39,636 nt of DNA from positions 1 to 39,636 of the IMG/VR virus record IMGVR_UViG_3300017589_000262; one strand, written 5' to 3'. The translations under genes were made by a program, and so were the position numbers. Below the pieces are notes generated by a model, which saw nothing but the letters and a program-made list of their open reading frames with translations, made no database searches and was not told where the DNA came from. Position 1 is the stretch's first letter, and each line of letters opens with the position of its first letter. This document shows, piece by piece, positions 1 to 39,636 of this stretch. The stretch comes from a virus. Lineage: Duplodnaviria; Caudoviricetes.

Positions 1-1227
1 CTACCCCTTCCCGGCTGCCCTAAACAGAGACACCACCTTTCCGCTCTCCCGTTGCGCGTCCAAGTAATCAGCCCAGGCTTGCATCATGCGGCGGCGCTCC
101 GGCAGATAGTCCGCGCGGTTATAGGCGTCCCTGACGCTGTTGCCCTCGGCATGGGCAAGCTGGCGCTCAATGGCATCCCTGTTCCAGCCTTGCTCATTCA
201 GCAATGTGGAAGCCATCGTACGGAAGCCGTGCCCCGTCATCTCTTCTTTGGAATATCCCAGACGACGCAAGGCCCCATTTACGGTATTATCGCTCATGGG
301 GCGTTCTGCGGAGCGCTCCGAGGGAAACAGGTAGCGGCCCTCTCCTGTAAGAGGACGAAGCGCCTTCAGGATATCCAACGCTTGCCGGGAGAGCGGCACG
401 ATATGCAGCGCCTTCATCTTCATCTTGGCTGCGGGGATACGCCATTCTGCTGTGTCCTCGTCAAACTCGCTCCACTCCGCATGGCGAAGTTCACCGGGCC
501 GCACAAAGGTAAGAGGAGCAAGACGCAAGGCCTGTGCCACGACCTGAGAGCCTTCATAGCCCCACAGAGCGCGCAGAAGCGGTCCAATGGCCTTGGGATC
601 GGTGATACTGGAACGGTGCCGTACGGTGACAGCCCGGAGCGCGCCCCTCAGTGCGGGCGTGGGGTCATTCTCAACATAGTCAGCAGCGATAGCATAGCGG
701 AAGATCTGCCCGCAGCACTGTAAGATGCGCCGAGCCGTTTCATGACACTCCCGCTCCTCGATCTTTTGGACCGCGTTCAGGATGATTCTTGGGGTAACTC
801 CCTTGACCGGGATGTCTCCGAGTTGGGGTAACAGTTCACGCTCTAGCTGGCGCATCTTGTTATAAGCAGTGCTCTCGGTCCAGCCAGGGCGCTTTTTCTC
901 GTACCATTCCAAGGCGACCACCCAGAAGGTCAGAGCGTCCTGTACGGCCTTGGCCTGCTCCTCTCTGCGGACTGCGCCGGGGTCAATGCCCTGCGCCACC
1001 ATCTTGCGAGCAGCCTCCCTGCGCTCCCGTGCATCCGCCAGGGAGATGTCGGGGTAGACGCCCAGGCTCAGCAGCTTCTCCTTGCCGCCAAAGAGGTATT
1101 TGAAGCGCCACCATTTGCCCCCATTCGGGGTAATGAGCAGATAAAGCCCTCTTTCGTCCGTGATCTTACGCGCCTTGTCAGAAGGCTTGGCGTTTCTGAT
1201 CGCGGTGTCCGTAAGCTTCCCAGCCAT
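1..1227 (-). CDS. int: P4-family tyrosine recombinase/integrase with N-terminal arm-binding domain
   Basis: N-terminal LTDTAIRNAKP...GLYLLITPNGGKWWRFKY arm-binding motif; catalytic motifs RPGEL, HGFR, LAH and DAYNR. Confidence 0.95.
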   Translation of the reverse strand: MAGKLTDTAIRNAKPSDKARKITDERGLYLLITPNGGKWWRFKYLFGGKEKLLSLGVYPDISLADARERREAARKMVAQGIDPGAVRREEQAKAVQDALTFWVVALEWYEKKRPGWTESTAYNKMRQLERELLPQLGDIPVKGVTPRIILNAVQKIEERECHETARRILQCCGQIFRYAIAADYVENDPTPALRGALRAVTVRHRSSITDPKAIGPLLRALWGYEGSQVVAQALRLAPLTFVRPGELRHAEWSEFDEDTAEWRIPAAKMKMKALHIVPLSRQALDILKALRPLTGEGRYLFPSERSAERPMSDNTVNGALRRLGYSKEEMTGHGFRTMASTLLNEQGWNRDAIERQLAHAEGNSVRDAYNRADYLPERRRMMQAWADYLDAQRESGKVVSLFRAAGKG

Positions 1228-1230
1228 TTT

Positions 1231-1300
1231 GGGGTAACTCCTGTTGCCATTTTTGGGTCAACACGCACTGTTACCCCAAGAGTTACCCCGCTGTTACCCC
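1231..1300. repeat. GTTACCCC repeats upstream of int; candidate arm-type integrase binding sites
   Basis: GTTACCCC at 1270-1277, 1282-1289 and 1293-1300, plus an inverted GGGGTAAC at 1231-1238. Confidence 0.6.
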
Positions 1301-1468
1301 GGATGTCAACGAACCACAAAAAATGTGCCACGACACTTAGACTTACCCAGGGGAGAGCCGGGACATAGCGGGATATTGCGGGACGAGAAGGGACGTGCAG
1401 AGCAACGACAGCAACGAAATTCAGGTGTATGGAGTGGGAAAAATCAAGACGAGACGGTTTCGAGGAAA

Positions 1469-1521
1469 ACGACGGTTAATTTTGGACAGGCACCCACACA
1501 CGACGGTTATTTTTGTACAGG
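1469..1521 (+). repeat. Two 22-bp direct repeats; candidate MuA transposase binding sites of the left end
   Basis: ACGACGGTTAATTTTGGACAGG (1469-1490) vs ACGACGGTTATTTTTGTACAGG (1500-1521), 20/22 identical; partial GACGGTT at 1453-1459. Confidence 0.65.
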
Positions 1522-2223
1522 AGTGATGCCGAATTTCGAGTAAAGGTCCGCTAGTCTTATTGCCGCTTCCTGGGCTTTCTCCTGACTCTTTTTTACATCA
1601 GAAAGAGCATCGTTAACGAGCGAAACGGGAAGTATTTTAGTCTTGTAATCAAGCGATGAGATTGAAGCTGATGCTTTCTGTAGTGCATTTTTCCTTATCG
1701 CGTAAGATTCAATTGTTTTATCTATTATTATCGCGACTTCATTTTTTGTCTGCTGATTAACATCCAATGCAAAAATAGATTTTTTTATTTCGTGTAATTT
1801 GTCGAGTGTCCTTTGGCAATGGAGTGCTTCGGCATCGAAAAGCCTTCCACACTTTGTTTTTAATACCGTAACATATTCATTTGGTGAGTTGATACCTTCT
1901 AGCCTTGAAAGCTCTTCCATCAATATTTTGTGTGAAACTTCAACAGGAACTTCTGCATCCGCAATTTTTGAGATAAGTTTGACGACGTCGCTATCCGTAG
2001 TCCCTGCCATGATGGGGAGCTGCTTTTCAGATACATCAGCAGTAGATAAAGCCACCCAACCCATACCAAACGAAAATATAATAAAAAAAGCCTGCAATAA
2101 GTGGACGTTTCGTTTCGTCAAATCTTCAGCTTTTACGAGTCCCGTCTTAGCAACTAAACTAGGCTTGAACGTCACCACACCAAGGCCAACAACAGATATC
2201 ACTGCGTACAGCCAATAGCTCAC
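1507..2223 (-). CDS. Hypothetical membrane protein (two N-terminal TM segments, helical C-terminus), coupled to the repressor
   Basis: AT-rich ORF; GTG at 2223 overlaps the repressor TGA (GTGA) with GGAGGG upstream; hydrophobic YWLYAVISVVGLGVVTF and LLQAFFIIFSFGMGWVAL. Confidence 0.75.
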   Translation of the reverse strand: MSYWLYAVISVVGLGVVTFKPSLVAKTGLVKAEDLTKRNVHLLQAFFIIFSFGMGWVALSTADVSEKQLPIMAGTTDSDVVKLISKIADAEVPVEVSHKILMEELSRLEGINSPNEYVTVLKTKCGRLFDAEALHCQRTLDKLHEIKKSIFALDVNQQTKNEVAIIIDKTIESYAIRKNALQKASASISSLDYKTKILPVSLVNDALSDVKKSQEKAQEAAIRLADLYSKFGITPVQK

Positions 2224-2942
2224 CGCAATTCCCTCCCAAGCCACACAGCTTTGCCGATGATACGGATGCCGTCCGCTAGATCGCCGCGCGCATCAATCTC
2301 AAGCGGTGCATACGCGGCGTTGTAGCTTTTCAGGATGATCTTGCCAGGCAAAGTATCAACCAGCTTGATATAAACCACATCCTCAACGCCGACGGCGAAC
2401 ATTCCTCCAGCCCTTGGCGTGGTTTGACTCTGGTCTAGAAGCACCACGTCTCCGTGGTGAATCTCCGGCTCCATACTATCCCCGTCCACCCGCATCAGTA
2501 CCATTTGGGAGACTTGCCCCTTACGGGTCAAAAAGTCCGAACGGAAGCCATACCGCTTGTCCGTTTCATCACCAGTCATAAAAGACCCTGTGCCAGCGGA
2601 AAGCCGAGCCTCCACGAGGGGCACATAGATCATGTTGACGTCACAAGGCGCTTGGACGTCCGTAAGGACGACCTTGGACAAGGGTTCATTACAGCCAGAG
2701 TCACACGTAGCTTCCACAACCGTTGTCCTAGTGGAGTCATACGCTGGGCCAACACCACGCAAGAGCCATTCTGCAGACACGCCAAGCTGATTGACCATTG
2801 CCGTTAGAAAATCCGCGTCCGGGGTTCTTTCCCCCCGTTCATAGCGGCCCAAGGTGTTTTGGGCGACCCCGAGCTTTAGGGCGAACTCCGATTGGGATAT
2901 TCCACCTCGGATCGCTAAAATTCGTTTTGAGAGTGTATCCAT
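2220..2942 (-). CDS. CI-like repressor, XRE HTH plus S24 autopeptidase domain
   Basis: HTH ISQSEFALKLGVAQNTLGRYERGERTP; Ala-Gly site LSAGTG; catalytic Ser in GDSMEP and Lys in YIKLV; divergent from the early operon. Confidence 0.92.
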   Translation of the reverse strand: MDTLSKRILAIRGGISQSEFALKLGVAQNTLGRYERGERTPDADFLTAMVNQLGVSAEWLLRGVGPAYDSTRTTVVEATCDSGCNEPLSKVVLTDVQAPCDVNMIYVPLVEARLSAGTGSFMTGDETDKRYGFRSDFLTRKGQVSQMVLMRVDGDSMEPEIHHGDVVLLDQSQTTPRAGGMFAVGVEDVVYIKLVDTLPGKIILKSYNAAYAPLEIDARGDLADGIRIIGKAVWLGRELR

Positions 2943-3093
2943 GTGTGTCTCAGAAGAAAGTTTGTTCTGTGGCACCGTCTATGACAGGGCTTATCTGGTA
3001 ACTATCTGGACCTGTTTGGGATAATTTTTCTGGATCAAAAACATCTTTTACACCCATACGGGGTTTACATTTAATCCCAAATGGAGTTAGAAA
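2884..3093. promoter_or_regulatory. Immunity region: four related 15-bp candidate operators and a possible rightward early promoter
   Basis: ATCCCAAATGGAGTT (3074-3088), CACCCATACGGGGTT (3051-3065), minus-strand ATCCCAATCGGAGTT (2884-2898) and ATCCCAAACAGGTCC (3008-3022); TTTACA (3064-3069) with TAGAAA (3088-3093). Confidence 0.55.
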
Positions 3094-3213
3094 AACCCTG
3101 CGCACGGTGGAAATGGTTTCTCGCTAATCCACTTCTACCCGGTCCGCGCAAACGGGTCAACGTCCGAGGCTAAGGATAGTTTGGACGCCCTCTCAGCCAA
3201 AGGTGGACGGCAA

Positions 3214-3639
3214 ATGCGGCAAGGCTCCCTTTTTGACGACGATCCTGGCAGGATTTCCGGCCTGCTTCCTGCCATGCGTGCGGCAATGAACCGCGCGGCT
3301 GGTGAGGACGAGGCCGGACGCAAGCTGCTCGTGGACCGCATCAACGCGGTGGCACAAATTGCTGGCGTCCGGCTCACGGCCGGGAACACCAAGTCCATCT
3401 CCAAAGACACCCTCGACAAGTGGCTGAATCCCAATGACCGCGACCACACGCCGGGCATCCTCGCCTTGGCCGCGTTTTGCTTGGCCACGAAGGACGCAAG
3501 CGCGCTGGGTGTGTTGCTGCGGGCTGTGGGCTTGGATGTGATGACAGAGGAAGACAGAAGGCACCGGGATTATGGCCGGGCCTGCATAGCAGAACGGGAA
3601 GCCCGCAAGAGAAAGAAAAGACTGGAGGATTCAATATGA
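3214..3639 (+). CDS. Phage early regulatory protein (putative DNA-binding)
   Basis: First early ORF; AAGGTGG upstream of ATG 3214; ISKDTLDKWLNP helix motif; ATGA overlap with the next gene. Confidence 0.7.
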   Translation: MRQGSLFDDDPGRISGLLPAMRAAMNRAAGEDEAGRKLLVDRINAVAQIAGVRLTAGNTKSISKDTLDKWLNPNDRDHTPGILALAAFCLATKDASALGVLLRAVGLDVMTEEDRRHRDYGRACIAEREARKRKKRLEDSI

Positions 3640-3875
3640 CGCCGCTGGAGTGCCGGGCGGAACGCCAGAAGATGCGTTTCCGCATTCGTGAACACCTGGA
3701 GCGCCGGGGGCTCAACATGTTGGAGATAGCCCGGAGGCTGAAGGTGAATAAAGACCTTGTGGTCGGGACCATCGGCGGAAGCCGAAATAACCGCCGCGTG
3801 CTGGAAGCGCTGCGAGATGTTGGCGTGCCGGAAAAGTATCTCTTTATTCCTGAACACAAAGAGGAGGCTGCGTGA
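3636..3875 (+). CDS. Ner-like HTH transcriptional regulator
   Basis: 79 aa; IREHLERRGLNMLEIARRLKVNKDLVVGTIGG; GGAGG RBS; position upstream of the transposase. Confidence 0.7.
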   Translation: MTPLECRAERQKMRFRIREHLERRGLNMLEIARRLKVNKDLVVGTIGGSRNNRRVLEALRDVGVPEKYLFIPEHKEEAA

Positions 3876-4399
3876 TGCTGATCTTGGACGTTTCGAGCAA
3901 GCGGCTGCCCTCCGGCGGGCAGATTGTTTTGACAACCTGGCCGTCTGACGCGGGGCAGTTGCCCGGAGGGTTTGACGTTGACACGTGGGAGGAGGCGCAG
4001 ACGTTTTATGTCGCCGCTCCGGGGGGCTGTCTCCGCGCTGCGTTTGACGAGGCCTACCGCTCGGCGCGTGTTGAGGCTCGCAAACATGGCGGTGTGGAGT
4101 TTCTGATTCCGCCCGACCACGAGCCTATCCGCTTTCCCGACCTTGAAGCGAATGGGCTCCGCGCCCCGGAAGTTATCGTGTTGGATGGAGGTCCAGGCTA
4201 CCGAAGCCCCGTCAAACTGTCGGGAGAGGAGCTTTTGGAGCTGGGGCGGTTGGTCTGGCTCGAACAGCTGGAGCGTCTGCGCGCTCTGGTGACAGAGGCC
4301 ATCGAGACGGGGAAAAACTACGCCGAGTTCGACGCCGAGGTGTGCGGAATTTTCCCCGGCGGGTTTGGAGCGAACCAGGGAGAGGGGGCACGGTCATGA
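3872..4399 (+). CDS. Hypothetical protein
   Basis: GAGGAGG RBS; GTGA and ATGA overlaps with both neighbours. Confidence 0.65.
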   Translation: MMLILDVSSKRLPSGGQIVLTTWPSDAGQLPGGFDVDTWEEAQTFYVAAPGGCLRAAFDEAYRSARVEARKHGGVEFLIPPDHEPIRFPDLEANGLRAPEVIVLDGGPGYRSPVKLSGEELLELGRLVWLEQLERLRALVTEAIETGKNYAEFDAEVCGIFPGGFGANQGEGARS

Positions 4400-4590
4400 G
4401 CGAAGAAACGAAAGAGCAGCAGGCACAACGCGAGCGGGAAGAGTTTGAGCGGGTTGTGCGGACGCTGGATGCAGCTCTTGTTGGTGTGGATTGGCACGCG
4501 GCAGCGCAAGCCGCCGCCGCGTCGCTAAACAAGATAGCAAACCAAGAAGGCTTGGTTATTCAGGTGAAGACAATGCCTTCAGTCCCTTAG
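4396..4590 (+). CDS. Small hypothetical protein (MSEETKEQQ...)
   Basis: ATG 4396 overlaps the upstream stop; GAGGGGG RBS. Confidence 0.6.
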   Translation: MSEETKEQQAQREREEFERVVRTLDAALVGVDWHAAAQAAAASLNKIANQEGLVIQVKTMPSVP

Positions 4591-4747
4591 AGATGTTGCT
4601 AACCAACACAAGAAAATCATTGGAGAGGTTTCCGATCAGCTGATCGCCTTGCAATCGTTTGGAATCGTGAGGGGTGAGAGGCTTGGAAATGACCGCGACG
4701 TACAGATCAGCAGCAATTCGAGCAACGGTTTCGTCAGAAACGTTCAT
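4556..4747 (-). CDS. Small antisense-oriented hypothetical protein (63 aa)
   Basis: AAGGAG RBS before ATG at 4747; fills the gap before the transposase; AT-richer than its flanks. Confidence 0.5.
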   Translation of the reverse strand: MNVSDETVARIAADLYVAVISKPLTPHDSKRLQGDQLIGNLSNDFLVLVSNISKGLKALSSPE

Positions 4748-4851
4748 TTTTCCGGCTCCTTCGGCGTGGGATTGGCCCACGGCTTGAGGGTTGATTGGTG
4801 ACAACAGGCATAGCCGAAGGAGCCGGACCTTTGCAAACAGCAGGACAGGCC

Positions 4852-7026
4852 ATGGACGCAGTGAAAACAGCTTACACTACGCTTGAGATTGCGCAGGTGC
4901 TGTCTTGCCCTCGGAAGACAGTATTGCGCCGTGCCGAGCGGGGAAACTGGCCCTCCGTCCAACGCGAAGGCCGTGGCGGCGGCAAACTCTTTCCCCTGTC
5001 ATCTCTGCCCGATGACGTGCGCCTGGCCCTTGCCTCCTCCGCCACCGCAGCCACCAACCACGAGGCCGCCACGCTGAAACTGCGCGAGGATCTGGCCCAG
5101 CGCGCCGCCGAGACCAGCCGCCAGGGCGCGCTCTCCACCTTCGCCACCCTGCCCGAGCCGCGCAAGCGCCGGGCCGAGGCGCGGGCGCTTATCGCCCGCA
5201 TGTGCGACGAATTTCTTTCTACCTCCGGTCTGCCGCGCCGTCGCGGCACGGAACTGTTCGCCCTGGACTACAATGCCCTTCGCGTGGCCGTGCCGGACTG
5301 GACGCGCGAAACCGTGCCCAGCCTGTGCGCGGGCAGCATCCGCAACTGGCAAAAGGCGCTCGACCGCGAGGGCTTGGCCCGACTGGCCGGGAACCAGGGC
5401 CGCCACCGCCTGGGCACGGGCAAGATCGACGGCAGCCCGCTGCTTTCTGAGTTCTGTCTGGGCATGCTCAAGACCTACCCGCACACCCACGCCCCGCATC
5501 TGCTGGAAGCCATGCGCGCCCGCTTCGGCGAGGACGGCCTGCCGACCTTGCGCGCCGTGCAGCGTTGGCTTTCCGGCTGGAAGAACCGCAACGAGCAACT
5601 CTTCTCCGCCGTGAAGAACCCGGACGCCTGGCGCAACAAGTACATGGCCGCAGGCGGTGACGCCCTGGCCGTGGACCGCTTGAACCAGCGCTGGGAAATG
5701 GACTCCACGCCCGGCGACCTGCTGCTTGCCGACGGTTCGCGCCACACCATTGTGGGCTGCATCGACGTGTTCACCAGGCGTTTAACGCTGCATGTTTCGC
5801 GCTCCAGCTCCTCCGCCGCCGTGGCCGCCACCCTGCGCAAGGCGCTCATGGCCTGGGGCGTGCCGGAAGAGGTCAAGACCGACAACGGCTCGGACTATGT
5901 GAGCCGCCACATGTCGAGCCTGTTCCTGGGTCTGGACATCCGGCGGACGCTGTGCGCGCCGTTTCAGCCCCAGCAAAAGCCTTTCATCGAGCGCGCCCTG
6001 GGCACCTTCTCCCATGACCTGGTGGAGTACCTGCACGGCTACGTCGGCCACAACGTGGCCGAGCGCAAGGACATTGAAGCCCGGCGCAGCTTTGCCCAGC
6101 GCCTTATGCGTCAGGGAGAAGATCCGGTGGAGCTGCGCATGTCGCCCGTGGAGCTGCAAGAGTTCTGCGACCGCTGGACCGATGACGTGTATGGCCGCAA
6201 GCCGCACACCGGCCTGAAGGGCAAGAGCCCCTGGCAAGTGACTGCCGAGTGGGCGCACCCGGTGCGCCGCATTCAGGACGAGCGCGCCCTGGACGTGCTT
6301 TTGCTGCCTGCCCCTGGTGGCGAGGGCCTGCGCCGCGTGGGCAAGAAGGGCATCCGCCTGGAGGGCGGTTACTACGACCACCCGCTGCTGGGCGGCATGG
6401 AAGGCCGCGACGTGCTGGTGCGGCTCGACGAGGCGGACGTGGGCGCCATTTACGTGTTCGACCTGGACGGCCCGTTTGTGTGCCGGGCGCTTTGCCCGGA
6501 GATCGCGGGCGTGTCCCGCCGCGATGTGGCCCTTGGCCGCAAGCGCCGCCAGCAGGTGGTCATGGCCGAAGGCAAGAAGATGCTGCGCGACGCCGCCCGC
6601 AAGGCCAACACCAAGGACATTGCCCAGGAGATTCTGGACAGCCGCCGGGCCGAGGCCGCCAAGACGCTTGCCCTGCCCAGAATCGGCGAGGCCTACGAGA
6701 CTCCGGCCCTTGTGGAGGCCGGGCTTGCCGCCCGCGCTACAGACGCGCCCCTGCCCGCGCCTATTACCCCAGACGAAACGGCCCGGCTGGAGGCCATCGC
6801 GGCGGAAATGGCCACGGCCACGCCCGCGCCGGAACAGCCGGAAACCCGCTTTACGCGCGCGCTGCACCTGGAGCGCATGGCGGAGCAAGGCAAGGACTTG
6901 AAGCCGAGCCTGGCCAACTGGCTGAGCGTGTATCAGCACACCCCGGAATACCGCAGCTACAAAGGACTTTATGAGGAATTCGGCGATTCGTGGCTGCCGC
7001 TGACGGTGGCTACCGCCGGAGGCTAG
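4852..7026 (+). CDS. MuA-like DDE transposase
   Basis: N-terminal Mu-type HTH (REGRGGGKLFPLSSLP); DDE core WEMDST, KTDNGSDY, KPFIERAL; Mu transposase C-terminal beta-barrel. Confidence 0.95.
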   Translation: MDAVKTAYTTLEIAQVLSCPRKTVLRRAERGNWPSVQREGRGGGKLFPLSSLPDDVRLALASSATAATNHEAATLKLREDLAQRAAETSRQGALSTFATLPEPRKRRAEARALIARMCDEFLSTSGLPRRRGTELFALDYNALRVAVPDWTRETVPSLCAGSIRNWQKALDREGLARLAGNQGRHRLGTGKIDGSPLLSEFCLGMLKTYPHTHAPHLLEAMRARFGEDGLPTLRAVQRWLSGWKNRNEQLFSAVKNPDAWRNKYMAAGGDALAVDRLNQRWEMDSTPGDLLLADGSRHTIVGCIDVFTRRLTLHVSRSSSSAAVAATLRKALMAWGVPEEVKTDNGSDYVSRHMSSLFLGLDIRRTLCAPFQPQQKPFIERALGTFSHDLVEYLHGYVGHNVAERKDIEARRSFAQRLMRQGEDPVELRMSPVELQEFCDRWTDDVYGRKPHTGLKGKSPWQVTAEWAHPVRRIQDERALDVLLLPAPGGEGLRRVGKKGIRLEGGYYDHPLLGGMEGRDVLVRLDEADVGAIYVFDLDGPFVCRALCPEIAGVSRRDVALGRKRRQQVVMAEGKKMLRDAARKANTKDIAQEILDSRRAEAAKTLALPRIGEAYETPALVEAGLAARATDAPLPAPITPDETARLEAIAAEMATATPAPEQPETRFTRALHLERMAEQGKDLKPSLANWLSVYQHTPEYRSYKGLYEEFGDSWLPLTVATAGG

Positions 7027-7035
7027 AGACGGCGC

Positions 7036-7067
7036 GGCCCCGCAGACGCGCCAACGTCAACGGGGCC
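7036..7067 (+). other. Intergenic stem-loop between A and B
   Basis: GGCCCCG/CGGGGCC outer stem, GACG/CGTC inner stem, loop CGCCAA; no U-tract. Confidence 0.5.
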
Positions 7068-7100
7068 TTGAAATGGACAAGAACAACAACGGAGGAAAGC

Positions 7101-7868
7101 ATGACGAAAGAAAGCGGACAAGTCAACGCAGGCCAGAATGTGGCCCCCACGCCCGGCAGCATAGCGCCCTTACGCAACGTGGCCCTGTTCTCGGCCCTGG
7201 TGGACCGCGTGATGCACCGCCCCGTGGGTTTGCCGGGCATGGCCACCTTCCACGGCCCCAGCGGCCTGGGCAAGAGCTGTTGCGCCATCTACGCGGCGAA
7301 CAAACACCGGGCCTATTACGTCCAGGTGCGCAGCGTGTGGACGCGCAAGCACATGCTGGTCAGCATCCTGGCTGAAATGGGCATCCGCCCGGCCGGGACT
7401 ATCCCCGAAATGATGGACCAGGTGGGCCAGCAGCTCTCGCTCTCCTCCCGCCCGCTCATCATCGACGAAGCCGATTACCTGCTGGCCAAGGGCATGATCG
7501 AACTGGTTCGCGATATTTATGAATCCAGCCAGGCCGCCATTATCCTCATTGGTGAGGAAGGTCTGCCGCAATCCCTCAAGCGTTTTGAGCGGGTGCATGG
7601 CCGCATGCTTGATTGGCAGGCCGCCGAGCCCGCCAACGCGAACGACGCCCGCGTGCTGGCGAAGTTCTACTGCCCCTCGGCAACCGTGGGCGAGGACCTG
7701 CTGGCCCGGCTGCTGGAAGCTTCCGCTGGGTCCGTGCGGCGCATCTGCGTGAACCTGGACCGTGTGCGTGAATTCGCGGCCGAGCGTGGCCTGGGGCAGG
7801 TGAGCCTGGCGGACTACCAGGGCGAGATCTTCACCGGCAGCCCGGCGGGAGCGCGGAGGAGCGCATGA
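7101..7868 (+). CDS. MuB-like AAA+ transposition ATPase
   Basis: Walker A GPSGLGKS, Walker B LIIDEAD; GGAGG RBS; directly after the transposase. Confidence 0.93.
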   Translation: MTKESGQVNAGQNVAPTPGSIAPLRNVALFSALVDRVMHRPVGLPGMATFHGPSGLGKSCCAIYAANKHRAYYVQVRSVWTRKHMLVSILAEMGIRPAGTIPEMMDQVGQQLSLSSRPLIIDEADYLLAKGMIELVRDIYESSQAAIILIGEEGLPQSLKRFERVHGRMLDWQAAEPANANDARVLAKFYCPSATVGEDLLARLLEASAGSVRRICVNLDRVREFAAERGLGQVSLADYQGEIFTGSPAGARRSA

Positions 7869-8452
7869 GTCGCAAACCCATTGTGACTCTGGCCGCCGGG
7901 GGCAAGCCTTATGGGCGGCAAGCCATGTGGGAGGCCATGCGCGGATTGTGGCGCTTTACCCGCGCGGACCTCGATTATTTGAATGTCGAACGTGACACTG
8001 TGCGCAGCTATCTCCGTTCGCTCGTAAAGGCCGGATACGTGGTTGTGGCTGTATCGCAAGGGCACCACGCACCGGCCGTGTATGAGCTTGTTAACGATGT
8101 GGGGATGGAGGCCCCGCGACTGCGCCGCGACGGTTCCCCCGTGGAGCAAGGCCAGGCCCGCGAGCACATGTGGCGGGCTATGAAAATGCTGCCCAGCTTC
8201 AACTTTTTGGATATCGCCGTAACCGCCGGGACTGAGGAGGTGCGCGTTACCGAGCAGGACGCCAAGGACTACGTGAAGCATCTGTGGCGGGCCAAGTACT
8301 TGGCCGTGCTGAAGCCCGCCACCAAGCGGACCAAGGCCGTGTACAAGCTGGCGCGCAACACCGGCCCCAAGCCGCCCATGGTGACGCGGGCCAAGATCGT
8401 GTTTGACCCCAACCTGGGCAAGATCGCCTGGGTTGAGGAGGTGGAGCCATGA
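7865..8452 (+). CDS. Mu-like early protein with tandem winged-helix-like repeats
   Basis: Internal duplication (AMWEAMR...YLRSLVKAGYV / HMWRAMK...YVKHLWRAKYL); coupled to B. Confidence 0.75.
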   Translation: MSRKPIVTLAAGGKPYGRQAMWEAMRGLWRFTRADLDYLNVERDTVRSYLRSLVKAGYVVVAVSQGHHAPAVYELVNDVGMEAPRLRRDGSPVEQGQAREHMWRAMKMLPSFNFLDIAVTAGTEEVRVTEQDAKDYVKHLWRAKYLAVLKPATKRTKAVYKLARNTGPKPPMVTRAKIVFDPNLGKIAWVEEVEP

Positions 8453-8847
8453 GCGCCACCGCAAAGACCAAGGCCGTGGACGTGGCCCGCGCCACTTGGG
8501 CGGAGCTTGGCGGCTGCCCGGACTGGATCACCGCCCTGGCCGAGGAATGCGACCGCACCAGCCAGCGGGCCGTTGCCGCGCGGATCGGCTACAGCGCCGG
8601 GGCCGTGAACCAGGTGCTGGCCAACAAATACAACGCCCCCACAACCAACATCGAGCAGGCCGTGCGCGGGGCCTTTCTGGCCGCCGTGGTGGCGTGCCCT
8701 GTCCTGGGTGAACTCGCGGCGGACAGCTGCCTGGAGCGCCAAAAGCAGCCCTGGGGCTCCAGCCCGTTGCGGCTGCGCTTGTTCAAGGCCTGCCGCGCCG
8801 GTTGCCCCCATAGCCGCATCAACGCCAACACCAAGGAGGCCACATGA
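8449..8847 (+). CDS. HTH transcriptional regulator with Cys-rich C-terminus
   Basis: SQRAVAARIGYSAGAVNQVLANKY HTH; CPVLG...C...CRAGCPH. Confidence 0.8.
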   Translation: MSATAKTKAVDVARATWAELGGCPDWITALAEECDRTSQRAVAARIGYSAGAVNQVLANKYNAPTTNIEQAVRGAFLAAVVACPVLGELAADSCLERQKQPWGSSPLRLRLFKACRAGCPHSRINANTKEAT

Positions 8848-9032
8848 TCACCGAGAAAATCGACAGCGTGACCAAGACCCTGCGCGGCCTGGGCGGCCAG
8901 GTGCATCCCGAGGTGTACGAGCTGCTGCGCGTTGCTTGCGCGGAGCTGGACGACGCCAAAACGAGCGCGGAGCAGCTGGAAGGGGCCGTGCTGTCCATCA
9001 CCCACACCGTCAACGCTTTAACCATCCAATAA
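8844..9032 (+). CDS. Small hypothetical protein
   Basis: AAGGAGG RBS; ATGA overlap. Confidence 0.7.
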   Translation: MITEKIDSVTKTLRGLGGQVHPEVYELLRVACAELDDAKTSAEQLEGAVLSITHTVNALTIQ

Positions 9033-9042
9033 GGAGCGCATC

Positions 9043-9642
9043 ATGCCCGAAGGATATTTGGAAAACGCCCAGGGGCACTTGGTGCCGCTGGATCGCGTGC
9101 AGGACATCGACAGGGCGCGCGACGAGCTCGTGCAGGAAAAGGTGGCCAAGGTTGTGGCCATGAACAAGGAGCTGGCCAAGCTCAAGGTGGAGCTGCTGGC
9201 CGATGTGGGGGCGTTCGTCTCCCTCTCCGCAGAGAAGTATGGCGCGAAAATCGGCGGAACCAAGGGCAACGTGACCCTGCACTCCTATGACGGCCGGTAC
9301 AAGATCGTTCGTCAAATGGCGGATACCATCACTTTCGGCGAACAGCTGCAAGCCGCAAAGGCCCTCATCGACGAATGCCTGCGCGATTGGACCGAGGGAG
9401 CGAGGACGGAGATCCAGGCGCTCATTGACCAGGCCTTCCAGGTCGACAAGGCGGGCAACATCTCCACAACCCGCATCCTGGGGCTGCGCAGCATCAAGAT
9501 CACCGAGGAGCGCTGGGTGAAGGCGATGCAGGCCATAGGCGACAGCATCCTTGTCACGGACACAAAGCCCTATGTCCGCGTCTACCAGCGCCGGACAGAC
9601 GGCGCGTACACCGCCATCCCGCTGGATATGGCGGCGGTCTGA
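9043..9642 (+). CDS. DUF3164 family protein (Gam-position protein of Mu-like phages)
   Basis: GG.KGNVTL.SYDG, LQAAKALIDECL.DW, AFQVDK.G and IPLDMAAV motifs. Confidence 0.88.
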   Translation: MPEGYLENAQGHLVPLDRVQDIDRARDELVQEKVAKVVAMNKELAKLKVELLADVGAFVSLSAEKYGAKIGGTKGNVTLHSYDGRYKIVRQMADTITFGEQLQAAKALIDECLRDWTEGARTEIQALIDQAFQVDKAGNISTTRILGLRSIKITEERWVKAMQAIGDSILVTDTKPYVRVYQRRTDGAYTAIPLDMAAV

Positions 9643-9667
9643 CTCCTTACGCCGAGGAGAAGAGGCC

Positions 9668-9910
9668 ATGCACCAATATCGAATCAACAGGCGGGGAGGA
9701 GATGTGCTTGTCCGAAAGTGTGAGCACCAGCAGGAAACATGCAGCGATTGCCCTTTCTGGACGGCTTGTCTCCCTCTGGCGAGCTTCTGCGGGAAAAACG
9801 CGGACAAGAAGGCCAAAGCATATCTGAAGAAACTGAACCCAAACGGACGGCTCGCCATAGATGACGCCGCACGCCCGCAACCCTCTAACCGCAAGGGAGC
9901 ACGCACATGA
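9668..9910 (+). CDS. Small Cys-rich hypothetical protein
   Basis: GAGGAG/AGAGG upstream of ATG 9668; CEHQQETCSDCPFWTACLPLASFC; coupled to HU. Confidence 0.55.
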   Translation: MHQYRINRRGGDVLVRKCEHQQETCSDCPFWTACLPLASFCGKNADKKAKAYLKKLNPNGRLAIDDAARPQPSNRKGART

Positions 9911-10194
9911 CCAAGAAAGACCTGATCAATCTGGTGAACCAGAAGCTCGACGGCAAGCACGGCTCGAACATTAAGCGCGTGGAGGACACCCTGGAAGCCC
10001 TGGGCGAGGTCGCCCAGGAGACGCTGAAGAACGGCGGCGAGGTGACCTTTCCTGGGCTTGGCAAGCTGGTGGTGGTGGCGACCAAAGCTCGGGCGGGCCG
10101 GAACCCCAAAACGGGCAAGGAGATCGAAATCCCGGCCGGGCGCAAGCCGAAGTTCCGGCCCGGCAAGGAACTGACCGAGGCCCTGAAGATTTAG
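9907..10194 (+). CDS. HU-family DNA-binding protein
   Basis: MTKKDLI...FPGLGKL...ARAGRNPKTGKEIEIPA..KPKFRPGKEL signature. Confidence 0.95.
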   Translation: MTKKDLINLVNQKLDGKHGSNIKRVEDTLEALGEVAQETLKNGGEVTFPGLGKLVVVATKARAGRNPKTGKEIEIPAGRKPKFRPGKELTEALKI

Positions 10195-10200
10195 ATGCAA

Positions 10201-10260
10201 GCGAAACCGCCCACATGGGCGGTCGCCGGGGCGTGGTTGCCTCGGCCTGATGAGCAGCCA
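10201..10260 (+). ncRNA. Type II hammerhead ribozyme with loop I / 3' tail pseudoknot
   Basis: GAAA 10203-10206; stem III ACCGCCC/GGGCGGT; GUC 10222-10224; stem I GCCGGGGC/GCCTCGGC; CTGATGA 10247-10253; 2-bp stem II GC/GC; pseudoknot TGGTT/AGCCA. Confidence 0.9.
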
Positions 10261-10271
10261 ACGGAGGGAAC

Positions 10272-10430
10272 ATGGGCAAAAAGAAGGTGGTTCAGGCACC
10301 AAGGCGTGTTCAGGATGAAGCGGCAGATGCGCTTTACCGCGCTAAGAATGTGCGCCTCATCGTGAAGAAAGGTCCCAAGACGGTCCGCTACACCATCACT
10401 TTCAGCGTACCGCAGGAGCCGCAAAAATGA
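10272..10430 (+). CDS. Small basic hypothetical protein (52 aa, MGKKKVVQAPRR...), absent from the ORF track
   Basis: GGAGGG RBS at 10263-10268; open frame to TGA overlapping ATG 10427. Confidence 0.7.
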   Translation: MGKKKVVQAPRRVQDEAADALYRAKNVRLIVKKGPKTVRYTITFSVPQEPQK

Positions 10431-10636
10431 TCACTCAAGAAATGCTAACCGCCATGACTCATGATGTTCTGACGCACGCGCAAAAGCATCTTTATGAGGC
10501 TTTCGACATCCTGCGGGCGTTAGACAGTGGGCGGCTTTCATTGGGCGAGAAACTGACGCTCATCGCCAGCCTCAAGGACCATGTTGGCATCGTCCAGGGC
10601 GACGCGGGGCGTGCCCTCAATATCATTGGAGATTGA
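10427..10636 (+). CDS. Hypothetical protein
   Basis: AGGAG RBS; ATGA coupling. Confidence 0.65.
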   Translation: MITQEMLTAMTHDVLTHAQKHLYEAFDILRALDSGRLSLGEKLTLIASLKDHVGIVQGDAGRALNIIGD

Positions 10637-10639
10637 GCC

Positions 10640-10867
10640 ATGACATCCTCCTCCCGCTTTGTCGTTGCGCGCGCCCAGCTAGGCTCGCCCATTGTGCGCG
10701 ATACCAAAACCGCCAAGCCCGTGGCGGTGTTCCCCCGCGACCCGGATATGGCGAAGGAATCGGCCGACGTGGCCGCCATGTGCAAGGCCAGCATCTGCGC
10801 CCAGGCGCTCAACCGCGTTCACGCCGAGCTGGTGTGGAAGCAACAGCAGGAGGGGGGCAGGCGCTAG
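10640..10867 (+). CDS. Hypothetical protein
   Basis: GGAG RBS; phage-like codon usage; tight spacing. Confidence 0.65.
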   Translation: MTSSSRFVVARAQLGSPIVRDTKTAKPVAVFPRDPDMAKESADVAAMCKASICAQALNRVHAELVWKQQQEGGRR

Positions 10868-10881
10868 CTTGCCCCGGAACC

Positions 10882-11349
10882 ATGGCAGAACGTAGGCAAA
10901 AATCAGGTTCCGTTTTGCTCCGAATTGGGGGCAAAGACCGTGCCGGGCGCGTCCTCGAAATCTACTCCGCCGAGCAGTGGCCAGAGCAGAGAGAGGCCGA
11001 CACCGGGCTGTACCGCGTGCGCATCAATGAGCGCTGGGTGAGCCTCGGCGGCCAAAAGTACACATTTTTCACGCCCGAACAGCTCGGCCAGGTCATCGCC
11101 AAAGAGCTGACCAACCCCGGCGCGCTGGTGGCGCTGGAGCGCCCCGCCCCGGACTTCCGCAAAGGGCAGTGGGTGAGCTGGCGCAAGCCCAGCGGAATCT
11201 CGCACACGACCAAGCTGGCCAGTGATCCCATCATGTGGATTGACGGCCAATGGCGCGTTCTCATCAGCGACTACAAGCACGGTGTGATCCTGGTTTGCTG
11301 CGACGAACTGGTTAGCCTGGACCGCTTTGGACGGGAGGTGGCCCGATGA
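10882..11349 (+). CDS. Hypothetical protein (MAERRQKSG...)
   Basis: ATG 10882 follows the previous stop; overlaps the next start. Confidence 0.65.
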   Translation: MAERRQKSGSVLLRIGGKDRAGRVLEIYSAEQWPEQREADTGLYRVRINERWVSLGGQKYTFFTPEQLGQVIAKELTNPGALVALERPAPDFRKGQWVSWRKPSGISHTTKLASDPIMWIDGQWRVLISDYKHGVILVCCDELVSLDRFGREVAR

Positions 11350-11561
11350 TCTGGCGCGCCTTCGTCTTCTTCGACGTGCTGACCGTCGGCAACTACGTCT
11401 ACCGCGATCACGGCGAGGCCGCCGCCTGGGCGGCGATGGGCGTGTTACTCGCCGTATTGCTGCCCCTGTCCCAAGTCGTGTCGTACCTGGCCAAGATTGA
11501 AAAGCACATGGCCGAGCAAAAGGACCTGCTGACTAAGATCCTCAAGGGGTATGTGAGATGA
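11346..11561 (+). CDS. Small membrane protein
   Basis: Hydrophobic segments; GGAGG RBS; coupled on both sides. Confidence 0.65.
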   Translation: MIWRAFVFFDVLTVGNYVYRDHGEAAAWAAMGVLLAVLLPLSQVVSYLAKIEKHMAEQKDLLTKILKGYVR

Positions 11562-12067
11562 CTTTCGACACCCGCAAGGGCCTGCTGGCCAAGATCCACA
11601 TCGCCAAGGCGCAGCTGGGCCTGGACGATGACGCGTACCGCGCCGTCCTGGCCGCACATGGTGTGGAGTCCGCCAAGGACCTAGACACAAAGGGCCTGGA
11701 GGCTGTGCTCACGCACATGGAGAAGCTGGGCTGGGAGGCCAAAGTGGCCCGCACCCGCAAGCGCGACAAGCACGCCGCACCCGCGAACCTGGCCAGGGGC
11801 GGCCGCAAGGGCGCGGCCAAGCCCTACGACCGCTCCGCGCTCATGACCAAGATCGAAGCCCTGCTGGCCGACAAGGGCCGGGAACAGGGAAAGCACGTGC
11901 CGTGGGACTACGCGGCTGCGATCCTGCTGCGCATGTACAAGGTGGACCGTCTGGAGTGGGCCACGGCCGAGCAGCTCAAAGGCGTCATGGTGGCCCTCCT
12001 GAAGGGCGGCAAGCGCAAGAAGAGTCTGGCGCCGCCGGTGCCTGAGGTGGAGCATGCCGCACCCTAG
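11558..12067 (+). CDS. gemA: GemA/gp16 (DUF1018) family protein
   Basis: LLAKIHIAKAQLGLDDDAYRAVL...SAKDL...KIEALL signature. Confidence 0.9.
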   Translation: MTFDTRKGLLAKIHIAKAQLGLDDDAYRAVLAAHGVESAKDLDTKGLEAVLTHMEKLGWEAKVARTRKRDKHAAPANLARGGRKGAAKPYDRSALMTKIEALLADKGREQGKHVPWDYAAAILLRMYKVDRLEWATAEQLKGVMVALLKGGKRKKSLAPPVPEVEHAAP

Positions 12068-12491
12068 CGCGCCCGCGCACGAAATCTCCCCGGCCCTGCT
12101 GGCGCAGTTGCCCGGCGTGCTGGCCTTGGTGGCGCAAGCCGCAGGGGTCAGGGCCGCTGTGGCCATTGCCAAGGCGCGTGGCGGCGGTCGGGCCTACATC
12201 CCCGCGCCGGATGCCCTGCACGACAAGCACTGGCTGGCGCAGGCTGTTGGCCTGGAGGCCTCCGTGGCCATCGCCAAGGCTCTGGGAAGCGGTGAAGTGG
12301 AGGTGCCCCTTGGCCCCTTTGCGGGCAACCGTGCCCAGGTTTGGGCAGCCATTGAACGCGGGTTGAACGCTGGTTTATCCGTGGAGCAGGCCGCGCGCCA
12401 AGTGGGCGTGGCGGCGAGGACTGTGAGAAGACACAAGAGTGGGGAGACGGGGAGAGAAGCCGAGGGGTGGTGCAAGCTGCCAACCGACTAA
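12054..12491 (+). CDS. Mor/C-like transcription activator with C-terminal HTH
   Basis: AIAKARGGGRAYIP Mor-like motif; GLSVEQAARQVGVAARTVRRH HTH; directly after gemA. Confidence 0.8.
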   Translation: MPHPSAPAHEISPALLAQLPGVLALVAQAAGVRAAVAIAKARGGGRAYIPAPDALHDKHWLAQAVGLEASVAIAKALGSGEVEVPLGPFAGNRAQVWAAIERGLNAGLSVEQAARQVGVAARTVRRHKSGETGREAEGWCKLPTD

Positions 12492-12604
12492 AATCAAAAA
12501 AATCTCTACAAAAAATATAGAGCAGTATCGATTTAACGAAATACTAATTGCAAAGAAGGAGCCTTTAGAATAAGGGAGAGAACCAAACTTTAGGATGTCT
12601 GAAG

Positions 12605-13147
12605 ATGCCAGCAACCAAGCTTCATCTTGATAAAATTGAAAACAGTATCCCTGCGATTTTGCCGGGAGAAAGTCCGTATTACAGAAATGCCTGTGTGGCA
12701 GTTCTCAGCTCAGAAGGTCACTCCAGCGGAACTCAGCTCACAGTCTACCACGATTCTGGACGAAAAACATATGAAATAGAATGGGACGGGGAAGTCTCCG
12801 AGCAACACAGGCGTGCCCATGCCAATCTAAGTGATGCAGTTGAATTGGGTGCCTGTGTTCTTGCAATGTTACTAATAAGAGACTTGACGTCTTATACAAC
12901 GGTTGAGAAGGCTGTATATGGGACAAACGTTGATTATTATCTCAGCCCAAAAACGAATGATGATTTCTTGATTTTCAATAACACAAAGCGATTAGAGGTT
13001 TCCGGAATCCGCAGAGAAGACAAGAGGAATACTGTACAAAAGAGATTGCAAGAAAAAATCGACCGCGTTGACAGTGATTTGTCAACATTTTATTGTGTAA
13101 TTGAATTCGGCTTCCCCTGGGCAGCGATGGTATCTTGTCATGAGTAG
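12605..13147 (+). CDS. Accessory protein A, possible restriction-endonuclease-like (PD-(D/E)xK variant) fold
   Basis: AT-rich ORF; E.GA...VDYYL...RLEVSGI acidic motif pattern; overlaps the next gene by 8 nt. Confidence 0.7.
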   Translation: MPATKLHLDKIENSIPAILPGESPYYRNACVAVLSSEGHSSGTQLTVYHDSGRKTYEIEWDGEVSEQHRRAHANLSDAVELGACVLAMLLIRDLTSYTTVEKAVYGTNVDYYLSPKTNDDFLIFNNTKRLEVSGIRREDKRNTVQKRLQEKIDRVDSDLSTFYCVIEFGFPWAAMVSCHE

Positions 13148-14264
13148 CGTACGCGAATTACACGACAGGGCAATGTCGTTAGTCTCCGCTTCCGACATTG
13201 CTAAACGCGAGGGTAACGTCGCCCTCTCCGCTGAACACGCCCTATCTGCGGCAAACCTTGAGTTTGAAGCCGCATCACTTATCCCTGCCGTAATGGCAAG
13301 TGAACCGACTCGGTCAATCCTTATGAACAGTGCCGCCTCACTTGCTGTCCGCTCTGGATCATATGATTTTGCCGAGCACTTATTTCATTCTGCAATGCTT
13401 GGTTTCCCACCAAAGCATATCGAAAATAACCTGCGGGACATTTACGACGAGATACAGTTTATGCGTCATCTCGAAGTAAGGAACGTTGTTCTGGAAGATG
13501 CTGACATTCAGCTTAGCCTAGACGGCATAGACGTGTCTCCCGGGTTTGTCTTTTATCAACATCTTCGTGCTCGTGTTGGAACAATCGAAGCACTGCTGCG
13601 TAGGACATACAACAGACTGATAGAAAAACCATGGAGTGATTTCCGAAAGAAAACGGCTTTACCGTATTTTTCAACAGCCTTATCTGTTCCGCGTATTGCT
13701 TCTTTCGCTGTCACAATTCGCTTAACAAGGCCTGTCGGAGCCCAACTGTCGCTTCCTATTGTCGATGCTAAGCGCGTAATTGACGAGGTTCTTGATACTG
13801 TACGGCTTATTCAAGAAGGCCATGAAAATCTTTTAGAAAAAAGAATTCCTGACCCAGCATATCGTCGCCACTTTATGCTACATGCTCGCGAGCTTGCTCC
13901 GGACGGTGAAAGAATTCGAACGGTTGGGCTTACATCGCAAGGTAATAAAGTTGCCTTTCGCCGCAGTCGCTCTGAACTTACTGGCCTTTCGGCTACGCAA
14001 GGCAGTGACATGTCCGACAGATTAGGCCCGATCACGGTTGTCGGGACTCTCGACGAAGCTCGTAAGCGTAAAAACAGCATTGTACTCCGCACAGAGAATA
14101 ACGAAGAGTATTGGGTGAAAGTCCTTGATGGGATGGAGGACATAGTCCGTTCGAATTTTGCCAGAAATGTAACAGTCATTGGCACAATTAAACCCAGCAA
14201 ATCACCAAGTCAGAATTCCAAAAAATGGATTCTTCCCGAGAGCATTACGGGGGAGGACCTCTAG
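13140..14264 (+). CDS. Accessory protein B: helical (TPR-like) N-terminus and beta-rich, possibly OB-like C-terminus
   Basis: ATG 13140; VRELHDRAM...EPTRSILMNSAASLA helical repeat; C-terminal ITVVGTL...YWVKV...NVTVIGTI. Confidence 0.7.
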   Translation: MSSVRELHDRAMSLVSASDIAKREGNVALSAEHALSAANLEFEAASLIPAVMASEPTRSILMNSAASLAVRSGSYDFAEHLFHSAMLGFPPKHIENNLRDIYDEIQFMRHLEVRNVVLEDADIQLSLDGIDVSPGFVFYQHLRARVGTIEALLRRTYNRLIEKPWSDFRKKTALPYFSTALSVPRIASFAVTIRLTRPVGAQLSLPIVDAKRVIDEVLDTVRLIQEGHENLLEKRIPDPAYRRHFMLHARELAPDGERIRTVGLTSQGNKVAFRRSRSELTGLSATQGSDMSDRLGPITVVGTLDEARKRKNSIVLRTENNEEYWVKVLDGMEDIVRSNFARNVTVIGTIKPSKSPSQNSKKWILPESITGEDL

Positions 14265-14325
14265 TGTACAGCTGGCAAAGTCTTGAAATACGTTTTTCTC
14301 ACATAGAGTTAAATATGGATTTCAT

Positions 14326-15216
14326 ATGAGCGGGTTAGTCCTTGAACTTCAGCGAGATGCCCTCGATCATACTGTTGCCACCACACAGCTTTTGCGCAAG
14401 GCGTTAGTCGTCTCACGCAAGCTTAATGTCAAACATGTTGTTGAGTGGCTCACTAATGAGTTGAACGGGTATCCACAAGGTTCCGTAATTCCTGAATACA
14501 GAAAAATAACAGGGCAAATAATGGCTTTTAACCCATTCCATGGGTGGCAACCAATCCATTTCCCCGATGATGAAATGGCTAAGCCATTTAGGGAAGTATT
14601 CATAAATCAAAAAGCCGCTGAGCTTGAATCGTTGGTGGAGAGTAAGGAACAATTTCTTCTGAGCAGAATTTCAGAAAAAAAAGCGCAATGTCTTAGACAG
14701 CTAATTGACATGGATTTGGATGTGGCCATCCATCTCCAGCGTATTCACGTTACTGGAATTCTTGATGCTGCGAGAAACAATGTCCTTGAGTTCGCACTTC
14801 AACTTGAACAAGAAGCTGTCCTTGGAGAAGGTCTTTCATTTTCGGACAACGAAAAGCAATCCGCCAGCAAAGTTACGTACAATGTAACGAATAACATAGG
14901 GGAGATGAATCACTCACAAATACAACAGCAAGCATCTGGAACACAAAAAGTATATACACAAGAATCCCTTGCGAAGTTGATTCAAGCATTGGGTGCTGTC
15001 TCGAAAGATATCAAATCTCTTGGAATTGACGATGTCGCCCAGCGCGAACTACTCGCTCAAATTTCCACAGTACAATCACAAGCTGGATCGCCTACACCAA
15101 AACACGGCATTATTGTTGAGTCTTTACATTCAGTGCGTGAAATTCTTGAAAATGTCACAGGTAATTTATTGGCGTCTGGTGCTCTTATGGAAATTTCAAA
15201 ACTACTTGGATGTTGA
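14326..15216 (+). CDS. AbiTii-domain protein (putative abortive infection/defence)
   Basis: LVLELQRDALD...LLRKALVVSRKL...EWLTNELNGY...PEYR.I.G signature of the AbiTii N-terminal domain. Confidence 0.8.
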   Translation: MSGLVLELQRDALDHTVATTQLLRKALVVSRKLNVKHVVEWLTNELNGYPQGSVIPEYRKITGQIMAFNPFHGWQPIHFPDDEMAKPFREVFINQKAAELESLVESKEQFLLSRISEKKAQCLRQLIDMDLDVAIHLQRIHVTGILDAARNNVLEFALQLEQEAVLGEGLSFSDNEKQSASKVTYNVTNNIGEMNHSQIQQQASGTQKVYTQESLAKLIQALGAVSKDIKSLGIDDVAQRELLAQISTVQSQAGSPTPKHGIIVESLHSVREILENVTGNLLASGALMEISKLLGC

Positions 15217-15314
15217 TGACCTCAAGAACGGCTATTTTGTTAAGTTGATCGCCCTTGACTCCTCCCACCCCCACGTGCCATTTTCTGCATACGGCCTAAT
15301 CCCCATTCGCCCCT

Positions 15315-15357
15315 GACATTTGTCCGCGTTAGCGCGCAGCCCCTGCCCAAGTAATCT
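15315..15357 (+). promoter_or_regulatory. Candidate activator-dependent late promoter for the lysis operon
   Basis: GACATTTGTCCGCGTTA (15315-15331) identical to 23254-23270; -10-like TAATCT at 15352. Confidence 0.7.
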
Positions 15358-15456
15358 CGCCTCCACTGCGGCGTCTTGCCGCTCGTAATCCCTCCGTCTC
15401 CTCCCGGTCTGCGCCGGGTCGGGAGGAGAACCGGGGAAAAACGTGGAGGCCCTCAC

Positions 15457-15927
15457 ATGGGACGCACCAACCGCCAGGGGCTGGACATCATCCAGTGCTA
15501 CGAAACCCTGCGCCTCACCGCCTACCTTTGCCCAGCGGGCAAGTGGACCATCGGCTGGGGCCACACCGGGCCGGATGTCTATCCCGGTCTGACCATCACC
15601 GCAGACGAGGCCGACCAGTTGTTCCAAACCGACCTGGCGCGTTTTGAAACCGCCGTGGACGAGCTGCTCGCCGTGCCGGTTACGGGCAACCAGTTCAGCG
15701 CCTTGGTCTGCTTCACCTACAATGTGGGCGAGGGTGACGACGGTCTGGCTGGCTCCACGCTGCTGCGTAAGCTGAACGCGGGCGACCTGGACGGCGCGGC
15801 CCGCGAGTTCCCCCGCTGGAACCGCTCTAAGGGCCGCGTGCTCCTCGGCCTTACCCGCCGCCGCGCTTCCGAACGCGCCCTGTTCTGCACCCCCGGCGAC
15901 GGAACCGACGCCGAGGAGGCCGCGTGA
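15457..15927 (+). CDS. Endolysin, GH24 phage lysozyme
   Basis: E.LRLTAYLCPAGKWTIGWGHT, QFSALVCFTYNVG, GLTRRRASE; GGAGG RBS. Confidence 0.93.
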   Translation: MGRTNRQGLDIIQCYETLRLTAYLCPAGKWTIGWGHTGPDVYPGLTITADEADQLFQTDLARFETAVDELLAVPVTGNQFSALVCFTYNVGEGDDGLAGSTLLRKLNAGDLDGAAREFPRWNRSKGRVLLGLTRRRASERALFCTPGDGTDAEEAA

Positions 15928-16202
15928 ACCCGCTGCGCCTATTCAATTCCGCAGCTGCCCCCACCGAGGCGCACACCGCCCTCGTGCTGGTGGCCTTCAT
16001 CGTTCTGGTGCTCTTCCAGGGCTTCGCCCTGTGGAAGGGGCAAGAGTTCAGCGCAAGCGCCTTTGGCGAGGCCCTGGGTGTCGTCATGGGCGGCGGCGGC
16101 GTGGCCGCGCTGGGCCAAGGATACCTCACACGGGAGCGTGCGCGGGCCGGTGCAAGCGTGCGGCCCGACAACCCCGACGCACCCGGCGCAGGAGGCCGCT
16201 AA
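15924..16202 (+). CDS. Putative holin
   Basis: 92 aa, two hydrophobic segments, between endolysin and spanin. Confidence 0.65.
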   Translation: MNPLRLFNSAAAPTEAHTALVLVAFIVLVLFQGFALWKGQEFSASAFGEALGVVMGGGGVAALGQGYLTRERARAGASVRPDNPDAPGAGGR

Positions 16203-16825
16203 TGGATCTTTCCAAACTGACTGAGGCCCTGACCTCCACCACCGAACGCAAGCTGGCCCTCGGCCTTGGCGTGACGCTCGTCCTCGTGCTGCTCTACTTG
16301 GCAGTGTTCTACGGCGGTTACCGCCACGGGCGCAGCACGGCCACGGCCGAAGGTGACGCCAAGTACACCAAGCTGGAAAAAGCGCAGGCGGACGCCTGGG
16401 CCGAAAGCAAGGCCAAGGCGCTGGACCGTTACGTGCTGGCCACCCAGCGCGCGGACCAGCTGGCCACGGAGCACCAGGCCGCCCAGGAGCGCCTGGCCGA
16501 TACCCGAACCCTCATCCTGAAGGAGATACCCCATGCGACGGCTGGCCTTGCTGCTTGTGCTTTTGGCCCTGATTTCCTGCGCACATACAACCGAGCCCTC
16601 GGTCTCGGTGGCCCCGGAGTGCCCGAAGCCGCCGGTCCCGGCGAGCCTGCGGCAGACAACGCCACCGCCCGCACCGCTGACGCCGGGGTACGCGGCGGCC
16701 CACCCGTAACGGCCAGCCCGGCGGACCTGCTCACCCACGCGGCCGACTACGGCAAATGGTGCTGGGACACGGCCGACCAGCGCGACAAACTGCTCAAACT
16801 GCTGACCGAGGAGGCTCGCCCGTGA
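16202..16825 (+). CDS. Rz-like inner-membrane spanin
   Basis: N-terminal TM, coiled coil, Cys motifs; TAATG overlap; contains an embedded lipoprotein gene. Confidence 0.8.
   Translation: MDLSKLTEALTSTTERKLALGLGVTLVLVLLYLAVFYGGYRHGRSTATAEGDAKYTKLEKAQADAWAESKAKALDRYVLATQRADQLATEHQAAQERLADTRTLILKEIPHATAGLAACAFGPDFLRTYNRALGLGGPGVPEAAGPGEPAADNATARTADAGVRGGPPVTASPADLLTHAADYGKWCWDTADQRDKLLKLLTEEARP
16533..16709 (+). CDS. Rz1-like outer-membrane lipoprotein spanin embedded in Rz (58 aa), absent from the ORF track
   Basis: AAGGAG RBS at 16520-16525; MRRLALLLVLLALIS-C lipobox; Pro-rich mature part; +1 frame. Confidence 0.85.
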   Translation: MRRLALLLVLLALISCAHTTEPSVSVAPECPKPPVPASLRQTTPPPAPLTPGYAAAHP

Positions 16826-17202
16826 CGCTTTCTGAATTGTGGGCCGCTATTACCCCCTGGATGCAGGTGCTCTCGGTTGTCGGAGCTATTGTGCAGTGCC
16901 TCGGCGTGTGGGCGCTCTGGAGCCTGACCAAGAAGTTTGTCACCCGCGAGGACTGCACCGCCTGCCGCGAAAAGCTGGAAGCACGCATCAAGACACAGGA
17001 GGACAGCGCGGGCGAGCTGCACCACGCCGTGGCCCAAGCCGCGCCCAAGGAAGCCCTGGCCAGCGTGGACAAGGCCGACGAGACGCTGAAAGGCGAGATC
17101 AAAGCGCTGGTGGCCACAATCCAAGGACTGAAGGACCAGCAGTATGGCCTGTCGCGGCAGGTTGGCCTGCTCATGCAACACCATCTTGGAGGGAACCGGT
17201 GA
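16822..17202 (+). CDS. DUF2730-like membrane-anchored coiled-coil protein (Mu gp25 position)
   Basis: N-terminal TM, KFVTRED motif, coiled coil; GAGGAGG RBS. Confidence 0.7.
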   Translation: MTLSELWAAITPWMQVLSVVGAIVQCLGVWALWSLTKKFVTREDCTACREKLEARIKTQEDSAGELHHAVAQAAPKEALASVDKADETLKGEIKALVATIQGLKDQQYGLSRQVGLLMQHHLGGNR

Positions 17203-17507
17203 ACAGCTTTGAACGCCTGTTGAACGAGGACCGCCGCCTGATGATTCTGCGCCTGTTGGCCCAGGACCCCGGCTACCGCGCCAACGTGTATGTGCTGCGC
17301 CCGGCGCTCGATGCCGTTGGCCACACGGTGAGCTTGGACAAGGTGGAGGCCGACCTGGCCTGGCTGGCAGAAATGGGCCTCGTCACGGTCGCCCAGGCTT
17401 CCGGCGTCACCGTGGGCACGCTCACCCAGCGCGGGGCGGACGTGGGGGCCGGGCGCGCTACCGTGCCCGGCGTGAAGCGGCCCGAGCCCAGCGGGCCGGA
17501 GGTTTAG
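17199..17507 (+). CDS. Mu gp26-like winged-helix protein
   Basis: EDRRLMILRLL...DLAWLAEMGLV...LTQRGADVGAG...PGVKRP. Confidence 0.85.
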   Translation: MNSFERLLNEDRRLMILRLLAQDPGYRANVYVLRPALDAVGHTVSLDKVEADLAWLAEMGLVTVAQASGVTVGTLTQRGADVGAGRATVPGVKRPEPSGPEV

Positions 17508-17510
17508 GCC

Positions 17511-18080
17511 ATGCCGCGCAAGTCCACCGTCCGCCGCCTGCCGCCAGAGATCCGCGAGCAGATCGGCGCGCTGCTCGAACAGGGCCGCACCTTGAGCGAG
17601 ATCACCGCGCACCTCACCCAGCTGGGCGCGGAGGTCTCCCGCTCGGCCCTGGGCCGGTACAAGCAACGTCTGGACAAGGTGGGGGAAAAGCTGCGCCGTT
17701 CGCGCGAGGTGGCCGAGGCGCTCATCGCCAAGCTGGGCAATGCCCCGGAATCCAAGGCCCTGCGCCTCAACGTGGAGCTGCTGCACGGCGTGCTTACGGA
17801 CTTGGCGTTGAACGCCAACGAAGAGAGCGAAGGCGGCGAAGCGGCCGAGGGCAAGGCAGTGACCTTAGATCCCATGGGGGCCATGCTGCTTTCCAAGGCC
17901 CTTGACCACCTTGCGCGGGCCAGTAAGGCCGATGCCGAGCTGGTGGGCAAGATCAGGGAACAGGCCGAAGCCGCCGCGCGTAAAGCAGCGGCGGAAACCG
18001 CCGTCACCGCCGCGCGCAAGGGCGGGCTCTCCGCTGAATCGGCGGACGCCATCCGCCGCGAAATTTTGGGGATCAAATGA
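17511..18080 (+). CDS. Terminase small subunit (DUF3486 / Mu gp27)
   Basis: MPRKSTVRRLP...SRSALGRY...GLSAE...IRREILGI. Confidence 0.88.
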   Translation: MPRKSTVRRLPPEIREQIGALLEQGRTLSEITAHLTQLGAEVSRSALGRYKQRLDKVGEKLRRSREVAEALIAKLGNAPESKALRLNVELLHGVLTDLALNANEESEGGEAAEGKAVTLDPMGAMLLSKALDHLARASKADAELVGKIREQAEAAARKAAAETAVTAARKGGLSAESADAIRREILGIK

Positions 18081-19552
18081 GCGCGCCCGCTGTCCTTTTG
18101 CCCTATCAGCAGGCCTGGGTCGCGGACCAATCGCCGGTCAAGGTGGGCGAAAAGAGCCGCCGCGTGGGCTTTTCCTGGGCCGAGGCCGGAGACGATGCCC
18201 TTACCGCCGGTTCCATGCCCGGCGCGGGTGGCATGGACTGCTGGTATGTGGGCTACAACCAGGACATGGCCAAGGAATTCATCCGCGACGTGGCGGACTG
18301 GGCGCGCCAGTACAACCTGGTGGCGGGTGAGGTGCAGGAGGAATACCTGAAGGACGAGGACAAGGACATCCTCACCTTTGTGGTGCGCTTCGCCTCCGGC
18401 TACCGGGTCACGGCGCTTTCCAGCCGCCCCAGCAACCTGCGCGGCAAACAGGGCGTGGTGGTCATCGACGAGGCCGCGTTCCACGACCAGTTGGACGAGC
18501 TGCTCAAGGCCGCCTTTGCGCTCCTCATCTGGGGCGGCAAGGTGCGCATCATAAGCACCCACAACGGCACGGACAACCCGTTCAACGAGCTGGTGCTTGA
18601 CGTGCGCGCCGGAAAGAAGCCCTACAGCCTGCACCGCGTGGAGTTCCGCGAGGCCGTGAACCAGGGCCTGTACAAGCGCATCTGCCTGGTGAGCGGCAAG
18701 ACATGGACCCAGGAGGCCGAGGACGCCTGGGTGCGCGAGCTGTACGAATTCTATGGCGAGTCCGCCTCGGAGGAGTTGGACGTCATTCCACGCGCGGGCG
18801 GCGGGGCCTGGCTGACGCGGGCGCTCATCGAATCCGCCATGCAAGAGGGTGTGCCGGTGTTCCGCCTGCACAAGCCGGACGAGTTCACCTTGCTTCCGGC
18901 GCAAATTCGCGAGGCTGAAACCCGCGATTGGTGCGAGGAATTCCTTGCCCCGGCCCTGGCCGCGCTGGACCCCACCCTGGACCACTTTTTGGGCGAGGAC
19001 TTCGCCCGCTCCGGCGACTTGACCGACCTGTGCCCGCTGGCCCAGGCGCAGAACCTGGACCTGCGCGTGCCCTTTGTTGTGGAGCTGCGCAACATGCCCT
19101 TCGAGCAGCAGCGGCAGATCGTTTTCTACATTCTGGACCGGCTGCCGCGCTTCCGGGCCGCCGCTTTCGATGCGCGCGGCAACGGCCAGTACCTGGCCGA
19201 GGTGGCCATGCAGCGCTACGGCCCCGGCCGCATAGCCCAGGTGATGCTTTCCGTGGAGTGGTACCGCGACAACATGCCCCCGCTCAAGGCCGCCCTGGAG
19301 GATAAGACGCTTTCCGGCCTGCCCAAGGACGCGGACATATTGGCCGACCTGCGTTCCGTGCGCATGGAAAAGGGCGTGGCCAAGGTGCCGGACAACGCCC
19401 GCGTGCGCGGAGCGGACGGACGCGACCGGCACGGCGACTTTGCCGTGGCCATCGCCATGGCGCACTTTGCCGTGCGGACCATGGAGCCCGTGGCCATCGA
19501 ATACGAATCCCTGAACCAGCCGCGCTTCACCACGCGCCTGGCCGACTACTAG
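18077..19552 (+). CDS. Terminase large subunit (Mu gp28-like)
   Basis: LLPYQ, EKSRRVGFSW, LRGKQG.VVIDEAAFH, nuclease DFARSGD, HGDFAVA. Confidence 0.93.
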   Translation: MSAPAVLLPYQQAWVADQSPVKVGEKSRRVGFSWAEAGDDALTAGSMPGAGGMDCWYVGYNQDMAKEFIRDVADWARQYNLVAGEVQEEYLKDEDKDILTFVVRFASGYRVTALSSRPSNLRGKQGVVVIDEAAFHDQLDELLKAAFALLIWGGKVRIISTHNGTDNPFNELVLDVRAGKKPYSLHRVEFREAVNQGLYKRICLVSGKTWTQEAEDAWVRELYEFYGESASEELDVIPRAGGGAWLTRALIESAMQEGVPVFRLHKPDEFTLLPAQIREAETRDWCEEFLAPALAALDPTLDHFLGEDFARSGDLTDLCPLAQAQNLDLRVPFVVELRNMPFEQQRQIVFYILDRLPRFRAAAFDARGNGQYLAEVAMQRYGPGRIAQVMLSVEWYRDNMPPLKAALEDKTLSGLPKDADILADLRSVRMEKGVAKVPDNARVRGADGRDRHGDFAVAIAMAHFAVRTMEPVAIEYESLNQPRFTTRLADY

Positions 19553-19564
19553 CCCGGAGGAACC

Positions 19565-21091
19565 ATGGCCACCCCCAAGAAGCCCAAAACGCCCGCCATG
19601 AAGGAGCTGCGGCAGGAGATCGCCACCGTTGACCGGGATATCCTGTTTCCGGCCTTCGACGGCATTCTGCGCAATCTGGACGACACCCTGCTGACGCGGG
19701 GCGGCGCGGAAGGGCTCAAGATTTACGACAATCTGGAGCGCGACGGCTCGGTCTACGGCTACCTGAGCAAGCGCAAGCTGGCCGTTACCGCACGGGCGTG
19801 GGAGGTTGTGCCCGGCGGGCCAGGGGCCAAGGAAAAGAAGGCCGCCGAAGTGGTGAAGGCCATGTTGGAGACCGTGGGCTTCGACCGGCTGTGCAAGAAC
19901 CTGATGGACGCCGTGCTGAAGGGCTTCGCCGTGGCCGAGATACTGTGGGAGACCGACGGCGCCACCTACTTTCCGCGCGAGATCAAGCCCAAGAACCAGC
20001 GCCGCTTCCACTTCGACACGGACGGGGCCTTGCGCCTGCTCACCCCGCAGGACATGTACCAGGGCGAGCCGGTGCCGGAGCGCAAATTCATCGTGCATAC
20101 CTTTGGCGACAAGGACGGCTCGCCCTACGGCCTGGGCCTGGGCTCCAGGCTCTTTTGGTACGTGCTGTTCAAGCGCGAGGACTTCCGCTCCTGGCTGCTC
20201 TTCCTGGACAAATTCGCCAGCCCCACGGCCGTGGGCAAATACCCGCCGGGCTCGGCCAAGACAGAACAGGATAAGCTGCTGGCCGCCCTGGGGGCCATTG
20301 CCCGCGATGCCGGGGTGGTCATTCCCGAAGGCATGGCCATTGAGCTGCTGGAGGCCAAGCGGTCCACCGCAGGCAGCCACGAGGCCTTTTGCCGCTACCT
20401 GGACGAGCAGATAGGGCTCATCATCCTGGGCGACGCGCCAGGCGCGAAGGACAGCGGCGGCGCGCTGGCCAGCGCGGCCATACTGCGCAACGAGGTGCGT
20501 TTGGAGCTGGTGGCGGACGATGCCGACCTGCTTTCGGCCACGCTGAACAAGACCTTGCTCACGTGGATCACGGAGCTGAACGTGCCGGGAGCCCTGCCCC
20601 CCACAGTGTGGCGAGACGTGAAGCCTGCGGAGGACCAGACCGCCCGGAGCCAGCGCGACAAGAACCTTGGCTCCCTGGGCTTCCGGCCAACCCTCAAGAC
20701 TGTGCAGGAGACCTACGGCGGCGAGTGGGAGCCTATTCCCGGCTTCGGCGCGGGCAAGGGCGGTCCCATCAGCGACACCCCAACGGCTTCCGACGGGGCG
20801 GACGCTTCGGCCTTTGCCGAGGGCGGCGACGCTGTCGAAAGCTACCCGGCCCAGCTGGCGCTTGATGACGCGGCGGACAACCTGCCTGCCGATGAACTGG
20901 ACGCGGCCATGCGCGCTCTCATCAAGCCCGTGGTGGCCATGCTGGCCCAGGGCGGCAGCCCAGAGGACGCCATGACCAGGCTTGCGGAGATCTACCCGGA
21001 CCTGGACGCCACCAGCCTGGCCACCCAGCTGGCCCGCGCCATGTTCGTGGCCCAGGTTTGGGGCAGGCTTTCCGCCGAAAGCGAAGGCTAG
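19565..21091 (+). CDS. Portal protein (DUF935 / Mu gp29)
   Basis: MDAVLKGFAVAEILW, PYGLGL, FLDKFASP..VGKY, IPEGMAIELLEA. Confidence 0.92.
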   Translation: MATPKKPKTPAMKELRQEIATVDRDILFPAFDGILRNLDDTLLTRGGAEGLKIYDNLERDGSVYGYLSKRKLAVTARAWEVVPGGPGAKEKKAAEVVKAMLETVGFDRLCKNLMDAVLKGFAVAEILWETDGATYFPREIKPKNQRRFHFDTDGALRLLTPQDMYQGEPVPERKFIVHTFGDKDGSPYGLGLGSRLFWYVLFKREDFRSWLLFLDKFASPTAVGKYPPGSAKTEQDKLLAALGAIARDAGVVIPEGMAIELLEAKRSTAGSHEAFCRYLDEQIGLIILGDAPGAKDSGGALASAAILRNEVRLELVADDADLLSATLNKTLLTWITELNVPGALPPTVWRDVKPAEDQTARSQRDKNLGSLGFRPTLKTVQETYGGEWEPIPGFGAGKGGPISDTPTASDGADASAFAEGGDAVESYPAQLALDDAADNLPADELDAAMRALIKPVVAMLAQGGSPEDAMTRLAEIYPDLDATSLATQLARAMFVAQVWGRLSAESEG

Positions 21092-21094
21092 CCC

Positions 21095-22345
21095 ATGCTT
21101 GAAATGCCGGACCTTTCTTACGCCCTGGGCCTGCCGCCGGAGCGGGCCATCAAGTATTTTGAGGCCAAGGGCTACGCCTTCTCGTGGGACTGGCGCGAGG
21201 TATGGCAAGAGGCCCACGCCAAGGCCTTCACCGTGGCTGGCGTTATGAAAATGGACGTGCTGACGGACATTCGCGCGGGCGTTGAACAGGCGTTGATAGA
21301 AGGGAAAACGCTCTCCCAATTCGAACGCGAGCTTGAGCCGCTGCTGAAAAAGCGCGGTTGGCTGGGCAAGGGCGAAGTGCGCAACGCCCTGACCGGCGAG
21401 GTGGAGGGCCGCCGCCTGGCCCCGAACCGCCTGGCCACCATCTACCGTACCAACATGCAGAGCAGCTACATGGCCGGGCGCTACCAGCGCTTTGTGGAGA
21501 ACGCGGCGGCCCGGCCCTTTTGGGAATACGTGGCCGTCATGGACAACCACACCCGGCCGGAGCACGCGGCCTTGAACGGCCTGGTCTTTCCGGCGGGCGA
21601 TTCTTTCTGGAATTCGTACTGGCCGCCCAATGGCTGGCGCTGCCGTTGCCGCGTCATCGCCCTCACGCATGGCGAGGCCCACGCCGAGGGCCGCACCGTG
21701 CAGGACTCCGAAGGGCACATGTCCGAAAAGGAGGTGCCCACGGGCAAAGCCCGGCCTGGCCAGCCCGCGCTCAAGGCCAAGGTGGCCACCTTCGAGCTGC
21801 GGCCCGGCCTGTCCATCTCGCCGGACCCCGGATTCAGCTACAACCCCGGTAAGGCCGCCTGGCCGGAGCTGCAAGACGTGCTGGCCAGGAAAATGGAGGC
21901 TGCCCCCCAGGCCTTTGCCTCCCAGATCGCGCGCGAGCAGGCCCTGGGCCCAGGCTTCAAGGCGTTCCACGCCAAGCCGCAAGGCGATTGGCCTATAGCC
22001 AAACTGCCGCCCGAGGACGCCAAGGCCATAGGCTCGCGCACGGCAACGGTGTTGCTCTCTGCGGACACCATGAAAAAGCAGCTGCGGGAGCATGCGGAGC
22101 TTGCGCCGGAGGAATACGAAAAAGCTCAGGTGGCCATCGACGCGGGGAGCAAGGTGCAGGATTCGCCGACCTCCTTGGTTTACATCCTGGAGGAAACGGG
22201 CAAAGGCGCGGGCGGTTACGTGACCGTGGTCAAGGCCACGCACACGGGCAAGGCAGCATTTTTGACAAGCCTGCGGCGGCTCTCGCGTGACGAGGTGAAG
22301 CGGGACATGGAGATACAGCGGCTGCTGAAGAAGAGCGGAAAATGA
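21095..22345 (+). CDS. MuF (gp30) head morphogenesis protein with C-terminal BECR/PBECR2-like nuclease extension
   Basis: AFTVAG, YRTNMQSSY.AGR, D.HTRPEH, PPNGWRCRC, PDPGFSYNPG; about 130 extra C-terminal residues with QLREH..L...EY...VVKAT...FLTSLRR. Confidence 0.85.
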   Translation: MLEMPDLSYALGLPPERAIKYFEAKGYAFSWDWREVWQEAHAKAFTVAGVMKMDVLTDIRAGVEQALIEGKTLSQFERELEPLLKKRGWLGKGEVRNALTGEVEGRRLAPNRLATIYRTNMQSSYMAGRYQRFVENAAARPFWEYVAVMDNHTRPEHAALNGLVFPAGDSFWNSYWPPNGWRCRCRVIALTHGEAHAEGRTVQDSEGHMSEKEVPTGKARPGQPALKAKVATFELRPGLSISPDPGFSYNPGKAAWPELQDVLARKMEAAPQAFASQIAREQALGPGFKAFHAKPQGDWPIAKLPPEDAKAIGSRTATVLLSADTMKKQLREHAELAPEEYEKAQVAIDAGSKVQDSPTSLVYILEETGKGAGGYVTVVKATHTGKAAFLTSLRRLSRDEVKRDMEIQRLLKKSGK

Positions 22346-22346
22346 C

Positions 22347-22493
22347 GAAGGCTGCCTTATCCTTTCGGAGTAATGCAGCCTTCAACATGGCGGGTGGTGG
22401 GGCCTCCCTCCGCTTGCGCGGCAACCCCACATGGCGCTCCGTGGGCAAATCCACGTGCTACGGCCGGGAGTATGTCACCGTGTCGCACCCGTT
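22347..22493 (+). ncRNA. Candidate structured RNA downstream of MuF
   Basis: Hairpin GAAGGCTGC/GCAGCCTTC, then a multi-stem domain closed by CGGGTG/CACCCG with a CTCCC/GGGAG pseudoknot; no credible ORF. Confidence 0.55.
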
Positions 22494-22528
22494 AATTGGC
22501 ATATAGGACTGACCACAAAGGAAGTCAA

Positions 22529-23041
22529 ATGTTCCAGCTAAAAATTGACTCGGCCCGTGCCGCCCACGCGCTGGAGATGCTGCGCGTTTCCTGCCTGGAC
22601 GCCTCCCCGGCCATGCGGGCCATTGCGGGAGACATGGAGCGCGCCGTGGAGAAGAACTTCGCCAGCCAGGGCCGCCCGGCCTGGCTTGGCCTTGCGCCGG
22701 GGACCATCGCCTCGCGCATCAGGAGCGGCACCTGGCCTGGCAAGATTCTCTGGCGCTCTGGCCAGCTGGCCAGCAGCATCGAGATACGCTCCGACGCCAC
22801 CAGCGCCACCGTGGGCACCAACCTGGCGTATGCGGCCATTCAGCAGCTTGGCGGCCGCACCCGCGCGCACACCATTACCGCGCGCAAGGGCAAGGCCTTG
22901 GCCTTCGGCGGCATCTTCCGGCGTTCGGTCCACCACCCAGGCTCCAACATCCCGGCCAGGCCTTTCCTGGCGCTGGACGTGAGCGACGAGCGGGAAATCC
23001 AAAACACCGTGCTTTTGTTCCTCCAGGGGCGGTTCGAGTAG
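22529..23041 (+). CDS. Virion morphogenesis protein (Mu gpG family)
   Basis: NFASQGRP.W, IL..SGQLASSI, VGTNLAYAAIQQLGG, IPARPFL. Confidence 0.9.
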   Translation: MFQLKIDSARAAHALEMLRVSCLDASPAMRAIAGDMERAVEKNFASQGRPAWLGLAPGTIASRIRSGTWPGKILWRSGQLASSIEIRSDATSATVGTNLAYAAIQQLGGRTRAHTITARKGKALAFGGIFRRSVHHPGSNIPARPFLALDVSDEREIQNTVLLFLQGRFE

Positions 23042-23253
23042 AACAGGCACGAGAGAGTTTAGAGGAGTTTCCTGGCACGTTGACCGCCGGAATCCATTAA
23101 ACAACGGATTAAACGCCTCTGACGCGTTTCTATGGCCCTCCACGCGTCCGACCTCGTCTTAACTGAGCAGGGCTTGCAATCCCTTCCCGTTTCGGCATAG
23201 GGTCGCGGCACCCCTCCCCCGACCAAAAATCCCCGAAGAATCTTACTGCCCCG

Positions 23254-23296
23254 GACATTTGTCCGCGTTATGCCGCGTCTTGGTTTCAGCCATGAT
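23254..23296 (+). promoter_or_regulatory. Candidate activator-dependent late promoter for the head operon (Mu PI position)
   Basis: GACATTTGTCCGCGTTA at 23254-23270; -10-like CATGAT at 23291, same offset as at the lysis promoter. Confidence 0.7.
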
Positions 23297-23302
23297 GCGG
23301 CC

Positions 23303-24481
23303 ATGAAGACACCCGCACCCATCCACATCTTCCGGCCCGGCACGCACACGGACGTCAGCGGCAAGACCCTGGCCTTCGGCGAGACCGAGCTGGAAGCGTC
23401 GGCAAAGGCCTACGACCCGGCCCTGTTTGAGGCTCCCCTCGTGGTGGGGCATCCGCAGCTCGACGCCCCGGCCTATGGCTGGGTCGAATCCCTCGATTTC
23501 TCCCAGGACGGCCTGACCGCCGAGCCTCGCCAGGTGGACCCCGCGTTCGCCGAGCTGGTGCGCGCTGGCCGCTACAAAAAAATCTCCGCCTCGTTCTACC
23601 AGCCCAACTCGCCCGCCAACCCCGTGCCCGGCGTTTTCTACTTGCGCCACGTGGGGTTCCTGGGGGCCGCCGCTCCTGCGGTGAAGGGCCTCAAATCCGT
23701 GGCCTTTGCCCAGGCCGAGGAGGGCGTGGTGGAATTTTCAGAGGACGCCTGGGCGGAACGGCAGAACGCCAGCCTGTGGCGCGGCCTGCGCGAATGGCTC
23801 TTGGCCAAGTTCGGCCAGGAAGAGGCGGACAAGGCCGTGCCCGGCTACTCGGTGGAGACTGTGGAGGACGCGGCCCGCAAGGAGCTGCTGGAGACCCAGG
23901 ACAAGCCCGCGTTCGCCGAGGGCGCGGCCAACCCAAACTTTGTGCCCAACCAACAGGAGGACGCAGTGGACCAGAAGGAAAAAGAGGCCCTCGCGGCCGA
24001 ACGCGCGAAGCTCGCGGAAGAGCGCGCCGCGCTGGACAAAGAGAAGGCGGATTTCGCCGAGCTCGAAGCCAATCTCAAGGAAACCGAGGCGGGCCGCATC
24101 CATGAAGGGCACGTGGCCTTTGCCGAGAGCCTGGTGAAGGAAGGCAAGCTCCTGCCTGCGAACAAGGAGGCCACGGTGGGGCTGCTCGACAGCCTGGCTG
24201 TGGCAGATGCCGTGGTGGAGTTCGCCGAAGAAAGCGGGACCAAGACCAGCAAGAGCGCGCTCCAGACCGTGAAGGACATGCTGACCGCCAGCCCCAAGCT
24301 GGTGAGCTTCGGCGAACTCGCAACGGGCGACCTGGACGGGGGCAGCGTCAGCTTCGCCGCACCTCAGGGCTACACCGCCGACCCCGAGCGGCTGGAACTG
24401 CACGGCAAAGCCCTGTCCTACCAGGCCGCACACCCCGGAACCGACTACAGCGCGGCCCTGGCGGCCGTGGGAGGCAATTAA
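23303..24481 (+). CDS. Prohead protease/scaffold (Mu gpI-like)
   Basis: IHIFRPGTH, APLVVGHP..DAPAYGWV, YKKISASFY, YLRHVGFLGA..PAVKGL. Confidence 0.9.
   Translation: MKTPAPIHIFRPGTHTDVSGKTLAFGETELEASAKAYDPALFEAPLVVGHPQLDAPAYGWVESLDFSQDGLTAEPRQVDPAFAELVRAGRYKKISASFYQPNSPANPVPGVFYLRHVGFLGAAAPAVKGLKSVAFAQAEEGVVEFSEDAWAERQNASLWRGLREWLLAKFGQEEADKAVPGYSVETVEDAARKELLETQDKPAFAEGAANPNFVPNQQEDAVDQKEKEALAAERAKLAEERAALDKEKADFAELEANLKETEAGRIHEGHVAFAESLVKEGKLLPANKEATVGLLDSLAVADAVVEFAEESGTKTSKSALQTVKDMLTASPKLVSFGELATGDLDGGSVSFAAPQGYTADPERLELHGKALSYQAAHPGTDYSAALAAVGGN
23966..24481 (+). CDS. Scaffolding protein (Mu gpZ-like) from an internal in-frame start
   Basis: AGGAGG at 23955-23960 before in-frame GTG 23966, followed by a coiled coil. 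Confidence 0.6.
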   Translation: MDQKEKEALAAERAKLAEERAALDKEKADFAELEANLKETEAGRIHEGHVAFAESLVKEGKLLPANKEATVGLLDSLAVADAVVEFAEESGTKTSKSALQTVKDMLTASPKLVSFGELATGDLDGGSVSFAAPQGYTADPERLELHGKALSYQAAHPGTDYSAALAAVGGN

Positions 24482-24820
24482 ATGGGCAAGCAGTGCACCA
24501 CCCTCATGGCCCTGCCGCTGAAAGCCGCTGGGGCCGTCAATGAATACCGCTTCGTCACCGCCACCGGCGCGCAGGCCGGGGCCGGGGCCAACACCCTGGG
24601 CGCGTCGGAGTACGCCGCCGCAAACGGCGAGCCGTTGAGCGTCGCCTATCTTGGCACGGCCATTGTCGAGGCCGGGGCCGCCATCGCCGCCGGGGCTGCC
24701 GTCCAGTCCGATGCCTCCGGCCGCGCCGTCACCAAGGACGCCGGGGCCACCGTGGCCCGCACGCTTGAGGCAGCAGCGGCGGCGGGCGACTTCATCGAAG
24801 TGGCCCTTATCCCCAACTAA
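24482..24820 (+). CDS. Capsid cement/decoration protein (DUF2190-like)
   Basis: Ala/Gly-rich VEAGAAIAAGAAVQSDASGRAV...GDFIEV; between protease and capsid. Confidence 0.8.
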   Translation: MGKQCTTLMALPLKAAGAVNEYRFVTATGAQAGAGANTLGASEYAAANGEPLSVAYLGTAIVEAGAAIAAGAAVQSDASGRAVTKDAGATVARTLEAAAAAGDFIEVALIPN

Positions 24821-24850
24821 TGGGCCGGAAGGCCAAGGAGTAGCGCAGAG

Positions 24851-25774
24851 ATGATGAATTCCACCCAGGCGAGGGTCATCGACCCCATTTTGACCACCGT
24901 GGTCCAGGGTTATAAAAACGCCGATTTCGTCGGCGCCGCCCTGTTCCCGCGCGTGCCGGTCACCGTTTCCGGCGGCAAGATCATCGAGTTCGGCAAGGAG
25001 CACTTCCTGGCCTACAACACCCAGCGCGCGCCCGGCGGCGCAACCAAGCGCATCACCTTCGGCTATCAGGGCAAGCCTTACGCCGTAGAGAACCACGCAC
25101 TGGAGGCCCCGGTGCCGCGCGAGTACATGCGCGACGCGGCCAAAGTGCCGGGCATCAATCTGGGCACCCGCGCGGTGAACATGGTTATGCGCTCCGAAGG
25201 CCTGGCCCTGGAAATCCAGCAGGCCCAGCTCGCCACCAATGCCAGCCAGTACGGCGCGAACAACAAGCTCACCCTCTCCGGCACGGACAAATTCAGCGAC
25301 AGCTCCTCGGACATCGAGGGCACCTTCGACGACGCCAAGGAAGCCGTACGCACCGCCTGCGGCATGTATCCCAACGTGGCGCTCTTTGGTCCCAAGGCCT
25401 TTCGCGCCACCAAACGCCACGCCAAGGTGAAAGAGCAGTTCAAGTATGTGTCCGACAAGTCCGTCACCACGGAAATGCTGGGCGAGTTCCTGGAGATCGA
25501 AAAGGTGGTGGTGGGCAAGGCCGTGCAGGCCTCGGACGCCGGGGCCATGAGCGACGTGTGGGGCAACTGCATCGTGCTGGCCTATGTGCCGCCCGCACCC
25601 TCCCAGGCGGAGGAGCCGAGCTACGGCTACACCTACACCCTGGAGGGCCACCCCATGGTGGAGGCCCCCTATTGGGACAGCACCCACAAGAGCTGGATCT
25701 ACGGCGTCACCGACGAGCGCGTGCCCGTGCTCTCCGGCATCGCCTCCGGCTTCCTCATCATCAACCCGTACTAA
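24851..25774 (+). CDS. Major capsid protein
   Basis: IDPILTTVVQGY.N..FVG..LFPRVPV, EPSYGYTY.LEG.P; position in head operon. Confidence 0.88.
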   Translation: MMNSTQARVIDPILTTVVQGYKNADFVGAALFPRVPVTVSGGKIIEFGKEHFLAYNTQRAPGGATKRITFGYQGKPYAVENHALEAPVPREYMRDAAKVPGINLGTRAVNMVMRSEGLALEIQQAQLATNASQYGANNKLTLSGTDKFSDSSSDIEGTFDDAKEAVRTACGMYPNVALFGPKAFRATKRHAKVKEQFKYVSDKSVTTEMLGEFLEIEKVVVGKAVQASDAGAMSDVWGNCIVLAYVPPAPSQAEEPSYGYTYTLEGHPMVEAPYWDSTHKSWIYGVTDERVPVLSGIASGFLIINPY

Positions 25775-25788
25775 GAGGCGGCGGAACC

Positions 25789-26076
25789 ATGCCCACCTAT
25801 CCCGTGAACGAACCCCTGAAGCACGACGGCCAGGGCTACGGCCCTGGCGAGACCGTGGAAATGGACGCCAAGGCGGCCAAGGAGCTGCTGGCCCTGGGCG
25901 CGCTCGGCCCGGCCATCAAGGCCACGGCCAAGGCGGAGCCCAAGGCCAAGGCCGAGAGCAAGCCCGCCGAAACCGGCGCAGCCGAGACCAGCGGCAAGTC
26001 TGATGCCGCAGCCGCTGCAAGCGGCGCTGGCGACGGCACCGGCGAGAACGCCGCTGGCCAGGAGGAAGGCAAGTAA
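25789..26076 (+). CDS. Small head-associated hypothetical protein with Ala/Lys-rich tail
   Basis: PLKHDGQGYGPGETVEM motif; follows the capsid gene. Confidence 0.75.
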   Translation: MPTYPVNEPLKHDGQGYGPGETVEMDAKAAKELLALGALGPAIKATAKAEPKAKAESKPAETGAAETSGKSDAAAAASGAGDGTGENAAGQEEGK

Positions 26077-26498
26077 TGGCCTACGCCACCAAAGAGGACA
26101 TGGTGTCCCGGTTCGGCCTGCATGAGGTGATAGCCATCACCGACCGGGAAAACAGCGGAGACATTGACGAGGCGGTGCTGGGCGCGGCCCTGGTGGAGGC
26201 CACGGCGGAGGTCGAAGGCTATCTCGCGGGCCGCTACGCCCTGCCTCTGGTCTCCGTACCTCCTTTGGTGGCGGGCCTTTGCTGCGACATAACGCGCTAC
26301 CGGCTTTCCGGTGCCTCGGTGCTGGAAACCGACACCACCCGCAACCGCTACCGCGACGCCGTGCGCCTGCTGGAACAGATCAGCGCGGGCAAGGTCAGCC
26401 TGGGACTCGACCTGGCTGGTCAGCCCGCGCCCACGGGCGGCGTGCTGATTAAGCCGGGGGAGCGCAGCTTCCCGGCCGGAAGCCTGAAGGACTACTGA
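26076..26498 (+). CDS. Head-tail connector, Mu gp36/DUF1320
   Basis: MAYAT.EDM..RFG, EVEGYLAGRY.LPL, CCDITRYRL, RYRDAVRLL. Confidence 0.9.
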   Translation: MAYATKEDMVSRFGLHEVIAITDRENSGDIDEAVLGAALVEATAEVEGYLAGRYALPLVSVPPLVAGLCCDITRYRLSGASVLETDTTRNRYRDAVRLLEQISAGKVSLGLDLAGQPAPTGGVLIKPGERSFPAGSLKDY

Positions 26499-26499
26499 C

Positions 26500-27147
26500 A
26501 TGAGCACCCCGGAAACCACCCTTGCCCCGCTCACCATCGGGGGCATTGAGGACGCCATAAAAGCGCGCATCGAGCAGGCCTCGGCCTTCGGCGAGTTGGG
26601 CTACAGAATTGCCAGCGTGGCCACCTACAACGGCGAGTTCGACGACCTGGAAAGCCTTGCCAAGGCCCTGCGCGTGCTGCCTGCCGTGTGGGTGGTGCTG
26701 GCCGCATCCGGCAAGCCGGAGCGCAAGGGCAGGGACAAGTGGAAGGTGCCCGTCACCTTCGCCGTCATGGTGGGCTCGCGCAACGTGCGCAGCGAGCATG
26801 CCGCCCGGCGCGATTCCCAGACCGCCCACGGCCTGGAGCCCGGCACCTACCGCCTGTTGCAAGACATGTGGGACCTGTTCGTGGGCCAGGACCTGGGCTT
26901 GGCAATCGACAATTTCACGCCCGGCAGCACCGAGATCATTTTGCAGACCAGGCTGCAAGGCTCGGGCGTGTCCGTGCTGGGTCTGAAGCTGGACACGCAC
27001 TACACGCGCACCGGCAAGACCACGAAGGACGCCGCCAACGCCCCGGACATGCGGGCCGTGGGCTTCAACTACTACCTGAAACCGGGTGACGACATACCCG
27101 ACGCCACCGACCTGCTGAAGTTCGGCGGGGGTGAGGAGGAAGCATGA
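26500..27147 (+). CDS. Mu gp37/DUF1834-like tail completion protein
   Basis: IEDAIKARI, VATYNGEFDD, PAVWV; synteny. Confidence 0.82.
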   Translation: MSTPETTLAPLTIGGIEDAIKARIEQASAFGELGYRIASVATYNGEFDDLESLAKALRVLPAVWVVLAASGKPERKGRDKWKVPVTFAVMVGSRNVRSEHAARRDSQTAHGLEPGTYRLLQDMWDLFVGQDLGLAIDNFTPGSTEIILQTRLQGSGVSVLGLKLDTHYTRTGKTTKDAANAPDMRAVGFNYYLKPGDDIPDATDLLKFGGGEEEA

Positions 27148-27347
27148 AAGTAAAAGCCGCAAGCGGATTGCGCGTGCCCAAGGAAAGCAAACCGCGCCAG
27201 TACATCACCGAGACTGACGCCGTGGAAGTGCCCGAAACCGCTTACTACCTGCGCCGCGTGGCCGAAGGCGACCTGGAGCGGGTGGACCTGCCCCCGGCGA
27301 CCACGGCCAAGGCCCAAAAGGCCACCACGGCCACCACCCAGGAGTAA
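27144..27347 (+). CDS. Mu gp38/DUF2635-like protein
   Basis: MKVKAASGLRVPKE...VEVPETAYYLRRVAEGDL. Confidence 0.85.
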   Translation: MKVKAASGLRVPKESKPRQYITETDAVEVPETAYYLRRVAEGDLERVDLPPATTAKAQKATTATTQE

Positions 27348-27350
27348 GAC

Positions 27351-28775
27351 ATGGCCAGCAAGAATATCTCTTTCGAGAAGATTCCCGCTTCCATCCGCAA
27401 GCCGGGCAAGTTTTTCGAGTTCAACACCAAACTTGCGGTGCGCACCCTGACCGCGAACTCGCAAAAGGTGCTCATTCTTGGCCAGCGCCTGACCGCTGGC
27501 AGCGTTGCCACAATGGTACCGACGCGTGTTTTCAGCGATGCCGAGACGGCGGAGTACTTCGGTCAGGGCAGCATGTTGCACCGCATGGTGCGCGCGGCCA
27601 TCAATGCATACGCCTATGTGGAGCTGACCTGCCTGGCCGTGGAGGATGCGGCTGCGGGCCTTGCCGCCACCGGCGGTGTGACGTTCACAGGCCCGGCTAC
27701 CGGCTCCGGCGTGGTTGCTGTGCAGGTAGGCAAGGACCTGGTGCAAGTGGCCGTGGAAAGCGGCGATACCGCCGCCGAGGTTGCCTCCGCCCTGGTGGCC
27801 CAAGCCGCGCAGCAGCAAGACCTTCCCGTGGTGTTCACAGCCAACGCCGGGGCGCTCACTATCACGGCCAAGCACAAGGGCAGCCTGGGCAACGCCATCA
27901 AGTTGGCTTGCCTCAACACGGCGGGCGGCATCGCTGGCACCGTCGCGGCAATGGCGGGCGGCCAGGTGGACCCGAGCATCACTGAAGCGCTGTCTCTTGT
28001 GGCCGGAGCGGGACACACCATCATCATCACTCCGTACACGGACCTGGAAAACCTGACGGCCCTGCGCACGCACCTGGAGTTCACAGGCGGGCCGCTGGAA
28101 CAGCGTGGCGCCATCGGCGTCTACGCATTGGCAGGCACCCTGGCCAGCGCCACCACTTTGGCTGGGCAAGTGAACCATGGCCGCCTCACCGGCGGGCTCT
28201 TGCGCGGGGCGCGCCGTCTGCCCTGGGAGATTGCCGCTGCCTATGGCGCGGACATCGCCAGCGAGGAAGACCCGTCCAATCATTTTGACAACATGGAGCT
28301 GATTGGCATCGACGTACCGGACGTAGCCGACCGCCTGACCCGCACGGAACAGGAGGTGCTGCTGCACAACGGCGTGACTCCGTTTGAGGTGGGGCCAGAC
28401 GGCAACAGCGTGCAGATCGTGCGCGCCATCTCAACCTACACGCTGAATGCGGAAGGCGTGGAGGACTCGTCCCTGCTCGACATCACGACCTTTCGCACCC
28501 TGGACTATGTGCGCAAGGCCATGCGCGAGCGCATTGCCCTGCGTTTCCCCCGTTGCAAGCTTTCCAGCCGCACCCCTGCCAAGGTCCGCAGCGAGATACT
28601 CGACGTATTGGCCAAGATGGAAGAACTGGAGATCGTGGAAGAGGTAGAGGCCAATAAGGACGGGGTGGTGGTTGAACGTGACCTTCAGGACGTGAATCGC
28701 CTGGACGCCAAGATCCCTACCGACGTGGTGAACGGCCTGCACGTGTTCGCTGGTCGCATTGATCTTTTGCTCTAA
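27351..28775 (+). CDS. Contractile tail sheath protein (Mu gpL-like)
   Basis: IPASIRKPG.FFEFN, FGQGSMLHRM, LLHNGVTP, DVVNGLHVFAGRIDLLL. Confidence 0.93.
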   Translation: MASKNISFEKIPASIRKPGKFFEFNTKLAVRTLTANSQKVLILGQRLTAGSVATMVPTRVFSDAETAEYFGQGSMLHRMVRAAINAYAYVELTCLAVEDAAAGLAATGGVTFTGPATGSGVVAVQVGKDLVQVAVESGDTAAEVASALVAQAAQQQDLPVVFTANAGALTITAKHKGSLGNAIKLACLNTAGGIAGTVAAMAGGQVDPSITEALSLVAGAGHTIIITPYTDLENLTALRTHLEFTGGPLEQRGAIGVYALAGTLASATTLAGQVNHGRLTGGLLRGARRLPWEIAAAYGADIASEEDPSNHFDNMELIGIDVPDVADRLTRTEQEVLLHNGVTPFEVGPDGNSVQIVRAISTYTLNAEGVEDSSLLDITTFRTLDYVRKAMRERIALRFPRCKLSSRTPAKVRSEILDVLAKMEELEIVEEVEANKDGVVVERDLQDVNRLDAKIPTDVVNGLHVFAGRIDLLL

Positions 28776-28826
28776 CAGCCACTTTCCAAACAAGCCGCAA
28801 ACCGGCGTTTAACGGAGATTAAACAC

Positions 28827-29198
28827 ATGAGCACCGACTATGTGGGCACAATAGTTCTGGAGATTGACGGCGCGGATTACGACGTCGAATCCCTGGACGC
28901 CACGGACAAGACCGGCCGCAAGGTTGTGAAGACCATGAACCGCACGGGTCGTCCCAAAGGCTCGACCAACGGCATCAAGGAATTCAGCATGAAAATCACC
29001 GTGGCCATTCCGGCCTCGGGCGAGCCGGACTGGTGGAACATGAAGGACGCCAAGCTCACCATCGAACCCGTGGACAACAGCGCCAAGCGCGTGACCTACT
29101 CCGGCTGTGGCGTGGAGGAAGTGGGCAGCAAGTACGTGGTGGACGGCGAGGCCAAGCGTGACCTGACGCTTTTCGCCCTCAACCGCGTGGAGGAGTAG
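28827..29198 (+). CDS. Tail tube protein
   Basis: Beta-rich 123 aa ORF after the sheath; RKVVKTMNRTGR motif. Confidence 0.8.
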   Translation: MSTDYVGTIVLEIDGADYDVESLDATDKTGRKVVKTMNRTGRPKGSTNGIKEFSMKITVAIPASGEPDWWNMKDAKLTIEPVDNSAKRVTYSGCGVEEVGSKYVVDGEAKRDLTLFALNRVEE

Positions 29199-29201
29199 CC
29201 C

Positions 29202-29708
29202 ATGAATGACCTGCTCACCAAACTGAAGGCCGGAGGCGCGGCCCTGCGCCGCGTGACCCTGCCCCGCAAGGAAGGCGAGGCCCCGGAATTGGGCCTGCGC
29301 GTGCTGACCGAGGCCGACTACCTGGAAGCTGGCCTGGCCGCCATCGAAACCCTGCGCGCCAACGGGCACGAGGACGCCAACCTGGCCAACTCCGAGCTGT
29401 TCGAGCAGACCAAGGTGACGGAGCTTTTGGCCCGCGCCCTGGTGGACCCGCAGAACGGTGAAGCCCTGGCCCGGAACGCCGGAGAGCTGCGCAGCGTGCT
29501 TACCCGCGCGGACAGGGTGTTCCTGATTGAACAGTACCTGGACCATGAACGCGAATTCTCGCCCAGCGAGGCCACCATGGACGGCGAGGCCTTTGCCCAG
29601 CTTTTGGACGAGGTAAAAAAAAATCCCGCGACGCCTCGTTTGAGCGATTTCAGTTCCGTTACGCTGAAAAGGCTCGTGCAGTCTTTGGCCGTGCCGGAAA
29701 TGAGCTGA
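29202..29708 (+). CDS. Tail assembly chaperone (short form)
   Basis: Between tube and tape measure; contains an A9 slippery run. Confidence 0.8.
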   Translation: MNDLLTKLKAGGAALRRVTLPRKEGEAPELGLRVLTEADYLEAGLAAIETLRANGHEDANLANSELFEQTKVTELLARALVDPQNGEALARNAGELRSVLTRADRVFLIEQYLDHEREFSPSEATMDGEAFAQLLDEVKKNPATPRLSDFSSVTLKRLVQSLAVPEMS

Positions 29709-29854
29709 CGCGCGGCCAGTGGCTCTACCTGCTGGCCATGGTCCTGGCCGAGGCCGAGGACCTGAAGAACCCGGCGGGCGACGGCAAGACCAAGCGTTAC
29801 GTCGCCACCCGCCGCAAGCATAAACCGAACACACCCAAGAGGCCCCGACCGTGA
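29613..29854 (+). other. Programmed -1 frameshift site and extension of the tail assembly chaperone
   Basis: GTA AAA AAA AAT (A-run 29615-29623); the -1 frame stays open to TGA 29852-29854, overlapping the tape-measure GTG. Confidence 0.75.
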
Positions 29855-31659
29855 GCAACAACATGCGACTTTTCCTGCGGATGGACTGGGACGGCAGCCG
29901 TGTGGCCACCGGCCTTTCCCAATCGCAGGCGCAGCTCAAGCGCTTCACGGACGGGGCTTCGGCCGGGATTACGAAGCTGCGCAAGCATGCGCATGAGTTG
30001 AACACGGCCATGGGCGGCTTCTCCAGCATCACGCGTCTGGCCGGGGCCTATGTTGGCTTGCAGACCGCGCGCGAGACGCTGAACAAAAACCTTGGCTTTG
30101 AGAAGACCATGCTGTCCGCCAAGCAACTCGCCAATATGACCTTAGCGGAAGCCGCCACTCTGCGCCAGGCGGCTATTGAGTACTCGAAAACGGGCTTGGC
30201 CGGACCTCAAGAGCTGGCCGAGGCGATTGAGACGCTGGCCAATGCGGGCATGAAGGCTCCAGATATCATCGCCCGGCTCGGTGAGATTAACCGCGCCGCT
30301 GTCGCCTTCGGCTCATCGGTGAAGGATATTGCCAACATGGACTTCGACTTGGCCGAGAAATTCAAGATTTCTCCCGAGCAAATGAAGGGAGTGCATGAAC
30401 TTTGGTATTTCCATTCCAAGGAGGGCCGTTTTGAAGCCAAGAGTATGAGCATGTTCGCGCCAAAGTTTTTGACCAAGATGTCCCAGGTGGGCGTGACTGG
30501 CGTGCAAGGCGTGAACCTCACAGGAGCCATTCTCCAGGCCGTGCAGAAGGCCGCGCCTGCCACGGACCCAGGCGAAACCATAACGATGTTGGAAAATGGT
30601 TTGGGGCACATTTTCACCCAACATGACAAGAAGGGCATGAAAAAATATGCCGGGATCAACATTGAAAAGTACACCCCCGGCGGCAAGTTTTATGGCGAAG
30701 GTGGCGCTCAGGGCTTGGTTGACATGACCCAGGCCATGAAAAACGCAGGCCTCGCGGACATGCACAAACTGTCCAGGGTATTCCGCGAGAAGGAGTCACA
30801 GACTTTTTGGTACCAAATGATCACGCAACTTGATGCGATCAAAGCGGCCATGGCTGAAGGTGAAAAGAAAATGGCCGAGCAGGAGCTCCAGAAGGATTAC
30901 GAAGAGAAGATGCGGTCGAATTATGGTCGCCTCCAGCAGGCACTAAATCGTTTCTCACGCGCCCAAATGAGCGGCCCCGTGACGGCGATGACGACAGGCG
31001 CGGTCGACGCGTTATCGTTTGCAGCAGAAAATCCTTTGCAAGCCGGGGTGGGTGCGCTGGGGCTCTTCATGGCCGGACGCATGGCCTACAACCGCATCCG
31101 CAACGGCAAGGCCGGAGGCGGAGCTGGCGGCATGGCCGACGCCGCCATGGGCATGGCCGGGGTGCAGCGCGTGTTTGTGGTCAACATGCCCGGCGGCATG
31201 GGCGGCGCGGGCCAATTGGCCCTGCCTCCCGGCGAGGGCTGGAGTCCGGCCGCTGCGGCCAAAGCAAGCCGCTGGGCCGGAGCCTTTGGCGCGGCCAAGG
31301 GCGCGCTCAAGATCGGCGCGCCGCTCGCTTTGGCGTTCGGCGCATACGACGCCTATAGCGTGGGCCAAAACAGCCAGCTGAACGCCGAGGCCAAGAAAAC
31401 CGAGTACGGGCGCATTGCTGGTGGCGCGGCCGGTGGTCTTGGCGGCGCGGCGATTGGTGCGGGCATCGGCGCTTGGTTCGGAGGCGTCGGGGCCATCCCC
31501 GGCGCGCTCATCGGCGGCGCGTTCGGCAATTGGCTGGGCGAAAGAGCAGGCAAGGCGGCTGCGGAGAAGATCCAACTCCAGACCACGATCCAGCTCGACG
31601 GACGCGTGCTGGCCGAACAGATCCGCGAGTACAACCGCGACGAATCGCGGCGGGACTAG
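29851..31659 (+). CDS. Tail tape measure protein
   Basis: Ala/Gly-rich helical protein; VQRVFVVNMP and Gly-zipper C-terminus; synteny. Confidence 0.88.
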   Translation: MSNNMRLFLRMDWDGSRVATGLSQSQAQLKRFTDGASAGITKLRKHAHELNTAMGGFSSITRLAGAYVGLQTARETLNKNLGFEKTMLSAKQLANMTLAEAATLRQAAIEYSKTGLAGPQELAEAIETLANAGMKAPDIIARLGEINRAAVAFGSSVKDIANMDFDLAEKFKISPEQMKGVHELWYFHSKEGRFEAKSMSMFAPKFLTKMSQVGVTGVQGVNLTGAILQAVQKAAPATDPGETITMLENGLGHIFTQHDKKGMKKYAGINIEKYTPGGKFYGEGGAQGLVDMTQAMKNAGLADMHKLSRVFREKESQTFWYQMITQLDAIKAAMAEGEKKMAEQELQKDYEEKMRSNYGRLQQALNRFSRAQMSGPVTAMTTGAVDALSFAAENPLQAGVGALGLFMAGRMAYNRIRNGKAGGGAGGMADAAMGMAGVQRVFVVNMPGGMGGAGQLALPPGEGWSPAAAAKASRWAGAFGAAKGALKIGAPLALAFGAYDAYSVGQNSQLNAEAKKTEYGRIAGGAAGGLGGAAIGAGIGAWFGGVGAIPGALIGGAFGNWLGERAGKAAAEKIQLQTTIQLDGRVLAEQIREYNRDESRRD

Positions 31660-31668
31660 GAGGCGGGC

Positions 31669-32901
31669 ATGGCTTGGGAAAAGAGACTGCTCGACGCCAA
31701 GTTCCGGGGCGTTACCTTCGACTGTCAGTTGGCGGACGATGATTTTGAGCGCCACGGGGTGGAGCACACGCGGCCCTTTGTGGACGGCGCGGCAATGGAG
31801 GACCTGGGCCGGGGCGCGCGCCGCCTGCGCATCAAGGCCATCTTCTTCGGCGATGATTACGAAGACCGGATGGAAGCCTTTTTGAAGGTGCTGGAGCAGC
31901 CCGGCAAGGGCGACCTGGTGCATCCGGTGTTCGGTCCGCTCAAGGCCCAGCTGCTGACCCTCCACATACATCACGAGTCCGACAACGTGGACGCGGCGGA
32001 CGTGGAGATGACCTTTGCCGAAAGCGCGCTGGACTCTCCGCTTTTTGCGGGCAGCAAGCCCGGACAGAAGGCGGCGGCCATCTCCACGCAATCCAGCGCG
32101 GTCAGAACCGCCGCCGCCGAGGCCTTGGCCAAGGCCGTTGCCGCCTGCAAAAACGCCACGGCCATGAGTCGGGCTGGTCTAGCCAGCATAGCCGAGCTGA
32201 AGGCCAACGTGGATAGCGTGACCACCAGCGGGGCCAGCATCACCAGCATTCCCAAGGCGTGGGCAAGCGACGTGGCCAGCTTGGTGGCCAGCGTTGTGGA
32301 TTTGAAGAGCGCCGGATCGTCCTCGCTTTTGGCTGGCTTCGCCGCATCGCTCGCGATCCTGAATTCGATGGTCCAGTCTTTGAGCCCGTCGGAATCCGGC
32401 AGCAGCTCAAGCGGCAGCGGGTCAAGCTCGTCTGACGCGGCGCTGCCCCTCATCAAGGGCGAGGAGCTGGACCAGGTGGTGGCGCATGTGGAGCTGGAAA
32501 GCGCGCTTGGCGTGGCCGAGGCCGCTCAGATCGTGCTGGAGTCCGAGGCGGACACGCCCACCCTGACGCCTGACGAGATTGAAACCGTGACGGCCAACAC
32601 GCGCGAGAGCCTGCAAACCAGCATCGACACCTACCGCGACCTGTACGACCTGGAACAGGCGCGCCCGGTCATCGAAACCCTGAAGGACGTGGCCGCCGCC
32701 GTGCAGACCGCCGCCGAGGCGGTGCTTTTGGCCAAACCGCCCCTGGTCACGCACACCCTGGCCGGGCGCACATGCCCGCGCCTGCTTGCGCACCAGCTTT
32801 ACGGCGACCACACGCGAGCGGCGGAAATCGTAAGACTCAACGCCCTGCCTGACCCCAACTTTCTAGCCGCTGGATCGGTGCTCCGTGTCTACTCAAGCTG
32901 A
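31669..32901 (+). CDS. DNA circularisation protein (Mu gpN-like)
   Basis: LLDAKFRGVTF, EDLGR, G.LVHPVFG, LYGDHTRAAEIVRLN. Confidence 0.9.
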   Translation: MAWEKRLLDAKFRGVTFDCQLADDDFERHGVEHTRPFVDGAAMEDLGRGARRLRIKAIFFGDDYEDRMEAFLKVLEQPGKGDLVHPVFGPLKAQLLTLHIHHESDNVDAADVEMTFAESALDSPLFAGSKPGQKAAAISTQSSAVRTAAAEALAKAVAACKNATAMSRAGLASIAELKANVDSVTTSGASITSIPKAWASDVASLVASVVDLKSAGSSSLLAGFAASLAILNSMVQSLSPSESGSSSSGSGSSSSDAALPLIKGEELDQVVAHVELESALGVAEAAQIVLESEADTPTLTPDEIETVTANTRESLQTSIDTYRDLYDLEQARPVIETLKDVAAAVQTAAEAVLLAKPPLVTHTLAGRTCPRLLAHQLYGDHTRAAEIVRLNALPDPNFLAAGSVLRVYSS

Positions 32902-34045
32902 GAATGAAAAGGTCGCGCTCCTCATTGCCGGCAATGCCCACGACGAGTGGGACAGCTACGAGGTGGATTCGGACCTGCTCACCCCGGCGGACGCCTGGCG
33001 CGTGCGCCTGGGCCTTACCGAAACCAGCGTCTTGCCTGCCGACGTGACGCCCGCCGCCGCCTGCCAGCTGCGCATCGGGCCGGACTTGGTCATGACCGGG
33101 CGCGTTGACGACGTGCGCGTGCGCGTGGACAAGCGCAACCACAGCCTGGAGATAACGGGGCGCGACGGCGCTGCCACCTTGCTGGATTGCTCGGCCCCGC
33201 TCGTGGGCGGCCGCAAGCTCGGCCTGGAGGAGATCATCACCCGCGTTGTGCGTCCCCTGGGCATAACCAAGGTGCGCCTGGCCATGGCCACGGGCGTTGC
33301 CCGCCAGCGGGAGAAAGTGACGGTGGAGCCCGGCGACACCGCCTGGGACACCCTGGTCCACGTGGCCGAAGCCAACGGCATGTGGCCCTGGTTCGACCCG
33401 GACGGCACGCTGGTTATCGGCGGCCCGGACTATTCCGACGCCACCAACCCGCCCGTGGCAACCCTTTGCCTGGCCACCCGCAAGGCTGGCGAAACCGGCG
33501 TCACCAACGTGGCCAGCATGGAGCGCCGCGAATCCGTGGCCGAGCGGTACAGCACCATCACCGTGCTGGGCCAGACCCACGGCACCGAGGCTTCCGAGGG
33601 CAAGCACGGGCTCAAGTCCTCCGCCGTTGACCCGGACCTGGAAAGCCGCTGGCCCCGGCGCAAGATCATCACCGACTACGAGGCCGACAGCGTGGCCGTG
33701 TGCCGCTCCCGCGCCCAAAAACTTTTGGCGGACAGCCGCTTGAAAGGCTTTGAGACGCGCGTGGAGGTTGAGGGCCACCGCATCATTGCGCCGGGCATGC
33801 CCGGACACGGCAAGCTCTGGACGCCGGGCCAGCGGGTGCAGGTCATTTCTCCGCCCGTGGGCGTTATCGGAACCTATTTCCTCATGTCCCGCACCTTTGT
33901 GCGCTCGCTGGCCGAGGGCACCATGACGCGGCTTTCTTTGCGCGAGGACAAGGTGTGGGTGCTGGAAGCCCACCCGCACAAGCGCAAGCACCGCAGGGGC
34001 AAGAACTACGCGCCGGATGTGGCGGGCGAGGTGGGCGACGAATGA
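32885..34045 (+). CDS. Baseplate hub (Mu gpP/gp44-like)
   Basis: WDSYEVDSDLLTPADAW, GRD.AA.LLDCSAP, LWTPGQRV. Confidence 0.9.
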   Translation: MSTQAENEKVALLIAGNAHDEWDSYEVDSDLLTPADAWRVRLGLTETSVLPADVTPAAACQLRIGPDLVMTGRVDDVRVRVDKRNHSLEITGRDGAATLLDCSAPLVGGRKLGLEEIITRVVRPLGITKVRLAMATGVARQREKVTVEPGDTAWDTLVHVAEANGMWPWFDPDGTLVIGGPDYSDATNPPVATLCLATRKAGETGVTNVASMERRESVAERYSTITVLGQTHGTEASEGKHGLKSSAVDPDLESRWPRRKIITDYEADSVAVCRSRAQKLLADSRLKGFETRVEVEGHRIIAPGMPGHGKLWTPGQRVQVISPPVGVIGTYFLMSRTFVRSLAEGTMTRLSLREDKVWVLEAHPHKRKHRRGKNYAPDVAGEVGDE

Positions 34046-34608
34046 AAAAGCTCATCATGGAGTGTGTGCGCAGGGCGCTGGCCGGAGTGCGCTTTCCTTA
34101 CCGCGCCCGGCTCTCCGGGCTTTCCAAGGGCGCAGGGGTGCAGCTGATCCAGGGCAAGGCCCTGGCCGGGGAAACCATGCAGGCGGCGGAGTTCTTCCAG
34201 CACTTTGGCTTCACGTCCGCGCCCCCGGACGGAACCCAGCTCATCGTGCTGCCCATTGGCGGGCAAAGCGCGCACAGCGTGGTCATTGCCACGGAGAACG
34301 GAGCCTACCGGGTGGACGTGAGCCCCGGCGAGGCCTGCATCTACAACATGTGGGGCGACAAGATCCACCTGAAGCAAGAGCGCATCGAAGTGGAGACCAA
34401 GACGTACCACGTCAAGGCCACTGAGCAGGTGCTGTACGAGACGCCAGCATTCAACATGATTGCACCCGGCGGAGGGGCCACTGCGGCCAATATCCAGGGC
34501 AGCTTGCACGCTTCTGAGGACATGACCGCCGGTGACGTGTCTTTGCGCGGGCATGTGCATGTGGAACACGACAACGGTGGTCCCACTGCGCCGCCCACAG
34601 GGGCTTAA
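34042..34608 (+). CDS. Baseplate spike (Mu gp45/gpV-like)
   Basis: EFFQHFGFTSAPP, GEACIYN.WGD, terminal HVH metal-binding motif. Confidence 0.9.
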   Translation: MKKLIMECVRRALAGVRFPYRARLSGLSKGAGVQLIQGKALAGETMQAAEFFQHFGFTSAPPDGTQLIVLPIGGQSAHSVVIATENGAYRVDVSPGEACIYNMWGDKIHLKQERIEVETKTYHVKATEQVLYETPAFNMIAPGGGATAANIQGSLHASEDMTAGDVSLRGHVHVEHDNGGPTAPPTGA

Positions 34609-34980
34609 ATGGACGCACTCCTCGACCCCACAACCGGCGGCTACGTGCTGACCGACGGCGCACTGGCGCAGGACCCGGCGCGGGGTCTGGCCAACGCGGT
34701 GTACCTGCGGCTCATGACGCCGCTGGGCAGCTATTGGGCGGACGCGGACCTGGGGTCCAGGCTGCACGAGCTGGTGCGCATGAAGGACCTGACTCGCGTG
34801 TCCGTGCTGGCCAAGCAGTACAGCGAGCAGGCCTTGCAACCGCTGTTGGATGACGGCCGCGCCTCGGCCATCGCCGTGGATACGGAGCAACGGCACGACG
34901 GCTGGCTGCGCCTGGTTGTGCGCGTCACCGATGCGGGCGGCCATGAACACCTGTTTAATCACAATGTGAGGGTCATGTAA
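34609..34980 (+). CDS. Baseplate protein, Mu gp46 family
   Basis: NAVYLRLMTPLGSYWAD..LGSRLHEL, EQALQPLLDDGRA. Confidence 0.9.
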   Translation: MDALLDPTTGGYVLTDGALAQDPARGLANAVYLRLMTPLGSYWADADLGSRLHELVRMKDLTRVSVLAKQYSEQALQPLLDDGRASAIAVDTEQRHDGWLRLVVRVTDAGGHEHLFNHNVRVM

Positions 34981-36053
34981 TGGGCTTCACCCCCCCGGAA
35001 TATGCGGACATCAAGACGGCGATTCTGCGCGACACGCAAAGCCAGCTGCCCGACGCCGCCGTGACCACGGACTCGGACTTCGGCGTGCGCGCCGGGGGCT
35101 CGGCTGCTGCAATTGAAGGGCTGTACGAGCACCAGGCGTACATCGCCCGGCAGATTTTCCCGGACACCGCCGACACCGAGTACCTGGAGAAGCACGCCGA
35201 GCTGAAGGGCCTGACGCGCAAGCGCGCCACCGCTGCCCAGGGCGCGGCCACGTTCACGGGCACGGCGGGCGCGACCATCGCCGTGGGCACGGAGGTCAAG
35301 ACCGTGGCCGGGCTGGCCTTCATCACCATGGCGGCGGGCGTTATCGGCCCCGACACGACCGGGGCAGGCGGCACCGCCCTTGTGCCGGTGCAGGCCAGCG
35401 CCACGGGCACGGATTCCAACCTGGCCAGCGGCACCGCGCTCACCCTTACCAGCGCGCCTTCGGGCGTGCAGGGCGCGGCCACGCTCACCACCGCCGCCAC
35501 GGGCGGCACCGTTGCCGAGACCGACGCCGAGCTGCTGGCCCGGCTGCTCGACCTGCTGCGCAATCCGGCCGGGGGTGGGAACAAGGCGGATTGGCGGCGC
35601 TGGGCTCTGGCTGTGGACGGCGTGAGCGAGGCCTATGTGTTCCCGTTGCGCCGGGGCCTGGGCACGGTGGACGTGTGCATCACCTCGGCGGACGGCCTGC
35701 CCTCGGCGGCGATATTGGCCGCCTGCCGCGCGCACCTGGACGAGGAGCGCCCGCCCGGAGCCTCGGACTTCCAGGTGCTGGCCCCCAGCCTGGTGGCGGT
35801 CGCCGTGTCCGTCAAAGTCCGCTTGTCCGGCCTTACCCTGGAGCAGGCGCAGGCAGCCATTGAAACCGCCCTGGGCGTGTACTTCGCCACCCTGGAGCCG
35901 GGCGACACGGCCTATCTGTCGCGCATCGAGACAGCCATTTCCGGCGTGGACGGCGTGGTCGACCGCCAGGTGACAAGCCCCACGGCCAGCGTGGCGGCGG
36001 GCGAGATTGAGTGGCCGCGCCTGGGCACCGTCACTGTGGAGCTGCTGCCATGA
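34980..36053 (+). CDS. Baseplate J-like wedge protein (Mu gp47)
   Basis: QIFPDTAD.EYLEKHA, ETDAELLARL, GGNKADW.RWAL.VDGV, PLRRGLGTVDV. Confidence 0.92.
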   Translation: MGFTPPEYADIKTAILRDTQSQLPDAAVTTDSDFGVRAGGSAAAIEGLYEHQAYIARQIFPDTADTEYLEKHAELKGLTRKRATAAQGAATFTGTAGATIAVGTEVKTVAGLAFITMAAGVIGPDTTGAGGTALVPVQASATGTDSNLASGTALTLTSAPSGVQGAATLTTAATGGTVAETDAELLARLLDLLRNPAGGGNKADWRRWALAVDGVSEAYVFPLRRGLGTVDVCITSADGLPSAAILAACRAHLDEERPPGASDFQVLAPSLVAVAVSVKVRLSGLTLEQAQAAIETALGVYFATLEPGDTAYLSRIETAISGVDGVVDRQVTSPTASVAAGEIEWPRLGTVTVELLP

Positions 36054-36628
36054 GCGGGCACGCCGAACTTTTAACGCTGCTGCTGCCCAAGCCCTACGAG
36101 GCCACGGACAAGGTGCTGGCGGCCAGCCTGGCCGCAGAGGGCGCGGCGCTGGACCAGGCCCACGCCTCGGCCCAGGTGGTGGCCGAGGGCATAAGCCCGG
36201 CCGGAGCGGACGGCTTGTTCCTGGCGGACTGGGAGCGCGTGTACGGCCTGCCGGACACCTGCGCGGGCGGCTACGCCCAAACCCAGGCCGAGCGCATTGC
36301 GGCCGTGCTGTCCAAAATGCGCCAGCGCGGCGGCTTGAGCCGGTCCTACTTCGTCAGCCTGGCCAAGGCGCTGGGTTACGAGATCACTATTGAAGAATAC
36401 GACGTGTTCACCTGCGAGAGTGGCTGCGATCAGCCCATTTATGACGAGCCCTGGCGCTTCGTCTGGACCGTGCGCGGCCCGGCCGTCACCGTCCGCGAGT
36501 TCACCTGCCAAAGCGCGTGCGACGACCCTTTGTCCAGCTGGGGCAACGAACTGCTGGAATGCGTCATTAACAGGCTTAAGCCTGCCCACACCTACGTTAT
36601 TTTCGCCTACGGCACTGACCAGGAATAG
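36050..36628 (+). CDS. Mu gp48 / YmfQ (DUF2313) baseplate protein
   Basis: LADWERVYGLP, GGLSRSYF..LA..LGY, LECVINRLKPAHT. Confidence 0.9.
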   Translation: MSGHAELLTLLLPKPYEATDKVLAASLAAEGAALDQAHASAQVVAEGISPAGADGLFLADWERVYGLPDTCAGGYAQTQAERIAAVLSKMRQRGGLSRSYFVSLAKALGYEITIEEYDVFTCESGCDQPIYDEPWRFVWTVRGPAVTVREFTCQSACDDPLSSWGNELLECVINRLKPAHTYVIFAYGTDQE

Positions 36629-36639
36629 GAGGAGACCCC

Positions 36640-37776
36640 ATGCAGCGAGTGAAAACAAAGACCGCCGTCAGCGACCTGCCCGCGTACAGCGAGACCGGAA
36701 CGCCCGGATACTTCAGAAACGGCGACCCCGTGGCGGGCACTCAGGCCACCGTGCCCGGCCAGGATTGGTTCAACATGGTGCAGGAGGAGCTGCTCAACGT
36801 CATCACGGCGGCCGAGCTTGCCCCGTCCGCCACGGATGACACCCAGCTGTTGCAAGCCATCATGCGGCTCATCGCGGCGGGGCGCGTCACGGTGGAGAAC
36901 GCCAGCGAGACCGTGGCGGGCATACTCAAGCTGGGCACACAAGCACAGGTGGATATGGGGACAGACGACACCGCCGCCGTCACCTCGAAAAAGCTCGCCG
37001 TGCGGCTGGCGGCGCTGCTTTCCGCAATCCCCGCGCCCGCCGTTGTCACTGGCGCGTCGCGCAATCTGGTCATCTCGTCGACCGGGACCAGCGCCGCCGT
37101 CACGCTTACGGCCGACGAGCTGGTGCTCAAGGATTCCAGCGGCAAGTCCATGCTGTTGAGCAACGTGACCCTCGCCGCCGATTTGGTCGCGGCAAATGTC
37201 GACACCGGAGCGGCCGTCAAGGCCTCCAGCTGGTACGCCGAGTGGGTTTTCGCCAAGGCTGACGGGACTGCAATTCTGCGCTTTAGCGAGTCCACAACAG
37301 TGCCGACGCCGCCCGACGGCTACACGTATAAGGCCCGCGTTGGGATGATTCCCACGGATGCGACCGCGAGCAAATTCCCCTTGTCCCTACGCCAGCATGG
37401 GCGGCGCGCTCAGTATGCCGTATCGCCCGGGACGAACGTCACAGCCCTCCCCACGATGTCGGCAGGTGCCCAGGGCAACGTCTCGACGCCGGTGACTGTA
37501 TCTGTCGCCACCGGCTCATTTGTCCCCCCGACAGCTCGGGCGATCACCATCGTGCTGGCCGTGCTGAACGCTTTTGCGATCGCGGCGGTTGCTCCGAATA
37601 ATTTCTATGGTGCATATAACAGTGCAACCAATCCGCCACCGGTCGCGTACGTCAATGCCTCTGGAAATTTGATAGTTGCGCCGTCCGACTTGTTGTTGGA
37701 GAGCGCAACTATCTATTGGTCTAGCAATACCGCAAACAACAGACTTTGTTGTCTTGGGTGGGAGGATAGCCTGTGA
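36640..37776 (+). CDS. Tail fibre protein
   Basis: Mu gpS-like N-terminus GYFRNGDP...DWFNMVQEEL.NVI...QLLQAI; ASETVAGILKL repeat; divergent C-terminus ending GWEDSL. Confidence 0.85.
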   Translation: MQRVKTKTAVSDLPAYSETGTPGYFRNGDPVAGTQATVPGQDWFNMVQEELLNVITAAELAPSATDDTQLLQAIMRLIAAGRVTVENASETVAGILKLGTQAQVDMGTDDTAAVTSKKLAVRLAALLSAIPAPAVVTGASRNLVISSTGTSAAVTLTADELVLKDSSGKSMLLSNVTLAADLVAANVDTGAAVKASSWYAEWVFAKADGTAILRFSESTTVPTPPDGYTYKARVGMIPTDATASKFPLSLRQHGRRAQYAVSPGTNVTALPTMSAGAQGNVSTPVTVSVATGSFVPPTARAITIVLAVLNAFAIAAVAPNNFYGAYNSATNPPPVAYVNASGNLIVAPSDLLLESATIYWSSNTANNRLCCLGWEDSL

Positions 37777-38153
37777 GTTATGCAGTCCGCAAAGATGGCG
37801 CTGGGTGGCGCGCGGTGGCGTCTCCCGACGATTGTATGGATCATGAGACCTATAGCGATACGCAGCCTGCGCCCTACGCCGAGACAGACGCAGGCAAGGC
37901 GGAGCAAATCCGCGCCCAGCGCGACCACGCTCTGGATGATTGCGAGTGGATGGTGACGCGGCACCGCGACCAGGTGGACGCCGTGGCCGCTGGCCTTTTG
38001 GCCGCGTCGACGCTCACCACGGCGCAGTACCAGGAGCTGCTGGCCTACCGCCAGGCCCTGCGGGACATTACCGCCCAGGCTGGCTGGCCGGGCAGCATCA
38101 CCTGGCCGAGCAAGCCGGAGTGGGTGGGGGCGTCTACTGAGTCCGCGTCTTAA
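37773..38153 (+). CDS. Tail fibre assembly chaperone
   Basis: IRAQRD..L..CEW...RHRDQ...YRQALRDIT.Q.GWP..I.WP.KP. Confidence 0.85.
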   Translation: MSYAVRKDGAGWRAVASPDDCMDHETYSDTQPAPYAETDAGKAEQIRAQRDHALDDCEWMVTRHRDQVDAVAAGLLAASTLTTAQYQELLAYRQALRDITAQAGWPGSITWPSKPEWVGASTESAS

Positions 38154-38571
38154 TATACCAGTAGCCGACGTTCGGGCCACCGGGGAAGACGGAGACTTCA
38201 AGAAGACCGCTCGTGTTTACCCATCGCAGCACAGCCGGGCTGCGGAATGACGGAGTTGAGGCAGGCAGGCCCAACGCGCGCAAGGCATCAGGACCAAAGG
38301 GAACAGAAGCCTTAGGGGCAGGCGTTACGGTGATCCAATCCGCCTTGCCCTGAATAAAAACAACCTCAACCTCACCACCTGAAGCGAGTTTGTATGTCTT
38401 CTTTGGGCCATGTTTCGTTTTTTCAGCCGCAGTGGGTTTGCCTAACTCCTTCACAACAGAAGCTTCATTCTTGCCAGCCACAAGGGAAATATCCACCAAA
38501 ACACCCGGAGCACCGGCAAAGGCAAAGGAGGATAAGGCGAGAACAAGGGCCATGGCGAAAAGGACACGCAT
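38134..38571 (-). CDS. Putative secreted/periplasmic accessory protein
   Basis: Signal peptide MRVLFAMALVLALSSFAFA; GAGG RBS; opposite strand to the late operon. Confidence 0.75.
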   Translation of the reverse strand: MRVLFAMALVLALSSFAFAGAPGVLVDISLVAGKNEASVVKELGKPTAAEKTKHGPKKTYKLASGGEVEVVFIQGKADWITVTPAPKASVPFGPDALRALGLPASTPSFRSPAVLRWVNTSGLLEVSVFPGGPNVGYWYIKTRTQ

Positions 38572-38598
38572 CCCAACCTCACTTCGTTTTCAATTGGA

Positions 38599-38692
38599 GG
38601 AAGCAGGCGGGAGGTCTTAACCACCTCCCACTGGCCCGGTGTACCACCACCGGTCCACGGCCGAAGCCGCTGCTCCCTGGCCCTGATCAGGG
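38599..38692 (+). ncRNA. Candidate four-way-junction structured leader upstream of com
   Basis: AGCAG/CTGCT closing stem with arms GGGAGGT/ACCTCCC, CCGGTG/CACCGG and CGGC/GCCG; then a CCCT/AGGG hairpin. Confidence 0.5.
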
Positions 38693-38738
38693 GTGAAGGG
38701 AAGCTAGCAGGCCAAGGCGCAACTCGTAAAGGTTCAGG

Positions 38739-38915
38739 ATGCAGAAGGAGATTAGGTGCGGCAACTGTAATCGTCTTTTGGCCAAGGGCGAGGCCCTGGC
38801 GTTGACCATCAAATGCCCGCGTTGCGGGCAGTTCAATTTCGTGAGGGCCACGAGCCCCAACGCAGAAGGCCTGCGAGCCTCCCCGGAGCGCTCGCGTGAA
38901 TCCAACGATCTTTGA
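38739..38915 (+). CDS. com: Com-family zinc-finger translational activator (58 aa), absent from the ORF track
   Basis: MQKEIRCGNCNRLLAKG...IKCPRCGQFN with two CxxC motifs; overlaps the methyltransferase start. Confidence 0.88.
   Translation: MQKEIRCGNCNRLLAKGEALALTIKCPRCGQFNFVRATSPNAEGLRASPERSRESNDL
38845..38898 (+). promoter_or_regulatory. RBS-sequestering hairpin with alternative hairpins at the methyltransferase start
   Basis: GCGAGC-CTCC/GGAG-C-GCTCGC (38873-38895) hides GGAG just before GTG 38896; competing AGGC/GCCT hairpin at 38867-38880. Confidence 0.65.
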
Positions 38916-39636
38916 CAACCGAATGACACTGTACAAGGGCGACGCGCTGGCCGTGCTCCAGGGCATCCCGGACGTCAGCGTGGACGCCGTGGTGACGGAC
39001 CCGCCTTATTCCAGCGGTGGCACATCAACCGCAGCCCGCAAGGCCGACCCGGCCGATAAGTACCAGCAAAGCAGCACCAAGCGGAGCTACCCGGCCATGC
39101 TGGGCGACAACAAGGACCAGCGGTCCTTCCTGGCTTGGGCTGCGCTCTGGCTTTCGGAGTGCTGGCGCATCGCCAGGGACGGCTCGCCGCTGCTCATGTT
39201 CAGCGACTGGCGACAGCTTCCAGTGATGACCGATGCCGTGCAAGCCGCCGGGTGGACCTGGCGTGGCGTGGTGGTGTGGGAGAAAACCTCGGCCCGGCCC
39301 ATGCGGGGCCAGTTCCGGGCGCAAGCGGAGTATGTGATCTTCGCCACCAAGGGGCGCTTTGAACGCGCCACGGACCGCTGCTTGCCGGGCGTGTTCCGGC
39401 ATTCCGTGGAAATGGCGCGCCGGGTTCATCTCACGGCCAAGCCCGTCCCTCTCATGTGTGAGCTGCTGGAGGTGGCCAAGCCCGGCGGCGTGGTGCTTGA
39501 TCCCTTCATGGGCGGCGGGGCAACCGGCCTGGCTTGCAAGGAGACCGGGCGTCAGTTCGTCGGGGTGGAGCTGTCGGGGGAGTACTTTGAAATCGCGGCT
39601 GGTAGACTTGCCGAAAATTCGCGCACGCGCGCGTAG
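38896..39636 (+). CDS. DNA N6-adenine/N4-cytosine methyltransferase (beta class) at the mom position
   Basis: Catalytic TDPPY precedes H.TAKP and the SAM-binding VLDPFMGGG.TG motif. Confidence 0.92.
   Translation: MNPTIFDNRMTLYKGDALAVLQGIPDVSVDAVVTDPPYSSGGTSTAARKADPADKYQQSSTKRSYPAMLGDNKDQRSFLAWAALWLSECWRIARDGSPLLMFSDWRQLPVMTDAVQAAGWTWRGVVVWEKTSARPMRGQFRAQAEYVIFATKGRFERATDRCLPGVFRHSVEMARRVHLTAKPVPLMCELLEVAKPGGVVLDPFMGGGATGLACKETGRQFVGVELSGEYFEIAAGRLAENSRTRA

What the first reader, a model, noticed from the sequence alone, without database searches (positions are those of the whole stretch)
21095..22528. MuF with an RNase-like extension is followed by a pseudoknotted non-coding element instead of an immunity gene: candidate protein/RNA module
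Seen: after the MuF core (PPNGWRCRC...FSYNPG) the protein continues into a C-terminal domain (KKQLREHAELAPEEYEKAQVAID...LVYIL...YVTVVKAT...FLTSLRR). The 183 nt between its stop and gene G hold no credible ORF but are densely paired. A hairpin spans 22347-22383. A second domain is closed by CGGGTG(22391-22396)/CACCCG(22486-22491) and contains GTGGGG/CCCCAC (22397-22402/22425-22430), CCGC/GCGG, CGTGG/CCACG (22440-22444/22451-22455) and a crossing pair CTCCC(22404-22408)/GGGAG(22466-22470). Established: MuF proteins can carry C-terminal toxin domains that are normally followed by a protein immunity gene, and type III toxin-antitoxin RNases (ToxN/ToxI) are inhibited by pseudoknotted RNAs. Inference: the domain resembles the PBECR2/BECR RNase fold (from memory, not a search), and this RNA may be its antitoxin, substrate or cofactor, possibly packaged with it.
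Basis: partly seen in the sequence, partly recalled or inferred. Interest (0 to 1): 0.82.

Follow-up and report, generated by a model that had tools for sequence, protein, structure and literature searches.

The report
Phage RNase with tRNA-shaped RNA antitoxin
A phage head protein ends in a predicted RNA-cutting toxin domain, and right behind it lies a small conserved structured RNA gene, predicted to be read from the opposite strand and shaped like a tRNA, that likely acts as the toxin's antidote in place of the usual immunity protein.

Summary
The element is real, but it is most likely read from the minus strand. It is a ~105-nt four-arm RNA with a kissing-loop pseudoknot. All six helices are supported: five covary on both sides, P2 is nearly invariant. 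It has a conserved sigma70 promoter, and stable tetraloops occur on the minus strand only (174 vs 0). The MuF tail is predicted to fold as a colicin-D/CdiA-like BECR RNase with conserved Lys/His/Lys/Ser.

In 209 MuF loci chosen by the MuF core, tails of this clade with all four residues carry the RNA (47 of 47). Degenerate tails (15 of 16, several lineages) and short MuFs (44 of 44) lack it; so does phage Mu. Other PBECR clades carry other RNAs in the same slot, some plainly tRNA-derived without CCA. About half of the copies outside curated viral contigs are orphans.

Best reading: a virion-delivered tRNase neutralised by a tRNA-shaped decoy RNA (~0.57). Expression, binding and toxicity are not shown. 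I found no description in print; a 2023 catalogue probably lists a fragment without name or function.

The parts
21095..22345 (+). MuF (Mu gp30-like) minor head protein with C-terminal extension, 416 aa, between portal and gene G
   Evidence: PF04233 res 58-188; phrog_220
21938..22342 (+). C-terminal domain (res 282-416), predicted colicin-like BECR/PBECR RNase fold; conserved K328 (22076), H333 (22091), K380 (22232), S392 (22268)
   Evidence: model pLDDT 91; structural matches; conservation 96/96/93/95% in 168 proteins
22389..22493 (-). structured non-coding RNA core ('type A'), four-way junction P1/P2/P4/P5 with loop-loop helix P3
   Evidence: model hit 22385-22496 minus, 104 bits (the window was in the training set)
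22389..22493 (-). P1 closing helix, 22493-22486 with 22396-22389 (acceptor-stem position; 6 pairs in this copy)
   Evidence: 7 of 8 pairs change on both sides
22460..22481 (-). P2 hairpin, 22481-22477 with 22464-22460 (D-arm position); its loop holds the 5' half of P3
   Evidence: 100% paired, nearly invariant; part of the search pattern for many rows, so no independent covariation
22404..22470 (-).
   Evidence: six complementary variants in 212 of 217 copies; 4 and 12 separate compensatory changes on a protein tree
22436..22458 (-). P4 variable hairpin (anticodon-arm position), capped by short variable loops
   Evidence: 5 of 7 pairs covary
22397..22430 (-). P5 helix, 22430-22424 with 22403-22397 (T-arm position, stacked on P1), with optional inner hairpin P6 22421-22410 (GNRA loop)
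   Evidence: 5 of 7 pairs covary; P6 missing in about a fifth of rows
22500..22528 (-). predicted sigma70 promoter: -35 TTGACT (22528-22523), 17 nt, -10 TATATG (22505-22500); overlaps the ribosome-binding region of gene G
   Evidence: read from sequence; conserved in relatives. This copy lacks the last T of the -10 box, so the scan did not list it
22347..22383 (-). accessory hairpin 3' of the RNA, probable weak terminator for the minus-strand transcript
   Evidence: terminator-like hairpin plus U-run in 38 of 212 copies vs 2-9 in shuffles; absent in many relatives
22529..23041 (+). gene G (Mu gp31-like virion morphogenesis protein), neighbour, not part of the module
   Evidence: PF05069

Best explanation
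The MuF tail is a predicted tRNA-cutting BECR toxin likely carried in the phage head, and the conserved structured RNA behind it, predicted to be made from its own opposite-strand promoter, likely neutralises it by acting as a tRNA-shaped decoy that the toxin binds but cannot use. Shown here: the fold prediction, the conserved residues, RNA structure by covariation, strand and promoter by conservation, and the one-way coupling (intact domain always with an RNA; RNA often alone). Inferred: a host-polymerase promoter makes the RNA in the lysogen and at once after DNA entry, whereas the late operon that makes MuF is silent until induction. The RNA would then protect lysogens from toxin brought in by related virions, protect the producer cell in late lysis, and rescue a newly infected cell only if the phage DNA survives to be transcribed. 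An RNA antidote needs no translation, which is what a tRNase would shut down. Orphan and tandem copies would be immunity taken up by hosts and by toxin-less elements.
For: Fold: the best PDB matches are BrnT Z 6.2, CdiA-CT NC101 6.1, a Salmonella TA toxin 5.8, colicin D 5.6 and CdiA-CT O32:H37 5.5; the viral library gives MuF-C/PBECR-type proteins (best E 5.7e-5). H333 ends the helix before the sheet and S392 lies on the last strand, the active-site layout given for PBECR and colicin-like tRNases (PMC5512222 passages; bioRxiv 2026.08.28.747851 section 10). Coupling in 71 rows of this clade: four of four residues, 47 of 47 with RNA (46 by model or pattern, L494 by eye); three of four, 8 of 8 (5 by model, 3 other RNAs by eye); two or fewer, 15 of 16 without (the exception is frameshifted). 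Short MuF 0 of 44. In 54 rows of other PBECR-like clades next to gene G, 39 of 41 His-bearing tails have a gap of 50 nt or more and 11 of 13 His-less tails do not. Mu F has no His, no gap and no RNA; a tail 57% identical to it (L272) has the His and a tRNA-like RNA (Rfam tRNA 35.5 bits). Eight of 8 non-BECR enzyme tails have a small sense ORF in the gap instead; 7 of 41 RNA gaps hold any ORF of 45 aa or more. Two domains without MuF (L317, L354) keep the convergent RNA. Orphans lie beside integrases, methylases, HipA, SIR2, PIN and RelA/SpoT genes, sometimes in tandem with different P3 sequences (L305, L591) or alternating with a tRNA-like RNA (L338).
Against: No expression evidence: the RNA runs held only low-depth patches of relatives, over coding and non-coding DNA alike. 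The Z-scores are under 8, a range the tool says may mean only a common arrangement; Foldseek on PDB found nothing at E<=0.001; no Pfam PBECR model reaches its cut-off. RNA class is not strictly matched to protein clade: types A and B are interspersed on the protein tree, and L144, with a different tail, carries type A. About half of the copies outside curated viral contigs have no domain nearby (31 of 63 genome loci; 32 of 66 metagenome loci), and only 2 of 30 orphan genomes hold this clade anywhere; an independent role for the RNA fits that as well. L486 has lost the His but keeps an RNA; L096/L202 has the RNA with a short MuF. Type A itself is not detected as tRNA-like by ARAGORN or Rfam; the tRNA shape is an analogy of layout. 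Counts are not independent: about three to four separate losses lie behind the 15 degenerate rows, on a quick tree of 129 columns.
Confidence: 0.57

Rival explanations
1. Cargo or anti-defence particle: the tail is an RNA-binding (or maturing) domain that loads the tRNA-shaped RNA into the virion and delivers it, and the RNA is the active part, a decoy against host tRNA-cutting defences. The domain decays once the RNA is lost; the RNA can also work alone from its promoter.
For: Explains the same one-way coupling, the many orphans, the loose match between RNA class and protein clade, and orphans kept beside Mu protease genes (L305, L319, L323). PMC5512222 suggests RNA binding for inactive MuF-C.
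Against: The residues kept are the His/Lys/Ser set of colicin-like active sites. Other toxin tails have an immunity-sized ORF in this same slot. Orphans often sit among host defence genes. The degenerate domains that could be plain binders are the ones without RNA.
Confidence: 0.2
2. Cis-antisense control, as in convergent type I antitoxins: the RNA pairs with the late mRNA at the end of muF and triggers its decay, silencing leaky toxin expression in the lysogen.
For: Convergent layout with own promoter; in several relatives the RNA overlaps the muF stop codon (L014, L033, L070); coupling to an intact toxin is expected too.
Against: Pairing in cis needs no conserved tertiary fold, yet the kissing helix covaries repeatedly. 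Orphans and tandem arrays have no target. In L069 and L335 about 1 kb is inserted between muF and the RNA.
Confidence: 0.1
3. Substrate or switch: the RNA is the dedicated target or an activating cofactor of the RNase, so that incoming MuF cuts an RNA made by a resident prophage and thereby signals superinfection or lifts an exclusion function.
For: Coupling to catalytic residues; predicted constitutive expression in the lysogen; RegB-like roles for phage BECR nucleases are raised in PMC5512222.
Against: No conserved single-stranded variable stretch that could serve as a guide; no effector gene is consistently linked; does not explain tRNA-derived siblings with closed ends as simply.
Confidence: 0.08

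Closest known systems
MuF-C / PBECR domains (Iyer et al. 2017, PMC5512222; Pfam PF18819, PF18810, PF18812); Ct_MAD of Jamet et al. 2017 (PMC5576092)
   Same: [quoted passage not shown]
   Different: The passages read mention no partner RNA ('ncRNA', 'noncoding RNA', 'RNA motif' 0 hits; 'intergenic', 'non-coding' 0 hits). This clade reaches no Pfam cut-off. Ct_MAD identity was not tested.
MuF polymorphic toxins with immunity proteins (PMC5576092)
   Same: MuF core plus variable C-terminal toxin in the head module of a temperate phage; a small partner gene directly downstream that goes when the toxin goes.
   Different: The partner is a non-coding RNA on the opposite strand, not a small sense ORF (89% of the toxins in that paper have such an ORF).
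Type III toxin-antitoxin systems ToxIN, CptIN, TenpIN, and AbiF with its RNA (all recalled, not read here)
   Same: An RNase predicted to be held by a pseudoknotted RNA.
   Different: Here the RNA is single-copy, downstream and convergent, with a four-arm kissing-loop fold; the toxin is BECR and fused to a virion protein; ToxI arrays lie upstream in one operon and are cut by the toxin.
tRNA (RF00005) and tRNA mimics such as bacterial Y RNA YrlA (recalled)
   Same: Siblings in other PBECR clades keep D-loop and T-loop motifs and score 33-47 bits on RF00005 (L283, L272, L429, L338). Type A has the same order of arms, P5 stacked on P1, and a P2-loop/P5-loop contact.
   Different: No CCA (0 of the 11 rows whose T arm the script parsed correctly), extended closing stem, no 7-nt anticodon loop. 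In type A the elbow position is a 5-bp Watson-Crick kiss, and no tRNA model detects it.
DNAVirus_1035 / DNAVirus_615 (Fremin et al. 2023, PMC10690425 supplement)
   Same: An anonymous 76-nt candidate, 139 sequences, within 25 bp upstream of Phage_tail_S/COG5005 genes, hosts Rhodobacterales, Nitrosomonadales, Desulfovibrionales, overlapping a second candidate on the opposite strand. Probably a fragment of this RNA or a sibling.
   Different: Identity not verified (the sequence files could not be opened). Listed with 2 covarying bases; the rows seen give no name, function, or link to MuF-PBECR.

Membership tests
PBECR / colicin-like BECR RNase | helix followed by a 4-5 stranded sheet (BECR fold) | tested here: met
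   model helix 42-51, helix 57-69, four strands; the top five PDB matches are all BECR toxins, Z 5.5-6.2, modest scores
PBECR / colicin-like BECR RNase | His (with Lys) on the pre-alpha helix and Ser/Thr on the terminal strand | tested here: met
   K328 96%, H333 96%, S392 95% of 168 proteins; their closeness in 3D was not measured
Pfam PBECR2 / PBECR3 / MuF_C | score over the curated cut-off | tested here: not met
   no hit for P0001; PBECR3 only at E 1e-4 to 1e-3 in a few relatives, below cut-off; Atlas scores 0.83-0.85 are leads
PBECR / colicin-like BECR RNase | RNase (tRNase) activity | not testable with these tools
   needs an assay
MuF polymorphic toxin | MuF domain in the head module of a temperate phage | tested here: met
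   terminase-portal-MuF-G order; record classed as provirus
MuF polymorphic toxin | small immunity ORF directly downstream | tested here: not met
   no frame conservation; 7 of 41 gaps hold any ORF of 45 aa or more
Type III TA (ToxIN/CptIN/TenpIN) | tandem-repeat antitoxin upstream of the toxin in one operon | tested here: not met
   one copy in the genome, downstream, opposite strand
Type III TA (ToxIN/CptIN/TenpIN) | ToxN/MazF-like toxin fold | tested here: inconclusive
   not among the 50 rows; absence from the list does not exclude it
Type III TA (ToxIN/CptIN/TenpIN) | pseudoknotted RNA | tested here: met
   P3 covaries, but as a loop-loop kiss
Type III TA (ToxIN/CptIN/TenpIN) | RNA binds and inhibits the toxin protein | not testable with these tools
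   the complex tool takes proteins only
tRNA | cloverleaf with T-loop motif, 7-nt anticodon loop and CCA end | tested here: not met
   window RNA: no ARAGORN call even at relaxed threshold, no Rfam hit
Rfam ribozymes and riboswitches | match to a family model | tested here: not met
   no match over the element down to E 10 other than chance fragments at its edges

The most novel reading that the evidence does not exclude
Mu-like phages carry a family of virion-delivered tRNases whose immunity factor is an RNA evolved from tRNA. The family runs from near-intact cloverleaves to forms in which the elbow is rebuilt as a kissing loop. The pair works as a dead-man switch: the injected toxin kills any cell that destroys the phage DNA before the RNA is transcribed, and bacteria collect arrays of these RNAs as orphan immunity.
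Probability: 0.3. Interest if true: 0.95.

Novelty: categorically new. Interest (0 to 1): 0.87.

Why it matters
It would be the first polymorphic toxin known to me whose immunity factor is an RNA, and a case of tRNA recast as an antitoxin. It answers an open point in the MuF literature: proteobacterial MuF tails had no known toxin domain and no immunity gene. It gives a simple marker (gap and RNA present) for which MuF-C domains are active. It also offers a set of natural tRNA-shape mimics with swappable elbows. The clade has 1116 clusters at 50% identity (E<=0.001), and sibling clades carry at least four other RNA layouts. A two-plasmid test decides the main claim.

Tried and rejected
Plus-strand cis element or riboswitch for gene G: rejected on tetraloops (174 vs 0), promoter and G-U usage, and because the RNA persists where G is not adjacent. 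Small immunity ORF (22342-22506 plus, 22230-22454 minus): rejected, no frame conservation. Terminator only: the hairpin is optional, the core is what is conserved. Known Rfam family: none. Functional tRNA: no. Self-cleaving ribozyme: no family match, and it would not explain the tie to the His; not excluded by test. The type A model does not detect type B or the tRNA-like siblings, so common ancestry of these classes is not shown; the hand-picked alignment is only suggestive. Expression: two read-laying runs gave contig patches only (98, 102); no conclusion either way. Sequence search of PDB: nothing relevant. Profile comparison with the Mu F tail: not significant. blastn of the RNA against GenBank phages and plasmids: no match. 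Metagenome scan with the stand-alone L317 domain: nothing. The crude RNA detector (43 of 53 vs 1 of 13) also fired on 10 of 44 short MuFs and found only 28 of 42 known copies, so the gap count is the better figure. In one search seven tails were mis-measured as short and were reassigned; the type B pattern fired wrongly on L459. In one search the script took the wrong T-loop in 9 of 20 rows, which were dropped. The -35 signal is partly confounded by the first codons of gene G. The careful tree did not finish; the quick tree left out 4 of 71 rows. No protein complex job was run. Literature: nine searches found no description of the pair; the library lacks most subscription papers, and the supplement of Weinberg 2017 and files 1-2 of Fremin 2023 could not be opened and may bear on novelty.

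Full report
Setting. The window is a complete Mu-like provirus record. The order is small terminase, large terminase, portal, MuF, gene G, then the head genes. The host is not given and was not traced.

Observation. Rfam has no family for the element.

The protein. Residues 282-416 have no Pfam or PHROG hit of their own. The predicted model (pLDDT 91) has a helix, a second helix and a four-stranded sheet. Its five best solved matches are BECR toxins: BrnT Z 6.2, CdiA-CT NC101 6.1, a Salmonella TA toxin 5.8, colicin D 5.6, CdiA-CT O32:H37 5.5. These scores are modest, and Foldseek on PDB gave nothing at E<=0.001. The viral library (3 hits at E<=0.001, MuF-C-labelled proteins just behind) and the Atlas (PBECR2, MuF_C, PBECR3 at 0.83-0.85, leads only) point the same way. 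In 168 proteins K328, H333, K380 and S392 are 93-96% conserved. That is the His-on-helix, Ser/Thr-on-last-strand layout described for PBECR (PMC5512222, passages) and for the colicin-like group, whose studied members mostly cut tRNA (bioRxiv 2026.08.28.747851, passages and section 10). Activity is inferred, not shown.

The RNA. Of the 80 viral loci found with the domain I ran the model on 66, leaving out 14 near-duplicates. Fifty carry the window-like RNA (type A) and 16 a second class (type B: 11 by pattern, and 5 near-copies of those). That set was selected with a motif containing K380, so it is biased to intact domains. An alignment of 94 type A copies gives six helices: 95.7% of cells paired, 23 of 36 pairs changed on both sides, slid controls 39-50%. 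Unsupervised covariation returns the same pairs, and 67 copies from bacterial genomes repeat the nested helices (that alignment was fitted to the model). The crossing helix P3 occurs as six complementary variants in 212 of 217 copies; on a tree of 122 neighbouring proteins its C-G to A-U change arose about 4 times and its C-G to G-C change about 12 times, both sides together each time. The layout is a four-way junction: P1 closes it, P2, P4 and P5 are arms, P5 stacks on P1, and the loops of P2 and P5 kiss.

Strand. On the minus strand the wobble positions read G-U, not A-C. Closed GNRA/UUCG/CUUG tetraloops number 174 on the minus strand and 0 on the plus strand in 212 copies. A TAnnnT box lies 22-30 nt before the core motif in 97 of 212 (shuffles 27 +/- 5), and a -35 box at 16-18 nt in 85 of 187 (shuffles 10 +/- 3); the -35 is partly confounded by gene G codons. 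In the window the promoter is TTGACT-17-TATATG (22528-22500), with a non-consensus last base. The 22347-22383 hairpin then lies at the 3' end; terminator-like ends occur in 38 of 212 copies. Transcription itself was not shown.

Coupling. To avoid selecting on tail or RNA, I fetched 240 loci by the MuF core; 209 were complete and distinct. Short MuF: 0 of 44 with RNA, usually abutting G. This clade, 71 rows: all four residues, 47 of 47 with RNA; three of four, 8 of 8; two or fewer, 15 of 16 without. On the quick tree the degenerate rows form at least three separate lineages among intact ones. In the largest cluster of other tails (66 rows, 54 next to G), 39 of 41 with a His in the matching segment have a gap of 50 nt or more and 11 of 13 without do not (not corrected for kinship). 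Those gaps hold clade-specific antisense structures behind a -10 box. Twenty have a T-loop motif, and L283, L272 and L429 pass the Rfam tRNA cut-off in small searches while lacking CCA and a normal anticodon loop. Others have a P2/P5 kiss with different letters (L506 group CGGA/UCCG; L547 group CGCC/GGCG; read by eye). Mu itself has a His-less tail, overlapping F and G and no RNA, in line with the inactive domain noted in PMC5512222. Eight tails that I read from their motifs as ADP-ribosyltransferase, metallopeptidase or JAB-like (labels recalled, not from a call) are followed by a 49-100 aa sense ORF instead, the arrangement described in PMC5576092 (passages).

The reverse direction. Searching by the RNA, 72 of 80 flanked viral loci have the domain, but only 32 of 63 genome loci and 34 of 66 metagenome loci. 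Only 2 of 30 orphan genomes hold this clade elsewhere, each time with its own RNA; many are incomplete assemblies, and other clades were not searched genome-wide. Orphans span several phyla and lie beside integrases, methylases, transposases, toxin and defence genes or Mu head genes. Some are tandem with different P3 letters, and one array alternates type A with a tRNA-like RNA (L338, 46.6 bits). Two domains without MuF keep the convergent RNA (L317, L354).

Reading. An intact domain never lacks an RNA, the RNA goes when the active site decays, and the RNA survives alone. That asymmetry, the slot it fills, the enzyme's kinship with tRNases and the tRNA-like siblings point to a decoy antitoxin (0.57). 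The cargo or anti-defence reading fits the same counts (0.2); antisense control (0.1) and substrate or switch (0.08) fit less well. The loose match between RNA class and protein clade suggests recognition of shape rather than sequence, but it also weakens a strictly cognate model.

Novelty. Nine literature searches found no description of the pair (listings only, apart from the papers named). PMC11109978 has no relevant term in its main text. The supplement of PMC5737381 could not be read, though its motifs should be in Rfam (recalled). Supplement tables of PMC10690425 list an anonymous candidate, DNAVirus_1035, whose position and host range fit this RNA; its sequence could not be seen and the main text was not read. 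So the RNA may have been catalogued, but the rows seen tie it to no protein or function. It works like a type III antitoxin if the reading holds, yet fails that family's defining layout and the MuF immunity-gene rule, so I rate it categorically new, with the function untested.

Noticed in passing
window 10199-10263 +: Type II hammerhead ribozyme, 70.2 bits, starting 5 nt after the stop of ORF 9907-10194, which looks HU/IHF-like by my reading (not scanned).
   Followed up: no
L338 2144-2470: Orphan array in which a tRNA-like RNA (RF00005 46.6 bits, enlarged anticodon arm, no CCA) alternates with type A copies, next to a HipA gene and a repressor.
   Followed up: partly
L321 712-4428: Tandem cassettes of MuF, tail and RNA with different tails, like a polymorphic toxin array.
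   Followed up: partly
L069 3050-3870; also L335, L148: A DNA methyltransferase-like cassette (L069, my reading) or other DNA is inserted between muF and its RNA; the RNA stays next to gene G.
   Followed up: partly
L018, L031, L040, L064 and others, minus strand behind muF: Type B RNA shares the CUCCC/GGGAG kiss but appears to carry an extra H-type pseudoknot in place of P4; L064 has two tandem copies. No model was built.
   Followed up: partly
L427, L435, L457, L463, L473 and others: A further, shorter antisense RNA class (about 70-80 nt) behind tails with an HxxxKH motif, often overlapping the muF stop.
   Followed up: no
L136, L090, L096/L202, L149: Type A copies in phages without the domain: before an HNH-like gene, before gene G in a rearranged locus, with a short MuF in the sense direction, and near a tRNA end.
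   Followed up: partly
P0050, P0078, P0115, P0119; P0136: MuF proteins of this clade with an intein in the MuF core; one with an ADP-ribosyltransferase domain added behind the BECR domain.
   Followed up: no
window 17504-22243 -: A 1579-codon open frame antisense to terminase, portal and muF; most likely a shadow of high-GC codon use.
   Followed up: no
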